Shown here: piece after piece, positions 1-64,000 of the stretch
Layout of the letters: every line of letters begins with the position of its first letter
Numbering within the stretch: position 1 is the first letter of the stretch
Assembly (NCBI GenBank): GCA_021648085.1
Contig: JAKITS010000001.1
Coordinates: forward strand, 618,759-682,758
Source: Candidatus Magasanikiibacteriota bacterium
GTDB lineage: Bacteria; Patescibacteriota; Patescibacteriia; Magasanikbacterales; UBA922
DNA: 64,000 nucleotides
Reading direction: 5' to 3'
Made by a program: the position numbers and the translations under genes
The notes under the pieces: generated by a model
What the model saw: the letters and a program-made list of their open reading frames with translations, nothing else
Database searches by the model: none
What the model was told of the DNA's origin: nothing

Positions 1-437
<437 letters not shown>

Positions 438-639
438 ATAAAAGAGATATTAAAAACCGAAGTTTTTACCCTCTCTATAAAAGTTATTTCCTAGAGTTTC
501 TTTATTTTTTGAATAGACATTTTCCCGCTTTAGATAAACTAAAGCGATAGAAGTCTTTGTCACTTTCTTATTGTGAATTGTTTGGTTAATTACATTGTAA
601 TGTTCGACGCATTTTTTCCGTTATCTAAATGCAGTTGCA

Positions 640-668
640 AGTTTACACTATAGCCAAAAACTTGTCAA
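640..668 (-). promoter_or_regulatory. Candidate sigma70 promoter for the rRNA operon (TTGACA, 17-nt spacer, TAAACT), about 200 nt upstream of the 16S 5' end
   Basis: Read on the minus strand: ttgaca (668..663), a 17-nt spacer, then taaact (645..640). It is positioned as an rRNA leader promoter. Confidence 0.45.
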
Positions 669-779
669 GTACTTTTATAAAAATTATACTTGTGGATAAC
701 TTTTACCATAGTAAATCACCTGTCTTCTAAAAGAAAAAAGACCTAAAAATTCAAGTCTTAAAAAACTACTTTTTATTCT

Positions 780-1481
780 TTAGACATTTTTTCTCCAATC
801 TTCTATTTTTTTATGGTCTCCACTTAATAAAATTTTTGGAACTTTCCAACCTTTAAAATCAGCAGGTTTTGTGTATTGAGAATACTCTGCACCACTACCT
901 TTTTCACCTTTTCCAAAAGTCTCCTCGTCCAAAGATTTTGGGTTTCCTAAAACACCTGGAACTAAACGACTAACCGCTTCCGTAATAATTAGAGCGCCCA
1001 ATTCTCCGCCAGCCAAAATGTAAGGACCAACTGAAATTTCTTCATCCACCATTCTTTCAACCACTCGCTGATCTACGCCTTCATACCTTCCACACACAAA
1101 AGTAAGCTCTTTATATTTTGAAAATTTTTCTGCCATTCGCTGATCAAACTGCGCACCACGCGGAGAAAGTAAAATTGTTTTTTTATTTTTTGAAACTTCG
1201 CCTGTTAAAATTTTTTTAATTTTTGAAAGTCCGTCTACGGTTTTAAACGGTAGTGCTTTTACACTTTTCAAAGCTCTATAAATTGGCTCCGGTTTCATGA
1301 CCATCCCAGCTCCGCCGCCGTATGGAGTGTCGTCAACTTTCTTATGTTTATTTTCAGAAAAATCTCGCAGATTAATTGCGTTAATTTTTATAAATTTATT
1401 TTTCTGTGCGCGTCCCAAAATACTCTCATTTGAATATTGAGATATTAATTCTGGAAAAATTGTTACTATATTAAATTTCAT
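780..1481 (-). CDS. trmD: tRNA (guanine37-N1)-methyltransferase
   Basis: 233 aa. The N-terminus MKFNIVTIFPE and the GGGAGMVMKPEP block are typical of TrmD (SPOUT fold). Confidence 0.85.
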   Translation of the reverse strand: MKFNIVTIFPELISQYSNESILGRAQKNKFIKINAINLRDFSENKHKKVDDTPYGGGAGMVMKPEPIYRALKSVKALPFKTVDGLSKIKKILTGEVSKNKKTILLSPRGAQFDQRMAEKFSKYKELTFVCGRYEGVDQRVVERMVDEEISVGPYILAGGELGALIITEAVSRLVPGVLGNPKSLDEETFGKGEKGSGAEYSQYTKPADFKGWKVPKILLSGDHKKIEDWRKNV

Positions 1482-1569
1482 ATTTTATTTTACTTCTATT
1501 ATATCAAATTTAAAAAACAAAAACACATCTTTTGAGGTGTGGTTTTGTTTTTTAAAAGTTTAAAGAAGT

Positions 1570-3645
1570 TTACTTTCTACCTTCAATTATTTTTGCTTCA
1601 ACACTTTTTGGTGCTGGTGCGTAGTGTTCAAATTCCATTGAATAACTAGCACGACCTTGAGTCATAGAACGAAGTTCTGTAGCATAACCAAACATTTCAG
1701 AAAGTGGTACAAGTGCCAAAATAATTTTTGCACTTCCACGATCTCCCATCTCTTGGATTTGACCACGCTTTGAACTCAAATTTCCCATTACATCTCCCAT
1801 ATAATCTTCCGGTGATGTAACTTCGACCTTCATAATAGGTTCTAAAATTACCGGTTTTGCTTTGTTTGCAGCTGCTTTAAATGCCATACTTGCTGCCATT
1901 TTAAATGCAATTTCTGAAGAGTCAACTTCATGATAACTACCATCATAAAGAGTAACCTTCAAATCCACAACTGGATAACCAGCAAGAATACCTCTGTCCA
2001 TTGATTCTTTCATTCCTTTTTCAATAGCTGGAATGTATTCTCTTGGAATTGTTCCACCTTTAATTTCATTTGCAAACTCAAAACCTTCACCACGCTCCGT
2101 AGGCTCCATACGGATTAGACAATGACCATACTGACCACGTCCACCAGATTGCTTCACATACTTCCCTTCTGCCTCAGAATTTGCAGTAATAGCTTCTTTA
2201 TATGCAACCTGAGGAGCACCAACATTTGCAGTGACGCCAAACTCACGCTTCATACGATCTACAATAATTTCCAAATGAAGTTCTCCCATTCCAGAAATAA
2301 TTGTCTGCAAAGTTTCATCATCTGTTCTAACTTTGAAAGAAGGGTCTTCTTCTGATAATTTCTGCAATGCAAATCCCATTTTTTCTTGGTCAGTTTTTGT
2401 AGCTGGCTCAATTGCAATGTGAATAACAGGATCTGGAAATTCAATTTTTTCCAAAATAACTTTGCGCTTTTCATCTACCAGAGTATCTCCTGTTTTTGCT
2501 TCTTTCAAACCAATTGCTGCTGCAATTTCTCCAGAATATACTTCTTGAACTTCTTCACGATTGTTTGCATGAAGACGAACGATACGACCAATCCTTTCTT
2601 TTTTGCCATTAGTAGTATTTAATACATAACTTCCAGCCTTTAGAGTACCGGCGTAAACACGGAAGAACACAAGTTTTCCAACAAATGGATCCGTTGCAAT
2701 TTTAAAAGCCATTGCTGCAAGAGGTGCGTCGTCATCTGCCACAATTTCAATTGTTTTTTCTTCATCATCTGCATCAATTCCTATAAGTGGTGGAATGTCT
2801 AACGGTGATGGTAAGAAATCTACAACACCATCCAAGACAAGTTGGACTCCAATGTTTGCCAATGCAGAACCACAGAATACTGGATAAATCTCATCCTTCA
2901 AAACCATTGTTCTAATTGCACTTTTAATATCTTGGACTGACAATTCTTCTTCACCTAAATATTTTTCCATTATAATATCATCTGCTTCTGCAACTTTTTC
3001 TACAAGTTCTGCTCTGTATTTTTCAACTTTTTCTTTCATGTCTTCTGGAATTTCAATTTCTTTAATATCGATTCCAAAATTTCCTTCAAATTTATATGCT
3101 TTTCTTTTTATCAAATCTATAACCCCAGACAAGCTTGATTCTTGTCCAATTGGAAGTTGTACAGCAAAAGCTTTCTTAGAAAGCCTTTCTCTAATAGAAT
3201 TTATACTCATGTAAAAATCAGCTCCTACTTTATCCATTTTATTTATAAAACAAATTCTAGGTACTGAATATTTATCTGCTTGACGCCATACAGTTTCTGA
3301 TTGAGGTTCTACTCCTTGTGAACTATCAAAAACTGCAACAGCCCCATCCAAAACACGAAGTGAGCGCTCAACTTCTATTGTAAAATCTACATGTCCTGGA
3401 GTGTCAATAATATTGATACGAGTATCTTTCCAAAAACAAGTTGTAGCAGCAGAAGTAATAGTAATGCCACGCTCTTTTTCTTGTTCCATCCAGTCCATTT
3501 CAGCAGCCCCTTCATGAACTTCTCCAATTTTATGCTTACGACCAGTATAATACAAAATACGCTCAGTAGTTGTTGTCTTACCAGCGTCAATGTGAGCCAT
3601 GATTCCTATATTTCTAGTTTTATCTAACGAATATTCACGAGCCAT
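1570..3645 (-). CDS. fusA: Translation elongation factor G
   Basis: 691 aa. The G1 motif [15 protein letters not shown] and the DTPGHVDF motif are present. It lies downstream of rpsL-rpsG in the classical str operon order. Confidence 0.95.
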
Positions 3646-3728
3646 ATTTTTAATTTAAGTTAAAAGATATAAACGGAAAGATACAAATAGTTAATTTGTA
3701 TCTTCGTCTTTATTATAGATTAGAAAAA

Positions 3729-4208
3729 TTAACGTCTAAATCTTGCGAAGTGAGCAAATGCTTTATTTGCTTCTGCCATACGATGAGTATCTTCTTTCTT
3801 TTTCATTGCACCACCTACTCCTTCCATTACATCCATCATTTCTGAAGCCAATCTGTCTATCATTGCTTTTCCTTTTCTTTTTCTAGCAGCTTCCACAAGC
3901 CAACGAAATGCTAAAGCATCCTGCCTTGTTCCTACAACTGGCATTGGCACTTGATAGTTTGCCCCACCAACTCTTCGACTTCTTACCTCTACTTGAGGTT
4001 TTACAATTTCAATAACCTTTTTAAAAACTTCCAATTGTTTTTCACCAGTTTTTTCAGCAACAATATCCAATGCACCATATACAATTCTTTGTGCCGTTGT
4101 TTTCTTTCCACTTTCCATTACAAAGTTGATAAATCTTGCAAGTAGCAAGTCACCATATTTTGCTTCTGGAGCAATTATTCTTTTTGGTATTTTTTTTCCT
4201 CTAGCCAT
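3729..4208 (-). CDS. rpsG: 30S ribosomal protein S7
   Basis: 159 aa with S7 family sequence features. It lies between rpsL and fusA. Confidence 0.9.
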   Translation of the reverse strand: MARGKKIPKRIIAPEAKYGDLLLARFINFVMESGKKTTAQRIVYGALDIVAEKTGEKQLEVFKKVIEIVKPQVEVRSRRVGGANYQVPMPVVGTRQDALAFRWLVEAARKRKGKAMIDRLASEMMDVMEGVGGAMKKKEDTHRMAEANKAFAHFARFRR

Positions 4209-4211
4209 ATA

Positions 4212-4631
4212 TTATTTTTTTGGTTTTTTAACACCGTACATTGATCTACTTCTCTTTCTACCTTCAACTCCTTGTGTATCGTATACACCACGAACGATGT
4301 GATAACGAACACCCGGCAAGTCTTTAACACGCCCACCACGAATCAACACGATTGAATGCTCTTGTAAGTTGTGTCCTTCACCTGGAATATATGCAATAAT
4401 TTCAGCACCATTCGAAAGACGAACTTTTGCTACTTTACGAAGCGCTGAGTTAGGTTTCTTTGGGGTAGCTGTATAAACTTTTGTACACACACCTCTTTTA
4501 AATGGACTACCACGTCTCAACATTGTCTTCTTTCTGTGAAGACTGTCATATGTGTATTGCAAAACAGGAGATTCTGATTTCTTCTTTTTTTTCTTTCTTC
4601 CTTTGCGGAGAATTTGATTCATTGTTGGCAT
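4212..4631 (-). CDS. rpsL: 30S ribosomal protein S12 (start placed at the internal ATG giving [12 protein letters not shown]; the ORF track extends to a TTG at 4673)
   Basis: Conserved [11 protein letters not shown]...[12 protein letters not shown] block. The canonical S12 N-terminus MPTxNQLxRKGR begins at the ATG at 4631. The 14 extra codons from the TTG at 4673 have no counterpart in S12. Confidence 0.85.
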
Positions 4632-4673
4632 AACTATTTTTTCTAAAGTTAAATTTAATTTAGGTGACGGCAA

Positions 4674-5112
4674 CTCAAATCAACCACTTAAATTAAATCT
4701 AATAAATTTAAATTTCTAAAGCGTCATCATTATACGAGAAATATAAAAAAATGTCAAGTATATAATATAAAATAAAGATAAATTAAATTAGTTATCATAA
4801 TAAAACCAATTATTATATATATCATTTTAATTTTAAATAAACAAAACTCTTTTTTAAAATCTATCAACTTTTTATTAAGTAAATACTTATTTATATATTT
4901 ATTTTCAATTATTATTAAAGAATTTTTAATAACTTGTTGATTTTTATTGTGTTTATATAATATTATTAAAATATGAAATATTTATAATAAATAAATTTAT
5001 TAATTTATTTTACATTAATTGATCATATTTTTTATAATCATTTGACCATATCTTATATAATTTTAATATATCGGATGGAATTTTACTAAACATATTTATT
5101 AAAAATAAATAT
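4674..5112. other. 439-bp non-coding spacer that is extremely AT-rich (roughly 90% A+T) and full of short direct and inverted A/T repeats
   Basis: Composition and lack of any ORF can be read directly. The spacer contains the str-operon promoter at its rpsL-proximal end. Confidence 0.6.
4729..4757 (-). promoter_or_regulatory. Perfect-consensus sigma70 promoter (TTGACA, 17-nt spacer, TATAAT) upstream of rpsL-rpsG-fusA
   Basis: Minus strand: ttgaca (4757..4752), a 17-nt spacer, then tataat (4734..4729). Confidence 0.6.
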
Positions 5113-5760
5113 TTAAAAAAATAAATTTTCTAATAAATAAAAAGCTTGGTTTGTAAATAAACCGTAAGTTTTTAAAATAATTGGAAACACAATTCGAGAA
5201 AAAGAAAAAATAAAGATTAAAAGGATGAAAAATCCATATCTTTCTAAGGTTTCTTTTACATGTGCCATAGAATCTGGCAAAAGTGCGTACAAAAGTTTTG
5301 AGCCGTCGAGCGGTGGGATTGGAATCATATTGAAAACACCAAGTAAAACATTTGCATAAACTATAATAGCAAAAAATTCTGATATACTTTTTGAAATACT
5401 TAAATAAGGTGTTAAACGAATTAATAAGCCAAAAACCAAAGCTAAACTAAAATTGGACAACGGTCCAGCAATAGCAACATAAACTGGTCCCCATTTTTGA
5501 TCTTTGAGATTGTAGGGATTGTATGGAACAGGCTTGGCGTAAGCAAACAAAAAAGAACCACCAGAAACTAGAAATAAAAACAAAGGCATCAAAATTGTAC
5601 CCCACATATCTATATGTTTGCGCGGATCTAATGTTAAGCGTCCAGCGTATTTTGCAGTTGGGTCACCAAGTTTGTCTGCAGCCCAAGCATGGGCATACTC
5701 GTGTAAAATTGCAGACATAAGTAATGAGGTAAAAAAGAAGAAAAGTGGTAAATAACTCAT
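5113..5760 (-). CDS. Membrane zinc metalloprotease, site-2 protease (peptidase M50)-like
   Basis: 215 aa, polytopic membrane protein. The HEYAH motif (HExxH) sits in the first TM region and LDG lies downstream, which is the typical M50/S2P arrangement. Confidence 0.7.
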   Translation of the reverse strand: MSYLPLFFFFTSLLMSAILHEYAHAWAADKLGDPTAKYAGRLTLDPRKHIDMWGTILMPLFLFLVSGGSFLFAYAKPVPYNPYNLKDQKWGPVYVAIAGPLSNFSLALVFGLLIRLTPYLSISKSISEFFAIIVYANVLLGVFNMIPIPPLDGSKLLYALLPDSMAHVKETLERYGFFILLIFIFSFSRIVFPIILKTYGLFTNQAFYLLENLFF

Positions 5761-5776
5761 AATTTATTGTTTAAAC

Positions 5777-5805
5777 TTGACAAGTACTATATTTATCTAT
5801 ATAAT
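5777..5805 (+). promoter_or_regulatory. Perfect-consensus sigma70 promoter (TTGACA, 17-nt spacer, TATAAT) for rpmB
   Basis: ttgaca at 5777..5782, a 17-nt spacer, and tataat at 5800..5805, about 75 nt upstream of the rpmB ATG. Confidence 0.6.
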
Positions 5806-5879
5806 TATCGTGAATAAGAACTAACTCCAAGAATTATAAACAGAAGACTGAGATAAGTCAACACTATTATAACAAATAT

Positions 5880-6044
5880 ATGGCTAAATGTGCTAAATGT
5901 AAGAAAGGTTCAAAAAAAGCAGCGAACCGTTCACATGCAAAAAACAAAACTTTGAGACGGCAAAAACCAAACCTACAAAAACATAATGGTGAGTTGGTTT
6001 GCACAAGATGTGTTAGAACAGAAAAAAAACACCAAACTGCTTAA
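5880..6044 (+). CDS. rpmB: 50S ribosomal protein L28 (54 aa; absent from the ORF track because it is shorter than 60 aa)
   Basis: Manual translation gives MAKCAKCKKGSKKAANRSHAKNKTLRRQKPNLQKHNGELVCTRCVRTEKKHQTA. The blocks NRSHAxNKTxRRxxPNLQ and C..C fit the L28 family. Confidence 0.8.
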   Translation: MAKCAKCKKGSKKAANRSHAKNKTLRRQKPNLQKHNGELVCTRCVRTEKKHQTA

Positions 6045-6063
6045 ATTTTTATACAAAGAAAAA

Positions 6064-6092
6064 AGGCACCTGAGTTCAGGTGCCTTTTTGTT
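6064..6092 (+). terminator. Rho-independent terminator after rpmB
   Basis: Hairpin aggcacct-gagttc-aggtgcct followed by tttttgtt. A second hairpin agaggt-cgaa-acctct (6105..6120) terminates the convergent minus-strand gene. Confidence 0.7.
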
Positions 6093-6128
6093 ATTATATA
6101 AAAAAGAGGTCGAAACCTCTTTATAAAA

Positions 6129-6425
6129 CTAAACCTCCCCTTGCAAACGCATTTCACATAAAATTTCTTCGTAACAAATTTCTGTTAATTCTCTAAATTT
6201 TTGAAGCCACGCTTTTACAAAAAGTGCATACTCACCGTTATTTTCTTTTATCCAGAATAAAAATCTCTCCACTTTAGTTTTACAGATTTCTCGTAAATCA
6301 TCCTGCAAAACACCCTTTATTATATTGTATGATTCTACAAATAATGTTAGCTGGACAATTAAATTTTCTAATTCTAGGGAGTTACATTTTAAAATATCTT
6401 CCAAGAATCTATGATACTCTTCCAT
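6129..6425 (-). CDS. Hypothetical protein (98 aa)
   Basis: ORF with a downstream hairpin terminator. No recognisable motifs. Confidence 0.45.
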   Translation of the reverse strand: MEEYHRFLEDILKCNSLELENLIVQLTLFVESYNIIKGVLQDDLREICKTKVERFLFWIKENNGEYALFVKAWLQKFRELTEICYEEILCEMRLQGEV

Positions 6426-6695
6426 TAGAGCCTCCTATGTTTATGAAATGAGCGCTATGGCACGAAAAGAACTCAAAACTATTTTTTTAAAACAGTTTTC
6501 AATTCTCTTCAAAATAAATACTCCGCTTTTTACGGAGTATTTATTTTATTTTGTTTTATTTGTGATCTCCGCCACAATTACCACCACAGCAATCACCGTC
6601 TTTTTCATCGTCGCAACCACTGCAAAACATTACTCCATTCATATTTTTTGAATTTATAAAAATTAGTTTACTATAAAATTCTATTTTTGTCAATA

Positions 6696-7175
6696 CTAAG
6701 CACGCTCATCTTCCATATAAATGTGCAAGAAGTCTGTTTTGTTGTAGTCAAAGATTTCATGTGATTCAAAAAATCTCTCTGTTTCAATTTTTCCATTTTC
6801 TGCACTATCTGAACAGTGAACTACATTACACATTCCCATTGCCAAGTCCCCGCGAATAGTACCACCGTCTGCTTGACCAGCATTTGTAATACCAGCGACT
6901 AGACGAACTGCATTTGCAGCATTTTTACCTTCCAAACAAATGATAACCACAGGATTTGATTTCATAAAATTTTCAACTCCTTGATAAAAAGGCTTTTCAG
7001 CAATGTGTGCATAATGCTCGCGAAGTTTTTCTGGATTTAGTTGCGCCATTTTTAGACCAACCAACTTTAAACCTTTTCTTTCCAATCTACCTAAAATTTC
7101 CCCGACCAAACCACGCTGTACTCCGTCTGGTTTTACAATCAATAAAGTCTTTTCGTAAATTCCATCGAATTTCAT
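6696..7175 (-). CDS. ndk: Nucleoside diphosphate kinase
   Basis: 159 aa with the NDK family blocks IVKPDGVQRGLVGEI, the NVVHCSDS active-site region and the TIRGD motif. Confidence 0.9.
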   Translation of the reverse strand: MKFDGIYEKTLLIVKPDGVQRGLVGEILGRLERKGLKLVGLKMAQLNPEKLREHYAHIAEKPFYQGVENFMKSNPVVIICLEGKNAANAVRLVAGITNAGQADGGTIRGDLAMGMCNVVHCSDSAENGKIETERFFESHEIFDYNKTDFLHIYMEDERA

Positions 7176-7218
7176 ATTTTTTATTTAATGTTTAATATAA
7201 ACAAATATAACTATTTTT

Positions 7219-9231
7219 TTACAATTCGTCAATACTTTTCAAGAAACTAGAGTGTTTTGGGATATCATCATCAAAAGGAACATAGGAAATTTCATCTATA
7301 TCATCGCTTGGATCTGTAAAAACTGAAGTCTCTCTACATCTCTCATCTGTTAAATTTCTACTATTCATTTCACCTATAAACAAACTAGGTCCAGAAAATA
7401 AATTTCCAAACCCACCAGACTCAGAATATGTCATAAACAAGTGAGTTTTGGCGCGAGTAATCGCAACATAAAAAAGTCTTCGCTCTTCTTCTAAACCATC
7501 TTTTTCTCGCATTGCACGCTCGTTTGGAAACTGTCCCGCCGCCAAATTTATAATAAAAACTACATCCCATTCCAAACCTTTTGCTTGGTGAATTGTAGAG
7601 AGAATTACAGCGTCTTCATTTCTTTCTTTTTTCATATCTTTTCTAGCATTTCCTTCTTGTAAAGCAGACTCGGCCAAAAATTTTCCCAAATTATCGTATT
7701 TTTCTGCAAAACTTACAAGCTGTTCTATGTCTTGCACACGCTCTCTATAATTATCATATTCACTTTTTAAATACTGAACATAAATTGAGCTCAATATAGC
7801 CTCGATCAAAGTTCCAGGTTTTTTTGCTTGAACATTTATTATATCCTTCCAAATTTGCACAAAATCTCCCCACCCTATTTTTGCTCGTGCCGACATTGGA
7901 ATTTCTGCAGAAATTAATTCCTCTGAAGTTAAATCCTTTACAATTGCAATTATTTTTTGAGCTGTCACAAGACCAATTCCAGACTGCATATTTAAAACCC
8001 TATTCCAAGAAACCATATCTTTTGGGTTTGAATAAATTCGCAAAAATGCCAAAACATCTTTGATGTGTGCACGCTCAAAAAATCGAATTCCACCTCTATA
8101 TTCATAGTCAATTCCCAAACTATTCAACTCCATTTCCAGTGCTTGTGAGTGGTGCGTTGAACGAAATAAAACTGCTATCTTTTTTATTCCGTCATTTTGA
8201 AATTCTGAAATTTTATCTGCAATATATTCTGCTTCATTTTTTTGATGATAAAAAGAATTTAGCTCTGGCGTCACATTTACTTCTCGATGACTTTTCAAAA
8301 CCTTACGAAATTGTTTTAGATTTTTTTCTATTACATCGTTTGCAAGCCCCAAAATATTTGGAGTTGATCTGTAATTTGTCTCCAACTTAAAAATTTTAGT
8401 GCCTTCATATTTTTTTGGAAAATCCAAAATATTATTTACATTTGCAGCGCGAAAAGAATAAATACTTTGCGCATCATCACCAACCACCAAAATATTTTTG
8501 TGTACCGAAGCTAGTAAATTTATAATTGAGTCCTGAATTTTATTTGTATCTTGATACTCATCCACCAAAACATATTTAAATTTGCCAGCATAATAATCCA
8601 ACATTTCTGGTGAAGATTGAAGAAGTCTGTAAAAATTTATCAGCAAATCATCGAAGTCCATTGAATTTGAAAGTTTTTTACGCTTTTCATATTCATTGAA
8701 AATATGTCCCAAATCATCTCTTAAATTTAAAAAATGTGGATATTTTAAATTTATAACATCTTGCAAACCCATCTCGGAATTTCTAGAAAAACTAAAAATA
8801 GATTGTAAAACTTTTGTAGATGGAAATTTTTGACCAGTTTTTTGGACACCCTCTTGCTTCACACAAATCTTTATCAAATCCCTACTATCCTCGCTATCCA
8901 AAACTGTAAAATTATTTGAATAACCAAGTACTACTGCTCGCCTTTTCAAAATTTTGAAAGCAATACTGTGAAATGTCCCAGCCCACGGCAGACGAGTTTC
9001 ACCTCTTGTTATTTCTTGCACACGAGTTAGCATTTCGCGCGACGCTTTATTTGTAAAAGTGACAAGCAAAATATTTTCCGGATTTACCCCCTGCTCCAAC
9101 AAATGTGCCACTCGATAAGTAATAGTCCTAGTCTTACCACTTCCAGCTCCAGCCAACACCAAACAAGCCCCATCTCCATCGGTGATAACTTTTACCTGTT
9201 CGCTATTCAATTCGTTATTATAGTCAATCAT
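7219..9231 (-). CDS. pcrA: ATP-dependent DNA helicase, UvrD/PcrA/Rep family (SF1)
   Basis: 670 aa. Walker A GAGSGKTRT, DEYQDTN motif II, and VTFTNKA are present. Confidence 0.85.
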   Translation of the reverse strand: MIDYNNELNSEQVKVITDGDGACLVLAGAGSGKTRTITYRVAHLLEQGVNPENILLVTFTNKASREMLTRVQEITRGETRLPWAGTFHSIAFKILKRRAVVLGYSNNFTVLDSEDSRDLIKICVKQEGVQKTGQKFPSTKVLQSIFSFSRNSEMGLQDVINLKYPHFLNLRDDLGHIFNEYEKRKKLSNSMDFDDLLINFYRLLQSSPEMLDYYAGKFKYVLVDEYQDTNKIQDSIINLLASVHKNILVVGDDAQSIYSFRAANVNNILDFPKKYEGTKIFKLETNYRSTPNILGLANDVIEKNLKQFRKVLKSHREVNVTPELNSFYHQKNEAEYIADKISEFQNDGIKKIAVLFRSTHHSQALEMELNSLGIDYEYRGGIRFFERAHIKDVLAFLRIYSNPKDMVSWNRVLNMQSGIGLVTAQKIIAIVKDLTSEELISAEIPMSARAKIGWGDFVQIWKDIINVQAKKPGTLIEAILSSIYVQYLKSEYDNYRERVQDIEQLVSFAEKYDNLGKFLAESALQEGNARKDMKKERNEDAVILSTIHQAKGLEWDVVFIINLAAGQFPNERAMREKDGLEEERRLFYVAITRAKTHLFMTYSESGGFGNLFSGPSLFIGEMNSRNLTDERCRETSVFTDPSDDIDEISYVPFDDDIPKHSSFLKSIDEL

Positions 9232-9440
9232 ATTTATTTAAAGTAAGACTATATAATATCAAAAATAGTGTAAATAAAAAAGCACCTATTTTAAAGGTGC
9301 TTGTTTTGGAGAATTCGTAATACTTCCATTAGATCTTTTAGAAATTCATCAATTTGTTTAATATACTTAATATCATGATTAATAAGCCAAAGATCGCTTT
9401 TCAAAAATGTTTTATATCCAATAAATCTTTGGGTACACTC

Positions 9441-9713
9441 TTATCTTCTTTTTCGAAGTTCTAACCAAAACTTAGCATTATCTTTTAAATTATTCAAAAT
9501 AAGAATTTCATCTTCACTAAAATTCTCAGATACAGAAATATTTTTTATTTCAATTCTTTTTTCTGCAAACCAATTTTCATCTCTAAAATATTCATCATAA
9601 AATACTTTTGCCAATCTCTTTTTTTCTTTTGAATATTCGTAATATTTTATCGGCAAAACAACAAGCCACAAAATAATAAATAAAACAAAACAAAATTGAA
9701 TTGTTTCAAACAT
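9441..9713 (-). CDS. Small membrane-anchored hypothetical protein (array member 1; N-terminal TM helix, charged C-terminal region)
   Basis: 90 aa. It has its own promoter and RBS (aggaag) in the upstream cassette. Confidence 0.5.
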   Translation of the reverse strand: MFETIQFCFVLFIILWLVVLPIKYYEYSKEKKRLAKVFYDEYFRDENWFAEKRIEIKNISVSENFSEDEILILNNLKDNAKFWLELRKRR

Positions 9714-9749
9714 GTCACTTCCTAAAATGAAAAGAACTTTACCTGCCTA

Positions 9750-9806
9750 AATATAAACTAAAAATATATTTTTGTCAATAAAAAAAGACGGCTAAATTTA
9801 GCCGTC
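9750..9806 (-). promoter_or_regulatory. Terminator-promoter cassette: hairpin gacggc-taaattta-gccgtc plus T-tract, followed by TTGACA, a 17-nt spacer and TATATT
   Basis: Hairpin at 9787..9806 with a T-run on the minus strand. Promoter ttgaca (9778..9773) and tatatt (9755..9750). Similar cassettes recur at 10329..10406, 11203..11259 and 12028..12133. Confidence 0.55.
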
Positions 9807-9812
9807 GTGTTT

Positions 9813-10328
9813 TTAATGAAGATAACTCTCGTCATCTTTTTTTATATTAAAATCCTCTTTCAACTCTTCCAACTCGACAATCAAATCTTCAATCTCATCG
9901 AAGAGGCTTTCCAAAAAAATATCCTCTTCTTTTATTTTTTCTATACCAGATTCAATAATCAAAACATCAAGCCTCAAAACAAAAAAGTTGGTAATTGGAT
10001 AATGTATTTTATTTATATTTTTTTGTACACTATCTTGAAACCCTCTTTTTCTTTCTAAAGACCTTTCAATCATTGTGTGATTTTGCAATGATAAGGCATA
10101 AATACTAGCATCTGGATATTCCAAAAATAAAAAATTTCTATAACTTTCAGACGATTTACTTTGTTTTTTATACCAACTATTTTCCAAACAATATAAATCT
10201 CTAAATTTTTCTACTAATTCTTTTTTTCTTTTTTGAAGTTTTATTACAGTCCAAGGTCTAATCCAAAAAAGTGCTGAAAAAATAAAAAGTACAATTGAAA
10301 CAGAAAGGAAAATACTTTCAATACTCAT
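9813..10328 (-). CDS. Small membrane-anchored hypothetical protein (array member 2; N-terminal TM helix, acidic coiled-coil-like C-terminus)
   Basis: 171 aa. Flanked by cassettes on both sides. Confidence 0.5.
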   Translation of the reverse strand: MSIESIFLSVSIVLFIFSALFWIRPWTVIKLQKRKKELVEKFRDLYCLENSWYKKQSKSSESYRNFLFLEYPDASIYALSLQNHTMIERSLERKRGFQDSVQKNINKIHYPITNFFVLRLDVLIIESGIEKIKEEDIFLESLFDEIEDLIVELEELKEDFNIKKDDESYLH

Positions 10329-10406
10329 TTAAACCCCTTTGTTGTATTTATATACCCAAATAAATATAAACCATTTTTCACATTTTGTCAATAAAAAAGC
10401 GTCCAA

Positions 10407-10868
10407 TTAAGAACGCTTTGTTTTTTTATTTAAAAGTTTTTTAAACTCAGAAAATAATTTTTCCAAATCTTTATCATCTTTTTCAAGAGATTGTAATAAA
10501 ACTTCCAACCCTTTAATTTCAAGAGAGACACCTCTTAATGACCAAATAATTTTGTGTCTATGTTTAAATTTATTTAATAAACTATCTTGCGATAATTTAC
10601 GCGAATAGAGTGTTTCTAAAATTCTATAATTTATAAAACTTATATTTTTTAAAGTTTTATTTTCTGCAGAATCCTGCAATTTAGAAAAGTACTCAAAAGA
10701 TTCTAACTTCTTTTTTTCATAATATGTTACATCTTTAAATAAAAACCTAAAAAAATTCTCAGTTAATCTTACTCTTTTTTGATTTAGTTTATAAAATTCA
10801 ATCAATCTTTCGAAAAAGAAAAGAAAACAACCAGCTAAAATTATAATCACAAAGATATAATAATACAT
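10407..10868 (-). CDS. Small membrane-anchored hypothetical protein (array member 3)
   Basis: 153 aa with an N-terminal TM helix. It lies 1 nt downstream of the 10870..11202 ORF, so the two are probably co-transcribed. Confidence 0.5.
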   Translation of the reverse strand: MYYYIFVIIILAGCFLFFFERLIEFYKLNQKRVRLTENFFRFLFKDVTYYEKKKLESFEYFSKLQDSAENKTLKNISFINYRILETLYSRKLSQDSLLNKFKHRHKIIWSLRGVSLEIKGLEVLLQSLEKDDKDLEKLFSEFKKLLNKKTKRS

Positions 10869-10869
10869 T

Positions 10870-11202
10870 TTAAAACTCCTTTTTTATTTTTTTCACAAAA
10901 TAAGATGATGTGAAATAAAGTAAAAATAAAATTATAGTAAAAATTAAAATTTTAGCACCATAAAACAATATATATGCGACTGTTAAAATAACTGCACCAG
11001 CCCCAAACAATCCACAAAAACTAGCGAGATAAAGAGATGGTTCTGAGATATTTTCGCTGTCAGTTTCAACCCTTATCAATAATGAAATCCACCTTGAAAA
11101 AAAATAAAGAGTTGTAAAAATGATAAACGAATAAAAAATATAAGTAGAAAGAGCAATCCCAAACAACATAATAACCTCCTTTGTTATTTTTATGTACTCC
11201 AT
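10870..11202 (-). CDS. Small polytopic membrane protein (array member 4; three predicted TM helices)
   Basis: 110 aa and very hydrophobic. An RBS aaaggagg precedes its ATG and a TTGACA/17-nt/TATCTT promoter lies just upstream. Confidence 0.5.
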   Translation of the reverse strand: MEYIKITKEVIMLFGIALSTYIFYSFIIFTTLYFFSRWISLLIRVETDSENISEPSLYLASFCGLFGAGAVILTVAYILFYGAKILIFTIILFLLYFTSSYFVKKIKKEF

Positions 11203-11259
11203 TAAAGATAAACTAAATTTTACTTTTTGTCAACAAAAAAGACGGCTTTTTTAAGCCGT

Positions 11260-12027
11260 CTATACCTCACACTCATCACCTTCTTCTACAATTTCCTTCT
11301 CATCCTCTCCTAACTCTGCAAAAATATCAAAATCCAACTCATGCTGAAGCTCGTCTATTCCAACCTGCCTATCTAAAAAATATTTCTCTGAAATATTTTT
11401 TAGAGTTGGAATAGTAAGATCACTATCAATATTAGACCTTTGTAAAAGCTGAATCATATCTATTTCATCCTCAAAATGAGATAAAGCAATATTACAATCT
11501 CCAATTTTATTCTTAACCTCTCTCAATTCGCCTACTAAATCAGCTATTTTGCAATTATTGGAATTCACAGCAATGTCTCCCAAATTATTACTATGCCTGC
11601 CTAAAATATCTAACTCTATTTTACGCTCCTCCAATTTAATTAATATTTTTTTAATCTCCCTTTTTCTTTTACACCAATAAGGTAGATGCCTAAAAATTAA
11701 ATCTTTTAAATACTCTCTTTCTTGCCAAAAATCTCTAGAACTCTCTTTTGGAATCTTATTAAACCTATGTTTCATTCTTCTTATGTAGCCATCGTCATAG
11801 TTTTTTTCTTGCTCTTCTGAAAAAGTTAACTCTTCTTTTTCCTTTTTCACACCAATTGCACCAAAAATTTTTAAAAGTATTACATCAAAAATATTATTTA
11901 AAAAATCAAAAATAGAAAAACCATTATTTTCTAATCTATTTGAAAATTTAAGATAAAACGCATAAAACAAAAATAAAAATATTATTAAAGTAAATATAAT
12001 ATAAAATAGATCCATTTTTCCCTCCAC
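11260..12027 (-). CDS. Membrane-anchored hypothetical protein (array member 5; N-terminal TM helix, long charged region with a highly acidic C-terminus)
   Basis: 255 aa. RBS ggaggg. Upstream promoter TTGACA, 17-nt spacer, TAAGTT with terminator hairpin aaaggcatc-ttcg-gatgccttt. Confidence 0.5.
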   Translation of the reverse strand: MEGKMDLFYIIFTLIIFLFLFYAFYLKFSNRLENNGFSIFDFLNNIFDVILLKIFGAIGVKKEKEELTFSEEQEKNYDDGYIRRMKHRFNKIPKESSRDFWQEREYLKDLIFRHLPYWCKRKREIKKILIKLEERKIELDILGRHSNNLGDIAVNSNNCKIADLVGELREVKNKIGDCNIALSHFEDEIDMIQLLQRSNIDSDLTIPTLKNISEKYFLDRQVGIDELQHELDFDIFAELGEDEKEIVEEGDECEV

Positions 12028-12133
12028 TAGTTTTAAAGATCTAAGTTAAACTTAGCCTAAAAAATATCCAATGTCAATTGAAAAAATATTTTTACAAAAA
12101 AAAGGCATCCGAAGATGCCTTTTGAAAAACTAC

Positions 12134-12862
12134 TTAAAATTTAATTCTATAACCAACCATACTAGGACTTATAACCAGAGAACTCAATAAACCCTCCTCT
12201 TCACCTGTTAAAGACATATCAAAAACCTTTTTTAACCCCTTGTACAGTGGATATATGGAAAGTCCAGAAAGAACCAAAATTGTACCCCGTACAGCCAACT
12301 TCTCCCACAGAGAAGTATATCCCATATACTTTTCAAACATAACCAAATCATTAGTAGGACTATCGTAACAAATACCAGAACAAACATCTCGTGTAAAATC
12401 AATCCAAGCACCAAATGCAAATACCCACAATCCAAGCTGTGCATACTGATTACTGGGTAAAACATCATATTGCTCCAAAATAACATATGAATACAATACA
12501 CTCACACTTGTAAACTTGGGAGAAATAAAAATTAATGCTTCAGGACCAGACCTAATTTTATCCGTAGACCTTCCAGAAACTCCAAAATGAAATCCATGTT
12601 TATTTATTCCTGGATATGGTTGAAATTTTTCTATTTCATAACCTTCAGAAAGTGCAACGATAGTATGCGTACCCTCATGAATAAATGTCTGTAGAAAAAA
12701 GTCAGATACCAACATTCCAACACCTACACCAATCAAGTCATAATTATCAGCTGTAGAATTTTCCAATTTTTCTTTTTCTACCACTTCAGCGTATATATTA
12801 TTTTCTATACACCCAAAAAATAAAATGCCTATGAAAAGAGAAACCCAAAACTTACTAAACAT
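12134..12862 (-). CDS. Secreted hypothetical protein with an HExxH motif (possible zinc metallopeptidase)
   Basis: 242 aa with an N-terminal signal-like hydrophobic segment and an IHEGTHT motif. Upstream promoter TTGACA, 17-nt spacer, TATTAT and RBS aaagaggtg. Confidence 0.5.
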   Translation of the reverse strand: MFSKFWVSLFIGILFFGCIENNIYAEVVEKEKLENSTADNYDLIGVGVGMLVSDFFLQTFIHEGTHTIVALSEGYEIEKFQPYPGINKHGFHFGVSGRSTDKIRSGPEALIFISPKFTSVSVLYSYVILEQYDVLPSNQYAQLGLWVFAFGAWIDFTRDVCSGICYDSPTNDLVMFEKYMGYTSLWEKLAVRGTILVLSGLSIYPLYKGLKKVFDMSLTGEEEGLLSSLVISPSMVGYRIKF

Positions 12863-13010
12863 CTAAACACCTCTTTTGTGTGTATGTTAACTAAAAATTT
12901 ACTTTTAAAGAACAGCTGATAATAACACAAAATAAGACTTTTGTCAAGTATGCAATTAGGTTTTTAAGTTGAATAAAACATTTAAATGTGCTATTATCAA
13001 TTAAACATAA

Positions 13011-14210
<1,200 letters not shown>

Positions 14211-14240
14211 TAAAAATTAACTAAGAATTATTTCCAAAAT

Positions 14241-14552
14241 TTGGAGGAAAAAGTGAGAAAACAAAAAACAAAATTAAGTGAAAAGTTAAATTATCTATCA
14301 ATTACCACAGCTTATTTAATTTTTTTCTTGGCAATGAATAAACTGCCTCATTTAAACAAAAGAAAGGTTCAGGTTAATAAAAAAGATACAATATCAATAA
14401 TGATTTTGGTCATTTCACTCTTTTCCACCTCTCCAATTTGGATTCCAATTTTAGCTCTTTCTGTATTTATCGCACATTTTGAAAACAAAAAAAGAGATAG
14501 AAATACCAAAAGAAGAGAATATAAAGTTAAAAACAGAAGTATTAAAACTTAA
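14241..14552 (+). CDS. Hypothetical small membrane protein (TTG start)
   Basis: 103 aa with two hydrophobic segments. Low-complexity basic C-terminus. Confidence 0.35.
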   Translation: MEEKVRKQKTKLSEKLNYLSITTAYLIFFLAMNKLPHLNKRKVQVNKKDTISIMILVISLFSTSPIWIPILALSVFIAHFENKKRDRNTKRREYKVKNRSIKT

Positions 14553-14637
14553 AAACAAAAAAAGAAAAATATTAAAACAAATAAAAAACATAAAAGCACA
14601 ATTATATTGCGCTTTTTTATTTTATTTTTTTAAAAAC

Positions 14638-15672
14638 TTACCTCAAATACCTATTCACATTTGCATTATGTTCTGCAAGAGTTTTTCCATATTTTACCTC
14701 ACCTTCAAAAGTTGTCATAAAATACCATTCTTCATTTTTTTCAGGATAAATCGCTGCGATTATAGATTCAATTCCTGGGTTTGAAATAGGCCCAAGCGGA
14801 AGCCCGGGATATTTATAAGTATTCCAAGCTGAATTTGTAGCTCTATCTACACTAGTTGTAAAAACATCGCCACTTTTCCCAATTGTATAATGAACTGTGG
14901 AATCCGCCTGAAAAGCCCAGCCTGCGTCGTAACGACGCCAAAACAAATCTGATACCTTTGCCTTATCTTTTTCACTCCTTACCTCTCGCTCCAAAATACT
15001 TGCCATTGTCAAAATTTCATAAAAACTAAATCCAGAATTTTTAATTTGTGCATACATTTCCTCGGTAATTTGAGAATTTCTATGGTCAACCAATTTCAAA
15101 ATTATTTCCTCGAGTTTAGCGTCTTTATAAATTCTATAAGTATCTGGCGCCAAATACCCTTCCAAATTTGCATATTTTGGCTTATCCTCCAAAACTTTTA
15201 AATCACTATTTACAGTCTCACCTCTTCTATCTAAAATTTTATAATTAAAAGCAGGTTTTCCTACCAATTGATAAAATTCTTCGGTTGTCGCAACCCCTTC
15301 TTTCTCAAAATATTCTGCAATTTCTCGCAAACCCCAACCTGGCAAAATGGTAATTTCCCTCTCTTCAAAACTTGGTCTATCTAATGCTGACACAACTCTC
15401 GCCAAAGTTATTGGAGTTTTCACCTCATAAGTTCCAGCTTGAATTTTTTTATCCATTTCTTTCAAAGCTATAAAACGAGTGAAAAGCCAAGAATGACGAA
15501 TTATCTGATCATTCTCCAGACGCTTTGCCAAAGCCGAAACACTTTCACCTTGCTCAATAGTAAAAACTACACTATCAGCTTCTCGCGCTGGCGCTCTATA
15601 AATTTCTGAAAACAAAAACCAGCCACCAGTGACTGCACAAATTAGAAATAATGTAGAAACAATTTTAATCAT
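14638..15672 (-). CDS. mltG: Endolytic murein transglycosylase MltG (YceG family)
   Basis: 344 aa with an N-terminal TM helix. The blocks LPGWGLREIA and the C-terminal PGLPLGPISNPG signature are typical of the YceG/MltG family. Confidence 0.8.
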   Translation of the reverse strand: MIKIVSTLFLICAVTGGWFLFSEIYRAPAREADSVVFTIEQGESVSALAKRLENDQIIRHSWLFTRFIALKEMDKKIQAGTYEVKTPITLARVVSALDRPSFEEREITILPGWGLREIAEYFEKEGVATTEEFYQLVGKPAFNYKILDRRGETVNSDLKVLEDKPKYANLEGYLAPDTYRIYKDAKLEEIILKLVDHRNSQITEEMYAQIKNSGFSFYEILTMASILEREVRSEKDKAKVSDLFWRRYDAGWAFQADSTVHYTIGKSGDVFTTSVDRATNSAWNTYKYPGLPLGPISNPGIESIIAAIYPEKNEEWYFMTTFEGEVKYGKTLAEHNANVNRYLR

Positions 15673-15683
15673 AAAATAAAAAT

Positions 15684-16382
15684 TTAAACCTCTTTAAAAA
15701 TCTTCCAATTTTCATTTGCCCAAGCCAATCGCTCTGGCACACCAATATCTATCCACGGATGTTCAGACTCATAAACATGCAAATTATTCATATTTGGAAA
15801 CATATCGTATTCAACACTAAACGCGTCTTTTTCTGGAAAATATTTACTGACCTGAGGATTGAACAAATATACTCCTCCATTTATAAAACCTACAATTTTC
15901 TTACCTTCTTTTTCTTTAAATTCTTTTATCTGCTTATCATCGCCATAAAATAAAGTTCCATAACTAGAAGCATTTTCAACTTTTGAACCCAAAATTATTC
16001 CATCTGAGTCATCTTTTAAATTTTTATATATATCTGCAAAATCCACAGTTGTCAAAACATCACCATTCAAAATCCAAGTTGGCTTATTTTTTTTTGTAAT
16101 ATAATTCATTGAAAATTTAATTGCACCGCCAGTTCCAAGCCTTGTTGGTTCAATTGCATAAATTATTTTTATACCATTCCAACTTTCACCTACATGATTT
16201 CTTAAAACATCGGACAAATGTCCTGCCGCCAAAACAACTTCTTCCACACCCAATTTGGCAAATTTTTCCATTTGCCAATCAAATACAGTTTTGTTTCCAA
16301 TTTTTATCAAAACTTTTGGTGTGGTTTTTACAATTTCCCCAAGCCTACTTCCAATACCACCACACAAAATAATTGCGTTCAT
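15684..16382 (-). CDS. Sugar-phosphate nucleotidyltransferase (NTP-transferase family)
   Basis: 232 aa with the N-terminal LCGGIGSRLG motif characteristic of glucose-/mannose-1-phosphate nucleotidyltransferases. Confidence 0.7.
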   Translation of the reverse strand: MNAIILCGGIGSRLGEIVKTTPKVLIKIGNKTVFDWQMEKFAKLGVEEVVLAAGHLSDVLRNHVGESWNGIKIIYAIEPTRLGTGGAIKFSMNYITKKNKPTWILNGDVLTTVDFADIYKNLKDDSDGIILGSKVENASSYGTLFYGDDKQIKEFKEKEGKKIVGFINGGVYLFNPQVSKYFPEKDAFSVEYDMFPNMNNLHVYESEHPWIDIGVPERLAWANENWKIFKEV

Positions 16383-16386
16383 AAAA

Positions 16387-16926
16387 TTAAAATACTAATA
16401 TTAAAGTCAAGAAAAATGATAACGGTGAGATAATTAAAGCTAGTAAAAATCCACCAAAAATATCGTAAGGATAATGGACCCCCACATAAACTCTTCCATA
16501 ACCTACCACAGCCGACAATAAAAATAAAGCTAAAACGAAGAAAAAACTAGCACCAAAATATAATGGCATTAGAGCAAACAAAAAAGATATTAAAGTGTGA
16601 TCTGAAGGAAAACTTTTCCAAGTTTGAAACGGTATTATTAATTGTTTTATATCTTTGAGTACAGCAATAGGTCTCTTTTGTGACCAAAATAAAGAAATTG
16701 TAAAACTAGCAATAAGTCCAAAAAATATTGAAATCCCCAAAGCCAAAAACATAAACCAAAATGTCACTGAACCATTGAATTTGAAATATCCCCACAAAAT
16801 TACAATTGCAGAAATTACATAAATAAGCCAAGATGAAGCAAAATACATTGCAAAATCAAGTTTCTCATTTTGACCAACTTTATTGTTCACTTTAAAAAAC
16901 TCTTTATAATTCCACGAAGTTTTCAT
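16387..16926 (-). CDS. PAP2-family membrane phosphatase (undecaprenyl-diphosphatase-like)
   Basis: 179 aa, polytopic. The PAP2 motifs KRP (WSQKRPIAV), PSDHT and GVHYPYD are present. Confidence 0.7.
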   Translation of the reverse strand: MKTSWNYKEFFKVNNKVGQNEKLDFAMYFASSWLIYVISAIVILWGYFKFNGSVTFWFMFLALGISIFFGLIASFTISLFWSQKRPIAVLKDIKQLIIPFQTWKSFPSDHTLISFLFALMPLYFGASFFFVLALFLLSAVVGYGRVYVGVHYPYDIFGGFLLALIISPLSFFLTLILVF

Positions 16927-16937
16927 ATTGTTTAAAA

Positions 16938-17474
16938 TTATGAATTTACTTTTAAATATCTTAAAACTTTTTCAGCACAAATAGTAGAACCAATATCATG
17001 GATTTTGTTTTCATCCAAAAGTTTTTCCAATTCTTCTAGCGAAATAAACTCAACTGAAATATCTTCCAAACTTTCAAGCTTTTGCTCCAAATTCTGCTCT
17101 ATTCCTTTTGCCAAGTAGAAATGTGCTTTTCCAATTGCCCACTTACTTTTATGCGAATTCCCAAGATAAATTAATTCTTTTGCAGAGCATCCAGCCTCTT
17201 CCTGCAATTCATGTTTTATTGTTTCTTCTGCTGACTTACTATCAACAAAACCAGCCACAAAAGTTTTCAAATATTCTTGTTGACCAATACAATATTGAGT
17301 AAGAAGTAAAATCTTATTGTCGTCTGTCAATCCACAGACAACTACAGAATCTCCAAGCAAAGAAATATAAACCTCGTCTTCTATTGTATTTTTATGTGTC
17401 TGGACTTTCCAATTTTCCACTTTCCTCCATTTAGATGGCGATACATCTTTTTTTTCTATTATTTTCCAACTCAT
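16938..17474 (-). CDS. NUDIX hydrolase
   Basis: 178 aa. Nudix box GFVDSKSAEETIKHELQEEAG. Confidence 0.75.
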   Translation of the reverse strand: MSWKIIEKKDVSPSKWRKVENWKVQTHKNTIEDEVYISLLGDSVVVCGLTDDNKILLLTQYCIGQQEYLKTFVAGFVDSKSAEETIKHELQEEAGCSAKELIYLGNSHKSKWAIGKAHFYLAKGIEQNLEQKLESLEDISVEFISLEELEKLLDENKIHDIGSTICAEKVLRYLKVNS

Positions 17475-17477
17475 ATT

Positions 17478-18461
17478 TTATCTTAGAATTTTGTGAATTA
17501 CCTTATACAAAAAATATTTAAAACCACTAAAAACAACATCAACTGCTTCTGGATAATTTTTCGGTTTACCGCCAAAACCAACTTTAAACCTTGTCACACC
17601 AGCCCAAGAGTGAAATTCATTCCAACACCAACCATTTGAACAATTTTTCTCTTCTCCACTTCCCTCCTTTTCTGCAGGTGCTGTTCCCCAAAAATCATAT
17701 TTTTCAAATCCATTTTCTTTTGCTTTTTGAATTACATCCCACTGAAGCTTGTACGGTGACATAACCTTACGATACTCATAATCCGAAGCTCCGTGCAGAT
17801 AAGTTGTCATATCACCCCACTCTACTATCAAATTTGATGCTACGGGCACACCTTCCAGATAAGCTACATACTGTTTTACAAAAGAAAGTTGCAACATTTC
17901 TGCATAATAATTTTTACTATGACTTTTTATCTTTTGTCTTGCGCTTGTTTTTTCCACCAAATTCCAAAAAATATCAATATCTTTACTTTCTCTTATCTCT
18001 ACACCTTTTTTACTTGCAAGTCTTATGTTATATCTAGTTTTACTATGCATTTCTTTTTGCAGATCTTCCTCACTGTTCTTTAAATTCAAAATCCAAGTAT
18101 TTTCTGGTTGTCTATTTTTTATTTTTTTTGCCTTAAACTTAGTTTTCACTTTTTTTTCTATATATTCAATTCTTACAAAGCTAAAACCTTTTTTCTTTAA
18201 AAATTCAAAAAGCAACTGCATTTCTTTTCTATTTGCAGAAATTCTAGGTAAATAAAGATATTTTATAAATTTTAAATTCTGGACAACTCCTTGAAATTGA
18301 TTTACAACTTTTTCACCATCCAAAACCTGAATTCGCAATATATTTTCCCCAGCTTTTTTTTTAAACTCACCCCACTGATAAACCTGCAAAAACTCAGACT
18401 TACTCTCTAAGTTTTTATTCCACTCACTTTTATTTTCACAAATTTTTACTTTCATATACAT
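17478..18461 (-). CDS. FemAB-family peptidoglycan interpeptide-bridge aminoacyltransferase
   Basis: 327 aa. Blocks GASDYEYRKVMSPYKLQWDVI and GVTRFKVGFGG match the FemAB / lipid II aminoacyltransferase family. Confidence 0.7.
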   Translation of the reverse strand: MYMKVKICENKSEWNKNLESKSEFLQVYQWGEFKKKAGENILRIQVLDGEKVVNQFQGVVQNLKFIKYLYLPRISANRKEMQLLFEFLKKKGFSFVRIEYIEKKVKTKFKAKKIKNRQPENTWILNLKNSEEDLQKEMHSKTRYNIRLASKKGVEIRESKDIDIFWNLVEKTSARQKIKSHSKNYYAEMLQLSFVKQYVAYLEGVPVASNLIVEWGDMTTYLHGASDYEYRKVMSPYKLQWDVIQKAKENGFEKYDFWGTAPAEKEGSGEEKNCSNGWCWNEFHSWAGVTRFKVGFGGKPKNYPEAVDVVFSGFKYFLYKVIHKILR

Positions 18462-18570
18462 ATATACTACCTGATTTTACTAGTTTAAATCAAGAACTTC
18501 ACACTTTGACTTGATTTTTTTCCAAATATGGTTTATAATAATCCCGTTTTACGATATAATAAATATAAAT

Positions 18571-18735
18571 ATGGGACTTCCATCAAAACAAAGAACTTCG
18601 CGTTCAAAAAAAGAGAGAGCATCTCATTTTGCACTTAAAAAGACAATGTTGTCTAAATGTGAAAAATGTAGTGCTACCACTATGCCACACAAAGCTTGCG
18701 GAAAATGTGGCACTTATAAAGGTAAAAAAGTTTAA
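18571..18735 (+). CDS. rpmF: 50S ribosomal protein L32 (start at the internal ATG; the ORF track begins 60 nt upstream)
   Basis: MGLPSKQRTSRSKKERASHFALK...CEKC...CGKCGTYKGKKV matches the L32 N-terminus and zinc ribbon. Confidence 0.85.
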   Translation: MGLPSKQRTSRSKKERASHFALKKTMLSKCEKCSATTMPHKACGKCGTYKGKKV

Positions 18736-18744
18736 CAAAACTAT

Positions 18745-19218
18745 ATGTCTAATAGACACCTCGCTCGTTCAATAGTAATGCAATGTCTTTATCAATGGGA
18801 TTTCAGAGAAAAACCAAGCTCTGCTCTTCCTGCAATTGTCGACCAAATGACCGAAGAATTTGGTATTGGTTTAGATGAAAACAAGAAGTATATTTTGGCA
18901 ACTGTCATGGATACTGTGAAAAATATAGATGAAATTGACAAAATTATTTCAAAGTATACAATAAACTGGCCAATAAACCAGATTACCTTGATAGACCGAG
19001 CGATACTTCGAATTGGTGTCTATGAGTTAAAATTCAACAAAGAAATTCCAGCAAAAGTAGCTATAAACGAAGCAATTGAAATTGCAAAAAGTTATGGTGG
19101 CCCCTCGTCTGGAAAATTTGTAAACGGTATTTTGGGTGCATTATTCAACGAAATGACAAAAAACGGAGAAGTTGTAGAAATTCCAAAAAAAGAAAAAACA
19201 CCTGAAGATAAAAAATAA
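18745..19218 (+). CDS. nusB: Transcription antitermination factor NusB
   Basis: 157 aa with NusB family blocks. It lies in the rpmF-nusB-rnc arrangement. Confidence 0.8.
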
Positions 19219-19222
19219 AATT

Positions 19223-19969
19223 ATGATAAATGAAATGTACGAGAAAAAAAACTTCTCTGAAATTGAAAAGAAAACCGGTATCAAATTTAATGATCCAAAC
19301 AATCTTGTACAGGCATTTGTTCACAGGTCTTATTTAAATGAAAATAGAGATTTTTCTCTACCACACAATGAAAGATTGGAATTTTTGGGAGACGCAGTTT
19401 TAGAAATTGTAGTCACGGAGTATTTATTTGACACTTTCCTAAATCCAGAAGGAGAATTGACAAGCTGGAGAGCATCTCTTGTAAACGCAAAAATGTGCTC
19501 ACGAATTGCAAGCGAAATTGGTATGAACAATTTTATGCTACTAAGTCGCGGTGAGTCAAAAGATGTAAGCAGTAAAGCTCGCGAATATATTCTTGCAAAT
19601 GCACTTGAAGCTTTTATTGGTTCTATATATTATGATCAAGGCTGGGATTCTGCCAAAAAATTTATTCACGAATGGGTTATTTCAAAACTAGACAATGTTT
19701 TGGAAAATAATTTGTGGATAGATCCAAAATCTAGATTTCAAGAATCTGCACAAGAAAAACTGGGCATAACCCCAACATACAAAGTATTGAACGAGGAAGG
19801 GCCTGACCACAACAAAGATTTTACAGTTGGAGCTTTTTTAAACAAAGAAAAAATTGCCGAAGGAAAAGGAACTAGTAAACAAGAAGCTCAAACTTCAGCA
19901 GCAGAAGAAGCATTAAAAGTAAAAAAATGGAAAGGTTCTGAGGTTAAAATTTTAAAAAGAAATAAATAA
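19223..19969 (+). CDS. rnc: Ribonuclease III
   Basis: 248 aa. RNase III signature ERLEFLGDAVLEIVV and a C-terminal dsRBD. Confidence 0.9.
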   Translation: MINEMYEKKNFSEIEKKTGIKFNDPNNLVQAFVHRSYLNENRDFSLPHNERLEFLGDAVLEIVVTEYLFDTFLNPEGELTSWRASLVNAKMCSRIASEIGMNNFMLLSRGESKDVSSKAREYILANALEAFIGSIYYDQGWDSAKKFIHEWVISKLDNVLENNLWIDPKSRFQESAQEKLGITPTYKVLNEEGPDHNKDFTVGAFLNKEKIAEGKGTSKQEAQTSAAEEALKVKKWKGSEVKILKRNK

Positions 19970-19993
19970 CTGTCCCCACTTAATTCTTAAAAA

Positions 19994-20066
19994 GCGCCTA
20001 TAGCTCAGTTGGTAGAGCAGTTGCCTCTTAAGCAAACGGTCGCAGGTTCGAATCCTGCTGGGCGCA
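19994..20066 (+). tRNA. tRNA-Lys (anticodon CUU)
   Basis: Manual cloverleaf: acceptor GCGCCTA/TGGGCGC, D-arm GCTC-AGTTGGTA-GAGC, anticodon loop CTCTTAA, T-arm GCAGG-TTCGAAT-CCTGC. Nearly collinear with E. coli tRNA-Lys. CCA is not encoded. Confidence 0.85.
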
Positions 20067-20146
20067 CAAAATAAGACATGGTGCATAATACAGATAGCAT
20101 GATACATTGTTATACTAGTTGTATTATGTGCCATGTTTTTATATGC

Positions 20147-20218
20147 GCTCTTGTAGTGAAATGGATATCACCCTTGGCTTCGGACCAAGTATTCTAGGTT
20201 CGAATCCTAGCGAGAGCA
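20147..20218 (+). tRNA. tRNA-Arg (anticodon UCG)
   Basis: Manual fold: acceptor GCTCTTG/CGAGAGC (one G-U pair), D-arm GTGA-AATGGATA-TCAC, anticodon stem CTTGG/CCAAG with loop CTTCGGA, T-arm CTAGG-TTCGAAT-CCTAG. Confidence 0.7.
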
Positions 20219-20275
20219 CAAAATAATAAATTAATTGTTAAGACTAATTTAAATTTATTTAATTATATAGCTGAC

Positions 20276-21118
20276 ATGTTTTTAACAGAAAAACAATTAA
20301 CAGAAAAAAGCTACTATAACTCGATAGTTCACGATAAATGGGATAGTAAATCTTTATTAGTTGAAAGAGATAACCCTCCTTTTAGTGACTATAGTGGAGA
20401 TTTATTTGATTGTGCTAAAAAATATATAAGCGATTTTAAAAATAAAACTATTTTAGAAATAGGTTGTGGGAATGGTGAAATAAGTGTATGGTTTGCCAAA
20501 AATGGTGCAAATGTCTATGGATTAGATATAAGCGATGAAAGCATATCTATAGCAAAGCGTCGATCTATAGAAAATGAAGTTTCAGAAAAAACTAATTTTT
20601 CTGTATCTCCAGCAGAAAATACAAATTTTCAAGATAATTTTTTTGATATTGTATTTATAAATGTATCACTACATCATTTAGAAGTAGAAAAAGCACTAAA
20701 TGAAATAAAAAGAATACTAAAACCAAATGGAATTTTTGTAACAATAGAACCTTTTGTTTTTTCAAACACAATACAAAAAATAAGAACATCAAAACTTATT
20801 GTTAGACTATACCCAATAAGACAAGAAACACCAACAGAAAGAATTTTATTCCAAAATGATCTAAAATTAATACAAAACATATTCTCCACGGTAGAATACA
20901 AACCATACAGAATTTTTAGTTTATTTATACTTAAAATTAAACCTCTATTTTTTTTATTAGCCGACATATTTCACCAAAAAGAACTTAGTATAGAAAATAG
21001 ACGCCGCCTAATGAATAGAAAAATCCAAAATATAGACGAAGCAATTTTAAGATATCTACCTTTTATGAAATTCCTGTCAAGATATATAGTTATTAAAGCC
21101 AAAATAAATAAACTATAA
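20276..21118 (+). CDS. Class I SAM-dependent methyltransferase
   Basis: 280 aa. Motif I ILEIGCGNGEIS, an acidic residue after beta2 (LDISDE), and motif IV-like IVFINVSLHHL. Confidence 0.7.
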   Translation: MFLTEKQLTEKSYYNSIVHDKWDSKSLLVERDNPPFSDYSGDLFDCAKKYISDFKNKTILEIGCGNGEISVWFAKNGANVYGLDISDESISIAKRRSIENEVSEKTNFSVSPAENTNFQDNFFDIVFINVSLHHLEVEKALNEIKRILKPNGIFVTIEPFVFSNTIQKIRTSKLIVRLYPIRQETPTERILFQNDLKLIQNIFSTVEYKPYRIFSLFILKIKPLFFLLADIFHQKELSIENRRRLMNRKIQNIDEAILRYLPFMKFLSRYIVIKAKINKL

Positions 21119-21191
21119 AAAATATTTTTTGCACAAAAGACTTTTTTCTGATAAGTTTAAATTAAGTTCTTTTACAAAAAGGGAGGAGAAA

Positions 21192-21494
21192 GTGGTAGAA
21201 TTGCTAGGCATTTTTGGTGCCATAACTTCTACAATGATAGTTTTAGTAGGTTTACCATCTCAAATTTGGCAAACACACAAAACAAAAAGTGTAGAAGGTT
21301 TGTCTGTTCTACTTGTTATTTTTGTAGGATTAAGTTATCTTTCTTGGACTTTCTATTCACTTTTAAAACCAGACTGGTTTTTGTTTGCTGGGCAAGCCGG
21401 TGGTTCAGTTTTTGGTTTAGTATTTTTTTGCCAATTTGTATATTACAAAATTTTTTACAAAAAAAGAAAACAAAAAGGAGATAAAAATGCGTGA
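21192..21494 (+). CDS. PQ-loop / SemiSWEET-like 3-TM membrane protein (GTG start after RBS gggaggag; the ORF track starts 63 nt upstream)
   Basis: Three TM helices. The first helix ends in the LPSQIW motif followed by KTKSVEGLS, which resembles the PQ-loop signature. The TGA stop overlaps the next gene's ATG. Confidence 0.5.
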   Translation: MVELLGIFGAITSTMIVLVGLPSQIWQTHKTKSVEGLSVLLVIFVGLSYLSWTFYSLLKPDWFLFAGQAGGSVFGLVFFCQFVYYKIFYKKRKQKGDKNA

Positions 21495-21735
21495 TGTTCT
21501 TTTACCTTTCGTAATCATATTTGGAACAATTTACGGAGCTTACACCAAGTTTATGCCAGAAAATCCAGACTTAATGATGGTTTGCACTATTCTATCTGGA
21601 ATCTTGGCATTTATTGTTTATTATGTTCAAACGAGAAAAAAAAGAATGTTAGAAGAATCAACAGAAATGTTTGATTCAGAAACTAGAAAAAAATTCTTCT
21701 TTTTCAAACAAAACAACCAAAAACCTGATGAATAA
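21487..21735 (+). CDS. Small 2-TM membrane protein
   Basis: 82 aa. RBS aaaggag 6 nt before the ATG. Followed by a terminator. Confidence 0.5.
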   Translation: MRDVLLPFVIIFGTIYGAYTKFMPENPDLMMVCTILSGILAFIVYYVQTRKKRMLEESTEMFDSETRKKFFFFKQNNQKPDE

Positions 21736-21750
21736 TCAGGTTTTTTTCTT
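21722..21750 (+). terminator. Rho-independent terminator
   Basis: Hairpin aacctga-tgaataa-tcaggtt followed by a T7 run. Confidence 0.7.
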
Positions 21751-21850
21751 TTTTGTAGTTTTTTCTATGTTTTAACTTGACTTTTGTACTAAAATATGGT
21801 ATTTTATATTACTGTTCATTTTACATTTCTAACCCAACAAGGAGAAAATC

Positions 21851-22537
21851 ATGAACTCTCTTATCGAGAGAATAATGGGAAAATTGGATAAAAAAAATGA
21901 AACTTTGGGAGAAAACATCCCAATGATGATGGTTGTAATCCGGGTTTCAAACCCGGAATGTATTCCAAAATGTATTCTGGAATCAACAAAACAACCAAAA
22001 AAAGAAAAAATATCCAAAGGTGTGGAGTTTATATCTCCACAAAAAAATGGCGAGGCTCAGGTTGGAGCACATTTGCTTCACCAAGATATCAATGCTTCTG
22101 GCTATAAAATAGTCAGAGCATGTTGGGAGCAAAAATTAAACGAACATGATAAACTATACTATTTAGTTCGTTTCGAATTTGTTAGAAACGAACTTTTAAG
22201 AGAAAAAATGGAGGAGTTAGAAGAAGTAATAAAAGCTCTAGAAACAATGCTAAATTCTGCATTGTGGAAAGTGAGAGTTTTCAGAAATCCATATTTCAAA
22301 AATGGGGAGATTCAAAGAGGTAATAGTACAATCTCTTTAAACCTCAATAGCAGAACTCCGCTGCACAAAGAAAACTGGATTTTTGACCCAGAATTACAAA
22401 AAATGGTTTTTAAAAAAATAAAACCAACTATGCGATGGGAAAAAAATAAAAAGGGTGAAAAAATAAAAAAAATTCCACTAACCGCAAAAGAGCGCTTGGT
22501 GATTAGGAACAACGAAATTCAAGTTGTTCCAATCTAA
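21851..22537 (+). CDS. Hypothetical protein (228 aa)
   Basis: RBS aaggag. Strong terminator downstream. No recognisable motif. Confidence 0.5.
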   Translation: MNSLIERIMGKLDKKNETLGENIPMMMVVIRVSNPECIPKCILESTKQPKKEKISKGVEFISPQKNGEAQVGAHLLHQDINASGYKIVRACWEQKLNEHDKLYYLVRFEFVRNELLREKMEELEEVIKALETMLNSALWKVRVFRNPYFKNGEIQRGNSTISLNLNSRTPLHKENWIFDPELQKMVFKKIKPTMRWEKNKKGEKIKKIPLTAKERLVIRNNEIQVVPI

Positions 22538-22543
22538 AAACCA

Positions 22544-22577
22544 AAGCCGACATAGAATTTCTATGTCGGCTTTTTTA
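22544..22577 (+). terminator. Rho-independent terminator
   Basis: Hairpin agccgacatag-aattt-ctatgtcggct followed by tttttt. Confidence 0.75.
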
Positions 22578-22891
22578 ATTCTTTTTTAAAATATTTTTGA
22601 TTTTAAATATACTTTCATAAGAACTCTATCGGTAAGTTTGGCTTCAGTTATTATTTAGGATAGTACATGTTATTATTTATATACCACTCCTTTTACTTTC
22701 CACCCTCAAATCCTATTTCTGTCATCCTCAGTTCTTATTTTTATCATCCTCAGCTTGACGGGGATCCATTCCATTCTTTCCTGTTTCGCGACTAAAGACT
22801 CCTGAATTCCTAGTCAAGCCAGGAATGACAAAAGAGTAAGGACTTTGCAGATTTTATAAACTTTCTAACCTTCCTGTCTGTTACCCTCCTA

Positions 22892-25009
22892 TTATTCAAA
22901 CAAAATTTCATCTCCAACAATAAACAACTGCTCGCCTGTCACATCATCCACTGCAGTTCCTCTTACTTTTGAAGTTAAGTTTGTCTGACTTGGGTTTTTT
23001 TGATTCAAAATTATATTAAACTGGAGTGCCAGAACATCTATACTTGTTGGCATTTCTGGAATAGTCCAAACAACTTTTTTGTTTTCTATGTCATATTGCA
23101 AATTTCCAGCAGGCACAGAAAGTGTGCTTGGATCCCACACAAAATCTCCATATAAATCAGCTTCAAATTTTAAATCCTTTAGATTGTGGAATGAGTTTGA
23201 TAGTAACCAAGTTATAGAATGAACATCTCGACCGTCAGAATCTTGACTTATTTCATCGGAAACCTGCAAATCTATGTCAGAATTAAGTTTAATAACAATT
23301 GGACTACTAGATAAAAACTCCCTTCCTTTTAATGTATCATATTGAATCTCAACAGTAGCTATTATTTCATATTTTGCAAAATCCGCAAGAGTTATCTCGC
23401 TATCTGTTTTAACAGGCAAGTGGTAATCTATTAAGACACTCTCCCCCAAAGAAATAGATCTCAATTCTGCAATATCCCCACCATCCCAAGTTATGTGTCC
23501 TCGTCTAATATCCACACTTCTTTGTTCCCCAAAAACATCTCCGCTATTTGGATCGTCTAATTTTATCCAATTTAATACACTCCTTTTATTTACAGAAGGT
23601 GCGTCAAAAATCATCCTTACTCGAACATTTGATATTATACTCTCTCCAGCATTTGAAACTGTAATAGTCCCATTCAACACATCTCCAGGTATCGCTGTGC
23701 TATTTTTTAACGAACCGTTTATAGCAAGCTGTGCGGAAATGCTCTTCTCCAAAATTGTAGGACTATAGCTAGATGTTGCAAAAATATAACCATCTCCAAG
23801 ATTTTCTGAATCTTTCCAACCTATCAAACTCGCCATTATAGAACTATCGTCATAATCTCCGAGATTAAAGATACCTTTTATGTCTACTATTTTTTCACCT
23901 TCTAAAATAGGAATTGACCATACAAAATTTTCAAACTCATCACTTTCTGGGATACTCTCTACTTTTGAGAATCCAGCAAAAGGCGTTAATACTAATGCTA
24001 AATTTTCAATACTTTTTTCGCTTGTATTTTTTAGCAAAACTTTAAACTCTGTTTCCACACCAGCAACAACAGCATCGACACCTTCAAAAGACAGTTCAAA
24101 GACGGAGTCTGTTATTTCTGTACTAAGATTGGCAACCTGCTGAAAATCTGAACTAAAATTATCAGGAGTATAATTGAAAAATATCCTAAAAGACTGTTTC
24201 TTGTTTATATCCCCATAAAGTTTTCCAGATATATCAATATAAGTTCCATCTTGTCCTGCAACCTCTCCTATAATCCACTTATCATTTGTTTCATTTGACG
24301 GCTCAATACTACTCTCAACAAACACAAAACCTTCTGGATAACGAATTTCTAATTCTACATTTTTTAATACACTATTTTGTAAATTTCTATATCTAACCCT
24401 ATAGCTCACATCTTGTCCAGCTGTCACAGCTTCATCTCCAACTATTGTTAGTAGCACATCTTCTTCTGAAAACTTACTACTAGAACCAAGTACAAAAAAA
24501 CCAAGCCATGCCACAAGACCTAAAAATAGCAGTGAAGAAACTAAAACACTAAGAGCTTTTAGAAGTGGACCCATCTTCTTTTTTTTCTGAAATTTACTCA
24601 TATCTGGAATTGTGCCATCCTCGTTTTCATAAATCTCCAAAAGTGCTTTATCCACATCATCATCTTTTTTTTGATGCTTTTTCTTTTTCATAAGTTTTTT
24701 CATACCACCATGTTTTTTCTTTTTTAGTGGTTTCAATATTTTTTCCACAAAACCAAACATTCCAACATCTTCTTTTTCTTTATGTTTTTTTTTCTTTTTT
24801 TTATGTTTCTTAATCTTTTTTTCTTTTACACTTTTATCTTTGTCAAAACTCTCAAATTTATTATTATTTTTATGCTTTTTTTTCTTCTTTTTTTTATGTT
24901 TTTTCTTGTGTATATTTTTCCCATCTTCTTCCAATTCCAAATAAATATCCTTTTCTTCAGATTCGTCTTTTTTATGTTTTTTACTTTTTTTGTGTTCTTT
25001 TTTAGACAT
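22892..25009 (-). CDS. Large membrane-anchored surface protein. It has an N-terminal poly-Lys/His cytoplasmic tail, one TM helix and an ~530-aa extracytoplasmic beta-rich domain
   Basis: 705 aa. The first ~150 aa are about 45% K/H (HKKKHKKKKKKKHK). The hydrophobic helix LLKALSVLVSSLLFLGLVAWLGFFVLG follows. It lies 10 nt downstream of the 25020..27653 gene. Confidence 0.6.
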   Translation of the reverse strand: MSKKEHKKSKKHKKDESEEKDIYLELEEDGKNIHKKKHKKKKKKKHKNNNKFESFDKDKSVKEKKIKKHKKKKKKHKEKEDVGMFGFVEKILKPLKKKKHGGMKKLMKKKKHQKKDDDVDKALLEIYENEDGTIPDMSKFQKKKKMGPLLKALSVLVSSLLFLGLVAWLGFFVLGSSSKFSEEDVLLTIVGDEAVTAGQDVSYRVRYRNLQNSVLKNVELEIRYPEGFVFVESSIEPSNETNDKWIIGEVAGQDGTYIDISGKLYGDINKKQSFRIFFNYTPDNFSSDFQQVANLSTEITDSVFELSFEGVDAVVAGVETEFKVLLKNTSEKSIENLALVLTPFAGFSKVESIPESDEFENFVWSIPILEGEKIVDIKGIFNLGDYDDSSIMASLIGWKDSENLGDGYIFATSSYSPTILEKSISAQLAINGSLKNSTAIPGDVLNGTITVSNAGESIISNVRVRMIFDAPSVNKRSVLNWIKLDDPNSGDVFGEQRSVDIRRGHITWDGGDIAELRSISLGESVLIDYHLPVKTDSEITLADFAKYEIIATVEIQYDTLKGREFLSSSPIVIKLNSDIDLQVSDEISQDSDGRDVHSITWLLSNSFHNLKDLKFEADLYGDFVWDPSTLSVPAGNLQYDIENKKVVWTIPEMPTSIDVLALQFNIILNQKNPSQTNLTSKVRGTAVDDVTGEQLFIVGDEILFE

Positions 25010-25019
25010 AAGACAATGT

Positions 25020-27653
25020 TTAATTAATTTCCCCTTCTATAACGGCACCAAAAACAGTATCGCTTTGAAGTATAGAATTATATTGAAGTAAATTATTAAA
25101 TTTTAATTTTGAATTGTCAGACTTCCAAATAAAATCCCAATCATCAGGAATTTTTACACTAGAACTAAAACCACTGTTAATTCCAGACTGTTTTTGCAGA
25201 ACCAAACTATATTTTAGCCTATTTTCATCATTGGACAAAAGTGAATTCCAAAAATTTTCACCTTTAATCTCTCTTGGTTGAACTGTCGGAATTTTGAATG
25301 GCAGTTTATATATAAAATAAATCTCACTCTCTCCACCCGGATCTGTGGACACCCAATTACCAAAGACAGTTTTTCCAAATTCTTTTGTAATTCTAGTGCC
25401 TGTTTTACTGTGAATTCCCACCTCCTTTTCAAACTGCGCTATAGACAGATCTTCTTCGTACCAATCCTCTGAAACATGAAATGCCCCTTCCGCAGGATAA
25501 GAAAAACCACCAGCCTCCAAAAGCTCTGAGCCTTCTGGAACATAAGCACGCACATAACTTATATTTCTAACACCACTGAACATTTCACCATCTATACCAG
25601 TATGTTTTTTCTTTATTATAACTTTATCCACAATAGAGCCATCTTTTTGAATAAACACTTCATGTTCAATATTTTGTTCTATTTTTTTATCACTTTTTTG
25701 ACCTTGCAGGTTTGCACTCACAATATTTAAATAATCCTGATCTTTATTTGTATAACTTATTTCACCAGACCAGCCAAAATCACGCACTGTTTTTTGCAAT
25801 TTTCTATCAAAGAAAAAAGCCTGAACTTCTTTTTCTTTTAATGCTTGATGAAACTCATTGAGTACGCGAACCAAATCTATATTATCTAAACCCTCAAACT
25901 GAACAAACAAATCATCCACAAGCTCTCCTATAACTTCTTTTGGTTTATTTTCTATTTTGTCATAATTAATCTCTACTTGATACTGCAAATCATCTATTGC
26001 AGTATCGCCCATCAGTTCTAAATTATGTTTTTCGCTAGTTATAGAACCCACCACTTTCAAAACTCTCTCCAAAACTGTGGCGTTTACTGCTATCACACCA
26101 TCTACTGTTGTACCCCTACTATGCTCATAAAACCAAGCCATCTTTTGTGCAGAAATCCCAAAATCTGGAAACCAGTTTGAATCTTGAAATTCCCACCTAC
26201 TATTTACCAATTGTAGTGGTAATGGTGGAGTTAAATAAGCGTCTAACTGTCCCTTTAAATCATAGCTTCCACCTCCTGGAATATCTATATTTTGAATTCT
26301 ACCTTTTTGAATATCTATAATTGCAAAACTCCCAAGAAAACCACCAGTAGGACGAAGTTCATTATTATTTTGAAAAACTAGTAGATACCTTCTAAAATCG
26401 TCGCTACCCAAAATAAGCTGAAGAGTATCTATAAGCTGGACCAAATCACCCAAATCCTCTATAAAAACACCGAATAAAATCTGAAACTCTTTAAATTCAT
26501 CCCTATACTCTTTTGGGATAATCTTTGGATCCACACCGCTCAACTCTCTAAAAGCATTTTCATATTGTGGTAAAGCACTATTTAAATGCTCGCTAATTAA
26601 AGCTATTTTATCTGTTGCATTTAATCCATCTTCAGTAGCCTCACCAATACCTTTTACTATGTAAGTATTCGCAAGTGCCATACTTTGTCCAGCACTTAAC
26701 AAACTCTCCCTACTTTTCATACTCTTACCAAAAATAGGCAATACTCGCAAAACACTCATCAATATTTTATTCTCTGAGTCTAATAATTTTTTTGTATTAT
26801 TGAAATATTCCAATGTATTATTTAAGTCTGTCTGTGCCCCACTAATATCTGAATTTAAGGCTAATAGAGTAGAAGAATGTAACCCAACTAAAGCCTGTTT
26901 ACTACCTTCTACTATCTGTTCACTAGTTGTACGAACCTGCTTAAAATACCCAACAGTTGGAATTGGAATAGCGACTAACAAAAACATAACAACGCTCTGG
27001 TATGCCATTTTTTTCCATGTAAAATTTCCAACCCATTTTTTAAAACTCAACCTTGATAAAGAAAAATTTATTTTTGTTTTAAATAATTTAATTTTGGATG
27101 AAATACCAGTAAAAAAACTAAATTCATTTTTTACTTTATTTTGCTTTTCAGTTTTTTCTATTTTTATCTTTTCCTTTTTCTTCAAACTCTGTGCTTTTTT
27201 TATTTTTTGAACATCTATTTTTTCTATCCTCCCTCTATTCAACTCTTCTTTTAAAATAAAATTACTACTTATATTTTTATTATCCAACTCTACCTTTCTT
27301 CTTTGATTTGCCTTTCTCACCAAATTTGCAAAATTTACACCTACAGTATTTTGTATATTTTCTTTTTCTTTATACACCTCTACTTTCGCGGGTTGTTTTT
27401 TTAGCTCTCCGCGCAAATTTACAATATGTGGAGACCTCATCATTTTTTCTTCACCACAAACAACCACCTTTGGGTATTTTTTGGTGGTTTCTATTTTAGT
27501 CTCTATAAAATCATCTCCTACAAAAACTTCTCCAACTTCTATATCTAACTCTTCTGCAATCACTTTCTCTGGGCAAGTCCTAGAATTATGCCCCATTTTT
27601 TTACAACCAGTACAGGATCTTCTTTTAATTTTATTTCTTCTTACTCTTGGCAT
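25020..27653 (-). CDS. Large membrane protein with an N-terminal CCHC zinc-knuckle-like motif and a DUF4012-like C-terminal region
   Basis: 877 aa. The N-terminus contains CTGCKKMGHNSRTC (C-x2-C-x4-H-x4-C). A TM helix lies around residue 215. The block RRYLLVFQNNNELRPTGGFLGSFAIIDIQKGRI matches the DUF4012 family as I remember it. Confidence 0.6.
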   Translation of the reverse strand: MPRVRRNKIKRRSCTGCKKMGHNSRTCPEKVIAEELDIEVGEVFVGDDFIETKIETTKKYPKVVVCGEEKMMRSPHIVNLRGELKKQPAKVEVYKEKENIQNTVGVNFANLVRKANQRRKVELDNKNISSNFILKEELNRGRIEKIDVQKIKKAQSLKKKEKIKIEKTEKQNKVKNEFSFFTGISSKIKLFKTKINFSLSRLSFKKWVGNFTWKKMAYQSVVMFLLVAIPIPTVGYFKQVRTTSEQIVEGSKQALVGLHSSTLLALNSDISGAQTDLNNTLEYFNNTKKLLDSENKILMSVLRVLPIFGKSMKSRESLLSAGQSMALANTYIVKGIGEATEDGLNATDKIALISEHLNSALPQYENAFRELSGVDPKIIPKEYRDEFKEFQILFGVFIEDLGDLVQLIDTLQLILGSDDFRRYLLVFQNNNELRPTGGFLGSFAIIDIQKGRIQNIDIPGGGSYDLKGQLDAYLTPPLPLQLVNSRWEFQDSNWFPDFGISAQKMAWFYEHSRGTTVDGVIAVNATVLERVLKVVGSITSEKHNLELMGDTAIDDLQYQVEINYDKIENKPKEVIGELVDDLFVQFEGLDNIDLVRVLNEFHQALKEKEVQAFFFDRKLQKTVRDFGWSGEISYTNKDQDYLNIVSANLQGQKSDKKIEQNIEHEVFIQKDGSIVDKVIIKKKHTGIDGEMFSGVRNISYVRAYVPEGSELLEAGGFSYPAEGAFHVSEDWYEEDLSIAQFEKEVGIHSKTGTRITKEFGKTVFGNWVSTDPGGESEIYFIYKLPFKIPTVQPREIKGENFWNSLLSNDENRLKYSLVLQKQSGINSGFSSSVKIPDDWDFIWKSDNSKLKFNNLLQYNSILQSDTVFGAVIEGEIN

Positions 27654-27962
27654 GAAAAGATAATAAATTTATATATTTATAAATCTACTACATTATACCA
27701 TATTTCTTAATTGCAAAAAATGTCTTATTTTAAGTAAAAAATAGGTTTTATCCACAGGCTTAAAAAAGACTAATTTAATAAAATAAAAAAAGACTTAGAT
27801 TAAACTAAGTCTTTTGAGTTTTTATATACTTATTTTTTATTGATGAAGCTCAAGGATATTTTGATTCTAGAGAATGGCAAAATATACCACCTTTAATTGA
27901 AAAGATCTTCCTGAACCAATTAAAACTTAACAAAAAAAGTCAAGGTTTTATACTTAACTTTT

Positions 27963-29081
27963 TTATTTATAAATTTCTATTGTCTCCTCCACCATTTTTT
28001 TCCAAGAATATTTTTTCAGAACTCTTTTGGAATTCTCTTGAAGTTTTTTTCTCTCTTCCTTGTTTGTTAAATTTTTATAAATTACTTTTGCCATTTCCTG
28101 ATAATTTTCTGGATCAAAATAATTTGCAGCGTCCTCCAAAATTTCCGGCATACAACTTCTGTCTGAACTCACCACCGGCACACCATACTGCATAGCTTCG
28201 AGCGGTGGAATACCAAACCCTTCGTACAAACTTGGAAAAACATAAAGACCACATTTTTTGTACAATTGAGAAAGCTCTTCATCTGGCACAAAACCTGTTA
28301 TTTTTATAGATTCACTCAAATTTTTATCATTATATTTTTCAACTTCTTTTTGAAGTCTTTTATAAAAATAGTTTTCTTTACCAACCAAAACTAACTGATA
28401 ATTCTTACTATATTTTTCTATAAAAAACTTCCAAGATTTTACCAACATTTCCAAATTTTTATGAGGAAAAGCATTTCCAACATACATTACAAAGGGTTTT
28501 GTAATATTATATTTTTCTAAAACACTTTTATCAGCCCCGCCTATCTTTTCTAGCGAAGCTTCATAAGTAACTACTATTTTTTCCTGTTTTACTTTCGAAG
28601 TTTTTATTAAATCATTTTTTACAAACTTACTTACAGTTATTATCTTTTTACTATTATTTGTGGCGTGCCAAAGTATAATTCTAAAAAATATATACTTTAG
28701 AAAATATAAAACAGGATTCAAAGTACTCGCTCGCCTATTTGGATAATGAAGTAATATCAAATCGTGGATTGTCACCACAAAAGGTGCTCGATAAAAAAGT
28801 GGTACATTCCAATGTGGAAAGTGCATCAAATCTACACCTTCTTTTTTAATTATTTTTGGAAACAAAAGTTGTTCACCTTTTCCATACCAATGAATATCTG
28901 CCAAAACTTTTTTAAATTTAGGATTTTTTGTTTCAAACAAATTAAAATTATCCTCCTTCAAAAAAATTACATATTCATTTTCAGAATCAATTTCTACTAA
29001 ATTTTCTAATAACTTTTGAATATATCGCCCAAGCCCTGCCTGTTTTGGACCGTACATCCTTGCGTCAATTCCTATCCTCAT
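27963..29081 (-). CDS. Glycosyltransferase, GT4 (GT-B fold) family
   Basis: 372 aa. Typical N-terminus MRIGIDAR..GLGRY and the C-terminal E-x7-E region (FPSLYEGFGIPPLEAM). Confidence 0.75.
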   Translation of the reverse strand: MRIGIDARMYGPKQAGLGRYIQKLLENLVEIDSENEYVIFLKEDNFNLFETKNPKFKKVLADIHWYGKGEQLLFPKIIKKEGVDLMHFPHWNVPLFYRAPFVVTIHDLILLHYPNRRASTLNPVLYFLKYIFFRIILWHATNNSKKIITVSKFVKNDLIKTSKVKQEKIVVTYEASLEKIGGADKSVLEKYNITKPFVMYVGNAFPHKNLEMLVKSWKFFIEKYSKNYQLVLVGKENYFYKRLQKEVEKYNDKNLSESIKITGFVPDEELSQLYKKCGLYVFPSLYEGFGIPPLEAMQYGVPVVSSDRSCMPEILEDAANYFDPENYQEMAKVIYKNLTNKEERKKLQENSKRVLKKYSWKKMVEETIEIYK

Positions 29082-29082
29082 A

Positions 29083-30237
29083 TTATATTACACTACTTAA
29101 AGCTTCAATCCACTGCTCGGCAGATTTTACCCAAGAAAACTCATAACTTTTTTTATACCCCCTATCAATTAACTCATTTCTAAGATAATAATCCGATGTT
29201 AAAAGTTGCATCCCTTTTGCAATTTCTGCAATATCGTGTGGATTTACCATAAAAGCAGAATTTCCAACTACTTCTGGAAGTGAAGATCTTGAACTTGTGA
29301 TTACAGGCGTACCCACACTCATAGCCTCGAGTACTGGGAAACCAAACCCCTCATAAAAAGAAGGGTATACAAAAATACTTGCCAACTCATAAAACACCCT
29401 CTTTTCTTCTGGGCTTATATAACCAACATATTTTATTTTTTTATTTTTACCAATTCTCTCCAAAAGTTTTAAACACTTCCAACCCTGTGCTCCAGCAATT
29501 ATTAGCTCATATTCTTGCGCATAAGAATTCTTTCTTTGCCAAAGCAAAAATGCATCGACCACACCATCTATATTTTTTCTTGGTTCTATAGTTCCTAAAA
29601 AGAAAACAAATTTTTCTGGCAAACCATATTTAATTTTTATCTTTTGTACAGATTCTGTGTCTTGTTTCAAAAATAATGTAGAAAGCCCTGGTTTTATTAC
29701 TTTTATTTTTTTCTCCCCTACCCCAAAATAATTTACAACATCGTTTTTCGTATTTTCTGAAGGTGTCAAAATTAAGCTAGCTTTTTTACATTGCCTTCTT
29801 ACTCTCACACATTTGTGCCAAATTCTACGCTTTATAGAAAAAAAATCTTTAAAAAATACAAAAGACAGGTCATGAATTGTAAGGATGTGAGGAATTTTTG
29901 GACCAATAGAAGTAAAATGAATATTCGGACTATAAAACAAATCTATCTCAACCTCTTTAACTAAATTTTTAGAAATTATTTTATTTAGATAAGGTCTTTT
30001 AAACAAAAACAAACTACCACTCAATAATTTATTTGGCCAACTAGTTTTTATATAATACACATTTTCAACCTTTGGAAACTGTGAAGTACTTATATCTTCT
30101 TTTAGGGAATTATAAAATAAATAATAATTATTCTTCTTATCCTGCTTTAAAATACTGGAGATTAATTCCACAGTATATTCCCCAACACCCGTCTTCACAG
30201 AACCAGTCAATGACCTTATATCTATTCCTATATTCAT
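29083..30237 (-). CDS. Glycosyltransferase, GT4 family
   Basis: 384 aa. MNIGIDIR...GVGEY, and YPSFYEGFGFPVLEAM. Confidence 0.75.
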   Translation of the reverse strand: MNIGIDIRSLTGSVKTGVGEYTVELISSILKQDKKNNYYLFYNSLKEDISTSQFPKVENVYYIKTSWPNKLLSGSLFLFKRPYLNKIISKNLVKEVEIDLFYSPNIHFTSIGPKIPHILTIHDLSFVFFKDFFSIKRRIWHKCVRVRRQCKKASLILTPSENTKNDVVNYFGVGEKKIKVIKPGLSTLFLKQDTESVQKIKIKYGLPEKFVFFLGTIEPRKNIDGVVDAFLLWQRKNSYAQEYELIIAGAQGWKCLKLLERIGKNKKIKYVGYISPEEKRVFYELASIFVYPSFYEGFGFPVLEAMSVGTPVITSSRSSLPEVVGNSAFMVNPHDIAEIAKGMQLLTSDYYLRNELIDRGYKKSYEFSWVKSAEQWIEALSSVI

Positions 30238-30239
30238 AA

Positions 30240-31334
30240 TTAAATTAAAGACTTTTTGTACTCATTTTCTATCAAATTTACAACCCTCTCTTTGAATTTT
30301 TCTTCACTAAACTCTTCAACGCTTTTTCTTATTTCTATACTATTCCATACCCTATCATCAAAATTCAAAAGTTTATGCATCAGAGATTCCCATGTTTGCT
30401 CATAGAAAAAAGTTCCAGTTTTACCTTCTTGTACTGTTTCCAAGACTCCACCTTTTGCATAAGCGATTACAGGCCTACCCGAAGCAATAGATTCAAGCGG
30501 TGTAATCCCAGAGTCCTCAACTTGAGGATGAACAAAAGCACGAGCACGACTTAATAATTTTGCTTTTTCATCATCAGAAATTCTACCCACAAATTCTATA
30601 TTTGATTTTGCAATTTTTTGCAATTTTTCTAGCTCTGGACCATCACCAAAAATTTTGACAGGCCAACCCAACCTATTAAAAACATGTACTATCAGATCAA
30701 ATCTCTTGTATGCCACCATTCGCCCGCCAGAAACAAAATAATCACCAATCTCACCAGAAATAAAAAACTTGTTCACATTTATTGAAGGGTAAACCACCTC
30801 ACTATTTCTGTTGTAATATTTCTTTATTCGCTTCTGAACAATTTTTGAGTTCGCAATAAATTTATCCACTCTGTCTGCACTTGTTCTATCCCAAATTCGC
30901 ATTTTATGGATAAGTCTTGGAAGTGCAAGTTTAATCAATTTGTTGTATTTTAAATTTGAAATATACTCATGAGTATCTGTCCAAAGATATCTTGTCGGTG
31001 TGTGACAATAAGAGATATGAACAGTATTTGGATCTGTAATCACACCTTTTGAAAAAGCACTCGCAGAAGACAGAACAATATCAAAACCCTTCAAATTGTG
31101 ATGTTCCGTAGCCAAAGGCATAAATGGCAAAGTCCACTGATAATGAGATTTTATAAAAGGTATTTTCGCCAAAAAAGATTCTCTAATATCAGAATTATTA
31201 AATTGTTTCAATTTTTCTCTATCATGAAAAAGCACAAAAATTGGCGCTTCTGGCCAAATTTCACTAAATACTTTTAATACTTTCTCTGCCCCTCCGTCTT
31301 GAGATAAATAATCATGTACCAACGCAACTTTCAT
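30240..31334 (-). CDS. Glycosyltransferase, GT4 family
   Basis: 364 aa. MKVALVHDYL...GGAEKV, and HPQVEDSGITPLESI. Confidence 0.75.
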   Translation of the reverse strand: MKVALVHDYLSQDGGAEKVLKVFSEIWPEAPIFVLFHDREKLKQFNNSDIRESFLAKIPFIKSHYQWTLPFMPLATEHHNLKGFDIVLSSASAFSKGVITDPNTVHISYCHTPTRYLWTDTHEYISNLKYNKLIKLALPRLIHKMRIWDRTSADRVDKFIANSKIVQKRIKKYYNRNSEVVYPSINVNKFFISGEIGDYFVSGGRMVAYKRFDLIVHVFNRLGWPVKIFGDGPELEKLQKIAKSNIEFVGRISDDEKAKLLSRARAFVHPQVEDSGITPLESIASGRPVIAYAKGGVLETVQEGKTGTFFYEQTWESLMHKLLNFDDRVWNSIEIRKSVEEFSEEKFKERVVNLIENEYKKSLI

Positions 31335-31353
31335 ACAACAATAACTTCTTAAA

Positions 31354-32772
31354 TTACAATTCCCTTCTTTTCTTTAGAATGATAAATGGGGTTTTTATTA
31401 AAACAGTTAGATCTAAAAACATCCTCCAATGTTCTATATAAAAAATATCCAACCTTAGCTCCTCTTCATAAGACAGGTCGCTCCTGCCTGAAATCTGTGA
31501 AAGGCCTGTAATTCCAGGCTTTACAAAGAAAACCTTTTTATGTACTTTTTCATATTTTTCTACTTCGCGTGGCTGATGTGGACGCGGACCTACCACACTC
31601 ATTTGCCCTCGTAACACATTGAAAAAATTTGGCAATTCATCTAAACTCCACCTTCGTAAAAACTTACCAAAAGGTGATACACGAGGATCGTTTGCAATTT
31701 TATAAATAGGCCCAGTCTTACCATTTTGCTTTTTAATAAGCTCTTTTTCTTTTTCTTCTGCTTTTTTTCCAGCCCTACCAAATTGTGACCCAGTAGAATC
31801 TTTCTGATACATTGAGCGAAATTTATAAACAAAAAATCTATGAGAGCGAGCGCCAACTCGTTCGTTTTTATAAATAAAAGGTCTGCCAGTTTCTATCAAA
31901 ATTATAATAGAAATCAAAAGCATTAAAGGGCTTGTGAGTATCACAATAACAATACTTACAACAATATCTAGCAATCGCTTTATTACTCTCCCCCACCCAT
32001 CCAAACGAGTTCTTTTAAGCTCAATGATTGGAATCCCAGCAAGTGCACTAATAGCAATATTTGTAGAATACGATGTAAATAAATCTGCTGAATATTTAAA
32101 CACAATTTGCTTTTCATTACAAAAATTAATAGCACTTAAAGTTTCCCTTTCGTCTGCTCTTGGATTTACAAAAATAATTTCATCTATATCTTTTTTTAAC
32201 AATCTTTCTTTTGCAGTCTTATTGAAAGAAACATAAGTTCTTACAACTTTATAACCCAACTCTTTTCTACTTTTTAAAGTTTTTATAATACTTCTTGCAA
32301 TGTCTTCTTGACCTATCACTACGACTTTGCGCAAGCCAACCCCACCTCTATAAAGCAAACTCTTTAAACCCCTTATCACAATACGCCCAAAAGACACATG
32401 AAGAATAGCAAAAATCCAAGTAAACAATACTAAAAATCTAGAATCAAAAAGTAATTGTGCAAACAACATATAAAGTGCAACCGCAGCCAAACCAAGACTA
32501 CAACCAACAAAAACCTGTTTCAATTCTCCTGAAAATTTCTTGTTTGGATCTACCGAATATAAACCAGCAAAAGAAAAAAGCAACAACCAAACTAAAATCA
32601 CATAAAAAGACAAATTCAGATAATCAGCTAAAGATAAATCAAATAAAACTGGTCTCAACTCTACTACAAAATCCATTGAACGAATATAATAAGCAGACAA
32701 TACTGCAAACATCAACATTAAAAAATCAACTGGTAATTTTAGCATCATCAAAAAAAGTTCAAATCGCTTCAT
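31354..32772 (-). CDS. Polyprenyl-phosphate sugar phosphotransferase (bacterial sugar transferase, WbaP/CpsE-like initiating enzyme)
   Basis: 472 aa with N-terminal TM helices. The C-terminal catalytic domain has PFIYKNERVGA, FRSM, and DELPNFFNVLRGQMSVVGPRP. Confidence 0.8.
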   Translation of the reverse strand: MKRFELFLMMLKLPVDFLMLMFAVLSAYYIRSMDFVVELRPVLFDLSLADYLNLSFYVILVWLLLFSFAGLYSVDPNKKFSGELKQVFVGCSLGLAAVALYMLFAQLLFDSRFLVLFTWIFAILHVSFGRIVIRGLKSLLYRGGVGLRKVVVIGQEDIARSIIKTLKSRKELGYKVVRTYVSFNKTAKERLLKKDIDEIIFVNPRADERETLSAINFCNEKQIVFKYSADLFTSYSTNIAISALAGIPIIELKRTRLDGWGRVIKRLLDIVVSIVIVILTSPLMLLISIIILIETGRPFIYKNERVGARSHRFFVYKFRSMYQKDSTGSQFGRAGKKAEEKEKELIKKQNGKTGPIYKIANDPRVSPFGKFLRRWSLDELPNFFNVLRGQMSVVGPRPHQPREVEKYEKVHKKVFFVKPGITGLSQISGRSDLSYEEELRLDIFYIEHWRMFLDLTVLIKTPFIILKKRREL

Positions 32773-32851
32773 ATTTGATTATTTTTAGTTAATTTCTGTA
32801 CCTACTTTCACTTGTATGGTACTATATTTTACATATAAGGTCAAAATAAAT

Positions 32852-33523
32852 ATGCTAAGCAAAGTAAAAGAGAAACTACTAAAATCACTACAAACAAAAA
32901 AAGGCAGATTAAAATCCAATCTATGCCTTGTAGAAGGTAAAAAAGTAATAGAAACAGCAGGAAAAGCTGTAGAATTTACTTTTACAAACAATGATACGGA
33001 CAACTTCAAAGATTTCACATCTACACAAACACCACAAAATATTGCTGGAATTGCAAAAATTCCAAAATGGAATTTAGACGATATTAAAAAATACAAAATA
33101 GTTGTAGTTTTAGACGGAATTCAAGATCCAGGAAATTTGGGAAGTATTTTTAGACTTTGTTTGGGTTTTAATGCTTCACTGATTCTAGTAGAATCCGTAG
33201 ATCCAACCAATCCAAAAGTGATAAGATCTTCTGTTGGTGCACTTTTCCAAGTTCCTTGGATAGAGACAAAACGAATAGAAATAGAAAAATTATTAGAAGA
33301 TTTAAATAGACCAATTTATAAATTGGAAAAGGGAGAATCAAAAATTTTAAATAGTGATTTGATAGAAAAAATGGAAAAAGAAATTACTTTAATTGTTGGC
33401 TCAGAAGGGCAAGGAATAAAAATAAAAACAAAAGGAACTTCCATTGAAATAAAACATAATGAAAAATTAGAATCATTAAATGTTGGCCACGCTTTAGCGA
33501 TTATTCTAAATTCTCTGAAATAA
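32852..33523 (+). CDS. SpoU/TrmH-family RNA 2'-O-methyltransferase (the ORF track starts at 32816)
   Basis: SPOUT motifs VVLDGIQDPGNLGSIFR and LIVGSEGQG. The start is uncertain between 32816 and 32852. Confidence 0.7.
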   Translation: MLSKVKEKLLKSLQTKKGRLKSNLCLVEGKKVIETAGKAVEFTFTNNDTDNFKDFTSTQTPQNIAGIAKIPKWNLDDIKKYKIVVVLDGIQDPGNLGSIFRLCLGFNASLILVESVDPTNPKVIRSSVGALFQVPWIETKRIEIEKLLEDLNRPIYKLEKGESKILNSDLIEKMEKEITLIVGSEGQGIKIKTKGTSIEIKHNEKLESLNVGHALAIILNSLK

Positions 33524-33544
33524 TAAACTTATTTGAAAAAAATA

Positions 33545-33572
33545 AATCCCGCCATTTTGGCGGGATTTTTTA
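33545..33572. terminator. Bidirectional rho-independent terminator shared by convergent genes
   Basis: Hairpin aatcccgcc-atttt-ggcgggatt with T-runs on both strands. Confidence 0.7.
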
Positions 33573-34118
33573 GTTTGCATGGCCGCTCACATCTAAATCA
33601 TCTAACATTATGCAATATTTTCTATCTTTTTTTGCATCTTCACTCATATCCTCCAAAAATTGAGGGAAATCTAGATCATTATTTTTCTCAATTTCAATAA
33701 AACTATGCGCTTCTCTTAACCCAATATACCCCCCAAAAACAAAATGGGAAATTGCAAACTCTATATGTGTCCAAGTGTGTAGCGGGCTCAAATTCCAGTA
33801 AACTATCTTTCCACTCTTCTTACCTTCCAAAATTAAAGCTTTGTAATACTTACTAGTCTCCAACCTAATTATAACCTCATCATCTGGAAAACCAGAAATG
33901 TCTATTTCTTCCAAAAGATGTATATTCGATTGCTCACACTTTTCCAAGAATAAAACAGACTCCTTAAAACTCATATGATTATTTGCAACCAAATAACCAA
34001 CAGACTTACCAAAATCACTCCAAGTTTTTATATTTCTTATAACATTAATCTCTTGTCCTTTCTCTTCCAAAACCAGTTCGTAAGAACCAGAGATAACTTC
34101 TCTCAAATAAATCCTCAT
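33570..34118 (-). CDS. Hypothetical protein (start at the internal ATG after RBS aaggagag; the ORF track extends to 34193, across the typA terminator)
   Basis: 182 aa. The upstream extension overlaps the terminator hairpin at 34184..34204. Confidence 0.45.
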   Translation of the reverse strand: MRIYLREVISGSYELVLEEKGQEINVIRNIKTWSDFGKSVGYLVANNHMSFKESVLFLEKCEQSNIHLLEEIDISGFPDDEVIIRLETSKYYKALILEGKKSGKIVYWNLSPLHTWTHIEFAISHFVFGGYIGLREAHSFIEIEKNNDLDFPQFLEDMSEDAKKDRKYCIMLDDLDVSGHAN

Positions 34119-34220
34119 TTCCCTCTCCTTTTTGCAAACTAAATTGTAAAATGAACATAATACTACAATACCACAAATAAAAAATCCCGTCATATTAACG
34201 GGATTTTTTATTTTAATTTT

Positions 34221-36008
34221 TTATTTCTTTCTACTTGCTGTCACTCTGTCGTTTTCTTTCAAAACTTGTTTTCTCAGCCGTATATTGTTTGGCGTCACTT
34301 CTAGATATTCATCTCCAGAAATTACCTCCAAACCACGCTCAAGCGTAATTTGAATTGGAGGGGTAAGTTTTATAGCTTCATCCGCTCCGGAAGAGCGCAT
34401 ATTTGTAAGATTTTTTCCTTTTGTTGGGTTCACGGTCATATCATTTCCTTTTGAAACATTTCCAATAACCATTCCCTCATAAATTTCTGCTTGAGGCCCT
34501 ATATATAAAGAACCCCTACCTTGAAGATTGTTCAAAGAAAATCCCAGAGCTTTTCCTGTAGCCATAGAAATCATAGAACCAACATCACGCTTATTGATTT
34601 CACCCACATAAGGTTTAAAACCAACTACACGAGAACACATAATTCCCTCACCTCTTGTGTCTACTACAAACTCCCCTCTATAACCAAGTAAACCACGAGT
34701 TGGAATTTCAAAAACAATTCTCTTCTCTATTCCATTTTGACACATATCCATCATTACACCCTTGCGTTTCATTATTTTTTCAATTACAACACCTTCAAAT
34801 TCATTTGGCACATCTATTGTCAACTCTTCAAATGGTTCAAGTTTTTGCCCATCTTCTTCTTTTGTAATAACTCTTGGTTGAGAAACTTGAAGTTCATAAC
34901 CTTCACGACGCATATTTTCCAGCAAAATAGCAATATGCATTTCACCACGCCCATAAACCTTACAAAAATCGTTGTTTGAGAAGTCAATTTTCAAACCAAC
35001 ATTTACCTCCAACTCTCTTTGAAGTCTTTCTCTGATTTGTCTACTTGTCACATATTTACCGTCTCTTCCTGCAAATGGTGAGTTGTTTACAAGTAAGTTC
35101 ATAGAGATTGTAGGCTCATCTATTTCAATCGCTGGTAGTGGTTCTTGATCTGAATTTGCACAAACAGTCTCCCCAATATAAATATCAGAAATTCCAGCAA
35201 TCATCACTAAATCTCCTGCCATTGCTTCGCCTACTTCTTTTTTTTCTACACCTTCAAAAGTAAAAAGTTTTGATATACTTGCTCTACGCTCTTCACCAGT
35301 TGGTTTTTTTACAATAACTTTACTTCCTTTTTTAATAATACCTTCGTATACACGCCCAATTGCAAGTCTTCCTAGGAAATTATCATAACCCAGGTTAAAA
35401 GGTTGCATTCTAAACGGAACGCTCGTGTCAGACTTAGCTGGTTCTACATTTTCCAAAATAGAATCAAAAAGTGGAGTTAAATCATTTGATTCATCTGCTA
35501 AATTATTTTTTGCGATTCCGTCACGCCCGTTTGCGTAAATAGTTTTAAAATCAAGCTGTTCATCGTTTGCACCCAAATCCATAAAAAGTTCCAACACCAT
35601 GTCGTGTACAATTTCTGGTCTGGCTGCTGGCTTATCAATTTTATTCAAAATAACAATAGGTTTCAAACCTAATTCAAGAGATTTTTTCAATACAAATTTT
35701 GTCTGTGGCATTGGACCTTCTTGTGCATCTACTACCAGCAACACACTATCAATAGAACGCAAAATACGCTCAACCTCTGAACCAAAATCAGCATGCCCAG
35801 GTGTATCCACAATATTTACCTTTGTATCCTTATAAAAAAATGATGCGTTTTTTGCATAAATAGTAATACCACGCTCTTGTTCTAAAGCGTTACTATCCAT
35901 ACTTTTTGACTCATCTGTCACCATTCCAGACTGACGCATCATAGCGTCTGTAAGAGTCGTCTTTCCGTGGTCTACGTGAGCAATAATTGCTATATTTCTA
36001 ATTTCCAT
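34221..36008 (-). CDS. typA: Translational GTPase TypA/BipA
   Basis: 595 aa. AHVDHGKTTLTD G1 motif and DTPGHADF. EF-G-like domain order without a domain IV equivalent. Confidence 0.9.
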   Translation of the reverse strand: MEIRNIAIIAHVDHGKTTLTDAMMRQSGMVTDESKSMDSNALEQERGITIYAKNASFFYKDTKVNIVDTPGHADFGSEVERILRSIDSVLLVVDAQEGPMPQTKFVLKKSLELGLKPIVILNKIDKPAARPEIVHDMVLELFMDLGANDEQLDFKTIYANGRDGIAKNNLADESNDLTPLFDSILENVEPAKSDTSVPFRMQPFNLGYDNFLGRLAIGRVYEGIIKKGSKVIVKKPTGEERRASISKLFTFEGVEKKEVGEAMAGDLVMIAGISDIYIGETVCANSDQEPLPAIEIDEPTISMNLLVNNSPFAGRDGKYVTSRQIRERLQRELEVNVGLKIDFSNNDFCKVYGRGEMHIAILLENMRREGYELQVSQPRVITKEEDGQKLEPFEELTIDVPNEFEGVVIEKIMKRKGVMMDMCQNGIEKRIVFEIPTRGLLGYRGEFVVDTRGEGIMCSRVVGFKPYVGEINKRDVGSMISMATGKALGFSLNNLQGRGSLYIGPQAEIYEGMVIGNVSKGNDMTVNPTKGKNLTNMRSSGADEAIKLTPPIQITLERGLEVISGDEYLEVTPNNIRLRKQVLKENDRVTASRKK

Positions 36009-36561
36009 AAAAAAATAAAAGCCCTAAGGACTATTTTCAAATAAACTTTCTTTTTTGAAAATACATTTGAAGACAGTACTTTTGGGAATGAATTTACAAT
36101 TTATAATACTACTTTTTCAGACTTTTGTCAAGAAGATGGTATGAAACAAATAAAAAAAATGGTGATTTTTATTACCGTTTTTTTACTTATCTTTTTTTAC
36201 AGCACACTCAACAACCAAAACAGTGAGTTGTTTTGATGAATTCCAATGACATGAACACTCATCAACTATAAAAGTTCTCATTTCTATCTTAATATTTCTT
36301 CTTGGTATTCTCGGCCATTTTTTCTTTATAGCGTCACCAAGATACTTAAATGTTCAAAATTAAACTCATCTTGGTAAATTACATTTTCAGTACCATCTGG
36401 TCGCATAGATGTACAAGACACCTTTTGAGACTTCTTTTGACTAAATAAAGAACGCAAACTAATACTAGCTATTACTTCATATTTTATCAAGAAAAGATTT
36501 TTAAATAAAATAAAAAACGACAATACATATAACATTGTCGTTTTTAGCAAAAAACTATTTT

Positions 36562-36855
36562 CTATCTTTCAAAGAAAGAAATATAGAAAGTATTTTTTTC
36601 CACCTCAATTTCTTTTGGCGAAACGAGCAATGCTCGTTCTGTGGAGATAAACATCTTACCTCCTTTTTGCCCAAACTGAAAAACTCCTTTTTTCTCTCCT
36701 GTTTCTTTTAAAACAAGAGCAGTTTTTTTTGCAACTTCAAATACCCCATCTACAAATTCAAAATTGAACATATCTTCACCTTTTTGTTGTTTTGTGAACC
36801 CCGTCTCATTTTTCATAAGACTTAATATAATAATATAAATTTTACTTTTTGTCAA
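36562..36855 (-). CDS. Hypothetical protein (97 aa). Its start overlaps the stop of the upstream kinase-like gene by 4 nt
   Basis: ATGA-type overlap coupling with 36852..37550. Confidence 0.4.
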   Translation of the reverse strand: MTKSKIYIIILSLMKNETGFTKQQKGEDMFNFEFVDGVFEVAKKTALVLKETGEKKGVFQFGQKGGKMFISTERALLVSPKEIEVEKNTFYISFFER

Positions 36856-37550
36856 GCTTTTTCAATAAATTTAGCCACTTTATCGTAAACATCCTCCAAC
36901 ATACTTAAATCTAAGTCTGAATTCCTGTCTTTTGTTGGATCATCTCCTTTTAAATACATAGACCTACCAAAATCTATTAAAACAGGATTGCCAGTTTCAA
37001 TATCTATCATAATATTCCTTGCATAAATATCTCCATGTGCAATTCCAAATTCTGAATGCATATCTTGTAAATAACCGTCCAATCTTTCAAAAAAATTATC
37101 TATATTAAAACCTTCCGGCAATGACTCTTTTCCAAGTAAAATAAATTGTAGGTTTAATCCGTTAATTTTTTCCATAATAATAGCAGCACCCTCATTTCCA
37201 ACATAATAAGCTGCAACATTTGGAGAGTGTACGCCTTCAGATAAAAAATCTTTAAGCTTGTGCATAAATTCGACCTCTTCTTTTGGACTGCATCCAAGGT
37301 TGTACAAATGCTTATTTTCACTGTTTGCCCTATTAAGCATAAATTTTATACAAACATCACTACCCAAATCTACAACCCTACCTATACCACCTTCACCCAA
37401 AAAATTATCTGGATTTACAGCTCTATCTCTTACGGATTTTCTAAGCTCTTCGTTTGTTCCAAAATCATTATCAAAAAAATAGATATGTTCAAGCCATTTT
37501 TGCTCATCCTCAGAAAACTCAGGGATATTAAAATTAGATTCACCTCTCAT
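36852..37550 (-). CDS. Protein-kinase-like fold protein (Kdo/RIO/aminoglycoside-phosphotransferase-like)
   Basis: 232 aa. Catalytic loop IAHGDIYARNIMID (HxDxxxxN) and LIDFG (DFG motif). Confidence 0.6.
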   Translation of the reverse strand: MRGESNFNIPEFSEDEQKWLEHIYFFDNDFGTNEELRKSVRDRAVNPDNFLGEGGIGRVVDLGSDVCIKFMLNRANSENKHLYNLGCSPKEEVEFMHKLKDFLSEGVHSPNVAAYYVGNEGAAIIMEKINGLNLQFILLGKESLPEGFNIDNFFERLDGYLQDMHSEFGIAHGDIYARNIMIDIETGNPVLIDFGRSMYLKGDDPTKDRNSDLDLSMLEDVYDKVAKFIEKA

Positions 37551-37644
37551 AATATTATATAAAAATGTAGGACTATTTTAACATAAAAAAATAATTAAAA
37601 CAAAAAACACTCATTGAGAGTGTTTTTTGTTTTATTTTTTTAAA

Positions 37645-38526
37645 TTACGGTTGCAATATATCTGCTGTACTTCCGTTTATAGAAATTACCACCGAATCAA
37701 CCGTTACAAATTGCTTCAAAGTTTCTTCAATTTGAGCATAAATTCCCATAATTCTACAAGACCCTCCAACTTGATATTCCAAATTACTATCAAAATCAGC
37801 ATAAGCTGTACCATTTGAAATTGAAATACCATTCAATTTAACGCCTTCATTTAAATTTGTTGTATATCCAGTATTTATTTCTTCTGCTGTTAAACCTTTT
37901 AATAATTCTTCAATTGCAGCTTTTGCTACCCCCAAAGTTGTTGGGACTTTGCGTTCTATTCCTAAAACATCTTGACAGTCATTATTTACATTACTATTTG
38001 GAAAATAAACCTTCAAAGTAATTGTACTTTTGTCAAAAATTATAGGAATTCTCAGCTCATCATCGTTTTCTGGAAGTCCAGACGGATTATCTTTTGTTAA
38101 AACCAATACTCCATTATTAGACATAGGTGTCACATAAACCAAATTAGATGTGAAAGGTACCATTTCTTCTGTCATCCAATCTCCGCCAGCTGTAGCAAAT
38201 CCTGTAGCTATCACATAACCATTTGAATCTTCAAGTGAAACAGGAAAATCTCCCTCAAAAAACCAATACCCTCTTGCTTCGCCTGTAATTTCTAGTGGGC
38301 TTGAAATTGTACTACCTACATTTGGAGAAAAAATTGAAATTATACTATCATCTTCTTTTTCTATATTATCTTCTTGAATATCTTGGATATTCTGTTCCTT
38401 AACCATTTCTTTTACCTCATCAGAGACAAGATTGTTTATTTTTGGAACTGCCAAAAATACAACAAAAGAAACGACTAAAATTGCAATAAACCCAACTAGT
38501 AGGCCAATTATAAGATTTTTAGACAT
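37645..38526 (-). CDS. Membrane-anchored hypothetical lipoprotein-like protein (possible GerMN-type domain)
   Basis: 293 aa with an N-terminal TM helix. The extracytoplasmic C-terminal region ends ...GGSCRIMGIYAQIEETL. The GerMN assignment is tentative. Confidence 0.4.
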   Translation of the reverse strand: MSKNLIIGLLVGFIAILVVSFVVFLAVPKINNLVSDEVKEMVKEQNIQDIQEDNIEKEDDSIISIFSPNVGSTISSPLEITGEARGYWFFEGDFPVSLEDSNGYVIATGFATAGGDWMTEEMVPFTSNLVYVTPMSNNGVLVLTKDNPSGLPENDDELRIPIIFDKSTITLKVYFPNSNVNNDCQDVLGIERKVPTTLGVAKAAIEELLKGLTAEEINTGYTTNLNEGVKLNGISISNGTAYADFDSNLEYQVGGSCRIMGIYAQIEETLKQFVTVDSVVISINGSTADILQP

Positions 38527-38776
38527 ATTTTATTTTAAAAATTTATTATTTAAACATATTCCAAAATAAGATTTCGATAAAAATTTTTATATTTCGAGCG
38601 AAACACAGATAAAAATTATGGGGCATTACAATAGTACTGTTGAATAATTTTTATCAAGTTGTAGTCGAAATATAGGAATTTTGGCGAAATAATTATTTTG
38701 GAACATATCTAATAGAGAACATTAACATAATTATACTAAAAAATCAAGTTTTTAACCTGATTTTTCATATATTTTA

Positions 38777-39307
38777 TTAAGTTTTTTTCTTACTTGGCAT
38801 TTTAACCACATCTTTTATCAATCCATTTGAAATATAATGAATTTTTCCATTATCATCCTTTAAAACTGTAGAGCGCATTGAAATTCTAATTACAGTACCT
38901 TCAGATTTGTTTATCATTACCTTATCCCCAATTCCATACTGATCTTCCACCAAAATGAAAACCCCTGTCACAAAGTCTTTTACCAAAGATTGTGCCCCAA
39001 AACCAACAGCCAATCCTATAATTCCAGCTCCAGCCAAAACTGGTCTAATATCAACCCCAAATAAGTTTAGAACCATAAACAAAAGTACAGCATAAATAAT
39101 AATATTTCCAATTGAAATAATTATGTGACCCAAAGTTTCTGCTCTTTTTTCTTTTTTTGAAACATGACTATCGTCCCCATCATCCACCATCTTCTCAAAC
39201 TTTCTTACCATCAATTTCAAAAGTATTTTACCAAAAAAATACAAAATACCAATCCAAACTATATCTACCGCATTTTTTAATAAAAAATCTATAATAATTT
39301 CCTGCAT
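38777..39307 (-). CDS. mscS: Small-conductance mechanosensitive channel (MscS family)
   Basis: 176 aa. The TM3-beta domain region DFVTGVFILVEDQYGIGDKVMINKSEGTV is typical of MscS. Confidence 0.75.
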   Translation of the reverse strand: MQEIIIDFLLKNAVDIVWIGILYFFGKILLKLMVRKFEKMVDDGDDSHVSKKEKRAETLGHIIISIGNIIIYAVLLFMVLNLFGVDIRPVLAGAGIIGLAVGFGAQSLVKDFVTGVFILVEDQYGIGDKVMINKSEGTVIRISMRSTVLKDDNGKIHYISNGLIKDVVKMPSKKKT

Positions 39308-39416
39308 AATTTTAATTAATATTAAGACTGAAGATTATCATAAAAATAATCAAAAATCAAGCTTTTTTATTTGATTATTATTTATTAAAAAAATAAAATA
39401 TCTTAAAATCAAATTC

Positions 39417-40433
39417 TTATCTCTCTTTTTCATTTATACCCGCTAGCTGACCACAAGCAGCATTTATATCAGAACCAAAGCTGTAACGCTGTATAACTTT
39501 TATTTTATTTCGCATCAAAATATTTGTAAATTTTTTGATAGCAGTTGCAGAAGATGGGTAAAATTTTCCTGTTTGGTTATAGCGTATCAGATTTACTACA
39601 TATAGTGGATTGTCCATTAATTTAGCCAGTTCCTTAGCATGATATTCGCTATCATTTACACCATCGATCATTAGATATTCGAACATAACCTGACGCGATC
39701 TAGCGTTAACATAATTTTTAACCTCAGACATCAGTTCTTTTATAGGATATTTAGTATTCACCGGCATAAGCTCCGAGCGCAATTTATCATTTGGAGCATG
39801 GAGTGAGACTGCCAAATTAATTTGCATTTTTTCTTTTGCAAACTTTTTTATTCCTGGAACCAAACCACAAGTAGATATAGAAATATGACGCGCACCGATA
39901 TTTATACCATCTTTGTCATTAATAATCTTCGCAGACTCCATAACATTATCATAATTTAGAAATGGTTCACCCATACCCATATATACAACATTTGTAAGTC
40001 TTTTTGGTCCAACATTACTATTATTCAAATAGCGTTGCCAAAATAAAACTTGCTCAATTATCTCTCCAGTTTCTAGATTTCTTTTAAAACCCATCTTTCC
40101 GGTCGCACAAAAATCACATCGCATTGGACACCCAACCTGAGAAGAGACGCATACTGTCGCTCTACCATCTTTATGTTTCAAGAGAACGGTCTCAATCTTA
40201 CTTCCACCACCCAAAGTAATTAGAGCTTTTAGCGATTCACTATTCTTTGAACCAAGTACTTCTGCTTCAATATTTATTGGGCATTCCTTATTTAATGTTT
40301 CGCGAAGATACAATGGCAAAGTTGTGTTTTGATTCCAATCAAATATCAGATCAACAAAAATAGCCTTAAATACTTGTTTAAAGCGAAATTTAGGCTCATC
40401 TTTTAGTATAATTTTTATTTTATCAAAATTCAT
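39417..40433 (-). CDS. rlmN: 23S rRNA/tRNA adenine-C2 methyltransferase RlmN (radical SAM)
   Basis: 338 aa. The radical-SAM CxxxCxxC motif is present as GCPMRCDFCATG, along with the conserved GMGEP block. Confidence 0.85.
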   Translation of the reverse strand: MNFDKIKIILKDEPKFRFKQVFKAIFVDLIFDWNQNTTLPLYLRETLNKECPINIEAEVLGSKNSESLKALITLGGGSKIETVLLKHKDGRATVCVSSQVGCPMRCDFCATGKMGFKRNLETGEIIEQVLFWQRYLNNSNVGPKRLTNVVYMGMGEPFLNYDNVMESAKIINDKDGINIGARHISISTCGLVPGIKKFAKEKMQINLAVSLHAPNDKLRSELMPVNTKYPIKELMSEVKNYVNARSRQVMFEYLMIDGVNDSEYHAKELAKLMDNPLYVVNLIRYNQTGKFYPSSATAIKKFTNILMRNKIKVIQRYSFGSDINAACGQLAGINEKER

Positions 40434-40440
40434 AGTTGTT

Positions 40441-40641
40441 TTATCGTGCCGGTTTGTTACTGCGATTTCCTATACTGCGTTGTCGCTCCGCCCCTTTTTG
40501 ACTGTTTGGCTTTACATGAAAGCCTGCATTCATTCGGGGATTTGATGTCGGATACTTCTTATTGGTATCATCTGGATTTTTTCTTTCTTCCATTCTCCCA
40601 GATTTCTCTTTCATCATTTTTTTCATTACTTTGGAAAGCAT
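40441..40641 (-). CDS. Small basic hypothetical protein (66 aa) immediately upstream of rlmN; coding status uncertain
   Basis: ORF with its own TTGACA/17-nt/TAGAAT promoter at about 40705..40733 (minus strand) and a leader hairpin. GC content is higher than surrounding genes. No RBS. Confidence 0.3.
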   Translation of the reverse strand: MLSKVMKKMMKEKSGRMEERKNPDDTNKKYPTSNPRMNAGFHVKPNSQKGAERQRSIGNRSNKPAR

Positions 40642-40793
40642 ATAATTTTTATTTTCCCGCAGAGGCGTGCTCTGTGGGTATTAAGTATAGTTCAATACCA
40701 AATTCTACCAGAATTTATCTAATTTGTCAACATTATAATATAGTAAATTCAAAATAATGGAAAAAACTACTGAATAATTTATACTCAGTGTTT

Positions 40794-42116
40794 TCAAGAC
40801 TTATCTACTTTAAAATTTCTAACACGACTATCCATAATAATACTGGATTGATAAAATCGTTTTTTTAGTACAAGTCCTTCGAGAGTTGTACAACGACTGA
40901 GCGCGACATACGTTTGACCGTGAACAAAAGTACCTCGTCCAAGATCTACCACAACTTTATCAAAAGTTTTCCCCTGACTTTTATGAATAGTCATAGCCCA
41001 AGCAAGTTTTACTGGCATTTGTGTAAATGATCCTATTATCTCGCGTTCAAACACACCTTTATTAAAAACATACCTAGAAATTTCCCAAGTATAATTTCCC
41101 ACCTCAACCACTACTCCGTTTGTCTTTTCTACACTAACAACACAACCTCCAATTTTTCCGTCTTCATCAATATCTGTATTTATATCAATAACAGTACCAA
41201 TAGTTCCATTCACCCAGCGTCTTTCTGAATCATTATAAATAAACATGACTTGTGCGCCAATACACAAACAAATCTCCTCACTATTTGGATATAAATTTTT
41301 TGCAATATCACCTTTTATTGATGCATTAAACGAAATTTCTTTTGCTTGAAGCTCTGCCATTTTTGCCTTATTTATGGTTGCGGCCATAGCATTTGTTGTG
41401 ACAAGGTGTACATAATTATCTTCTTGTTTTGGTTCAAAGGTTGGAATAAGCCGTGAGTTCAAAAGTTCTATATGACTATTATTTACTACTCCCTCTCGGA
41501 CAGCATTAAGAACATTGATAAAATCCTTATCTTTTTGTCTATACATTTTTGTGAGTTCAATAATACGCAATCCACTATTTGAAAACATACTGGTCTGAGA
41601 AAGTCTACCAAAAACATTTGCATCAAAAAAGTATGGTGAATCGTACTCCAAAAAAAACTTCTCCTTGTCTCTTTGCGTCACAACTGGTGGAAGTTGATAA
41701 AGATCGCCAAAAAAAATCATTTGCACCCCACCAAAAGGCTCATTGTTCTGGCGTGCCCTGCGCAAAAGTGTATCAACAGCATCCAAAAGATCAGCTCGAA
41801 CCATAGAAATTTCATCAATAGCCAAGGTCTTGATATTTCTAAACTTTACTTTTTTTCTTTCATTAATTGTCATTGACTCTGCCTCGTCTAGTTCAAATCC
41901 TGGCTTTAACATAAAAAATGAATGGATAGTTTCTCCACGCACATTTAGAGCGGATATGCCTGTAGGTGCCAGAACTATCATTTTCTTTTTGGATATCAGG
42001 CGAACATGATCAAGCAGTGTCGACTTCCCTGTCCCAGCCTTACCTGTAACAAAAATAGTACTATTTGTATTCTCAATAATATCTATGACATGTTCTGCCT
42101 GTTTTGAAAATTTCAT
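40794..42116 (-). CDS. PIF1/RecD-like SF1 DNA helicase (AAA_30 domain)
   Basis: 440 aa. Walker A GKAGTGKST, DEISMV (Walker B), and QMIFFGDLYQLPPV are typical of Pif1-family helicases. Confidence 0.7.
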   Translation of the reverse strand: MKFSKQAEHVIDIIENTNSTIFVTGKAGTGKSTLLDHVRLISKKKMIVLAPTGISALNVRGETIHSFFMLKPGFELDEAESMTINERKKVKFRNIKTLAIDEISMVRADLLDAVDTLLRRARQNNEPFGGVQMIFFGDLYQLPPVVTQRDKEKFFLEYDSPYFFDANVFGRLSQTSMFSNSGLRIIELTKMYRQKDKDFINVLNAVREGVVNNSHIELLNSRLIPTFEPKQEDNYVHLVTTNAMAATINKAKMAELQAKEISFNASIKGDIAKNLYPNSEEICLCIGAQVMFIYNDSERRWVNGTIGTVIDINTDIDEDGKIGGCVVSVEKTNGVVVEVGNYTWEISRYVFNKGVFEREIIGSFTQMPVKLAWAMTIHKSQGKTFDKVVVDLGRGTFVHGQTYVALSRCTTLEGLVLKKRFYQSSIIMDSRVRNFKVDKS

Positions 42117-42411
42117 AATTTTTTTCTTCTCGTTTTTTACAACAGATATTCTATCATACCTTACCTGTAAATCTCTATAAATAATACAGAATTTATTTAT
42201 TATACAAGATCTTAATATCTACCCATGACAACAACAACCCATTTTTTGTAAGTGCAATTTTGAGATGGTAAATTTTAAGCATTAATTACAAATATATAAT
42301 AAATATTATTAAAAAAACTCCGCTAATTTTAGCGAAGTTTTTTTCAATTACTCGGAGTGGTGAAGGATGTTAGAACTAAAATGCCATTACAAAGACACTA
42401 AAATAAGATTT

Positions 42412-43086
42412 TTAATTCTCATCAAATTCTAAACTATCCAAGATGAAATTAGCCTCAACTTTATAATTTTCAAGACTTTGTATGTCATTTGGAGAACTGA
42501 TATAAAAATTAATAATAAAAATGCTGGTATCATTTATAAATATTGTATATTCTTTTCTGTACGGGTTATTAACATCTTCTTTAAAAAAAACATTATCAAA
42601 ATTTTTGTATTTAATCTTTGAATAACTTATGTCACTTGTTAAATTGTTTAATAGGTTGTTTAAACTAGAACTATTTAGAAGTGTTATATCTTTATTTTTC
42701 GCCAACATTAAAATAGCGAAAGTTTCGTTTGGCTTGATATTGTCTACATCAGAAACACCTACAGGAGAAAAAGCTGTAGAAAATGATCCTCTGTGACTCA
42801 TATTAGACTCTTTTGTTATATACCAAGTAGCCGGAATCTTTACTGTAATTCCTAAATCAGAATTATATTGTTTTTGATAAAAAATTCCAGTTTGCTCATC
42901 TGTTCCCTTCTCTAACATTTCCCATTCTGCCATTGCTCTATCTACCCATACAGTTTGTTCTTCTATATTTGTACTCTCTTCTTTGGCAAAAGGCCAAACA
43001 TTATTATATTGTAGATATACAAAAATACCTGCGAAAATAATCAGATTTGCTAATACGATTGAAATTATTTTAGTTTTTTTGTTCAT
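42412..43086 (-). CDS. Membrane-anchored hypothetical protein
   Basis: 224 aa with an N-terminal TM helix. Terminator hairpin downstream at about 42320..42345. Confidence 0.5.
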   Translation of the reverse strand: MNKKTKIISIVLANLIIFAGIFVYLQYNNVWPFAKEESTNIEEQTVWVDRAMAEWEMLEKGTDEQTGIFYQKQYNSDLGITVKIPATWYITKESNMSHRGSFSTAFSPVGVSDVDNIKPNETFAILMLAKNKDITLLNSSSLNNLLNNLTSDISYSKIKYKNFDNVFFKEDVNNPYRKEYTIFINDTSIFIINFYISSPNDIQSLENYKVEANFILDSLEFDEN

Positions 43087-43207
43087 AAAATTATAATATG
43101 ACTATACACTAAAAATACAAAATTGTGAATTTAAAAGCTAGAAATTATAGAAAGACAAAAATCCAAACATCAAAAAAATAGCCTAATTTAAGCTATTTTT
43201 TATTTCG

Positions 43208-43279
43208 CTCCCAGAGCAGGACTCGAACCTGCAACATCCTGGTTAACAGCCAGGTGTTCTACCATTGAACTATCTGGGA
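43208..43279 (-). tRNA. tRNA-Asn (anticodon GUU)
   Basis: Manual fold of the reverse complement: acceptor TCCCAGA/TCTGGGA, D-arm GTTC-AATGGTA-GAAC, anticodon loop CTGTTAA, T-arm GCAGG-TTCGAGT-CCTGC. U1 is typical of bacterial tRNA-Asn. Confidence 0.85.
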
Positions 43280-43467
43280 ATATAAAAAATAAAAAAATCC
43301 GCATCTTGTGCGGAAATTTTGATGTTTTAGTAAAACAAAATTTCCGCTACTGCGAATTATTGTTATTATTGTTTACTAAAATATATCTCATATATTTATA
43401 TTGTATATACTTTTTATAAATAAGTCAAGTTTTTATGATATAATATAATATATATTGTAAAAATACT

Positions 43468-43929
43468 ATGAATAAAAAAATAACAGAAAAAGATATTCTT
43501 AAATTTCTTAAAAAGCAATTTATAATGCAGATTGCTACGATTTCAAAAAACAAACCACACGCTTCTGTTATCTTATATTATGTTGATAAAGACTTTAACT
43601 TTTATTTTACAACACACAAAAATTCATATAAATCTAAAAACCTACTTAAGAATAAAAAAATAAGTTTTACTATTTGGAAACACGATAAAATATTAGTACA
43701 AGCTGATGGTGTTGTAAGTATTATTAAAAACACTAAAGAAAAATATAGAATTTACAATAAACTAATAAAGTCAGCCTCGATTGGAAAAAATTTTTGGCCA
43801 CCCCTCTTTCATATTAAAGGAAAAAAATACATAGTATTTAAAATAAAACCACAATGGATGCGTATATTAAACTTATCGGAAAAAACAATTACATCAAAAA
43901 CATCACCTTTTACAGAAATTAAATTTTAA
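43468..43929 (+). CDS. Pyridoxamine 5'-phosphate oxidase-like (split-barrel FMN-binding) family protein
   Basis: 153 aa. N-terminal FIMQIATISKNKPHASVILYYVD pattern typical of PNPOx-like proteins. Moderate confidence. Confidence 0.45.
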   Translation: MNKKITEKDILKFLKKQFIMQIATISKNKPHASVILYYVDKDFNFYFTTHKNSYKSKNLLKNKKISFTIWKHDKILVQADGVVSIIKNTKEKYRIYNKLIKSASIGKNFWPPLFHIKGKKYIVFKIKPQWMRILNLSEKTITSKTSPFTEIKF

Positions 43930-43933
43930 TGTT

Positions 43934-44320
43934 ATGATTAAAAAAAATAAAAAAAAATTAATTTTACTATCGGATCTAGACCCGATATTAACTAGATTTT
44001 ATAAATTTAAATTTGAAAAACTAAAAAACTGGAAATCCATTATAGCAAAATCTTATCCAAAAGCACTAAAACAAATAGAAAAAGAAAAGCCACAAATTGT
44101 AATATCAGATATAATACTAAAACAAGGAAACGGTTTCAAACTAATCAAAAAAATTAGAAAATCAAAAAATAAAAAAATATCTAAAATACCAATAATTATT
44201 TTAACCGACCTAAGCCAACTGTCTGATAGTAAAAAAGCTAAAAAACTTGGTGCTACAGAGTATTTAATTAAAAATGAAGTTTCTCTAAATGATGTAATTA
44301 AAAAAATTGAAGATTTATAA
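43934..44320 (+). CDS. Stand-alone response-regulator receiver domain (CheY-like)
   Basis: 128 aa. Phospho-acceptor region VISDIIL, ILTD, and conserved K in YLIK. No output domain and no histidine kinase in the window. Confidence 0.6.
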   Translation: MIKKNKKKLILLSDLDPILTRFYKFKFEKLKNWKSIIAKSYPKALKQIEKEKPQIVISDIILKQGNGFKLIKKIRKSKNKKISKIPIIILTDLSQLSDSKKAKKLGATEYLIKNEVSLNDVIKKIEDL

Positions 44321-44346
44321 AAAATAAAGCCTACAAAAAATTACTT

Positions 44347-45384
44347 TTAAAAGTAATTTTTAATTGCCAATTCCACTAATTTTGTAATCAAATTTTTATA
44401 ACTCAAACCAGACTCAATCCAAAGTTTTGGATACATAGAAATAGGTGTAAAACCTGGAATTGTGTTTATTTCATTTAAAAAGATTTTATTATTTTTATCC
44501 ATCAAAAAATCCACTCTTGCCAAACCTTGACAATTTGATATTTTATAAGCATATAATGCTATTTTTTTTATTTCTTTTATTTGTTCGTTTGATAATTTTG
44601 CAGGGATCTCAAAAACTGCGTTCTCTTCCTTATATTTATCATCATAATCATAAAAATCTGCACCCGGAATTATTTTTCCCAAAATAGAAATATTAAAATC
44701 TTTTACACTATTTCCCAAAATAGAAACTTCTATTTCTACTGCACAATTCACAGCTTCTTCAATTACAATTCTATTATCATATTTGGTCGCTTTTTCTATT
44801 GAACTTTCCAATTTATTTTTATCTTCTACTTTATAAACTCCAATAGACGAGCCAGCTCGTGAAGGTTTTACAAAAACTGGAAATTTAAATTTATTTTTTA
44901 TTTTTTCTATTTTTCTGCTTATCTCTTTTTTATCTTCTGCCAAAAAATCTATCCCCACAAATTTTGGTTTGGAGATTTTATTATAAACCATCAATTGATT
45001 GAAGATATATTTATCCAAACAAACCGCAGACGCCAAAATATCTGCGCCAACAAATGGAATTTTTAAAGTTTTCAAAAAACCTTGAATTGAGCCATCTTCC
45101 CCACCTTCCCCATGAAGAACTGGAAAAGCAACATCAATCTTTTTAGCAAGATTATTTAAATCAACTTTTTCTAACTCTTTTAAATTTTTATTTTTAACTT
45201 TCTCAATAACATTTTTACCAGTCCAAAAAATCCCCTTTTTATCAATAAAAATTTCTATTATTTTAAATTTTTTATTGTCCACACTGCTCAAAACGCCCTC
45301 AGCAGAAATAATTGAAATATCATATTCACTAGAAATCCCACCAAAAAAAATACCAAGAATTTTCATATTTTTAAGTAATCCCAA
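44347..45384 (-). CDS. ddl: D-alanine--D-alanine ligase
   Basis: 345 aa. FPVLHGEGGEDGSIQG and ATP-grasp motifs. Confidence 0.85.
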   Translation of the reverse strand: MGLLKNMKILGIFFGGISSEYDISIISAEGVLSSVDNKKFKIIEIFIDKKGIFWTGKNVIEKVKNKNLKELEKVDLNNLAKKIDVAFPVLHGEGGEDGSIQGFLKTLKIPFVGADILASAVCLDKYIFNQLMVYNKISKPKFVGIDFLAEDKKEISRKIEKIKNKFKFPVFVKPSRAGSSIGVYKVEDKNKLESSIEKATKYDNRIVIEEAVNCAVEIEVSILGNSVKDFNISILGKIIPGADFYDYDDKYKEENAVFEIPAKLSNEQIKEIKKIALYAYKISNCQGLARVDFLMDKNNKIFLNEINTIPGFTPISMYPKLWIESGLSYKNLITKLVELAIKNYF

Positions 45385-46354
45385 CTAGCTTTTTTACTTC
45401 TTCCAAAGTTTGAGTAGCTTTTGGTTGTGCTTTTTGTGCGCCTTTTATTAGAATTTCTGCGATTTTATCTCTGTCCATTAGCAATTCTTCACGAGTTTTT
45501 CTAAATTCTGCAAAATACTCACTTATAGAATTAGAAGTTAGCTTTTTTAATTCACTATATTTTATAGTTCCATCTTTTTCAGCCTGTTTAAACCTTTCCA
45601 ATTCTTTTTTATCCCCAAAGTTTTGAGCAAGTGTGAATAAATTTTGAACACCTGGTGATTCATCACCGCCAGCCGAAGCTGTCACAGACTTTTGAATTTT
45701 CTTTTCAATTATATTTGGCTCATCCGCCAATTCTATTACATGGCCCAATCCAGCACTTTTACTCATCTTTTTTGTAGGCTCCAATAAACTCATCACTTTT
45801 GGAGTTTCCGTAAGCAGATCCTGAACTTCTGCAAAATAATCATCAAATCTATTATTAAACCAACGCCCAATTTTCCTAGTTAATTCCACATGTTGGACTT
45901 GATCCTTCCCTACTGGAACTTTATTTGCACCATAAAGCAAAATATCTGCAGACTGCAAAACTGGATAAGAAAACAAACCAGAATTAATATTTTTTGCTTG
46001 TTTTACAGACTTATCTTTAAATTGAGTCATTCTTTCTAGCTCCACAATTGGTGTTATACAATTAAAAATCCAATTCAACTCTGTATGCCCATCTATGTGT
46101 GACTGAACAAAAAATGTAGTCTTGTCCGGATCAATTCCAACAGCCAACAATTCTACTGCAGTTTTTATTATCTGCTCTTTTCTGTCTTCTGCACTCATAT
46201 TTCCAGTCAAAGAATGGAGGTCGGCAATAAAAATATACATTTCATATTTACCAGAATTTTGAAGTTCCACCCAATTTTTTACTGCACCCAAATAGTTTCC
46301 AATGTGTAAATTCCCAGTTGGTTGCATTCCAGATACTATTATTTCTTTTGACAT
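45371..46354 (-). CDS. trpS: Tryptophan--tRNA ligase
   Basis: 327 aa. HIGN (HIGH) and KMSKS motifs, MQPTGNLHIGNYLGA. Overlaps ddl by 14 nt. Confidence 0.9.
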   Translation of the reverse strand: MSKEIIVSGMQPTGNLHIGNYLGAVKNWVELQNSGKYEMYIFIADLHSLTGNMSAEDRKEQIIKTAVELLAVGIDPDKTTFFVQSHIDGHTELNWIFNCITPIVELERMTQFKDKSVKQAKNINSGLFSYPVLQSADILLYGANKVPVGKDQVQHVELTRKIGRWFNNRFDDYFAEVQDLLTETPKVMSLLEPTKKMSKSAGLGHVIELADEPNIIEKKIQKSVTASAGGDESPGVQNLFTLAQNFGDKKELERFKQAEKDGTIKYSELKKLTSNSISEYFAEFRKTREELLMDRDKIAEILIKGAQKAQPKATQTLEEVKKLVGIT

Positions 46355-46468
46355 ATTTTTTGTTCATTTACTAAATTCTCACTACCTAAAGTCTATCACA
46401 GCCCAAAATAAAAATATAGTGGTTAAACTATATTTTTATTTTTTGAATTTATTTTATTACTTAATATT

Positions 46469-46663
46469 TTATTGATTTGGGTTTTCTGGTAAAAATACTG
46501 TGGCCAAAACATAAGCAGCAATCATAGGAAAAAATCCTGTTGTAAAAACCAATAATACAAAAATTACTCTAAGTATGTTTGCGTCTACGCTCAAATACTC
46601 ACCCACCCCACCCAAAACTCCAGAAAGTTTTTTATCTTTTTTAGACTTGTATAATTTTTTCAT
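46469..46663 (-). CDS. PspC-domain membrane protein
   Basis: 64 aa. KKLSGVLGGVGEYLSVDANILRVIFVLL is the PspC domain signature, followed by a TM helix. Confidence 0.7.
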   Translation of the reverse strand: MKKLYKSKKDKKLSGVLGGVGEYLSVDANILRVIFVLLVFTTGFFPMIAAYVLATVFLPENPNQ

Positions 46664-46671
46664 AATAATTA

Positions 46672-48474
46672 TTATACTTGAATAATTACAGGCAAAATCA
46701 TTGGGCGTTTTTTTGTTTTTGTAAGAACAAACTGACCTATTTTGTCGCGGATATCATTTTTAATTTGATTTGTGTCTGCCCAAGTTAATGGATCTGACTT
46801 CAAAACCATTCTTTTTACCTTGTGTCGCACATCTTCTATTAAAGCTTTATTTTCTTTTAAGAATACAAACCCACGAGATATAATATCTGGATTTTGCACC
46901 AAAACTCCTTTTTTAGAATCTACTGTTGCAATTATTACAATCATTCCGTCTTCTGCTAAGGCTTGCCTATCACGAATTACAATTTTTTGTGTATCGCTCA
47001 CCCCAAGCCCATCTACAAACACATAATCTGTATCAACTTTTTCTTTCAAAATTCGTAAAGATTTGGGATTTAACTCCATTACAGTTCCATTATCTGGAAC
47101 TACTATTCTCTCTTTTGGAAAACCATTTTCACGCGCCAACTTTGCAGCTTCTTTCAAAAAATAATGATAAGCATAAACCGGCATAAAATATGTTGGTTGA
47201 ATTTGCTTTATCATATCCAAAATATCTTGACGAGTTGCATGTCCACTCACATGAACATCCATTACCTGATTATGATAAACATTATCACACTGGCGATACA
47301 TATTATCTTTCAATTTCTGAATGCTTCTCTCATTTCCCGGGATTACAGAAGAAGAAAATATTACAGTATCTTTGTCCACCAAAGAAATAAATCTGTGACT
47401 TTTATTTACAATTCTAGAAAGGACCGCATTTTGCTCTCCTTGAGCTCCAGTACACACAACCATTACTTTGTTATCTGGATAATCTTTGATGTTTTTTATA
47501 TCTATAAGCACACCTTTTCTCATTTTCACATAGCCAAGTTTTCTGGCTAGTTCTATGTTCATTTTCATACTATAACCATCTAAAGCTACAACTTTGCCCA
47601 TATCTTGTGCTACATCCAAAATCCATTTTACACGCTCAATTTGTGATGAAAATGTTCCAATAATAATTCTACCTTGTGCTTTAGAAATAATTTTTTTCAA
47701 ATTTCTATACATTTCTTCATAAGATGCTCCGCGATGTTCGTGCATTGCACCCAAACTTTCCAACATTAAAATAGTTGGCATGTTTGGTTTTTTCATCTCT
47801 CTCAATTCTTTATAATCTATTAAAGGATTTCCATCCTCATCGTGATCAAAAGTCCAATCTCCGGGATGAATTGCAATTCCAGCTGGAGTTTCAATAATCA
47901 CACCGACAGCATCCATAATTGAATGCTCTACTTGAAAAAACTTTACTGTAATTTTTCCAAAACGAATTACATCTTTTACACTTTTTATACGAATTGTTTT
48001 CAATTTATCTGCTGTACCTTTTTTATAATCATCTTGCTTATGTTTTATCATCGCAAGAGTCAAATCACGAGCAGCAATCACAGGATTATTTAATTTTTCT
48101 AGTAAAATCGGTGCAGCCCCAATATGGTCCAAATGTCCGTGACTAAACACAACACCTTTTACATCTTTCTCCCTACCTTCCAAATATTTTGTATTTGGAA
48201 TTATAAAATCAATTCCAGGCATATCATCTTCTGGAAACTGAATTCCCATATCCAAAATAACAATGTCACCATCATACTCAAACACAGTCATATTACGACC
48301 AACCTCCTCACATCCGCCAATTGGTATAATACGAAGATTCTTGTTTTTAGGTAAAACAAGTGACTTCTTTTTTCTGTTATCATTTTGCCCACCTTTTTTG
48401 GCAGGTCTTCGTGTAGAATTATGCCCACCTCTTTTGTTTTGTGCCTTGTAGGTATTTCTCTTTTTGTTTTCCAT
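46672..48474 (-). CDS. rnj: Ribonuclease J (start at the internal ATG 48474; the ORF track extends to 48555)
   Basis: beta-lactamase motif HGHLDHIGA and beta-CASP region. A basic N-terminal extension is present. A hairpin tagggaataatcccta at 48499..48515 lies inside the longer ORF version, favouring the shorter start. Confidence 0.85.
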   Translation of the reverse strand: MENKKRNTYKAQNKRGGHNSTRRPAKKGGQNDNRKKKSLVLPKNKNLRIIPIGGCEEVGRNMTVFEYDGDIVILDMGIQFPEDDMPGIDFIIPNTKYLEGREKDVKGVVFSHGHLDHIGAAPILLEKLNNPVIAARDLTLAMIKHKQDDYKKGTADKLKTIRIKSVKDVIRFGKITVKFFQVEHSIMDAVGVIIETPAGIAIHPGDWTFDHDEDGNPLIDYKELREMKKPNMPTILMLESLGAMHEHRGASYEEMYRNLKKIISKAQGRIIIGTFSSQIERVKWILDVAQDMGKVVALDGYSMKMNIELARKLGYVKMRKGVLIDIKNIKDYPDNKVMVVCTGAQGEQNAVLSRIVNKSHRFISLVDKDTVIFSSSVIPGNERSIQKLKDNMYRQCDNVYHNQVMDVHVSGHATRQDILDMIKQIQPTYFMPVYAYHYFLKEAAKLARENGFPKERIVVPDNGTVMELNPKSLRILKEKVDTDYVFVDGLGVSDTQKIVIRDRQALAEDGMIVIIATVDSKKGVLVQNPDIISRGFVFLKENKALIEDVRHKVKRMVLKSDPLTWADTNQIKNDIRDKIGQFVLTKTKKRPMILPVIIQV

Positions 48475-48676
48475 ATTTTTATTAATTAAAAAAGTTTGTA
48501 GGGAATAATCCCTATTAAAATTTAAATTGTTTGAAGATTTTAAACTCTTTTGCAAACAACTTTTTAAAAGAATAAAATTCTCAAAATACCTTATTTATAC
48601 AAAGTATTTGTTAAATTTTACACAAAAGTTATTTACAAATAAGTCTAAGATGTTGGACAAGCTCTTAAATAAAAAA

Positions 48677-50713
48677 TTATTTCTTAAAATTCCACTGACC
48701 TTTTGTCTTAATGAACCAAGTATTCACATCTGCAAACCTATCTGCAGGTCTTGCAATTCTCACAGCACTAACCCCTTGAACCTTATCTGTGGTTGCATAA
48801 GTATATATTGGGATAAACAAGAAAGACGCTGGCTTCTCAGCAATAATTATATCTTGTAATTTTGAATATATCTCTTCTAGTTTTTCTGTATTATCTTCTT
48901 TTTGAGCTTGTTCCAACAAAGCGTCTGCATTTCTATTTACATATCCAGACAAATTCAAGCCAGGAAAAGCAACTTGTGATGAATGCCAAAAAGGAAACTG
49001 ATCTGGATCATTTCCAACAATTACTCCATAAAGTAAAATATCATACTCCCTAGGTCTTAAAACTTCTTTATTAAAATCTTTTGAATTTACATATTTTATA
49101 TTTGTCATTACTCCCAAATCCTGCCAAAAAGCTGACAACAAATTAGCTACTTGTCTGAATTCTTCTGTATCTGCCGTTACCAGCTTAAGTGTCAAAAACT
49201 CATCATTACTATTTTTTCTATAAAAAGATTGGACTTCACTTATCTCCTCATTCAGTCTTATTTCTATTTCTTGTTCTGCAAGTTCTCTTAATCTTGTCTT
49301 TTCTGCCTCGAGAACTTCTGTTGCTATTTCTGGAGTTGTTGTAGAAATATTGCCCGTTTCTTCGCCTACTGTTTCTTCTTCAGTTTTTTGCAGATCTTCC
49401 CACTCTTTCAACAAGGTTTCTTTACGCAAAGTTCTATAATCTTCTGCTGTCACTTTACTCCAACTTTTATCCAAAAGTTCACTTGCTTCTTGAACATCGT
49501 AAGTAGATTTATTTTTTTCTTCATCAAAACCAGGAAATCCAGGTAAAATAGGTCCATTTAAAGTTTTTGCTTCCCCGCTTAAAACCTCCTTCAAAATACG
49601 ATCCTTATTAATAGCATAAGAAAGTGCTGTACGCAAATTCTTACTCTTCATTTTATCTACACCAAGATTAAAAAACAAAGCATTGTATTGTGGCAAATGC
49701 AAAGTATGTAAATTAATATGTTTCCTCTCCACTCTGTGTTGCAAATCTGATGGTACAAAATTTAATCCATCTACTTTTTGCTCTCGTATAGCTTGAATTG
49801 CCCCGGCTTCTCCACCGTATTCATTATAAAATTGAAACACAAATTCCTTTATAAAAGCTGGCGCTCTGTGGTAATTTTCATATCTCACAAGCTCATACCT
49901 AAAAATATAGCCAGACTCATCTTGTACCAGTTTTTTGAATACAAACGGTCCAGTTCCGACTGGTTGTAGATTTCTTTGAGCCAAACGAACACGCTCTGGA
50001 GAGATTTGTGACCAAATATGCTCTGGAATAATTCCAACAGTCAAACTAGACAAAAATGGCGTAAAAGGTTCCTTTAAAGTAAATCTTACATTCTGCTCAT
50101 CTATTACTTTTACATCTACTCCTTGAAAACTTACAAATAATGGGCTGTTTACAGAAGGCTCCAAAATTGTATCTATTGTAAAAACAACATCATAAGCTGT
50201 AAAAGGTTGTCCATCGTGCCACTTTACATCCTCTTTTAATTTAAAAGTATAAGTTTTTTTATCATCACTTATCTCATAAGATTCTGCTAAATCCAATTGG
50301 ATTTGCTGATTTTCGTCGTAACGCAACAGACCAGAATAAACTAAATTTGAAATATCCAAGTCAACATCATTTATACTAGCAAAAACAGGATTTATAAGTT
50401 GTGGTGAACCAACAACAGCTTCTATATACTTTCCACCAACTGCAGGAATGTCCACTCTAAAATTATTAACAAGAACAACTCCAGACCAAAAAATTCCAAC
50501 TAAAAAAATTAAAGAACTAAGGCTTAATATCTTCTGCTCTTTAGATGATAACAAGTGTTTTATTCTTCTAAACTGACCCCAGCTAGGAACTTTTTTACCA
50601 TGTATTTTACGCAAAAGTTTTGTGTCTAGTTCGCGACCAACCAAAGACTTAGGTTCTCTTTTTTTTAATTTAGAAAACTTTTTAGAAATTTTTTTAACTA
50701 ATTTTTGAAGCAC
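48677..50713 (-). CDS. ABC transporter substrate-binding protein, family 5 (peptide/nickel, OppA/DppA-like), membrane-anchored
   Basis: 678 aa. SBP_bac_5-like blocks (YTFKLKEDVKWHDGQPFTAYDVVFT). The N-terminus has a ~55-aa polybasic segment and then a TM helix instead of a lipoprotein signal. No permease or ATPase genes adjacent. Confidence 0.7.
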   Translation of the reverse strand: MLQKLVKKISKKFSKLKKREPKSLVGRELDTKLLRKIHGKKVPSWGQFRRIKHLLSSKEQKILSLSSLIFLVGIFWSGVVLVNNFRVDIPAVGGKYIEAVVGSPQLINPVFASINDVDLDISNLVYSGLLRYDENQQIQLDLAESYEISDDKKTYTFKLKEDVKWHDGQPFTAYDVVFTIDTILEPSVNSPLFVSFQGVDVKVIDEQNVRFTLKEPFTPFLSSLTVGIIPEHIWSQISPERVRLAQRNLQPVGTGPFVFKKLVQDESGYIFRYELVRYENYHRAPAFIKEFVFQFYNEYGGEAGAIQAIREQKVDGLNFVPSDLQHRVERKHINLHTLHLPQYNALFFNLGVDKMKSKNLRTALSYAINKDRILKEVLSGEAKTLNGPILPGFPGFDEEKNKSTYDVQEASELLDKSWSKVTAEDYRTLRKETLLKEWEDLQKTEEETVGEETGNISTTTPEIATEVLEAEKTRLRELAEQEIEIRLNEEISEVQSFYRKNSNDEFLTLKLVTADTEEFRQVANLLSAFWQDLGVMTNIKYVNSKDFNKEVLRPREYDILLYGVIVGNDPDQFPFWHSSQVAFPGLNLSGYVNRNADALLEQAQKEDNTEKLEEIYSKLQDIIIAEKPASFLFIPIYTYATTDKVQGVSAVRIARPADRFADVNTWFIKTKGQWNFKK

Positions 50714-50764
50714 ATTATTGGTTAAAAATAACCTATTTTTAGAATTTATTACAAAACAAACCCT

Positions 50765-50983
50765 TTAAATAACTAAACTAATTATTGCCAAGAGGAAGAA
50801 AAATATTGATAATACAATAGTAGCATTAAAAAGTAGTTTATCTACTCCACGCTTTGTAGTCTTGATAGAGCCTCCACCTCCTCCAAAGGCAGCACCCAAT
50901 CCTGAACTGCTTTTTTGCAATAGTATTACAACTATCAATAAAACCGACAGGATAATTTGTATAATTGAAATTGTGAAGTTCAT
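50765..50983 (-). CDS. secG: Preprotein translocase subunit SecG
   Basis: 72 aa, two TM helices separated by the Gly-rich GLGAAFGGGGGS loop typical of SecG. Confidence 0.75.
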   Translation of the reverse strand: MNFTISIIQIILSVLLIVVILLQKSSSGLGAAFGGGGGSIKTTKRGVDKLLFNATIVLSIFFFLLAIISLVI

Positions 50984-51131
50984 AACTTATGATACCAAAA
51001 TAATAAAGGCATATCTAGTAAATTTACAATATCCTTATTAGATATACTTAAATAGTATAGTATAGTTTGATAAATTAATCAAGTATTTCAATACAAATAA
51101 CAATAAAATAGTTAATAATTCAACTTATTGT

Positions 51132-51160
51132 TTGACAATTAAGCCAATGTGTTTTATTAT
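51132..51160 (+). promoter_or_regulatory. sigma70 promoter (TTGACA, 17-nt spacer, TATTAT)
   Basis: ttgaca at 51132..51137, a 17-nt spacer, and tattat at 51155..51160, upstream of the zinc-ribbon ORF. Confidence 0.55.
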
Positions 51161-51203
51161 TATATGTACGAATAAATGTACTTTTGAGAATAGGGAGTAT
51201 AAA

Positions 51204-51494
51204 ATGTCTAAACAGCTCTGTAGGCAATGCGAACAAAGACCTGCTGGTCTACGAAAGAAAAATAGAATTATCAGAAATAGAGGTTTTGATCTTTGTCAAG
51301 CTTGTGAAGACAGGAACAAAGCTAAAGACAAAGTGCACAAACCTAAATACTCAAAAAGAAAGCCCATTATTGAAACTCTGGACCCAAGTGATTTTGAAGC
51401 AGATAGGATAAGATTTTCAAATGGAATACTTCCAGTTGAAACATATAGGATAGAGTATTTAAATAGACGACGTGTTAAATATATTTATATTTAG
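51204..51494 (+). CDS. Small basic zinc-ribbon protein (CxxC...CxxC), hypothetical
   Basis: 96 aa from the ATG after RBS gggag. CRQC ... CQAC. Very basic. GC content is higher than the genome background. Confidence 0.5.
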   Translation: MSKQLCRQCEQRPAGLRKKNRIIRNRGFDLCQACEDRNKAKDKVHKPKYSKRKPIIETLDPSDFEADRIRFSNGILPVETYRIEYLNRRRVKYIYI

Positions 51495-51570
51495 AAAATC
51501 AAATCTATATAAATATATTCCACAAAACCATCTAAAATGAGGTGGTTTTTTTATTTTTACTCAAAAAAGC

Positions 51571-51599
51571 TTGACAAATGCACAAAAAAATGATAATAT
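51571..51599 (+). promoter_or_regulatory. Strong sigma70 promoter with extended -10 (TTGACA, 17-nt spacer, TGaTAATAT)
   Basis: ttgaca at 51571..51576 and taatat at 51594..51599, preceded by TGa. Drives the GC-rich gene through a ~150-nt leader. Confidence 0.6.
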
Positions 51600-51753
51600 C
51601 CTCTAATCATTACTTGAGTTATAAAAGGCAATTAATTAGTTAATTCTCTTTTAAAGCTCAGGTGAGTTTTATATAGTAATTGATTTGCTGGAAATCTTTT
51701 ATTATTTAGTGCCCTTTTAAAAAACCAGCAAAAATCTTTTAAGGAGATTTAAA

Positions 51754-52782
51754 ATGAGTGAGATTGAAACTTTGAAATCTTTTGACGAGGCTGTTAAATT
51801 TGTTGTCCAGCGTTGGCTGGACATTGGAGGGGTAAAAGTTTCGAACTGGGACTTCAAAACCCAGTTCGAGTGTAGTTCCAAAGGCTGTGACTTCACAGCC
51901 AGCGTCACACAAAAATTTTTTGGTGAAGGCCTAAAAAAAGGTCTTTACAAAATATGGATCGATGTACTTGAAAACAAGTATGTTTGTCAGTACCACGCGC
52001 ATCAGGCTCGCGTGGCAAAAAAAGAGGATATTTTGAGGGGAAACCCTGAAATGTCCGACAAAGAAGCTTGGGGATCAACAGGAGTGGTTGCCGTGCCACT
52101 CATAAAGGTCTTCAAGGCCTTTCAAATGGCCGCAGATGGGGACTTCGAGCAGTCCGTAAAGGACATGCTCGAAGAAGATGTGACTTGCATCCTCTCCGTG
52201 CTGGCTGGGGAGCCAAAAAATATCCCCAGAAAAGAGGGGGTATTCCTGAAACTCGAAAGTCTCGAGTTTCTAGCAGAGGAGTTTAGACTTGAACTTGAAA
52301 AAGTCAAGTCTGAACTCACAGATGAAGAGCTAGAAGAGCTCGACGAAGAAGATGACCTTAGCGAACTCGGAAAAGAGTTTGTAAGGTTGAACGAAATCGT
52401 CGGGCTTGCAGAAAAGCTCATGGAGATCCTGGAAAAACTGGGTGAGCCATATCGGTACATCCAAGCCGGTGCAAAAGAAGCGCTGGCGGGAATTCTAGAG
52501 ATCACCGAAAGGGGAGCATTTTGGGTGGGTAAAGAACGGCGACAGCTGTTTTACCATCCAAACCAAGCAGTCCGGTACTACCTTGAAGGTAGACGGATGC
52601 GGAAATCTCCGCAAAAGAAAAGTTTCGAAAAGACAACAGGGATTGACCTGTCGTCTTTCCGAGGTGGGGACAAACCACTCTCGGCATCCATCTTTGAACA
52701 CATCAAAGATGGATATAAAACAAAAGGTCGGCGCACAAGCCGACAAAAACGGATGGGAGGAAAGAAGAACACTCACCAATAA
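51754..52782 (+). CDS. Hypothetical protein encoded by a GC-rich (about 50% G+C) gene of probable foreign origin. Acidic coiled-coil middle, basic C-terminal tail
   Basis: 342 aa. Strong RBS aaggag 8 nt upstream. Composition is sharply different from its flanks. It contains a CSSKGC...CQYHAH Cys/His cluster, an EELEELDEEDD acidic stretch and an RRTSRQKRMGGKK tail. Confidence 0.65.
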   Translation: MSEIETLKSFDEAVKFVVQRWLDIGGVKVSNWDFKTQFECSSKGCDFTASVTQKFFGEGLKKGLYKIWIDVLENKYVCQYHAHQARVAKKEDILRGNPEMSDKEAWGSTGVVAVPLIKVFKAFQMAADGDFEQSVKDMLEEDVTCILSVLAGEPKNIPRKEGVFLKLESLEFLAEEFRLELEKVKSELTDEELEELDEEDDLSELGKEFVRLNEIVGLAEKLMEILEKLGEPYRYIQAGAKEALAGILEITERGAFWVGKERRQLFYHPNQAVRYYLEGRRMRKSPQKKSFEKTTGIDLSSFRGGDKPLSASIFEHIKDGYKTKGRRTSRQKRMGGKKNTHQ

Positions 52783-52790
52783 CAATCATA

Positions 52791-52868
52791 GATCACACCT
52801 AACGAAAGTGGTGTGATCCACAACCAAACCCCACGCTTAATATAAGTAGCGTGGGGTTTTTTCTTTTA
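52791..52868 (+). terminator. Tandem hairpins: gatcacacc-(10-nt loop)-ggtgtgatc with no T-tract, then a canonical terminator aaccccacgct-(10-nt loop)-agcgtggggtt plus T7
   Basis: The inverted repeats can be read directly. The second hairpin is GC-rich and followed by ttttttctttt. Confidence 0.75.
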
Positions 52869-53080
52869 ATTAGTTAAATTATTTGTTTATATGTTTTCCT
52901 TCTACCATCTTTAGCTTAATTAGGGATTTAGGGTTTATTTCACAGTTCTATTTTGTAGACCACAGATTCCAAGTCAAGCTGAGAATGACAAATTAGAAGT
53001 TTTTTGTCTTATGTTATTTGTATCATACCCAATTTTTTTCTTTCTTAACCTACTTATTTGTCAATCTACTCTTTTTACTC

Positions 53081-53110
53081 TTGACAAAAAGCATCTAAAA
53101 ATGCTACAAT
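53081..53110 (+). promoter_or_regulatory. sigma70 promoter with extended -10 (TTGACA, 18-nt spacer, TGcTACAAT) for rpmE
   Basis: ttgaca at 53081..53086 and tacaat at 53105..53110. Leader to the rpmE ATG is about 20 nt with no SD. Confidence 0.55.
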
Positions 53111-53135
53111 GTTGGCATTACTAAAAATAACTTTT

Positions 53136-53582
53136 ATGAAAAAAGATATTCACCCACAAACATATCCTGTAGTTTTTATTGACACTTCTTGCGGAGAAGA
53201 TTTTATAACAACATCAACAATGACTTCAGACAAAAAAAAAGATATAGATGGAGTAGAACACTTCATTATTAATGTTGAAATTTCATCTGCTTCCCACCCA
53301 TTTTATACTGGTAAACAAATCTTAGTAGACACAGCGCGCCGTGTAGAAAAGTTTGAAGAAAGAATGAAAAAATCTAAAGCTTTGAGCGCTACAAAAAAGA
53401 CTAAGAAAACAAAGAAAGAAGTTGTAGAGGAAGTTGCAAAAGAAGAAAAAACTGAAACTCCAGCAGAAAAGGTTATAGTTGAAGAAGAAAAAGTTGAAAA
53501 AACACCTGAAACAACAAAAAAGGTAGAAGCTGAAGAAAAAGAAGAGATAGAAACTAAAACAACAGAAACTGAAGGAAAATAG
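53136..53582 (+). CDS. rpmE: 50S ribosomal protein L31 (non-zinc type) with a ~75-aa Lys/Glu-rich C-terminal extension
   Basis: MKKDIHPQTYPV...HPFYTGKQ matches L31. The ORF track start at 53109 lies inside the promoter's -10 element, so the ATG at 53136 is used. A long KE-rich tail follows the L31 core. Confidence 0.85.
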   Translation: MKKDIHPQTYPVVFIDTSCGEDFITTSTMTSDKKKDIDGVEHFIINVEISSASHPFYTGKQILVDTARRVEKFEERMKKSKALSATKKTKKTKKEVVEEVAKEEKTETPAEKVIVEEEKVEKTPETTKKVEAEEKEEIETKTTETEGK

Positions 53583-53599
53583 CAAATTAAAAACCAAAA

Positions 53600-53628
53600 A
53601 ACAGGTTCTTTTGATACCTGTTTTTTGT
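53600..53628 (+). terminator. Rho-independent terminator after rpmE
   Basis: Hairpin acaggt-tcttttgat-acctgt followed by tttttt. Confidence 0.7.
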
Positions 53629-53681
53629 TATAATAAAAATAATTAATTCTTAGATCTTAATCCTTAATTCTATTCTAAAAT

Positions 53682-54746
53682 ATGAACGAACGGTACACAA
53701 AAATTAAAGAAAGAAATACACAGCTAGAGCAAGATCTACAAAACCCTGCTATTGTTTGTGATCCCAAAAAACTAAAAGACATATCAAAAGAATACGCAGA
53801 ATTAAAAGAAACAATTGAAAAAATAGATCTTTTGGAAAAATTAACAAATACAATTTCTGAAACAAATAAAATATTAACCTTCGAAACGGATGATGAAATG
53901 ATAGAGATGGCAAAAACAGAATTAGTTGAAGCAAACACAAAAATAGAACAGCTGGACACAGAGTTGGAACTTTTAACAATTCCAAAAAATCCACTGGATA
54001 AAAATGATGTAATTGTAGAAATTCGTGCGGGAGCTGGAGGAGATGAGGCTTCACTTTTTGCTGGAGAATTGATGCGAATGTATATAAAATACTCAGAAAA
54101 TAAAGGTTGGAGATCTGCTTTAATTAGTGAAAGTGCAAACGAAATTGGCGGATACAAAGAAGTTATTTTCTCTATTGAAGGCACAAATGTTTATGCAGAT
54201 ATGAAGCACGAATCTGGAGTTCACAGAGTTCAAAGAGTGCCAGAAACAGAAAAATCTGGGCGTATTCACACATCTACTGCAAGTGTCGCAATACTGCCAG
54301 AAATAGAAGAAACAGAATTTGAAATTGATCCAAAAGATCTGAGAATAGATACTTTTTGTGCTGGTGGAAAAGGTGGGCAAAGTGTAAATACAACTTATAG
54401 CGCCGTACGAATTACACACATTCCTACAAATACAGTAGCTCAATGTCAAGATGAGCGATCTCAACTTCAAAACCGTATCAAAGCTATGAATGTTTTGCGC
54501 GCCAGACTTTACGAAATTGAACAAGAAAGAATTCAATCTGAACTAAAAGAACAAAGACGCGGACAAATTGGAACTGGAGATAGAAGTGAAAAAATCCGCA
54601 CTTATAACTTTCCTCAAGATAGAATTACAGATCATAGAATTCAAAAAAGTTGGAACACTATTCCAAATATTTTAGATGGTGACTTAACTCCAATTCTTAC
54701 AGCACTAAAAGATGCTGAGATGGAAAAACTGAAACAAGAAGGATAA
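53682..54746 (+). CDS. prfA: Peptide chain release factor 1
   Basis: 354 aa. GGQ motif ([10 protein letters not shown]), [14 protein letters not shown]. Followed by prmC, as is typical for RF1. Confidence 0.85.
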
Positions 54747-54846
54747 AATCACTTCGTTTAGATTAGAACAAAAAAACACGTCATATTGAGCGAAACGAAG
54801 TGGAGTCGAAATATGACGTGGGTAGTTTTCTAACTTTTGGCTTTTT

Positions 54847-55680
54847 ATGACAATTTTTCAAACAATTCAAAAATATAAAAACAGTATCGATAAACTCGAT
54901 GCTGACTTGTTATTGGCTTTTGTTTTAGGAAAATCTAGAGAATTTATTGCTACTAACCCAAAACATAAAATTCCCCTGCTTCAAAAAATTAGATTTGCAT
55001 ACTTGGTGAGCAAAAGAAAAGCTGGGTGGAGTGTAGCAGTACTTACAAAACACAAAGAATTTTTTGGATTGGATTTTAAAGTAAATAAAAATGTCCTAAT
55101 CCCCCGCCCTGATACAGAGATAATGGTAGAAAAAGTTTTGGAAATTGTAAATTCAAAAACAACTTTGATAGATGTTGGAACTGGATCTGGTTGTGTTCCA
55201 ATCTCAATTATTAAAAAAGGGCTGTCGATAAATAGTTCATCAAAAAATGTGTTCGCTGTTGATGTTTCCAAAAAAGCCTTAAAAATTGCAAAACAAAATG
55301 CGAACACACATAATGTTAAGATTGCTTTTTTGAAAGGAAATTTACTTTCAATTTTTTCAAAATTACCAGAACAAACAATAATCACAGCAAACCTTCCATA
55401 CCTCACAGAAAAACAATTTCAAGAAGAAAAATCAATTCAAAAAGAACCAAAGTTGGCACTAGTCGCAAAAGAAAGTGGACTTGGACTTTATAGAAAATTG
55501 CTTGAACAAATTAAAGATAAAAAAATACAAAAGCAAAAAATAAATATATTTTTGGAAATAAATCCTGAACAAAAAACCGAACTATCAAAAATAATTAAAA
55601 ATATATTTTCAAATCCAAAAACCCACTTTTACAAAGACCTCTCAAATAGAATTCGGATTGTGAAGATTTCTTTAAAATGA
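54847..55680 (+). CDS. prmC: Release factor glutamine N5-methyltransferase (HemK/PrmC)
   Basis: 277 aa. DVGTGSGCV motif I and NLPY (ITANLPYL) motif IV. Confidence 0.85.
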   Translation: MTIFQTIQKYKNSIDKLDADLLLAFVLGKSREFIATNPKHKIPLLQKIRFAYLVSKRKAGWSVAVLTKHKEFFGLDFKVNKNVLIPRPDTEIMVEKVLEIVNSKTTLIDVGTGSGCVPISIIKKGLSINSSSKNVFAVDVSKKALKIAKQNANTHNVKIAFLKGNLLSIFSKLPEQTIITANLPYLTEKQFQEEKSIQKEPKLALVAKESGLGLYRKLLEQIKDKKIQKQKINIFLEINPEQKTELSKIIKNIFSNPKTHFYKDLSNRIRIVKISLK

Positions 55681-55683
55681 AAC

Positions 55684-55712
55684 TTGACATTTACCTCAAA
55701 AAATGTTAGATT
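55684..55712 (+). promoter_or_regulatory. sigma70 promoter (TTGACA, 17-nt spacer, TGtTAGATT)
   Basis: ttgaca at 55684..55689 and tagatt at 55707..55712, with TGt immediately upstream. Upstream of the repeat-containing gene. Confidence 0.5.
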
Positions 55713-55753
55713 AAGCTTTGTTCTTTTACATCCCACTTAAAAAAGGAGGGGAA

Positions 55754-56701
55754 ATGTCATCCACCACAAAATTATTTAGTAGAAAATTGAATGAATTATT
55801 AGAAATTTTAAATTCTTGCGAAAGCACAGAAGAAGCGGTACAAATAGTAGATAATTTTGATAATCGCCACCAACATCTCCGAATGATAAAACAAGAACAG
55901 TTTGATAGTTTTGATAAACAAGTTCAATCGGCAATTCTAAAAAAGATGGGACTGTGTTGGACTAGTTCTGTTGTATTGAGTGAATTATTAGAAATTTTAA
56001 ATTCTTGCGAAAGCACAGAAGAAGCGGTACAAATAGTAGATAATTTTGATGATTTATACCAATATCTCCGGATGATGAAACAAGAACAGTTTGATAGTTT
56101 TGATAGACAAGTTCAACTGGCAATTCTAAAAAAGATGAGAATTCGTTGGGCCAGTTTTGTGGAAATTGTTGTAGAAAATCCTGGAATAAAAAAACAAGAA
56201 CCAACTCACTTACTCAAATTAATTTATAGGTACTCAACAAAAGACTACTTAACAAAAGAGAGTAAGGTTTATATGGAAAAACCTTTCAAAACACAACTTC
56301 TATGGAATAGGCAATTATTTTTACTATTTTTGTGTGATTGTGCAGAAAGTATTTTGCACTATTTTGAAGAGAGATATCCCGATGATAATAGACCCAGAAA
56401 TACAATTCAAGTGGCTAGGCGTTATGCATTAGGAGAAGCTACCAAAAAAGAACTTTCGGATGCAAGAGAAGAGATAGAAAAAGCAAAAGAAAGAGCGCAC
56501 TGGTACCTTGCAAACTACGCCGCACAAAGCGTATTATATACCGTTTGTCCATGGTGGAGATGTGTATATTACATTGGCTATGTATACAGTAGTACACACA
56601 AACGTATTTTGTTTTCTCCCGAAGATAGATTGTGGGAGTATCTTTCAGGAAAATTTACAGTTGAAGATGCCAGAAAATTATATGGAAGTAAAACTTCCTA
56701 A
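55754..56701 (+). CDS. Hypothetical protein containing two tandem 63-aa repeats (start at the ATG after RBS aaaaggagggg)
   Basis: 315 aa. LLEILNSCESTEEAVQIVDNFD...QEQFDSFD.QVQ.AILKKM occurs twice in succession. Cys/Trp-rich C-terminal part (CPWWRC). Confidence 0.6.
   Translation: MSSTTKLFSRKLNELLEILNSCESTEEAVQIVDNFDNRHQHLRMIKQEQFDSFDKQVQSAILKKMGLCWTSSVVLSELLEILNSCESTEEAVQIVDNFDDLYQYLRMMKQEQFDSFDRQVQLAILKKMRIRWASFVEIVVENPGIKKQEPTHLLKLIYRYSTKDYLTKESKVYMEKPFKTQLLWNRQLFLLFLCDCAESILHYFEERYPDDNRPRNTIQVARRYALGEATKKELSDAREEIEKAKERAHWYLANYAAQSVLYTVCPWWRCVYYIGYVYSSTHKRILFSPEDRLWEYLSGKFTVEDARKLYGSKTS
55790..56167 (+). repeat. Intragenic direct tandem duplication, 2 x 189 bp at about 90% identity
   Basis: gaattattagaaattttaaattcttgcgaaagcacagaagaagcggtacaaatagtagataattttgat occurs at 55793 and again at 55982. 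Confidence 0.85.
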
Positions 56702-56707
56702 AACACA

Positions 56708-56740
56708 AACCACCGGTTTTAAACCGGTGGTTTTTTTATT
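56708..56740. terminator. Bidirectional rho-independent terminator
   Basis: Near-perfect palindrome accaccggttt/aaaccggtggt followed by a T7 run. Shared by convergent genes. Confidence 0.8.
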
Positions 56741-56753
56741 TTCAAGATAAATT

Positions 56754-57884
56754 TTAATTATTTTTAGTTGTAATATCAATATCATCCGGTACAACTTCCA
56801 CCCAAATTTTTCCTGCGTTTAGTTTTATTTCTTTTCCAGATTCATCAAAAAATCTTGTTTTACCACTTAAACTTTCTTTTTCCCAAGTTCCTTTTATCAT
56901 ATTTCCTTTTTGAAAAACAAATGCTTCACCCTCACCAATTGTATAAATTTTTCTTCGTCCCACACCGTCTATTACTTTATTTTTCACTTTTTGGACAATT
57001 ACAGTATCTGCTAAAATCACTTCACCTTCCAAATCTCTTTGTTTTATATTTGACTGATAACGCATAAATTGCCCGTCTACATATTTCCAATCTACTACAA
57101 AAGAAGGATACAAAAATGGAATATTTATCTCACTAATACAATTCCCATCACATTCACTAACTTCTCCAAATTTCCAACCTTCATACTCTACAACATTAGA
57201 AACTTCCCTATCTTCTAAAAAGTTATTCCACAAATCACTAGAAGTATAAGTATTGTGTGGTGCAAGTCTAGCTGGACTCCTCCAAAAATACCAACTTCCA
57301 AAAAATTCATTTAAATCAAACACTTCTCTACTTTTTATCAAATCCAGTGCTTCTGGCGACCCACCAACATGCATATAAAGCATATCACCATATTCTTCAG
57401 ACCAGTCTAAAAAGTATGGTCTTGCGCTTCTCACTGGTCCTATTTTTTCCACTTCTGCCGATACAAGAAATAATGCAAAATATCGAGTATATCCACCTTC
57501 TACAGGAACCTCGTAAACAACAGAAGCTTTAGACATTCCAGACTGTGGTCTTGCATCTGGATGATTGTCTATCATAATACCTACTACTTGCTTACCCACC
57601 TCTTCTTCGCTTTCTTCTATGCAAACCCCGTCCAAAATATCTCTTTTTATACACTCTTCACCCTTCTCTTCTACAACCTCTTCTATCAAATCATCTATAA
57701 AAACATTATTTGCATTATTAATTTTAGCCAAATACCCCAAACCAAACCAAACTAAAAGTACAAATCCTACTAAAAATCCTACTATTGCCAAAAAATAAAT
57801 GTAAGCCACCTCATCTACTTTATTTTTTTTCTTTTTTAGCTTTTTAATTTTCTTTTTTATTTTTCCTTTATCTATTTCTTTCAT
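56754..57884 (-). CDS. DUF3048-family (YerB-like) membrane-anchored protein
   Basis: 376 aa. Polybasic N-terminus, one TM helix, then blocks PQSGMSKASVVYEVPVEGGYTRYFALF typical of DUF3048. Confidence 0.6.
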   Translation of the reverse strand: MKEIDKGKIKKKIKKLKKKKNKVDEVAYIYFLAIVGFLVGFVLLVWFGLGYLAKINNANNVFIDDLIEEVVEEKGEECIKRDILDGVCIEESEEEVGKQVVGIMIDNHPDARPQSGMSKASVVYEVPVEGGYTRYFALFLVSAEVEKIGPVRSARPYFLDWSEEYGDMLYMHVGGSPEALDLIKSREVFDLNEFFGSWYFWRSPARLAPHNTYTSSDLWNNFLEDREVSNVVEYEGWKFGEVSECDGNCISEINIPFLYPSFVVDWKYVDGQFMRYQSNIKQRDLEGEVILADTVIVQKVKNKVIDGVGRRKIYTIGEGEAFVFQKGNMIKGTWEKESLSGKTRFFDESGKEIKLNAGKIWVEVVPDDIDITTKNN

Positions 57885-57966
57885 ATAACTTTATTTTACC
57901 TGATTTAACCAAAAATACAAGAGCAGACCTATGCAGATCTGCTCTTTTTTATTTGTATTTTTTGTT

Positions 57967-58650
57967 TTATTTTTCCGACTCTTCTTTCTTTTCTCCTGCC
58001 TTTACATCAGCCTCAACCTCACCTTCTTCTTTCTTTTCTCCTTCCACCTTTATATCTTCTATGGATGTAGTTTCAGCATCATCTTGTGCCTTTAATTGCT
58101 CTTCTGACAGCGGTGCTGTTACTGATAATACTACAGCTTCCAAATCTTCCGAAACAGTAATTCCATTTGGAAGTTTTACATCTGAAACACGAATCACATC
58201 TTCAAAAGTTGCAAGCGGTGACATATCAACTTCAATTTCTCCAACCAAATCTTTCGGCAAACAAGTAACATTCAAGTTTTCTAATCCTTTGTTCAAAGTA
58301 CCACCCATCTTCACAGCTGATGACTCTCCAACAAAGTTCAAAGAAATTTCAGTATTAATTTCCACTCCCATAGGAATTTGACGAAAATCCACATGTTGCA
58401 CATCGCGTGTCACAACATTAATTTGAATATCTTGGATTAAAACACTGAAAGTTTTTCCCCCTTCAATTGCAAGCTCTACAAGGTTTGATCCAGCACCTCT
58501 ATATACCTTAAGAAATTCATTACGGTCCACAATAATTGAAATAGCTTCAACCTCTGGTCCATACAAAACAGCAGGAACTAAAAGTTGTTCACGAATCTCA
58601 TTTAAATTTTTACCAGCCTCTCTAGGCTTTGCAGTAATGGAAAATGTCAT
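57967..58650 (-). CDS. rplY: 50S ribosomal protein L25 / general stress protein Ctc, with an acidic/basic C-terminal tail
   Basis: 227 aa. N-terminal L25 domain (ITAKPREAGKNLNEIREQLLVPAVLYG) plus the Ctc-type C-domain. Confidence 0.8.
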   Translation of the reverse strand: MTFSITAKPREAGKNLNEIREQLLVPAVLYGPEVEAISIIVDRNEFLKVYRGAGSNLVELAIEGGKTFSVLIQDIQINVVTRDVQHVDFRQIPMGVEINTEISLNFVGESSAVKMGGTLNKGLENLNVTCLPKDLVGEIEVDMSPLATFEDVIRVSDVKLPNGITVSEDLEAVVLSVTAPLSEEQLKAQDDAETTSIEDIKVEGEKKEEGEVEADVKAGEKKEESEK

Positions 58651-58652
58651 AT

Positions 58653-58994
58653 CTAACCAATTAACGATTTAATAAATAGGGACTGTTTATTTTCTAATAG
58701 TTCATGAAAATTTAACAAGTCGTCTTCTGTAATTACATTTTTTAACAAAAACTTTTGCATATCTTTTAGAACCAAATCTGTAATAATTCCAATAGAGCTT
58801 ACACCCAATTGAGAAATTACCAATAAAACTAAAACTGCATTTTCACAATTATCACAAGTGATATGTATCAAATGTGCCTCGTTTTGTTTTTGTACTATTT
58901 TTGCCTTTTCTACTATGTAATCTTGCTTACATAGAGGACAATGTTTCATCAATCTTAATGCTTCATTAAGAGGATTTTTTGAAGAAAACTTCAT
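58653..58994 (-). CDS. Hypothetical zinc-ribbon protein
   Basis: 113 aa. CPLC ... CDNC motifs. Confidence 0.45.
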   Translation of the reverse strand: MKFSSKNPLNEALRLMKHCPLCKQDYIVEKAKIVQKQNEAHLIHITCDNCENAVLVLLVISQLGVSSIGIITDLVLKDMQKFLLKNVITEDDLLNFHELLENKQSLFIKSLIG

Positions 58995-59122
58995 AATTTT
59001 AATTTCATACTATCTAACAATATTACACCTGAACAATTGTATAGATGCAAGACTCTTAGTGGGCATACTATAACATCTAACAAAGAAAAAGTCAAGAATA
59101 ATAGTGTGTTTATTACTTTTTT

Positions 59123-60241
59123 TTAAAACTCAAAACTACTACTTATATTCAACGACCTGACAATACTTTGTATCAAACCTATTAATAAAAAATTAATTAT
59201 GAGGGATGAGCCCCCATAACTTAAAAAAGGGAGTGTGACACCTGTTACTGGTAAAATTCCAGTTGCAGCACCTATATTTACAACTATTTGAACCAAAAAT
59301 AAAATAGCTACACCTAAGATTACAAAAGTGGAAAAATCATCGTCACACTCACTAGCAAGCCAAACTAGGCGTAAAATTAATGCTAAAAATAATCCCATTA
59401 CTAAAAATACCCCAATAAAACCAAGTTCTTCTGCAATTACAGAAAAAATAAAATCTGTCTGAGCTTCTGGTAAAAAATGAAGTTGGCTTTGTGAGCCAAA
59501 ACCTAAACCACGCCCAAAAAAACCACCTGAACCAATAGCAATTGTAGATTGTATTACATTGTAACCAGAACCCAAAGGATCACGAGATGGATCTAAAAAA
59601 GTCATTAACCTTTCTTTTTGATAATCTTTAAAAAGAAAAGACCACCCAAAAATAAAACTAGACAATACAATTCCTATCAAAATAATAATGTGCAATTTTT
59701 TTGTTCTAGTTAAAAATAATAAACCCAACCAAACACCCACCAAAACAGAAGCAGAGCCAAGATCTGGCTGAAGTAAAATAAAGCCAACCAACAAGAAAAC
59801 TGCAGAACCACTAGAAGCAATAAATTGCCATTTTTCAAAACCTCTACCCTGCCTGGAAATCCACCAACCCATCCAAACAATTAAAGCAAACTTTGCAAAC
59901 TCTGCAGGCTGAAAAGAAAAACCAGCAAACCGATACCAACCAGTAGTTCCTCTAATGTTAACACCTAAAAACAAAACTGAAATGAGCAAAATCAATGCTA
60001 AAATGTATATCCATTTTGCACCTGCAAAAAATATAGTACTGTGCAATCTACCAACAATAAACAAAATAGAAATTCCTAAAACAAAAGAAATAAGCTGGTT
60101 TGGTACATAAACTAAACTAAGTCCTTTTGACAAATCTACACTATAAATTGCAGCAAATCCAATCGCTGTTATTGTTACCACTAAAATAATAGTCACCCAA
60201 TCGTAACCCCGCATTAATGATGTCTTCCTTAAAAATCTCAT
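59123..60241 (-). CDS. SEDS-family peptidoglycan glycosyltransferase (FtsW/RodA)
   Basis: 372 aa, about 10 TM helices, conserved FtsW/RodA blocks. Confidence 0.85.
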   Translation of the reverse strand: MRFLRKTSLMRGYDWVTIILVVTITAIGFAAIYSVDLSKGLSLVYVPNQLISFVLGISILFIVGRLHSTIFFAGAKWIYILALILLISVLFLGVNIRGTTGWYRFAGFSFQPAEFAKFALIVWMGWWISRQGRGFEKWQFIASSGSAVFLLVGFILLQPDLGSASVLVGVWLGLLFLTRTKKLHIIILIGIVLSSFIFGWSFLFKDYQKERLMTFLDPSRDPLGSGYNVIQSTIAIGSGGFFGRGLGFGSQSQLHFLPEAQTDFIFSVIAEELGFIGVFLVMGLFLALILRLVWLASECDDDFSTFVILGVAILFLVQIVVNIGAATGILPVTGVTLPFLSYGGSSLIINFLLIGLIQSIVRSLNISSSFEF

Positions 60242-60313
60242 AATTTTATGATAGTTTTCTATACTACCACAAGAAAAAGAATTAAATAAATACCTAATTC
60301 TTAACTTACAAGG

Positions 60314-61219
60314 CTATTCACCGGGGTTCATATAAGAATTATCTTCAAAAATATCCAACAAATAATGAAGTTTAACCTCTCTCACATTACTTGTTTGTAT
60401 AAAACTTCTCAAATCAATATGCTCCATATCTCCAGACCTAAACTGAGATAAAGTTAGAGGAATATAACCAACAGTCTGATCACCATTTAAAAGCTCTACA
60501 ACAAATAGTGGCTCCCAGAATCCATAAGCAGAATTGTTTATAATATCAAATTCAATTCTGTTTACTGGAACTGCATTTTCCACCAAACTTCCTCTAGTGA
60601 AATTAAAATTCTCTACAAAAAAATCTGTCCTACTTGATACAAATCCAATTGGATCTGTAGAAATGTGAGGCCCAACCCTCTTCCACTCTATATTTTCTAC
60701 AACCAACCTAACATTTGTAGGAAAAACCACAGAACTTAACCCAAAATAAATAACTGGGGACTCTGTGTTTGGCAATACAATAACACTTCTACTGTCTGTT
60801 TCTCCTCCGGAGAATAAAAATTTATAAGTTATTTTAGCTCCCCACATTTTATTTGGATTTGCAACTTTAGCAGTTAGGTCGTATTTTTCTTCTGCACTTC
60901 TAAATACTTTTGTGCCAGAGACTCTAAAATTTGATGCTGAATAAATTGGTTGCAAATTTGTGTAATTTTGAAACAAAACTGTTTGTTCCACAAGTTGATT
61001 TCTATCTACCCAATAATCATAAGATAGATATTTAACCCAGCCAAACAAACCGAAACCTAAAAATACAACGCAAAAAGAAACCAAAATACCAATTCCGATT
61101 TTTCTAAGTAAAATTCTGTGGGCAACAAACCACTGTGCCAACACAAGCTTTCTACTTGATATTTCTTCTCCTCCACCGCCATTATAGCGATAAATATCTG
61201 ACTTTTCTTTTTGAAACAT
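60314..61219 (-). CDS. Membrane-anchored hypothetical protein
   Basis: 301 aa with an N-terminal TM helix and an extracytoplasmic domain. Divergent from gyrB. Confidence 0.5.
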   Translation of the reverse strand: MFQKEKSDIYRYNGGGGEEISSRKLVLAQWFVAHRILLRKIGIGILVSFCVVFLGFGLFGWVKYLSYDYWVDRNQLVEQTVLFQNYTNLQPIYSASNFRVSGTKVFRSAEEKYDLTAKVANPNKMWGAKITYKFLFSGGETDSRSVIVLPNTESPVIYFGLSSVVFPTNVRLVVENIEWKRVGPHISTDPIGFVSSRTDFFVENFNFTRGSLVENAVPVNRIEFDIINNSAYGFWEPLFVVELLNGDQTVGYIPLTLSQFRSGDMEHIDLRSFIQTSNVREVKLHYLLDIFEDNSYMNPGE

Positions 61220-61299
61220 AATATAAAAAAGTTAATTTAATTATACACCAAAAATGTTCTAAATAACAGTACGCACTCTTGTGTTATATAGTTATATAG

Positions 61300-63381
<2,082 letters not shown>

Positions 63382-63405
63382 ATAAAAAAATATTTAAAAT
63401 AAAAA

Positions 63406-63433
63406 ATGTAGGAATAAAAACCTGCATTTTTTA
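63406..63433 (+). terminator. Rho-independent terminator after gyrB
   Basis: Hairpin atgtagg-aataaaaa-cctgcat followed by tttttt. Confidence 0.6.
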
Positions 63434-63505
63434 TTGACTTTTTTATTAAATAATGTTAATATTCTTTGTCGCGTAATTTCACGCTGACAAAAAAGGAGAG
63501 AGAAG

Positions 63506-64000
63506 GTGAATATTGTAGGAAATAAACACTCAAAATATATTCATATTTTAGTAGCAAAACAAAAAAGAGTTCAACTGATATTAGAAATTCAATTTAGTTT
63601 AAAATCTATTACAAAGACAGAGACAAAAAAAGAGGAATATCATTTATCAGAAAAAGTACTTTTTATCAGACCTTACCTCCTTATTAAAGGGGTGGAAGCG
63701 AAATACAACTTTCCCGCCGAAGCAAATGAATATGATTTGAGAAAAGCTTATCAACTAATGGTTCTTTTGGTAAATTCTATAAAAATTAGAGGTTTTAATT
63801 TTATAAGCAAAATAGAAGATGCACTCGAAGAAAAAAATTTGAAAAAGATTTCCAACTGGCTCGGCAAAGACCATAGTCAAGAGCAAGTTCAAGAAATGTT
63901 AAGTCGTAGACTAAAAAATCCTTTTAAAAAGAATATACGCTCTACAAGAGCAACTAAAACAACTACTGCAAACCTTCTTATAACAACAAAAGGTGAACCC
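63506..64000 (+). CDS. Hypothetical protein, 5' partial (GTG start after RBS aaaaggagagag; runs off the window end)
   Basis: Open frame of 165 codons with no stop before the window end. Upstream TTGACT/17-nt/TAATAT promoter at 63436..63465. Confidence 0.4.
   Translation, partial: MNIVGNKHSKYIHILVAKQKRVQLILEIQFSLKSITKTETKKEEYHLSEKVLFIRPYLLIKGVEAKYNFPAEANEYDLRKAYQLMVLLVNSIKIRGFNFISKIEDALEEKNLKKISNWLGKDHSQEQVQEMLSRRLKNPFKKNIRSTRATKTTTANLLITTKGEP

Follow-up and report, generated by a model that had tools for sequence, protein, structure and literature searches.

A candidate lineage-restricted membrane gene module with apparently copied terminator–promoter cassettes in the pcrA–tgt interval of a Magasanikbacteria genome

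In site-2 proteases, the third zinc ligand is an Asp that belongs to an LDG-type motif on a separate TM helix, and the SpoIVFB–BofA–SpoIVFA assembly of B. subtilis is a site-2-protease (M50/M50B) complex with small membrane partners. FtsL, FtsB, and DivIC have an N-in/C-out topology, and type IV pilins carry a short, basic leader whose last residue is Gly, followed by a hydrophobic N-terminus of the F/M-T-L-I-E type and an extracytoplasmic C-terminal domain. Phage morons, such as the HK97 gene 15 element, consist of a small gene placed between its own sigma-70 promoter and an intrinsic terminator, with an inner-membrane protein as product (PMC3594210). Here, we compare with these systems an array of five small genes, and the HExxH gene that adjoins it, from a 64-kb stretch of DNA (the window) of a very small, uncultured member of Candidatus Magasanikbacteria.

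Gene content and predicted topology

Five consecutive open reading frames lie on the minus strand, each opening with a hydrophobic helix by hydropathy (Table 1), just as the first-pass annotation of this DNA had reported. Two of the sizes that it gave change with start-codon revision, p110 being reduced from 110 to 99 aa and p255 from 255 to 251 aa; in the case of p110, the start at 11169 is preferred because the ATG at 11202 sits upstream of the predicted transcription start. The five frames are genuine genes. Since stops make up 7% of codons in the region, open frames of 150–250 codons are very unlikely to arise by chance (about 2e-5 for 150 codons and 1e-8 for 250 codons), and an RBS is present at the right distance for every frame. 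The reading that these are chance open frames within an AT-rich spacer draws on the lack of any matching database family and on the very low G+C of the five small genes (22–27.5%, whereas 23 housekeeping genes average 34% and the HExxH gene stands at 33.6%). The stop density, the correctly spaced RBSs, and the orthologues on a related metagenome contig (L162), which match in length and in conserved motif blocks, make the probability of that reading negligible. The flanking genes ndk, pcrA, tgt, and mltG are housekeeping genes, with the conserved, divergent pcrA and tgt bounding the slot; no integrase lies by the locus, and there is no tRNA within 6 kb of it.

Table 1. Predicted features of the array and the adjoining HExxH gene, in order of transcription (positions in the window)
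Feature	Position	Strand	Remarks
Promoter of HExxH gene	12919..12947	-	TTGACA-17-TATTAT with TG; divergent from tgt
HExxH membrane lipoprotein (L3J07_03235)	12134..12862	-	242 aa; first gene of conserved module
Terminator after HExxH gene	12100..12123	-	UUCG loop, -13.5 kcal/mol
Promoter of p255	12049..12077	-	TTGACA-17-TAAGTT; 23 nt past terminator stem
p255	11260..12015	-	251 aa; RBS-supported start ATG 12015
Terminator after p255	11240..11261	-	GACGGC/GCCGTC stem, -13.7 kcal/mol; stop codon overlapped
Promoter of p110–p153 unit	11205..11233	-	TTGACA-17-TATCTT; 6 nt past terminator stem
p110	10870..11169	-	99 aa; start ATG 11169
p153 (L3J07_03220), paralogue 1	10407..10868	-	1 nt past p110 stop; own RBS; no cassette ahead
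Terminator after p153	10396..10419	-	-11.5 kcal/mol
Promoter of p171	10363..10391	-	TTGACA-17-TATATT; promoter, 5'UTR, and RBS ~80% identical to those of p110
p171 (L3J07_03215), paralogue 2	9813..10328	-	
Terminator after p171	9787..9806	-	-13.4 kcal/mol; stem identical to p255 terminator
Promoter of p90	9750..9778	-	TTGACA-17-TATATT; 8 nt past terminator stem
p90 (L3J07_03210), paralogue 3	9441..9713	-	truncated by in-frame TAA
Open continuation of p90 frame	9294..9438	-	49 codons; stop inside closing terminator
Array-closing terminator	9280..9302	-	-11.4 kcal/mol; holds stop of extended p90 frame; upstream of pcrA

Of the five proteins, only p110 is polytopic, with about three TM helices by hydropathy; its N-terminus is uncharged, its first loop acidic, and its C-terminus (VKKIKKEF) rich in K. 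The other four have charged tails. In p255, an N-terminal TM helix and a second hydrophobic or amphipathic helix are followed by an acidic helical tail of ~190 aa. The tails had been called coiled-coil-like, a description that p171, p153, and p255 bear out, each over just one short heptad stretch of ~28 residues at the C-terminus (p 0.003–0.03), and for which p90 shows no heptad support. It had also been suggested that all five form one family, but only p153, p171, and p90 are related, and neither p255 nor p110 belongs with them (hhalign gave a probability of 0.2% for a relation between the p153 and p255 families). For the related three, the weak shared motif noted earlier proves real and their standing as divergent paralogues is supported: p171 and p153 align with a z of 8.7 (6.9 without the TM helix), and the L162 orthologue, R_152, links p90 (z 12.1 and 34% identity, the closest of the three) with p171 (z 7.1). 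The family motif is basic and juxtamembrane, P-I-x-Y-Y...KKK-x-L...F...Y-C/F-R...W-Y/F, and three members have an acidic residue at position 3–5.

In each of the four p153-family members, K/R residues are missing ahead of the helix and number four to six in the 15 residues after it, and a signal-peptide n-region is absent from the four; by the positive-inside rule, their tails are thus predicted to be cytoplasmic (N-out/C-in). The charged helical tails would then line the cytoplasmic face of the membrane, and the earlier idea of surface proteins does not agree with this charge distribution. As for p90, its frame continues beyond the stop codon into a stretch that aligns with the C-termini of R_152 and p171. 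We read p90 as a nonsense-truncated copy of a ~139-aa gene, with the continuation as the remnant of its C-terminal third.

The HExxH gene does adjoin the array, as had been noted, but it lies upstream in the direction of transcription, and its product, described earlier as secreted, is predicted to be a membrane lipoprotein and not a soluble protein, given a conserved lipobox cysteine (Cys18) and four to five hydrophobic segments. The protein also contains a conserved CSGIC. Its HEGTH (62–66) closes a hydrophobic stretch (43–61) and is invariant in all homologues, and D155, D159, and D172 (GAWxD...D, ND) are likewise invariant; no LDG motif was recognized. Sub-threshold matches to Pfam Peptidase_M50/M50B were found in three of the four homologues tested (the window protein, P0004 of L162, and the homologue at locus L082), scoring 12–13.5 bits (E 0.047–0.17) against cut-offs of 26–27.2 bits and spanning only ~25 residues around HExxH.

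None of the six proteins reached threshold in Pfam, NCBIfam, PHROGs, or PADLOC, and none of five homologues from L162, L082, and elsewhere did so in Pfam. PHROGs gave no match with E below 0.001, and the sole PADLOC match, of p171 to PD-Lambda-2_C, had 17.6 bits and an E of 0.0008 and covered 54 residues. Sequence and profile searches of the PDB returned only insignificant matches of the coiled-coil type. AlphaFold2 models had a mean pLDDT of 51 for p255 (from a single sequence) and 37.5 for the HExxH protein (from a three-sequence alignment), which made them unfit for a fold search. Several identities were considered and rejected: a type IV pilin or pseudopilin (no leader, no N_methyl match, and a basic cluster after the helix, not before it); FtsL, FtsB, or DivIC (no Pfam or NCBIfam match, K/R on the C side of the helix, and no occurrence at other Magasanikbacteria loci); and a holin–spanin cassette (best p110 holin match at E 0.098, its 13.2 bits falling short of the cut-off, 28.4; no muralytic enzyme nearby).

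Terminator–promoter cassettes

The first-pass annotation placed the same regulatory module between all units. Four such cassettes exist for the five genes, and none lies between p110 and p153, which are separated by 1 nt and share one, so four transcription units are predicted. In each cassette, a stable, G+C-rich hairpin with a T-run is followed by TTGACA-N17, a second element (TAAGTT, TATCTT, TATATT, and TATATT, respectively), and an RBS. The four cassette hairpins and the one that closes the array (9302–9280) have folding energies of −11.4 to −13.7 kcal/mol with z between −4 and −6, and the region holds six terminator-like sites versus 1.2 ± 1.0 in shuffles. The array makes up ~5% of the window yet contains 5 of its 18 TTGACA-N16-18-TAnnnT promoters, and all three places in the window at which TTGACA starts 5–8 nt past a terminator stem fall within it. 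Both L162 and L082 retain the terminator that follows the HExxH gene, in which one pair shows a compensatory change, and L162 has a similar hairpin at the position equivalent to the p255 terminator.

Two hairpins that had been singled out as near-identical (9787–9806 and 11241–11260) have identical stems (GACGGC/GCCGTC), which occur nowhere else in the 64 kb. The likeness extends beyond the hairpins: the p110 and p171 cassettes are ~80% identical over 69 nt, 5′UTR included (score 65), and the p110 and p90 cassettes ~85% over 60 nt, hairpin included (score 56), where shuffles reached a maximum of 36. Alignments of this length and identity, above the shuffle maximum, bear out the earlier suggestion of cassette duplication, and the cassettes are homologous, with a likeness that exceeds the promoter consensus. 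A scan of the cassettes against Rfam gave nothing above the gathering score; no shared operator-like element or obvious regulator site was seen at the near-consensus promoters, and no phase-variation device at the array. Given a sigma-70 promoter close to consensus and a strong RBS in every unit, and a terminator after every gene but p110, expression most likely proceeds through short, separate transcripts at high levels, the doses of which could be set independently.

Relatives and proposed history

On L162, the order is tgt, the HExxH gene, a p255-like gene (249 aa), a gene for a polytopic protein of 117 aa, a p153-like gene (152 aa), and pcrA. The p90 gene is the positional orthologue of this p153-like gene, as it adjoins pcrA and has a similar 5′UTR. 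A comparison of copy number, which had been proposed as a check, does show variation, with one p153-family gene in L162 versus three in the window; this single copy and the synteny suggest that the ancestral unit was a four-gene membrane module, the last gene of which was triplicated in the window lineage. Cassette elements are also found in L162, with a terminator and TTGACA before both the p255-like and the 117-aa gene, TTGACA before the p153-like gene, and a terminator after it. Identity between the window and L162 is 79% for Tgt, 72% for PcrA, 54% for the HExxH protein, 31–34% for the p153 family, and 27% over the full length for p255 (P0008 in L162). The similarity of p110 to its positional counterpart is not significant (z 0.5); all that the two share is position, size, and hydropathy.

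The pcrA–tgt gap spans 76 bp to 6.3 kb among 23 Magasanikbacteria loci, with contents that are unrelated, and the array genes were not found at the other loci examined. Among 161 fetched loci searched by tblastn and profile HMMs, members of the three families occur only at L162, L001, and L082; the only relative with the small genes is L162, together with its fragment L001, so that two lineages form the basis for calling the module conserved. No further homologue was found among 5.8 billion proteins or 1.84 billion cluster representatives. Word-indexed searches with p153, the HExxH protein, and a profile of the three paralogues returned only the source genome and, from short contigs, two homologues of the HExxH protein; p171 had no exact match on record, and a metagenome scan with the HExxH alignment gave none. 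Viral contigs (IMG/VR) scanned with the p255 and HExxH alignments gave no match, the p153-family alignment being too divergent for such search patterns, and neither did tblastn of p255 and the HExxH protein against GenBank phages and PLSDB plasmids.

We consider it somewhat probable that a lineage-restricted module of fast-evolving membrane genes occupies a variable pcrA–tgt slot here, with its last gene tandemly tripled. The ancestral module would have comprised the HExxH membrane lipoprotein, a p255 of ~250 aa, a three-helix p110 of ~100 aa, and one p153-family gene of ~140–150 aa. In the window lineage, the last gene would have multiplied to the three tandem copies p153, p171, and p90, while the new transcription units gained copies of the terminator–promoter–5′UTR cassette that precedes p110. 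A later nonsense codon has shortened p90, and the whole would be birth-and-death evolution of tandem paralogues. The window paralogues are 23–25% identical to one another versus 31–34% to the L162 orthologue, with cassettes at 80–85%, so duplication of gene and cassette may not have been one event; if this explanation holds, cassette gene conversion or accelerated protein divergence must be invoked. Overall, the cluster is probably a case of ordinary accessory-gene evolution.

Alternative readings and comparison with known systems

Might the array instead consist of moron-like conflict genes, that is, insulated and recently gained inner-membrane proteins that act in superinfection exclusion (as HK97 gp15 does) or abortive infection and diverge in an arms race? 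A promoter and terminator for each unit and a G+C well below that of the neighbors fit the moron definition (PMC3594210), as do small inner-membrane products, and the occupancy of a variable hotspot, the very fast divergence relative to the flanks, and the tandem expansion with one decaying copy would all agree. We find this reading fairly unlikely nonetheless, as the flanks and the lack of an integrase or close tRNA offer no phage or mobile-element context, PHROGs, IMG/VR, GenBank phages, and plasmids yielded nothing, the single PADLOC match is short, and occurrence at the same site in a relative with a Tgt 79% identical suggests long vertical residence. The proposal of a variable, differentially expressed family of surface or anchor proteins, with charged tails outside the cell, would account for three paralogues that vary in copy number, and for the promoter before each gene, and most of the protein families enriched in CPR comprise membrane proteins of unknown function, some of them tied to cell–cell interaction (PMC6744442). 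The absent n-region and the K/R clusters right after the helix in all four members point to the opposite orientation, only three of the five proteins are related, and neither a phase-variation device nor an obvious regulator site accompanies the near-consensus promoters; we judge it decidedly improbable.

A degenerate lysis-type phage cassette or a housekeeping envelope set, in which p110 would be holin-like and the bitopic proteins spanin-, FtsL/DivIC-, or pilin-like, is highly improbable. The predicted topology of p110 is that of a class I holin (three TM helices, N-out/C-in, and a charged, K-rich C-terminal tail), Pfam gives weak holin matches (E 0.098 and 0.51), and the acidic residue near the N-terminus of three family members loosely recalls mature pilins. 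However, the locus has neither an endolysin nor phage genes nearby and no pilin leader, the holin, DivIC/FtsL, and N_methyl matches are all below threshold in Pfam and NCBIfam, and the charge distribution predicts an orientation opposite to that of spanins, FtsL/FtsB, and pilins. Being absent from the other Magasanikbacteria loci examined, the genes cannot be core divisome parts; the divisome or secretion role mooted earlier finds no support in family matches, topology, or distribution.

Within the preferred reading of a lineage-restricted module, we tentatively raise the possibility, which we think doubtful, that the four products form a membrane complex in which the HExxH protein is a site-2-protease-type zinc protease and the anchored proteins are its partners, regulators, or substrates; the joint function is suggested by conserved adjacency in two lineages only. 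It is unlikely that the locus represents an undescribed, CPR-lineage-specific membrane system in which a site-2-protease-like enzyme acts with tethered, cytoplasm-facing partners or substrates that diversify by insulated tandem birth and death. If it did, its role could lie in sensing or withstanding a challenge from outside, for example phage or host contact, and the copied cassette would be a route by which new paralogues gain independent expression. Membrane protein families that lack annotation are numerous in CPR bacteria. The locus settles no long-standing question, but it shows cleanly how such genes appear to evolve, through a hotspot module, triplication, copied cassettes, and a decaying copy. 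It adds three new orphan families (the HExxH lipoprotein, p255, and the p153 family), whose motifs are defined and whose topology can be tested, and a compact natural terminator–promoter unit (hairpin, T6, and TTGACA within 5–8 nt) that can be mapped in metatranscriptomes.

Set against the described systems, the array resembles phage morons in that its units have their own promoters and terminators, a G+C unlike that of neighboring genes, and predicted small inner-membrane products. It differs in lying outside any phage or prophage genome, as judged from the flanks, PHROGs, IMG/VR, and GenBank phages, with no viral homologues found, in keeping, across two lineages, to one chromosomal site flanked by housekeeping genes, and in joining several units in tandem, three of them paralogous. 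As in SpoIVFB–BofA–SpoIVFA, the membrane protein with HExxH is polytopic and has the motif at the end of a hydrophobic helix, and its gene adjoins those for a ~100-aa polytopic and a ~250-aa membrane-anchored protein. Unlike classic M50 proteases, which lack a lipoprotein signal, the HExxH protein has one, shows no recognized LDG-type motif, and scores below the Pfam cut-offs; the partners resemble neither BofA nor SpoIVFA in sequence and carry their large domain C-terminal to the anchor. The array proteins share with FtsL, FtsB, and DivIC a small size and an N-terminal TM helix, after which comes a short helical segment of heptad-like character, but differ in matching no family, in their opposite predicted orientation, and in not being conserved even within the phylum. 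Tandem arrays of lineage-specific small membrane paralogues are a general phenomenon in reduced genomes, and CPR-enriched membrane families of unknown function are described (PMC6744442); the array is like them in its narrow taxonomic range, anchoring, lack of annotation, rapid divergence, and duplication with decay. Here, the duplicated unit in addition demonstrably carries a copied terminator–promoter–5′UTR cassette, and the array belongs to a syntenic four-gene module.

Layout of the locus and relatedness of the five proteins

The window (G+C 32%) comes from a 984-kb contig of a Candidatus Magasanikbacteria (CPR/Patescibacteria) metagenome-assembled genome, in which the five array proteins and the predicted membrane lipoprotein encoded upstream of them (HExxH) are deposited at NCBI as L3J07_03210 to L3J07_03235. 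The small genes have a G+C content of 22–27.5%, against 34% for housekeeping genes. All five ORFs open with an N-terminal hydrophobic helix, as the first-pass annotation had stated, but the lengths of 255 and 110 aa that it gave for p255 and p110 change with the RBS-supported starts; for p110 the later ATG was adopted, since the one at 11202 precedes the predicted transcription start. p110 has about three hydrophobic helices, and p255 a second one that is hydrophobic or amphipathic. The coiled-coil-like tails described earlier were recovered in part: a crude test of a/d positions places a single heptad-like stretch of 28 residues close to the C-terminus in each of p171, p153, p255 and the p255 orthologue (p 0.003–0.03), but none in p90.

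Features of the locus and of comparison contigs, in minus-strand gene order where applicable
Feature	Sequence	Coordinates	Strand	Remark
ORF downstream of tgt	window	14241-14552	+	103 aa
tgt	window	13020-14210		divergent from HExxH gene
pcrA–tgt gap	window	9232-13019		surveyed together with loci L003-L018 and L083-L096
HExxH gene	window	12862-12134	-	
HExxH terminator	window	12100-12123		
HExxH terminator	L162	1503-1526		
HExxH terminator	L082	~150-175		
p255, start codon	window	12015	-	251 aa
p255, acidic C-terminus	window	11260-11280	-	EEGDECEV
p110, promoter	window	11205-11233	-	
p110, start codon	window	11169	-	99 aa
p153	window		-	
p171	window		-	
p90	window		-	
Closing hairpin	window	9302-9280		
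pcrA	window	9231-7219	-	
ndk	window		-	
16S rRNA gene, 5' part	window	1-442	-	Rfam SSU_rRNA_bacteria, 409 bits
36855 promoter	window	36827-36855	-	
Stretch downstream of 36855 promoter	window	36009-36826		short ORFs only
Terminator in that stretch	window	36544-36514		

Of the five proteins only three are related, and these are the ones that the first-pass annotation suggested to be divergent paralogues. p171 and p153 are collinear over 144 residues at 24% identity (z 8.7 against shuffles, or 6.9 without the TM helix), and p90, which on its own shows a marginal link (z 3–4), is placed firmly in the family by R_152, an orthologue from another organism that serves as a bridge (z 12.1 and 34% identity over 79 residues with p90; z 7.1 with p171). 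The common segment proposed for these proteins is indeed found directly after the helix, as P-I-x-Y-Y...K-K-K-x-L...F...(E/L)-Y-(C/F)-R...W-(Y/F)-x-K-K. In alignments, neither p255 nor p110 resembles this family (the p153 family), nor do the two resemble each other, past hydrophobic composition, and hhalign gives a probability of 0.2% for the p153-family and p255-family alignments. p255 and its orthologue P0008 share an R-H-L-x-Y-W-x-K-R block at 109–117 and acidic C-termini in which two residues follow a conserved Cys (EEDEVCEG in P0008), which could be functional motifs of an orphan family.

All four p153-family members carry no K/R before the helix and 4–6 in the next 15 residues, and none has a signal-peptide-like basic n-region. 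The K/R-rich side of a membrane helix is cytoplasmic by the positive-inside rule, and the family is thus predicted to be N-out/C-in with cytoplasmic tails, which contradicts the surface display suggested earlier. The uncharged N-terminus of p110 and its C-terminal VKKIKKEF fit a three-helix protein in the N-out/C-in orientation. In the HExxH protein the n-region is basic and Cys18 is invariant; in the homologues this Cys forms part of a canonical lipobox (LSGC, IVGC, FVGC). The protein also has 4–5 hydrophobic segments, one of them ending in HEGTH, and an invariant CSGIC. Pfam Peptidase_M50 or M50B matches the HExxH helix alone, below threshold, in the window protein and in the P0004 and L082 homologues, and has no match in the homologue P0003; we treat a possible relationship to these families as a lead, not as membership.

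A related module in L162 and the pcrA–tgt gap

Scans of Pfam, NCBIfam, PHROGs and PADLOC gave no significant match for any array protein or for HExxH. Among 5.8 billion proteins, the p153 family was found in the source genome only and HExxH had two homologues (50–53% identity), while against 1.84 billion cluster representatives a full HMMER search returned one true relative of p255, P0008 (249 aa, 26% identity over the full length, E 5.9e-15). P0008 is encoded on the metagenome contig L162 (JGI Ga0395805_0078831, 3981 bp); L001 is a fragment from the same organism. L162 carries, after a divergent tgt, an HExxH gene (244 aa), a terminator and TTGACA, the p255-like gene, a terminator and TTGACA, a polytopic 117-aa gene, TTGACA, R_152 (152 aa), a terminator and pcrA. 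The TTGACA before R_152 overlaps the stop of the polytopic gene, with no terminator there, and this gene order indicates that both organisms have the module in common, at the same position and with the same arrangement of terminators, including the absent terminator after the polytopic gene. L162 has one p153-family gene and the window three, so that the copy-number variation anticipated for the array does occur in a relative.

Identity between the two loci falls from 79% for Tgt and 72% for PcrA to 54% for HExxH, 31–34% for the p153 family and 27% for p255; the small proteins evolve much faster than the genes around them. p110 and the polytopic gene correspond in position, size and hydropathy pattern, with an alignment that is not significant (z 0.5). 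The terminator after HExxH is conserved in three lineages with a UUCG tetraloop, and its L162 stem has a compensatory A-U to G-C change. L082, whose Tgt is 89% identical, has an HExxH homologue beside tgt (50% identical), and the contig ends 190 nt past the conserved terminator. HExxH divergence (L082 193-924 compared with window 12134-12862) does not track that of Tgt: Tgt and HExxH are 89% and 50% identical in L082, and 79% and 54% in L162, reflecting either saturation by fast HExxH evolution or gene exchange between lineages.

With Tgt as anchor, 160 loci were fetched from GTDB species-representative genomes and JGI metagenomes. pcrA and tgt are divergent neighbours in the 23 Magasanikbacteria loci holding both, separated by 76 bp to 6.3 kb of unrelated gene content, which includes a carbamoyl-phosphate-synthase-like pair (~1064 + 352 aa) in L007, L018 and L088 and hypothetical genes in others; L083 and L085 have an N-terminally anchored 278-aa protein. 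The gap looks like a recombination or insertion hotspot. None of the 23 loci carries the array, which is thus specific to its lineage and occupies a variable slot. Several MAG records bear the title "uncultured Gammaproteobacteria bacterium" (L002, L007-L011, L013, L015-L017); their Tgt is 58–89% identical to that of the window, and most of them (L007, L008, L010, L011, L015-L017) show the Magasanikbacteria pcrA–tgt arrangement; the titles are probably placeholders or wrong taxonomy. The small ORF just downstream of tgt has two hydrophobic segments and K/R-rich ends, and in part overlaps opposite-strand ORFs.

Copied cassettes and a truncated gene

Between the units stand four hairpins with T-runs, and a fifth ends the array; folded as RNA they have energies of -11.4 to -13.7 kcal/mol (z -4 to -6 relative to dinucleotide shuffles). 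Six terminator-like sites are present in the region, versus 1.2 ± 1.0 expected. Downstream of each internal hairpin stand TTGACA, a -10 box at a spacing of 17 nt (TAAGTT, TATCTT, TATATT and TATATT) and an RBS. A cassette bounding every unit, as first described, is therefore borne out by four such sets, but is missing from the 1-nt gap between p110 and p153. TTGACAAAA promoters are a style common to the whole genome. Despite this, their density in the array is exceptional within the window: of 18 TTGACA-N16-18-TAnnnT sites in 64 kb, the array holds 5 in 5% of the sequence, where ~0.9 would be expected (P ~0.002, Poisson arithmetic), and the three places where TTGACA starts 5–8 nt past a terminator stem are all in the array. 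The 36855 promoter has 20 consecutive nucleotides in common with that of p110, TTGACAAAAAGTAAAATTTA; the stretch downstream of it has no Rfam match at gathering score, and the promoter may drive a small gene or RNA.

The proposed cassette duplication is upheld by the alignments. The p110 and p171 cassettes are ~80% identical over 69 nt, from the T-run through the -35, -10 and 5'UTR to the RBS, and those of p110 and p90 share ~85% identity in a 60-nt alignment that begins at the hairpin and stops shortly after the -10 box. The two scores, 65 and 56, compare with at most 36 among shuffles. In register-anchored comparison with other window promoters, 5'UTR identity for p110/p171 is 61%, against a background of 31% and a maximum of 46%. 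The twin GACGGC...GCCGTC hairpin occurs just twice in 64 kb, and since a related hairpin follows the p255 orthologue in L162, the one after p171 is taken as the derived copy. The cassettes resemble one another far more closely than their proteins do, and R_152 is closer to the paralogues than they are among themselves. Two histories could account for this: spread or homogenisation of the cassettes at a time when the genes had already duplicated, or very rapid divergence of the proteins.

Past its TAA, the p90 frame stays open for 49 codons, with 3 and 8 stops over that span in the other two frames, and ends inside the closing terminator, in keeping with the other units, where stop codon and terminator adjoin. 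Read-through would give a product of 139 aa; it aligns with R_152 residues 10–148, its tail matches p171 residues 118–149 (z 3.6), and the p90 and R_152 5'UTRs are alike (AAAG-yy-CTTTTCA-y-TT-y-A). The read-through alignment and this 5'UTR mark p90 as a truncated positional orthologue of the single-copy gene, with an assembly error as the alternative origin of the TAA.

Origin and possible role of the module

These comparisons show a membrane module of four genes, conserved and located in a hotspot, with its last gene tandemly triplicated, its regulatory cassettes copied and one copy decaying. The array genes would be expressed as separate, strong, short transcripts, the helical tails of the anchored proteins would face the cytoplasm, and the products may act jointly, perhaps around a membrane zinc protease.

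The leading alternative is a conflict function like that of morons, for example superinfection exclusion or abortive infection. Insulated units and low G+C agree with the moron definition (PMC3594210), and the hotspot location, the rapid divergence of the small genes and the birth and death of copies could be read in the same way. However, the searches turned up nothing viral or mobile, and the module has been passed on vertically at one fixed position, so that we consider such a function unlikely. On the grounds of topology, missing family matches, restricted distribution and coding evidence, we reject surface display, pilins, FtsL/DivIC, a holin–spanin cassette and spurious ORFs.

All three protein families are orphans, found so far in 2–4 lineages, and are new in that narrow sense. 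Of 106 CPR-enriched families, 76 carry predicted TM helices, and annotation is poor for most (PMC6744442). The copied terminator–promoter–5'UTR cassette and the contrast of one versus three copies are neat, if unsurprising to a specialist: membrane gene clusters that are restricted to one lineage and have expanded by tandem paralogues are a familiar phenomenon.

Follow-up and report, generated by a model that had tools for sequence, protein, structure and literature searches.

CCHC zinc knuckles are commonly held to be a hallmark of retroelements and of eukaryotic RNA-binding proteins. A first-pass annotation of the 64,000-nucleotide stretch of DNA analysed here (the window) placed one at the N-terminus of a bacterial membrane protein, which raises the question of whether this Cys/His pattern is a genuine module and, if so, what it might do on the inner side of the envelope. 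The gene product is 100% identical to MCF6276850.1 (NCBI, Candidatus Magasanikbacteria, a CPR/Patescibacteria lineage); at 877 amino acids, calling it "giant" was an overstatement.

Layout of the protein and its gene cluster

The features referred to below are as follows (positions in the window):

31354-32772, minus strand: Bac_transf priming phosphoglycosyl transferase (Pfam)
30240-31334, 29083-30237 and 27963-29081, minus strand: three GT4 glycosyltransferases (Pfam)
27788-27815, minus strand: terminator-like hairpin past the last GT4 gene and ahead of the DUF4012 gene (11-bp stem and T-run)
27692-27700, minus strand: putative extended -10-like element TGgTATAAT, about 38 nt upstream of the ATG (read from the sequence)
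25020-27653, minus strand: whole gene, 877-residue single-pass DUF4012 envelope protein with N-terminal zinc knuckle (open reading frame listing, ATG start)
27615-27653, minus strand: basic leader MPRVRRNKIKRRS, residues 1-13 (conserved Arg at -2 and Arg/Lys at -1 before the first Cys)
27573-27614, minus strand: CCHC zinc knuckle CTGCKKMGHNSRTC, residues 14-27 (motif scan, alignment, codons, pLDDT, PDB folds)
27279-27476, minus strand: second conserved cytoplasmic block, residues 60-125 (alignment columns)
26940-27008, minus strand: single transmembrane helix (signal anchor), residues 216-238 (Kyte-Doolittle and helix in the model)
26409-26939, minus strand: long helical stalk of the ectodomain, residues 239-415 (AlphaFold model)
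25977-26396, minus strand: Pfam DUF4012 core (alpha/beta), residues 420-559 (PF13196 match and invariant columns)
25023-25736, minus strand: beta-sandwich-rich C-terminal ectodomain, residues 640-877 (strand pattern, pLDDT mostly 80-97)
22892-25009, minus strand: downstream partner, 705 residues, with DUF11 repeats (Pfam DUF11 and TIGR01451)

The translated N-terminus reads MPRVRRNKIKRRSCTGCKKMGHNSRTCPEK, and its surroundings are as rich in Lys and Arg as had been described (11 Lys/Arg vs. 3 Asp/Glu in the first 35 residues; 54 vs. 26 in the whole 215-residue tail). A transmembrane helix had been placed about 180 residues further on; the top Kyte-Doolittle 19-residue windows begin at residues 216-222, about 190 residues past the knuckle, and no other strongly hydrophobic 19-mer occurs in the protein. 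Three of the four cysteines lie in the knuckle and the ectodomain has none. Since no signal peptide precedes the charged 215-residue tail, which carries the zinc/Cys site, and since the ectodomain is free of Cys, we infer an N-in topology in which the tail would be cytoplasmic. In the full-length AlphaFold model, residues 36-104 have a pLDDT below 50 and a helix spans residues 108-125. The block at residues 60-125 follows the pattern VxVxV...SPH[VI][VI]xL[KR], then W..V.VY.E, then the helix VDFAxMVRxAN (residues 108-125), and within its SPH motif (S74-L80; nt 27414-27434) S74 is invariant and H76 and L80 are at least 90% conserved in a 97-sequence alignment. Searches of Pfam, PHROG and NCBIfam gave no match to this block, and neither the whole protein nor its tail has a family in NCBIfam or PHROGs.

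On the outer side, helices at residues 230-266, 270-293, 306-339, 346-372 and 381-415 (pLDDT 75-95) form the predicted stalk. The block RRYLLVFQNNNELRPTGGFLGSFAIIDIQKGRI, earlier described as DUF4012-like, falls within a PF13196 match of 91.1 bits (cut-off 28; E=1.2e-25; 140 of 144 model positions covered), and in this core numerous charged or polar columns are invariant (R422, E432, R434, R486, E488 and D491). For the C-terminal ectodomain, Foldseek gave only weak partial matches to beta-sandwich domains. A likeness of the ectodomain to the LytR-Cps2A-Psr (LCP) glycopolymer transferases amounted to one weak Foldseek match (3nxh YvhJ; rank 34, E=0.019, TM 0.44 on the target, rmsd 14 Å); a profile search of PDB sequences returned no LCP chain, and a regular-expression scan of the 1.44 Mb of related DNA turned up no LCP-type protein.

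The gene is the fifth of a six-gene cluster that recurs across CPR lineages and consists of the priming transferase, three GT4 genes, the DUF4012 gene and the DUF11 gene. The upstream genes (27963-32772, minus strand) keep the same order before the DUF4012 gene in most of 80 CPR loci, and the DUF11 gene lies directly 3' of it in nearly all of them. The DUF11 partner has a Lys/His-rich cytoplasmic tail, a conserved motif, EIYxxxDGxxPDM, and a transmembrane helix. Two terminator-like hairpins were found, one per strand of a single palindrome, vs. 0.1 expected, and the TGgTATAAT element was unlisted in a consensus promoter scan. Pfam searches of the neighbours revealed no nucleic-acid-related gene in the operon, and no sigma factor or regulator gene is among the annotated neighbours. 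In the EPS cluster of Bifidobacterium longum, a DUF4012 gene adjoins a priming transferase gene (PMC5412050; PMC6744442); this adjacency, the Pfam assignments of the neighbours and the synteny support an envelope role for the protein, whose gene belongs to a cell-surface sugar-assembly cluster. DUF4012 exopolysaccharide/capsule proteins such as BL105A_0406 of B. longum 105-A resemble it both in the domain and in lying in a cluster with a priming transferase and glycosyltransferases, and the CPR-enriched family fam000574 is another of the closest known counterparts.

Identity and conservation of the CCHC motif

The exact C-x2-C-x4-H-x4-C spacing reported for the first 30 residues is present at residues 14-27, with C14, C17, H22 and C27 as the predicted zinc ligands. 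It could be an artefact, either a chance Cys/His pattern or an untranslated stretch ahead of a true start further downstream, and the lack of a Shine-Dalgarno sequence before the ATG at 27653 (likewise missing in most of 26 homologous loci) and the sub-threshold Pfam scores of the query's own knuckle would favor such a reading. However, the exact motif is unique across the six frames of the window, where 1.4e-4 occurrences are expected in the long open reading frames, and among six-frame open reading frames of at least 60 codons in the 1.44 Mb searched (80 related CPR loci and the window) it was observed 27 times vs. 0.23 expected, all 27 at the N-terminus of the DUF4012 gene. As for the start, the ATG at 27653 is the sole start codon upstream of the motif, an in-frame stop lies five codons before it, and the next Met (M20) is already within the knuckle. 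The ligands are invariant despite synonymous codon variation (TGT and TGC, CAT and CAC, both synonyms at each ligand position), the mean nucleotide identity over the knuckle being only 0.57, and the distribution of the knuckle is monophyletic. An artefact has, in our estimate, a negligible probability, as both a chance motif and a wrong start codon are ruled out by the conservation data.

Conservation of the four ligands in homologues, the check that the annotation had proposed, is extensive. The exact spacing occurs near the N-terminus in 97 of the 120 best homologues, beyond which there are one CCHH variant and two gene calls that begin inside the knuckle; of the 27 genome loci closest to the query, 26 have it. 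In the alignment of the 97, the four ligands are invariant columns, the Gly before His (G21) is present in 96, Arg stands at -2 from the first Cys in 85 and Arg or Lys at -1 in 75; conserved basic residues occupy positions -2, -1, +5, +10 and +11. The residue after the first Cys, where this knuckle lacks the base-stacking aromatic, is Ser in 80, Thr in 9 and Ala in 3 sequences, and the one after His is Asn (47), Thr (40) or Asp (10), never hydrophobic, leaving Cys+2 as the sole hydrophobic position of the knuckle. In this family the subtype, with the signature CSxCxxxGHNxRTC, invariably lies close to the start of the protein, only 3-40 residues from Met1. One family member, P0115, carries two tandem knuckles, and P0040, which seemed to lack the knuckle, is a truncated gene call with the knuckle upstream in frame. 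The alignment and its codons together show that selection has maintained the amino-acid sequence of the knuckle, which has now and then been lost.

Structure prediction and fold comparison agree with this picture. The motif is modelled with a pLDDT of 82-83 in the full-length protein and 87 in isolation, in line with the annotation, and its 24 nearest PDB folds by Foldseek are all CCHC knuckles (rmsd below 1 Å for about half, up to 5 Å otherwise; 17-27 aligned columns), including RNA-bound Lin28, MLV NCp10, TUT4 and T. brucei RNase D, with E-values that are individually non-significant for a query of only 30 residues. A profile of the motif region gave significant matches in the PDB to CCHC knuckles only, the best being T. 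brucei RNase D (6e-6), the Xrn2 knuckle (2e-4) and HIV NCp7 (1.5e-3), followed by TUT4/7. The HMM search gave a divided answer: DUF4012 scored above threshold, and the 20-residue query knuckle stayed below all Pfam gathering thresholds, among them those of zf-CCHC_2 (15.9 vs. 27 bits), zf-CCHC (13.7 vs. 20.8) and zf-CCHC_6 (12.9 vs. 22). In the family, Pfam knuckle models matched 56 of 80 proteins (zf-C2H2_10; best 6.9e-7), 47 of 80 (zf-CCHC_4) and 43 of 80 (zf-CCHC), and one relative exceeds the PF16588 cut-off (28.2 vs. 26.2 bits). Sequence profiles and models thus support the identification of residues 14-27 of this DUF4012 envelope protein as a retroviral/eukaryotic-type CCHC knuckle, which would bind one Zn2+ through Cys3His. 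With the retroviral and eukaryotic knuckles (zf-CCHC PF00098; HIV/MLV nucleocapsid, Lin28, TUT4/7, Xrn2, T. brucei RNase D) it shares the spacing, the Gly before His and the basic residues after His; it differs in standing alone, at the very start of a single-pass membrane protein from a bacterium, and, from the nucleocapsids, in its Ser/Thr at Cys+1 and Asn/Thr/Asp after His.

The ectodomain tree places all 27 knuckle proteins in a single 30-tip clade, and the knuckle is missing from the 50 other readable CPR homologues (non-Magasanikbacteria), which share the operon. This distribution shows a single gain at the base of the Magasanikbacteria clade and loss in a few members. Among close relatives that lack the knuckle, P0034 has its start codon only shortly after a stop, and L028 and L029 have acidic N-termini. 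The SPH motif occurs also in L028-L031, L043, L055, L056, L060, L067, L078 and L079; many knuckle-less CPR homologues have the SPHVVxLK block, which is older than the knuckle. In knuckle proteins the stretch that precedes the SPH motif carries a median net charge of +12, and the same place is taken in other lineages by Lys-rich histone-like tails (L044, +49; L051, +34) and in Uhrbacteria-type proteins by the module DDALPERL. We infer that the knuckle is an accessory, lineage-specific module outside the core mechanism of the family.

The fusion had been called unusual. Searches of the literature on DUF4012 and on bacterial and Patescibacteria zinc knuckles found no description of a knuckle-DUF4012 fusion, in keeping with that view, but the knuckle subtype itself is common at viral protein N-termini. 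The form CSxCGxxGHNxRTCP is found in multi-knuckle proteins and also in viral proteins from giant-virus MAGs and phage-type contigs (IMG/VR), the viral contigs having been searched by a degenerate DNA pattern scan. These knuckles likewise have R[KR] before the first Cys, Ser at +1, GHN and RTC, and in viral proteins they very often stand at the extreme N-terminus (MPCSxC..., MARCSYCY..GHNRRTCP). One viral example is a portal protein (phrog_12), and a recurrent two-knuckle family of about 250 residues lies beside phage ATPase, phrog_1314 and sigma-factor genes. Unlike the protein studied here, the viral and multi-knuckle proteins are soluble, with no transmembrane helix and no DUF4012 domain; many of them carry 2-11 knuckles, and Pfam partners include gag, MULE/SWIM, SAP, WGR, GIY-YIG and kinase domains. 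When the knuckle profile was run against 1.84 billion representatives, the best 150 matches were all multi-knuckle proteins, their scores being additive, with single-knuckle bacterial architectures ranking beneath these 150, and a padded 44-column knuckle alignment run against a 5.8-billion protein index gave 4 candidates and missed the knuckle family itself.

Possible roles of the knuckle

The core job of the protein would be extracytoplasmic, namely handling or attaching the cluster-built glycan or the DUF11 surface protein. On the inner side, the knuckle and its basic flanks may form a small, zinc-stabilised polyanion clamp, whose most plausible ligand is single-stranded RNA or DNA, since this is what all characterised knuckles with the same fold bind; the clamp would keep mRNA/ribosomes or the nucleoid at the membrane beside the envelope machine. 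The conserved basic positions, the net charge of +12, the Lys-rich tails at the same place in other lineages, the poly-Lys/His tail of the DUF11 partner and the tandem knuckles of P0115, as in nucleocapsid proteins, favor this explanation. Against it stand the knuckle-less close relatives (P0034, L028/L029), the operon devoid of nucleic-acid genes, the sub-threshold Pfam scores of the query's motif, and the lack of an aromatic at Cys+1 and of a hydrophobic residue after His. In retroviral nucleocapsids, these two residues form a guanine pocket and stack on bases, so that the mode of nucleic-acid binding would have to differ here, and a lone knuckle is usually a weak binder by itself. As an overall explanation, a lineage-specific polyanion (RNA/DNA) clamp on an envelope protein is one that we hold tentatively, at somewhat less than even confidence.

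Its main rival is protein docking, in which the knuckle and the SPHVVxLK block would recruit a cytoplasmic protein, for instance one of the GT4 enzymes, the priming transferase, the DUF11 partner's tail, or a protein of the cytoskeleton or of division, and so link glycan synthesis in the cytoplasm with the DUF4012 machine outside. CCHC knuckles can mediate protein-protein contacts, as in Air2-Trf4, and RodZ binds MreB through an HTH domain of the DNA-binding type. The otherwise disordered tail has several short conserved motifs, as is usual for interaction motifs, and an N-terminal module that differs by lineage (knuckle, DDALPERL, Lys-rich) is how partner co-evolution would look; the tightly syntenic operon, the conserved cytoplasmic motif of the DUF11 partner and the absence of base-stacking residues point the same way. 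The partner is hypothetical, however, the strongly basic flanks and the duplicated knuckle of P0115 suit a polyanion better, and the closest solved relatives are all nucleic-acid binders; we consider docking possible but rather unlikely. Quite improbable, in our judgement, is that the zinc-stabilised basic knuckle binds the head groups of anionic phospholipids and so fastens the tail's tip to the inner leaflet. The high positive charge in and around it and the tethering of the tail beside the membrane by the transmembrane helix would suit such an anchor, but the knuckle is some 190 residues from that helix and offers no amphipathic or hydrophobic surface beyond Cys+2, and among its relatives found by profile or fold search we know of no lipid binder. 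We give equally little credence to a zinc/redox switch or stability cap, in which Cys3His would sense zinc or oxidation, as zinc-binding anti-sigma factors and Hsp33 do, or would just fold the outermost N-terminus, shielding the tail from proteolysis or fixing the N-in topology. The invariable location at the extreme N-terminus, the concentration of the protein's cysteines in the knuckle and the tolerance of its loss in some lineages are compatible with this role, but the cluster has no sigma factor or regulator gene, and the conserved positions include, besides the ligands, Gly, Asn/Thr and a number of basic residues, as would be expected of a recognition surface.

The overall plan, in which a small N-terminal domain in the cytoplasm is joined by a linker to one transmembrane helix and a large extracytoplasmic domain, is shared with ToxR/CadC (winged helix), RodZ (HTH binding MreB) and the zinc-binding anti-sigma factors. 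Such proteins provide precedents for DNA/RNA binding at the membrane and for docking by a "DNA-binding" fold. The likeness is one of architecture only and not of homology, and no target regulon is evident among the annotated neighbours: residues 1-240 gave no Pfam match to an HTH or winged-helix domain (Trans_reg_C) at E up to 10, the tail gave no anti-sigma Pfam match, and, unlike ZAS, it has no H-x3-C-x2-C motif, its sole Cys/His cluster being C-x2-C-x4-H-x4-C. A possible likeness to the N-terminal CCHC motifs of plant single-MYB proteins was unsupported by the literature search and was set aside.

Implications for the CPR envelope

An ultra-small, probably episymbiotic lineage may have acquired a virus/eukaryote-type knuckle, possibly from a phage, and now use it as a membrane-tethered RNA/DNA binder, a scenario that we regard as doubtful. 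If true, the cell's own mRNA/ribosomes (co-translational insertion) or nucleoid would be coupled to the site of glycan/surface-layer assembly, a nucleic-acid-to-envelope link undescribed in bacteria. If the knuckle is only a docking or stability tag, it would be a tidy case of domain accretion of local interest. That phage and giant-virus proteins so often begin with this subtype points to a broader class of lone N-terminal knuckles among prokaryotic viruses, of which we found no description. CPR organisms cannot be grown alone, and a peptide of 30-60 residues is easily synthesised and would offer a rare experimental entry point to them. Throughout this CPR lineage, selection has fixed and preserved the knuckle on a membrane protein from a conserved, uncharacterised cluster, and the cytoplasmic tail of DUF4012 proteins emerges as a site of lineage-specific module swaps among knuckle, Lys-rich tails and DDALPERL.

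An N-terminal CCHC motif in a DUF4012 protein

The first-pass annotation had described an exact C-x2-C-x4-H-x4-C motif at the N-terminus of a "giant" DUF4012-like membrane protein, followed by a transmembrane helix and a DUF4012-like block. We recovered the motif, and the helix corresponds to the only strongly hydrophobic stretch of the protein, while the block scored as Pfam DUF4012; "giant" is an overstatement for 877 residues. The protein (N-terminus MPRVRRNKIKRRSCTGCKKMGHNSRTCPEK) matches at 100% identity the NCBI entry MCF6276850.1, which is annotated as 'DUF4012 domain-containing protein [Candidatus Magasanikbacteria bacterium]' and comes from a contig of 984 kb. The window has a G+C content of 32% and a gene content typical of CPR (Patescibacteria-type) bacteria (NusB, RNase III, BipA, RNase J, Ddl, and a TyrS/TrpS-type synthetase).

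Features of the DUF4012 gene, its product and its neighbours
31354-32772, minus: Bac_transf priming phosphoglycosyl transferase
30240-31334, minus: GT4 glycosyltransferase
29083-30237, minus: GT4 glycosyltransferase
27963-29081, minus: GT4 glycosyltransferase
27788-27815, between GT4 and DUF4012 genes: terminator-like hairpin, perfect 11-bp palindrome with T-runs on both strands
About 38 nt upstream of the DUF4012 ATG: TGgTATAAT element, read directly from the sequence
25020-27653, minus: DUF4012 protein ORF, ATG start, 877 aa
27573-27614, minus (aa 14-27): C-x2-C-x4-H-x4-C motif, from a motif scan
27279-27476, minus (aa 60-125): second conserved block, VxVxV...SPHVVxLK...W..V.VY.E...VDFAxMVRxAN
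From aa 216: strongly hydrophobic stretch
aa 230-415: helical stalk (AlphaFold model)
aa 420-559: Pfam DUF4012 match (E=1.2e-25)
aa 420-650: alpha/beta core (AlphaFold model)
aa 655-877: beta-sandwich domains (AlphaFold model)
22892-25009, minus: DUF11-repeat protein, 705 aa, with a Lys/His-rich tail

This is the only CCHC motif in the six frames of the window, where amino-acid frequencies predict 1.4e-4 by chance in the long ORFs. A search of every ORF of 60 codons or more, in all six frames of 1.44 Mb (the window and 80 related loci), gave 27 occurrences against 0.23 expected, and every one lay at the N-terminus of a DUF4012 gene. We regard an artefactual motif as excluded.

Among the best 120 database homologues (39-72% identical to the query), 97 carry the exact motif within their first ~40 residues. 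One homologue, P0052, has a CCHH variant (CSICNQSGHNKSGH), and two of the 120 have gene calls that start inside the knuckle. The gene call of P0040 is truncated rather than knuckle-less, since its knuckle sits upstream in frame, while P0034 truly lacks the knuckle, its start codon being closely preceded by a stop codon. Conservation of the ligands in homologues, a check proposed by the first-pass annotation, was borne out: C14, C17, H22, and C27 are invariant across the 97 aligned sequences and G21 is nearly so. The ligands are encoded by a mixture of TGT and TGC and of CAT and CAC, and the knuckle region has a mean nucleotide identity of 0.57, indicating that constraint acts on the protein. 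An in-frame stop is found five codons 5' of the query ATG and the next methionine, M20, falls within the motif, so that the start precedes the knuckle and does not lie downstream of it, the case that the first-pass annotation had named as refuting. No Shine-Dalgarno sequence precedes the DUF4012 start in the window (27654-27700) or in most of 26 homologous loci. Two related loci, L024 and L027, have a TATAAT box 6-7 nt 5' of the ATG, which suggests leaderless transcripts there. In this single-pass protein, the knuckle and its basic flanks are a conserved, selectively maintained element at the tip of a tail that is long, basic, and for the most part disordered.

Relation to known zinc knuckles

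The family consensus is R-[RK]-C-S-[VLI]-C-x-K-x-G-H-[NTD]-K-R-x-C. In the Pfam comparison suggested by the first-pass annotation, DUF4012 was matched and the query knuckle scored under every gathering cut-off (zf-CCHC_2, 15.9 vs 27; zf-CCHC, 13.7 vs 20.8), though 43 of 80 family members match zf-CCHC. In the same 80, matches were also obtained to zf-C2H2_10 (PF16588; 56 members, best 6.9e-7), zf-CCHC_4 (47), and zf-CCHC_2 (35), and a single member passed the PF16588 cut-off (28.2 vs 26.2 bits). A LINE-1 ORF has been annotated with PF16588 beside PF00098 (10.1101/706580). When a 30-column family profile was compared with the PDB, all significant matches were CCHC knuckles, the best being T. 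brucei RNase D (7c45, E=6e-6), the Xrn2 knuckle (7pvm, 2e-4), and HIV NCp7 (1.5e-3), followed by TUT4/7. Structure prediction, likewise proposed earlier, yielded a confident knuckle: AlphaFold2 with the family alignment gave pLDDT 82-83 at residues 11-30 of the full-length protein, with disorder on either side, and 87 for the knuckle core of the isolated 30-mer. The top 24 Foldseek matches of the 30-mer model in the PDB were all CCHC knuckles (including Lin28, MLV NCp10, TUT4, HIV-2 NC, RNase D, Xrn2, RBBP6, and RecQ4), with 17-27 aligned columns and an rmsd below 1 Å in about half, at E-values of at least 1.6, which are not significant for such a short query. By spacing, signature, and predicted fold, the motif is a CCHC knuckle, with a predicted zinc site. 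Nucleocapsid knuckles have an aromatic residue at Cys+1 and a hydrophobic residue after the His, whereas the DUF4012-family knuckle has Ser/Thr/Ala and Asn/Thr/Asp at these positions, and thereby lacks a hallmark of how nucleocapsid knuckles bind.

A search of 1.84 billion representatives with the family knuckle profile returned 2566 proteins at E<=1e-3, of which the best 150 are multi-knuckle proteins (2-11 copies) with the signature R[KR]-C-S-x-C-G-x-x-G-H-N-x-R-T-C-P, which Pfam labels as zinc knuckles and which have copia gag, MULE/SWIM, SAP, WGR, GIY-YIG/T5orf172, and kinase partner domains. Within the DUF4012 family, P0115 (945 aa) carries two tandem N-terminal knuckles ~24 residues apart. 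Scanning IMG/VR with a degenerate DNA pattern for C-[ST]-x-C-x3-G-H-[NT]-x-R-T-C identified at least 120 matching viral contigs (L083-L202; e.g., L108, L129, L142, L160), where by our own estimate a handful would be expected by chance; they include giant-virus MAGs and phage-type contigs. Among the matches listed, viral knuckles often directly follow Met1 (e.g., MPCSxC..., MARCSYCY..GHNRRTCP), and in L172 an N-terminal knuckle is borne by a portal protein (phrog_12, 1.2e-7). A recurrent viral two-knuckle family of ~250 aa adjoins a phage ATPase (phrog_1297, 2e-53), phrog_1314 (2.5e-56), and a phage sigma factor. These viral carriers indicate that the subtype also exists beyond eukaryotes and retroviruses, and phages are a conceivable source of the knuckle.

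Distribution of the knuckle and its genomic setting

Scanning 185,579 species genomes yielded 80 related loci (L001-L080). Of the 27 closest loci (L001-L027), 26 carry the knuckle, and in the remaining one, L016, bases at the N-terminus are masked; where named, these loci are Magasanikbacteria or Patescibacteria. Many records with the CPR operon (L001-L004, L007, L009, and others) are titled 'uncultured Gammaproteobacteria bacterium' (MAG TPA_asm); since the titles conflict with the gene content and with the closest relatives, Magasanikbacteria, they are probably placeholders or taxonomic errors. Wherever the N-terminus was readable in L028-L080, from Uhr-, Falkow-, Kerfeld-, and Kuenenbacteria, Parcubacteria, and others, the knuckle was absent. 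In a neighbour-joining tree of ectodomains all 27 knuckle proteins fell in one 30-tip clade, in which the exceptions are L016 and the sister pair L028/L029, the pair having acidic N-termini; this pattern is that of a single gain of the knuckle followed by a few losses.

Many knuckle-less CPR homologues retain the motif SP[HY][VI][VI]x[LF] (query S74-L80), which is followed by a conserved helix at query aa 108-125, so that the knuckle was added upstream of an older module. The aa 60-125 block that holds both occurs more widely than the knuckle in DUF4012 proteins of CPR bacteria, had no match in Pfam, NCBIfam, or PHROG, is modelled as disordered except for one helix, and may be a binding motif. 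At the knuckle position, Uhrbacteria-type proteins carry an acidic [FY]DDALPERL motif (L041, L046, L047, L060, L078, L079), while three others (L044, L051, L061) have long Lys/Thr/Ala-rich, histone-like tails with a net charge of +49 in L044 and +34 in L051; over 60 residues, the median net charge of N-termini with a knuckle is +12.

The gene bearing the knuckle belongs to a conserved envelope glycan cluster: tblastn of the neighbours found the same gene order in most of the 80 loci, with or without a knuckle. The six-gene cluster (22892-32772), within which there is no flippase or polymerase gene, looks like a CPR-wide envelope glycan or surface-layer module. DUF4012 also adjoins a priming transferase in the EPS cluster of Bifidobacterium longum 105-A (PMC5412050), and the family is common to CPR and Gram-positive bacteria (PMC6744442). 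The hairpin at 27788-27815 may be a bidirectional terminator, in which case the cluster would comprise two transcription units. The DUF11-repeat partner, encoded directly downstream, has an extremely Lys/His-rich cytoplasmic tail (KKHKKKKKKKHK...) and, just before its TM helix, the motif L-x-EIY-x3-DG-x2-PDM, which recurs in this gene at almost every locus. An 81-aa Phe-rich ORF (24782-25027, plus) that overlaps the Lys-rich 5' part of the DUF11 gene in antisense was rejected as a gene and is a mirror artefact of poly-AAA/AAG coding.

Possible roles of the knuckle

The AlphaFold model of the query has a mean pLDDT of 77. Searches of solved structures gave no convincing match for the ectodomain; the LCP protein YvhJ (3nxh) was a weak Foldseek match at rank 34. 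The DUF4012 core (25977-26396, minus) shows a beta-loop-beta pattern around RYLLVFQNNxELRPTGGFxGSF, with invariant Arg/Glu/Asp. Together, the pattern and the YvhJ match hint weakly that DUF4012 may be a remote, LCP-like glycopolymer transferase. The query has four cysteines, three of them knuckle ligands, and none in the ectodomain. The core role of the protein would be exerted outside the membrane, while its tail would be cytoplasmic and the knuckle would bind zinc.

For the knuckle itself we tentatively favour, at somewhat below an even chance, a role as an accessory clamp for polyanions, with single-stranded RNA or DNA as the most probable ligand, because all characterised structural relatives bind such nucleic acids, the conserved non-ligand residues are basic, Lys-rich tails occupy the same position in other lineages, and the knuckle is duplicated in one member. 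The base-stacking residues are missing, a point that speaks for the main rival, in which the knuckle docks a cytoplasmic protein belonging to the same machinery; a tail that is disordered and rich in motifs, together with lineage-specific swapping of N-terminal modules, also fits docking, which we hold somewhat less likely than the clamp. Less likely still are lipid anchoring by the knuckle and a zinc/redox or stability role, both of which we hold improbable.

Public annotations of family members read hypothetical, uncharacterized, or DUF4012 and nothing else, and we found no description of a knuckle-DUF4012 fusion in the literature searched. The knuckle and DUF4012 are each of an already known kind, and interest is limited by the small, accessory nature of the module and by how common the same subtype is in viral genomes. 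The knuckle on the DUF4012 protein is robustly real and neatly distributed, and it is mildly surprising on a bacterial envelope protein.

Follow-up and report, generated by a model that had tools for sequence, protein, structure and literature searches.

Why does one short stretch of an AT-rich CPR chromosome rise far above the base composition of everything around it? The locus lies between secG and rpmE in a genome of Candidatus Magasanikbacteria, and we analyzed it within the surrounding 64 kb of DNA, hereafter called the window. The first-pass annotation had interpreted the stretch as a GC-rich island with two genes that was probably acquired horizontally. Here we describe the extent of the anomaly, its conservation in related genomes and the predicted folding of the transcript, and weigh the explanations for it.

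Composition and layout of the locus

The mean G+C content of the window is 0.32, with a standard deviation of 0.034 in 1-kb intervals. The sharp rise that had been reported was confirmed. The G+C content is 0.505-0.515 in 200-nt intervals between 52000 and 52600, and the best 100-nt interval, at 52111, reaches 0.55. The 1-kb intervals covering this patch are the highest-GC non-rRNA DNA within the 64 kb. The patch corresponds to a single protein-coding gene, the ORF at 51754..52782, which we designate the larger gene. It has 46.4% GC and a GC3 of 0.48, whereas GC3 is 0.14-0.30 in all 39 other long ORFs of the window. The compositional island consists of its 342-aa CDS alone (about 51790-52800), which shows the codon-position GC periodicity typical of coding sequence. 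The proposed island beginning at about 51200 and including two genes was not observed. The gene upstream, hereafter the small gene, has 33.7% GC and a GC3 of 0.23, the intergenic leader has 24% GC, and these parts, like the UTRs, resemble the host in composition.

Both ORFs are present as described (51204..51494 and 51754..52782), and the anatomy given for the locus also holds, with separate sigma70-like promoters, a structured leader, a strong Shine-Dalgarno (SD) sequence and tandem 3′ hairpins (Table 1). Because an intrinsic terminator (51524-51549) is located between the two genes, they form separate transcription units. The annotated neighbors are housekeeping genes. RNase J is encoded three genes from the larger gene, and an Imm5-like immunity-type protein is encoded three genes downstream. 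A replication origin at this position was considered and rejected, as the local change of sign in the GC skew tracks gene orientation and flips back at ~56.7 kb.

Table 1. Positions of the features of the two-gene locus in the window.
Feature	Position	Strand	Basis and remarks
Promoter of the small zinc-ribbon gene, TTGACA-17-TATTAT	51132..51160	+	Consensus scan, 11/12 matches
Small basic zinc-ribbon protein	51204..51494	+	ORF; 96 aa, pI 10.0, host-like composition
Intrinsic terminator of the small gene, 10-bp stem and T-run	51524..51559	+	Terminator scan; inverted repeat (51524-51549)
Promoter of the larger gene, TTGACA-17-TAATAT, TG extended -10	51571..51599	+	Scan, 10/12; kept in L001 and L003
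Highly conserved 5′ leader, about 130-147 nt	51607..51753	+	Alignments, consensus fold
24-bp AU-rich leader hairpin	51610-51665	+	Start ~3 nt from the predicted transcription start (-10 box 51594-51599)
Leader stem TGCTGG / CCAGCA	51686-91 / 51725-30	+	Inverted repeat
SD of the larger gene, AAGGAG	51741-46	+	SD-ATG conserved in homologs
Larger gene, 342-aa ORFan protein	51754..52782	+	ORF, composition, homolog alignments
~30 back-to-back local RNA hairpins	51804..52778	+	Fold; A-rich loops on stems of 4-17 bp, dG as low as -21 kcal/mol
Conserved 3′-UTR hairpin 1, GATCACACC...GGTGTGATC	52791..52818	+	Inverted repeat; same position in all four lineages, compensatory changes
Intrinsic terminator of the larger gene, 12-bp GC-rich stem AAACCCCACGCT...AGCGTGGGGTTT and T-run	52826..52870	+	Inverted repeat; alignments

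Conservation in related CPR bacteria

Word-indexed, exhaustive HMMER and profile searches yielded four distinct proteins of the larger-gene family in total, and a metagenome scan added one locus. Besides the window copy, there are three distinct homologs (L001, L002 and L003) in 5.8 billion clusters / 1.84 billion representatives. All statistics below rest on these four members, which are all metagenomic and comprise one close pair (L001/L003) and three deep lineages. The first-pass annotation had named the presence of the pair at the same locus in all relatives, with similar composition, as evidence that would count against acquisition, and we found the pair after secG in both L001 and L003, the two relatives with genomic context. 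The order secG, small gene, larger gene and rpmE is the same in L001, and in L003 it is the same up to the contig end, which comes before rpmE; L002 is without genomic context. The flanking proteins of the relatives are 79-88% identical to those of the window, and 79-96% when the relatives are also compared with each other. Homologs are confined to the same lineage. The GTDB representative genomes gave no match by protein profile or leader motif, and exact look-ups of the SecG and L31 sequences of the window returned no further contigs. Homologs of the small protein (29-33% identity) were found only in the same loci as the larger gene. Within Candidatus Magasanikbacteria, the two genes are a chromosomally resident module that is restricted to one subgroup and located between secG and rpmE.

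The small protein has a C6-x2-C9...C31-x2-C34 motif and an invariant G-F-D motif, and its pI is 8.3-10.0 across the homologs. The CxxC...CxxC arrangement recognized earlier is thus present in the window copy and conserved in the family. In the N-terminal domain of the larger protein, C40, C45, C78, H81, K-E-A-W (103-106) and C145 are invariant, and the alignment of the four sequences contains about 40 invariant columns, including C40, C45, C78 and H81. Of the features previously assigned to this protein, the Cys/His cluster and the Lys/Arg-rich C-terminal tail are conserved in the homologs, whereas the acidic coiled-coil center is an insertion in the window copy only and not a feature of the family. 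Neither protein carries a recognizable motif, in agreement with the first-pass annotation. Pfam, PHROGs, PADLOC and NCBIfam gave nothing above threshold for both proteins (sub-threshold generic zinc-finger noise only), a profile search of PDB sequences gave no match, and a structure search with predicted models, which were of low confidence, gave no fold match. The ORF of the larger gene is open in 4/4 sequences, and only 0-13 of 3000 shuffles of each keep it open. Between L001 and L003, its dN/dS is 0.245, and all indels in the gene are in-frame (6, 6, 3 and 3 nt). On these sequence criteria, the larger gene is a real protein-coding gene under purifying selection.

The non-coding parts of the larger transcription unit are much better conserved than the coding parts. 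The alignment of the promoter holds the conserved block CTTGACAAA. The leader is 87-90% identical at the nucleotide level between the window and L001/L003, and 83-98% between L001 and L003. In the alignments of the window with L001/L003, the CDSs on both sides of this nearly frozen leader are near-random. The leader (fold z = -2.9) also holds conserved single-stranded blocks, and the TGCTGG/CCAGCA stem that had been noticed in it is present (51684-51691 / 51725-51732). In the consensus fold, the leader hairpin contains four conserved G.U pairs, which point to a structure of the + strand RNA and not to a DNA palindrome. A covariance model of the leader matches only upstream of copies of the larger gene, and the idea of a regulon motif was rejected for this reason. 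The two hairpins described past the stop codon are also present (52791-52818 and 52826-52859) and positionally conserved, with compensatory pairs at 3/18. The terminator sequence is kept family-wide, loop included.

Both ORFan proteins evolve rapidly, with dN values about 7-40 times those of the flanking genes. The dN of the small gene is 0.74-0.91 in all pairwise comparisons, including that of L001 with L003, in which the secG genes are 96% identical. Its cassette is 25-55% identical between these two, compared with 93-100% for the adjacent secG and intergenic DNA, and its promoter falls in a segment that is hypervariable between them. In the larger gene, the window and L001 differ by a dN of 0.87, nearly the host dS of 0.9, and the dS between L001 and L003 is twice that of secG. 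The synonymous sites of the window and L001 are saturated. The GC3 of the homologous larger genes is 0.60-0.66 (0.66 in L001, where that of the neighbors is 0.14-0.26, and 0.60 in L002). Because GC3 remains above the host level despite saturated synonymous divergence, the composition appears to be actively maintained.

Hairpins along the larger mRNA

In the predicted fold, the back-to-back hairpins fill the CDS of the larger gene except for about the first 50 nt. The first ~45 nt have a lower GC content than the rest, and such a low-GC, hairpin-poor start agrees with translation initiation. The minimum free energy of the CDS is -430.6 kcal/mol, corresponding to fold z-scores of -18.3 against dinucleotide shuffles, -12.5 against synonymous-codon shuffles and -13.3 against shuffles of codon order. 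Ten host control genes gave fold z-scores of -1.4 to +1.6. The MFED is 51% for the window copy and 29%, 37% and 15% for the other three members, compared with -3 to +7% for host genes, and the fold z-scores of the three homologs, against synonymous shuffles, are -11.8, -19.1 and -6.3. The small gene has no strong structure in the window copy, and its L001 and L003 copies show a mild excess (z about -4). In the window copy, the predicted fold of the sense strand exceeds that of the antisense strand in stability by 76 kcal/mol. Sense and antisense are of similar stability in L001 and L002, and specificity for the sense strand is therefore clear only in the window and L003.

The substitution pattern follows the predicted stems. 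Substituted columns make up 15% of paired and 23% of unpaired positions, and 44 broken pairs were observed where 62.5 ± 5.6 are expected (P about 0.0005). Among stem mismatches, G.T is more frequent than A.C (22 vs 9, P 0.03). Synonymous third-position changes occur at 19-20% of stem and 29-30% of loop sites, which is not significant alone (P 0.08-0.14). Double compensatory substitutions are not enriched in the stems of the CDS (6 observed, 4.8 expected). In the window, GC3 is 0.60 at paired and 0.30 at unpaired third positions. Unpaired third positions have a GC content of 0.30-0.57, compared with about 0.17 in the host, and hairpin selection therefore leaves part of the GC excess unexplained.

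The individual pairings are not preserved over long distances. L001 and L003, which have 82% nucleotide identity, have 138 of about 310 pairs in common, whereas the deep lineages have none above chance: the window has 0-2 CDS pairs in common with L001, L002 or L003, and ~2 are expected by chance. Hairpin centers co-locate weakly across the deep lineages, at or near chance. We therefore rejected one specific conserved fold and prefer conservation at the level of the trait. The hairpins have no motif in common; all are unique in sequence, and no 7-mer occurs in at least 3 of them. No significant copies of the hairpins were found elsewhere in the 64 kb of this 984-kb genome.

The hairpin trait is kept at the same chromosomal position in related CPR bacteria, which suggests a property maintained at the RNA level and not a recent import of DNA. 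The explanation we favor, to which we give about an even chance, is vertical inheritance of the module combined with selection on its mRNA to be structured throughout. The larger gene encodes a fast-evolving protein with a predicted zinc-binding N-terminal domain and a basic tail, and its mRNA would be under separate nucleotide-level selection for dense folding. In this transcript, ~30 GC-rich stem-loops are predicted to run end to end, with the near-invariant 5′ hairpin leader and the two 3′ hairpins as caps. The GC and GC3 excess may be largely a means or by-product of this structure, because stable stems need G-C pairs in a genome of 32% GC. What is conserved is the extent of folding and the excess of GC, while individual hairpins turn over. 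We infer that selection, as opposed to mutation, is the cause of the excess structure. A capped and folded transcript may resist single-strand-specific and 5′-end-dependent RNases, and owing to such resistance it would persist for long and be translated slowly. The frozen leader may be bound by a regulator, for which either of the two basic zinc proteins is a candidate.

Two known systems resemble this arrangement. Bacterial mRNAs can be stabilized by 5′-terminal stem-loops, and the 5′ end is where RNase J begins its attack (reviewed in PMC3997798). Like the ompA, papA, and Bacillus subtilis aprE and ermC leaders and the REP/terminator 3′ stabilizers, the larger gene has a hairpin near its predicted 5′ end and stable 3′ hairpins, and the organism encodes RNase J, whose 5′-end-dependent attack such structures block (PMC3997798). 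However, the known stabilizers are confined to UTRs, whereas here the entire CDS is predicted to fold too. In structured RNA viruses, GORS consists of pervasive, variable and evolutionarily plastic pairings with an MFED of 6-12% (PMC7566573). The larger gene likewise has order-dependent stem-loops throughout a protein-coding RNA, its extent of folding is conserved and its pairings are plastic, as in GORS (PMC7566573), and the same logic of MFED and synonymous scrambling detects its structure. Unlike GORS, which is a property of viral genomes and is linked to persistence or the evasion of innate immunity, this is one chromosomal bacterial mRNA transcribed from DNA. The family MFED of 15-51% is 1.3-4 times larger than the viral values, and the gene adds a 2.5-3-fold elevation of GC3 over the genome and a frozen leader and terminator. 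Because the locus is chromosomal, has housekeeping surroundings and lacks viral relatives, we describe it as GORS-like and not as a member of GORS as defined. We found no described bacterial precedent for a hairpin-packed mRNA in the literature.

Competing explanations and significance

The foremost competitor, which we consider unlikely, is a hypervariable recombination locus in which the leader, terminator and flanks anchor allele exchange among related lineages, and the GC content and hairpins are by-products of mutational or repair bias. The bias could come from GC-biased gene conversion or from intrastrand template switching, the latter making and perfecting inverted repeats. Template switching has been shown to generate perfect stems and to preserve them (PMC8794818), and it could yield near-perfect local inverted repeats and multi-base changes. 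Allele exchange would suit the sharp borders between frozen non-coding DNA and near-randomized CDSs, including those of the small-gene cassette in L001/L003. The dN of the larger gene at the level of host dS, its doubled dS relative to secG, the raised GC3 at unpaired positions and the rapid turnover of hairpins also point in this direction. However, substitutions avoid stems and stem-breaking changes are depleted, and the tolerance of G.U over A.C is not predicted by a strand-symmetric DNA process. Gene conversion alone makes no order-dependent hairpins, and the z-scores were obtained against composition-matched shuffles. In addition, the equally hypervariable small gene lacks both a high GC content and strong structure in the window copy. 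Substitutions in the larger gene are clustered to the same degree as in a host SBP gene (observed/expected 1.66 vs 1.62), without an excess of double changes, and a template-switch footprint was rejected on the basis of this clustering. By itself, template switching also leaves the GC enrichment and the depletion of stem substitutions unexplained.

It is rather improbable that the hairpin array is itself the functional product, in a self-recognizing ribonucleoprotein with the array as a scaffold for the basic zinc protein(s), or as a decoy or sensor in phage/host-cell conflict. An arms race over the hairpin RNA would then explain the rapid evolution of both proteins (dN 7-40 times that of the neighbors). 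Both are predicted to bind zinc, and the basic small protein and the basic C-terminal tail of the larger one resemble nucleic-acid binders. The extreme structure (MFED up to 51%), the link of viral GORS to evasion of host sensing (PMC7566573) and the Imm5-like protein in the neighborhood are also consistent with a conflict function. On the other hand, the hairpins offer no common motif to a sequence-specific binder, the proteins match no defense model, and the locus is embedded among housekeeping genes. The boldest form of this idea, a cellular CPR mRNA with virus-like genome-scale ordered structure whose array is the RNA product of a leader-controlled, self-encoding RNA-protein conflict system, is similarly improbable. 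The likening of the pair to a toxin/antitoxin system was offered as speculation, and we do not favor it. As in type II toxin-antitoxin pairs, the gene for a small basic protein precedes that for a second one, and both proteins are fast-evolving and lineage-specific. In contrast to such pairs, each gene has its own promoter and a terminator lies between the two, the second protein has 342 aa, and neither protein matches toxin-antitoxin or defense profiles in Pfam, NCBIfam or PADLOC.

A large structured non-coding RNA with an incidental ORF is highly unlikely. The extreme folding energy and the presence of a dedicated promoter, conserved leader and terminator would be expected of such an RNA, and the GC-rich patches of AT-rich genomes are usually structured RNAs. 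Against this stand the dN/dS ratio, the in-frame indels, the conserved SD-ATG, the invariant Cys/His residues, the ORF kept in all four sequences and the coding-type GC periodicity, and the base pairs have no positional conservation across lineages. A comparison with Rfam, which took in OLE, GOLLD, ROOL, HEARO, riboswitches and leaders, gave nothing relevant at gathering thresholds for the whole window, and only noise at E ≤ 1 for 50900-53200.

We assign even less credence to a recent horizontal island, that is, a foreign GC-rich module inserted between secG and rpmE. The GC content and GC3 of the larger gene are strongly atypical and both proteins are ORFans, as is usual for genomic islands. 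Unlike such islands, the locus has conserved synteny, with the same pair at the same place and the same or a stronger GC excess in the relatives, and its GC3 persists through saturated synonymous divergence. Only one CDS deviates, between a host-like small gene, leader and UTRs. The locus also lacks the usual machinery: there are no integrase or other mobility genes among the annotated neighbors, no tRNA beside the module (the tRNAs of the window are at 19994, 20147 and 43207 only) and no att-like repeats at the borders, where only short AT-rich chance matches occur. Phage, plasmid and IMG/VR collections contain no relatives. Finally, foreign origin does not account for order-dependent hairpins.

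Rickettsia palindromic elements and yeast mitochondrial GC clusters are repeated families of related sequence in AT-rich genomes. An array of such mobile palindromes inserted in-frame, or a hairpin/cruciform site acting at the DNA level, is the least probable explanation: GC-rich hairpin segments do lie in-frame in the CDS of an AT-rich genome and both strands fold well in L001 and L002, but each hairpin is unique, belonging to no sequence family and not duplicated elsewhere in the 64 kb. Taken together, the hairpins constitute the entire gene and form part of a conserved reading frame that encodes a domain with invariant residues, and G.U pairs are frequent and asymmetric.

In AT-rich small genomes, compositional islands are routinely called horizontal transfer. 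Here, the GC excess appears to be a maintained trait of one vertically inherited gene and to be coupled to the extreme folding of its mRNA. If selection for structure can raise GC3 2.5-3-fold and push the evolution of the protein to a near-neutral rate, composition-based detection of transfer needs a caveat, and the larger gene would be a directly testable cellular counterpart to viral GORS. The locus also provides a new, highly conserved leader RNA of about 130-147 nt that is dedicated to one gene. Its two ORFan families of zinc proteins are specific to a CPR lineage whose members are not yet culturable alone, and both are candidates for RNA-binding or conflict functions.

Base composition and conservation of the locus

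The G+C content of the window is 32.0% (1-kb windows: mean 0.319, SD 0.034), and its highest non-rRNA 1-kb values all lie over 51500-52400. Per 200 nt, the G+C content is 0.25-0.29 at 51500-51700, rises to 0.43-0.515 at 51800-52700 and falls to 0.30 by 52900, with a 100-nt peak of 0.55. A bacterial 16S rRNA gene at the left edge of the window accounts for its other GC-rich stretch. The 342-aa ORF (the large gene) has 46.4% GC, with GC1/GC2/GC3 of 0.57/0.34/0.48; the 39 further ORFs of the window that reach 200 aa all have a GC3 of 0.135-0.303. The first-pass annotation had described a GC-rich island of two genes. The sharp rise in G+C is present, but the 96-aa zinc-ribbon ORF (the small gene) is host-like, with 33.7% GC and a GC3 of 0.23, and the spacer between the two genes has 24% GC. 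Because the rise is limited to the 342-aa ORF, the compositional anomaly is that of one gene, not two.

Features in the window and their coordinates
Feature	Coordinates	Strand	Description
16S rRNA gene, 5' portion	1-442	-	cut by the left edge of the window; Rfam 409 bits
Structured intergenic stretch	6426-6695	-	folding z = -6.5 vs shuffles
Tiny Cys-rich ORF	~6557-6643	-	MNGVMFCSGCDDEKDGDCCGGNCGGDHK
Locally structured stretch	21800-22600	both	GC-corrected folding residual z -2 to -3
ORF overlapping it	21851-22537	+	228 aa; GC3 0.30
Lys/His-rich protein gene	22892-25009	-	705 aa
Promoter-like site, small gene	51132-51160	+	11/12 matches
Small gene	51204-51494	+	96-aa zinc-ribbon protein
Intrinsic terminator between both genes	51524-51549	+	from terminator scan
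Promoter-like site, large gene	51571-51599	+	10/12 matches, extended -10 TG
Leader	51607-51753	+	24-bp AU-rich hairpin, single-stranded blocks, TGCTGG/CCAGCA stem
Leader hairpin	51610-51665	+	24 bp, AU-rich
12-nt repeat TTAATTAGTTAA	51632-51643; 52866-52877		leader hairpin apical loop; just past terminator T-run
Large gene	51754-52782	+	342 aa
Predicted stem-loops of the coding sequence	51804-52778	+	~30
Acidic coiled-coil insertion	52279-52400	+	aa ~180-215
rpmE	53133-53582	+	L31 with C-terminal extension
Imm-5-like protein gene	55754-56701	+	315 aa; Pfam E = 7e-11

Homologs of the large gene were found with gene context at two loci. On L001, a contig of 7.3 kb, the genes for PspC, RNase J, SBP_bac_5 and SecG share one strand, and a 94-aa zinc-ribbon gene, a 320-aa large homolog and L31 lie on the other; L003 carries secG, a zinc-ribbon gene of 105-109 aa and a 326-aa large homolog, and its contig stops short of rpmE. 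Both arrangements are exactly that of the window, and the flanking proteins are 88% (RNase J), 82% (SBP), 79-80% (SecG) and 69% (L31) identical to those of the window. The large gene of L001 has 55.8% GC and a GC3 of 0.66 (neighbors 0.14-0.26), and that of L002, a homologous locus without gene context, has 50% GC and a GC3 of 0.60 (flank 37% GC). The first-pass annotation had regarded the pair as probably horizontally acquired and had named its presence in all relatives, at the same locus and with similar composition, as one refuting observation. In both relatives with gene context this is what was found, the sampled relatives all being carriers of the pair: the pair, locus and GC anomaly recur in L001 and the arrangement in L003, so that transfer fails by its own test.

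Synonymous sites of the large gene are saturated between the window and L001 (host dS ~0.9), yet GC3 has not reached the host level of ~0.2 that passive amelioration predicts, which means that the composition is maintained and is not that of ameliorating foreign DNA. A genomic island is further rejected because no tRNA lies near the module (the small and large genes between secG and rpmE) and no direct repeats mark its borders. Its annotated neighbors are housekeeping genes, and no relatives were found in phage, plasmid and IMG/VR collections. We consider it likely that the large gene is a vertically maintained, hyper-structured coding gene rather than a transferred island. A gene whose protein has a putative immunity domain of Imm-5-like type lies three genes downstream of the module, surrounded by housekeeping genes.

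Coding status and evolutionary rates

The 342-aa protein is MCF6276875.1, a hypothetical protein from a Candidatus Magasanikbacteria MAG (984-kb contig; protein accessions MCF6276875.1 and MCF6276874.1). In a word-indexed search over 5.8 billion protein clusters it hit only itself. HMMER, run exhaustively on 1.84 billion representatives, contributed two homologs (E = 3e-14 and 2.5e-5), and one further lineage came from a profile search and a metagenome scan. The family comprises four distinct sequences of 320-342 aa, all metagenomic, with identities of 23-39% across deep splits and a single close pair (L001 and L003, 77.5%). Invariant positions include C40, C45, C78, H81, K-E-A-W (103-106) and C145, and all four proteins have a Lys/Arg-rich C-terminal tail. 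The acidic coiled-coil center noted in the first-pass annotation exists in the protein of the window, but it is an insertion solely in this allele, built of hairpins, and the other members lack it. Neither protein of the module matched Pfam, PHROGs, PADLOC, NCBIfam or PDB sequences. The AlphaFold2 models were poor (pLDDT of 45 and 53) because only four sequences are available, and fold searches were uninformative. The models place C40 and C45 on a β-hairpin and C78 and H81 where a helix begins; this is only a hint of a treble-clef-like zinc site.

The large gene is a real, very rare protein-coding gene. Its dN/dS between L001 and L003 is 0.245 (dN 0.13, dS 0.53), the four indels all have lengths divisible by three, conservation extends to the SD and ATG, and the opening ~45 nt are less GC-rich, with the first strong hairpin of the window copy starting at 51804. 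Among 3000 dinucleotide shuffles of each of the four sequences, a full-length open frame arose by chance in only 0-13. These observations together rule out a purely non-coding RNA.

Nucleotide identity along the locus
Region	Window vs L001	L001 vs L003
secG	73-85%	93-96%
secG-side intergenic region		94-100%
Small-gene cassette (promoter, CDS, terminator; ~51081-51523)	~40-50%	25-55%
Leader	87-90% at core	83-98%
Large CDS	22-53%	~82%
3' UTR	65-70%	68-86%
rpmE	80-93%	

The dN of the large gene is 0.87 between the window and L001, compared with 0.07-0.12 for its neighbors, and 0.13 between L001 and L003, compared with 0.019 for secG. For the small gene, dN is 0.74-0.91 throughout, L001 vs L003 included. 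By these contrasts, both proteins evolve some 7-40 times faster than the housekeeping genes next to them, and the non-coding leader is strongly constrained in sequence. The small-gene cassette differs sharply between L001 and L003 although the adjoining secG and intergenic DNA is 93-100% identical and the large gene 82%, which suggests replacement or extreme diversifying selection of the cassette, independent of the large gene. The L31 protein encoded by rpmE has a Lys/Glu-rich C-terminal extension of ~80 aa; at the nucleotide level it is ~90% identical to L001 within the L31 domain and ~55% identical within the extension.

Predicted folding of the coding sequence

Because a GC-rich patch in an AT-rich genome is usually a structured RNA, the 342-aa ORF was folded; all RNA structures described here are predictions. 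The sense strand has a minimum free energy of -430.6 kcal/mol over 1029 nt (antisense, -354.7). Dinucleotide shuffles averaged -291.7 kcal/mol (z = -18.3), synonymous-codon permutations that kept protein and codon usage averaged -302.8 kcal/mol (z = -12.5), and codon-order shuffles gave z = -13.3. Judged against these three shuffle types, the folding excess is a property of nucleotide order for which neither composition nor amino-acid sequence accounts. Ten control genes of the window gave z of -1.4 to +1.6. With base-pair spans of at most 70 nt, the coding sequence forms ~30 stem-loops in succession, with stems of 4-17 bp, energies down to -21 kcal/mol and A-rich loops, and two more hairpins follow the stop codon. 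The coding sequence is ~60% paired in strong local hairpins. The folding-energy excess over shuffled controls (MFED, an RNA-virus metric computed on 240-nt fragments with dinucleotide-preserving shuffles) is 51% for the large gene and -3 to +7% for host genes; viruses whose RNA structure is ordered at genome scale (GORS) have 6-12%, and those that lack structure have 0.7-1.6% (PMC7566573). The homologs gave z of -11.8 (L001), -19.1 (L003) and -6.3 (L002) against synonymous shuffles, with MFEDs of 29%, 37% and 15%, respectively. The small zinc-ribbon and L31 genes of the relatives (L001 4860-5144 and 6818-7216; L003 1406-1735) show a mild excess of folding (z -3.1 to -4.3 vs synonymous shuffles), which is not seen in the small gene and L31 of the window (z -1.2 and -0.4).

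When predicted pairs were projected onto the codon alignment, 138 of ~310 were common to L001 and L003, and the window had 0-2 in common with any other lineage (chance expectation, ~2). Hairpin centers co-locate weakly between the window and L001 (7 of 30 vs 3.0 ± 1.5 expected, P ~0.02); the other lineage pairs are not significant. The inherited trait is thus a GC-rich, fully folded state and not one particular fold, and the unshared pairings argue against a ribozyme- or riboswitch-like RNA.

Selection for sense-RNA structure is favored as the force that shapes the large gene, with a contribution of mutation or gene conversion to its GC and hairpins as the main rival. Between L001 and L003, 15% of paired and 23% of unpaired columns differ, and with substitutions permuted within codon-position classes, stem-breaking changes number 44 against 62.5 ± 5.6 expected (P ~0.0005), which goes against the rival. 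Synonymous third-position changes agree in direction (19-20% at stem sites, 29-30% at loop sites; P 0.08-0.14). Stems contain 22 G.T mismatches (G.U in sense RNA) and only 9 A.C mismatches (P 0.03), and the sense strand of the window's gene is 76 kcal/mol more stable than the antisense. Selection alone is argued against by L001 and L002, in which both strands fold about equally well, and by double compensatory changes, which are not enriched (6 vs 4.8 expected). GC3 at paired and unpaired sites is 0.60 and 0.30 in the window's large gene, 0.73 and 0.56 in L001, and 0.24-0.29 and 0.16-0.20 in host genes; the GC excess is thus concentrated in stems, but the unpaired level above that of the host also speaks against selection alone. 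Template-switch mutagenesis is expected to leave excess clustering of substitutions (PMC8794818), and none was found beyond that of the host SBP gene of the same genome pair (observed/expected 1.66 and 1.62).

The hairpins all differ, with no 7-mer common to three or more of them and no copies elsewhere within 64 kb, which rules out a mobile palindromic element array, and the absence of any Rfam match to the region even at E ≤ 1 rules out a known RNA family.

Other structured or unusual stretches lie elsewhere in the window. The Cys-rich ORF in the intergenic stretch on the minus strand is followed by two very strong hairpins, and the stretch, with sub-threshold Rfam matches only, could hold a gene for a small peptide of metal-binding or RiPP-like type, with a bidirectional terminator. 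The GC3 of the 228-aa ORF is among the highest outside the large gene. The 705-aa protein has an extremely Lys/His-rich N-terminal ~120 aa (KKHKKKKKK runs), followed by a probable transmembrane segment.

Transcription units and a possible role of the structure

The sigma70-type promoters, the TGCTGG/CCAGCA leader stem and the two post-stop hairpins reported in the first-pass annotation were all recovered. The intrinsic terminator, absent from that annotation, separates the small and large genes into two transcription units; with this terminator and a second promoter between the genes, and no family match, a type II toxin-antitoxin operon is rejected. The transcript of the large gene is predicted to start at ~51606-51608 and to end at ~52870. 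The leader hairpin begins ~3 nt past the predicted transcription start, and its four conserved G.U pairs identify it as a plus-strand RNA element. Conserved blocks predicted to be single-stranded accompany the TGCTGG/CCAGCA stem. A covariance model of the leader matched solely upstream of large-gene copies, and no copy of the motif came up in capped scans of genome collections (GTDB representative genomes and IMG/VR). Both 3' hairpins are conserved in position, with double compensatory changes at 3 of 18 pairs. An exact 12-nt repeat brackets the unit of the large gene; it is probably due to chance because L001 and L003 have no conserved copy.

The predictions show a gene with a dedicated promoter, a folded transcript 5' end and a doubly capped 3' end, kept over evolution in a vertically inherited locus. 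Stabilization of mRNAs by 5'-terminal stem-loops is established (review PMC3997798). The folded transcript would present enzymes of the RNase Y or RNase J type with few single-stranded entry sites and with a 5' end that is not free, and would thus be expected to be unusually long-lived, and its translation would be slow because ribosomes would have to unwind ~30 hairpins. The frozen leader is most simply read as a putative regulator binding site, for which both basic zinc proteins are obvious candidates. The fast protein evolution may partly come from RNA-level selection and hairpin turnover that drag amino-acid changes along, with diversifying selection or allele exchange as further possible causes. 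We regard this specific stability and translation mechanism as tentative and somewhat doubtful; for the hyper-structured, vertically kept gene and the mechanism taken together, our judgment is evenly balanced.

The closest analogue in how it works is viral GORS, but a chromosomal bacterial gene whose MFED is 1.3-4 times higher and whose GC is strongly shifted falls outside GORS as defined. The transcript resembles mRNAs stabilized by UTR hairpins, except that it is folded through the whole coding sequence too. Literature searches found no described bacterial precedent. What is new here is pervasive ordered RNA structure in a cellular mRNA, together with two ORFan protein families and a dedicated leader RNA.
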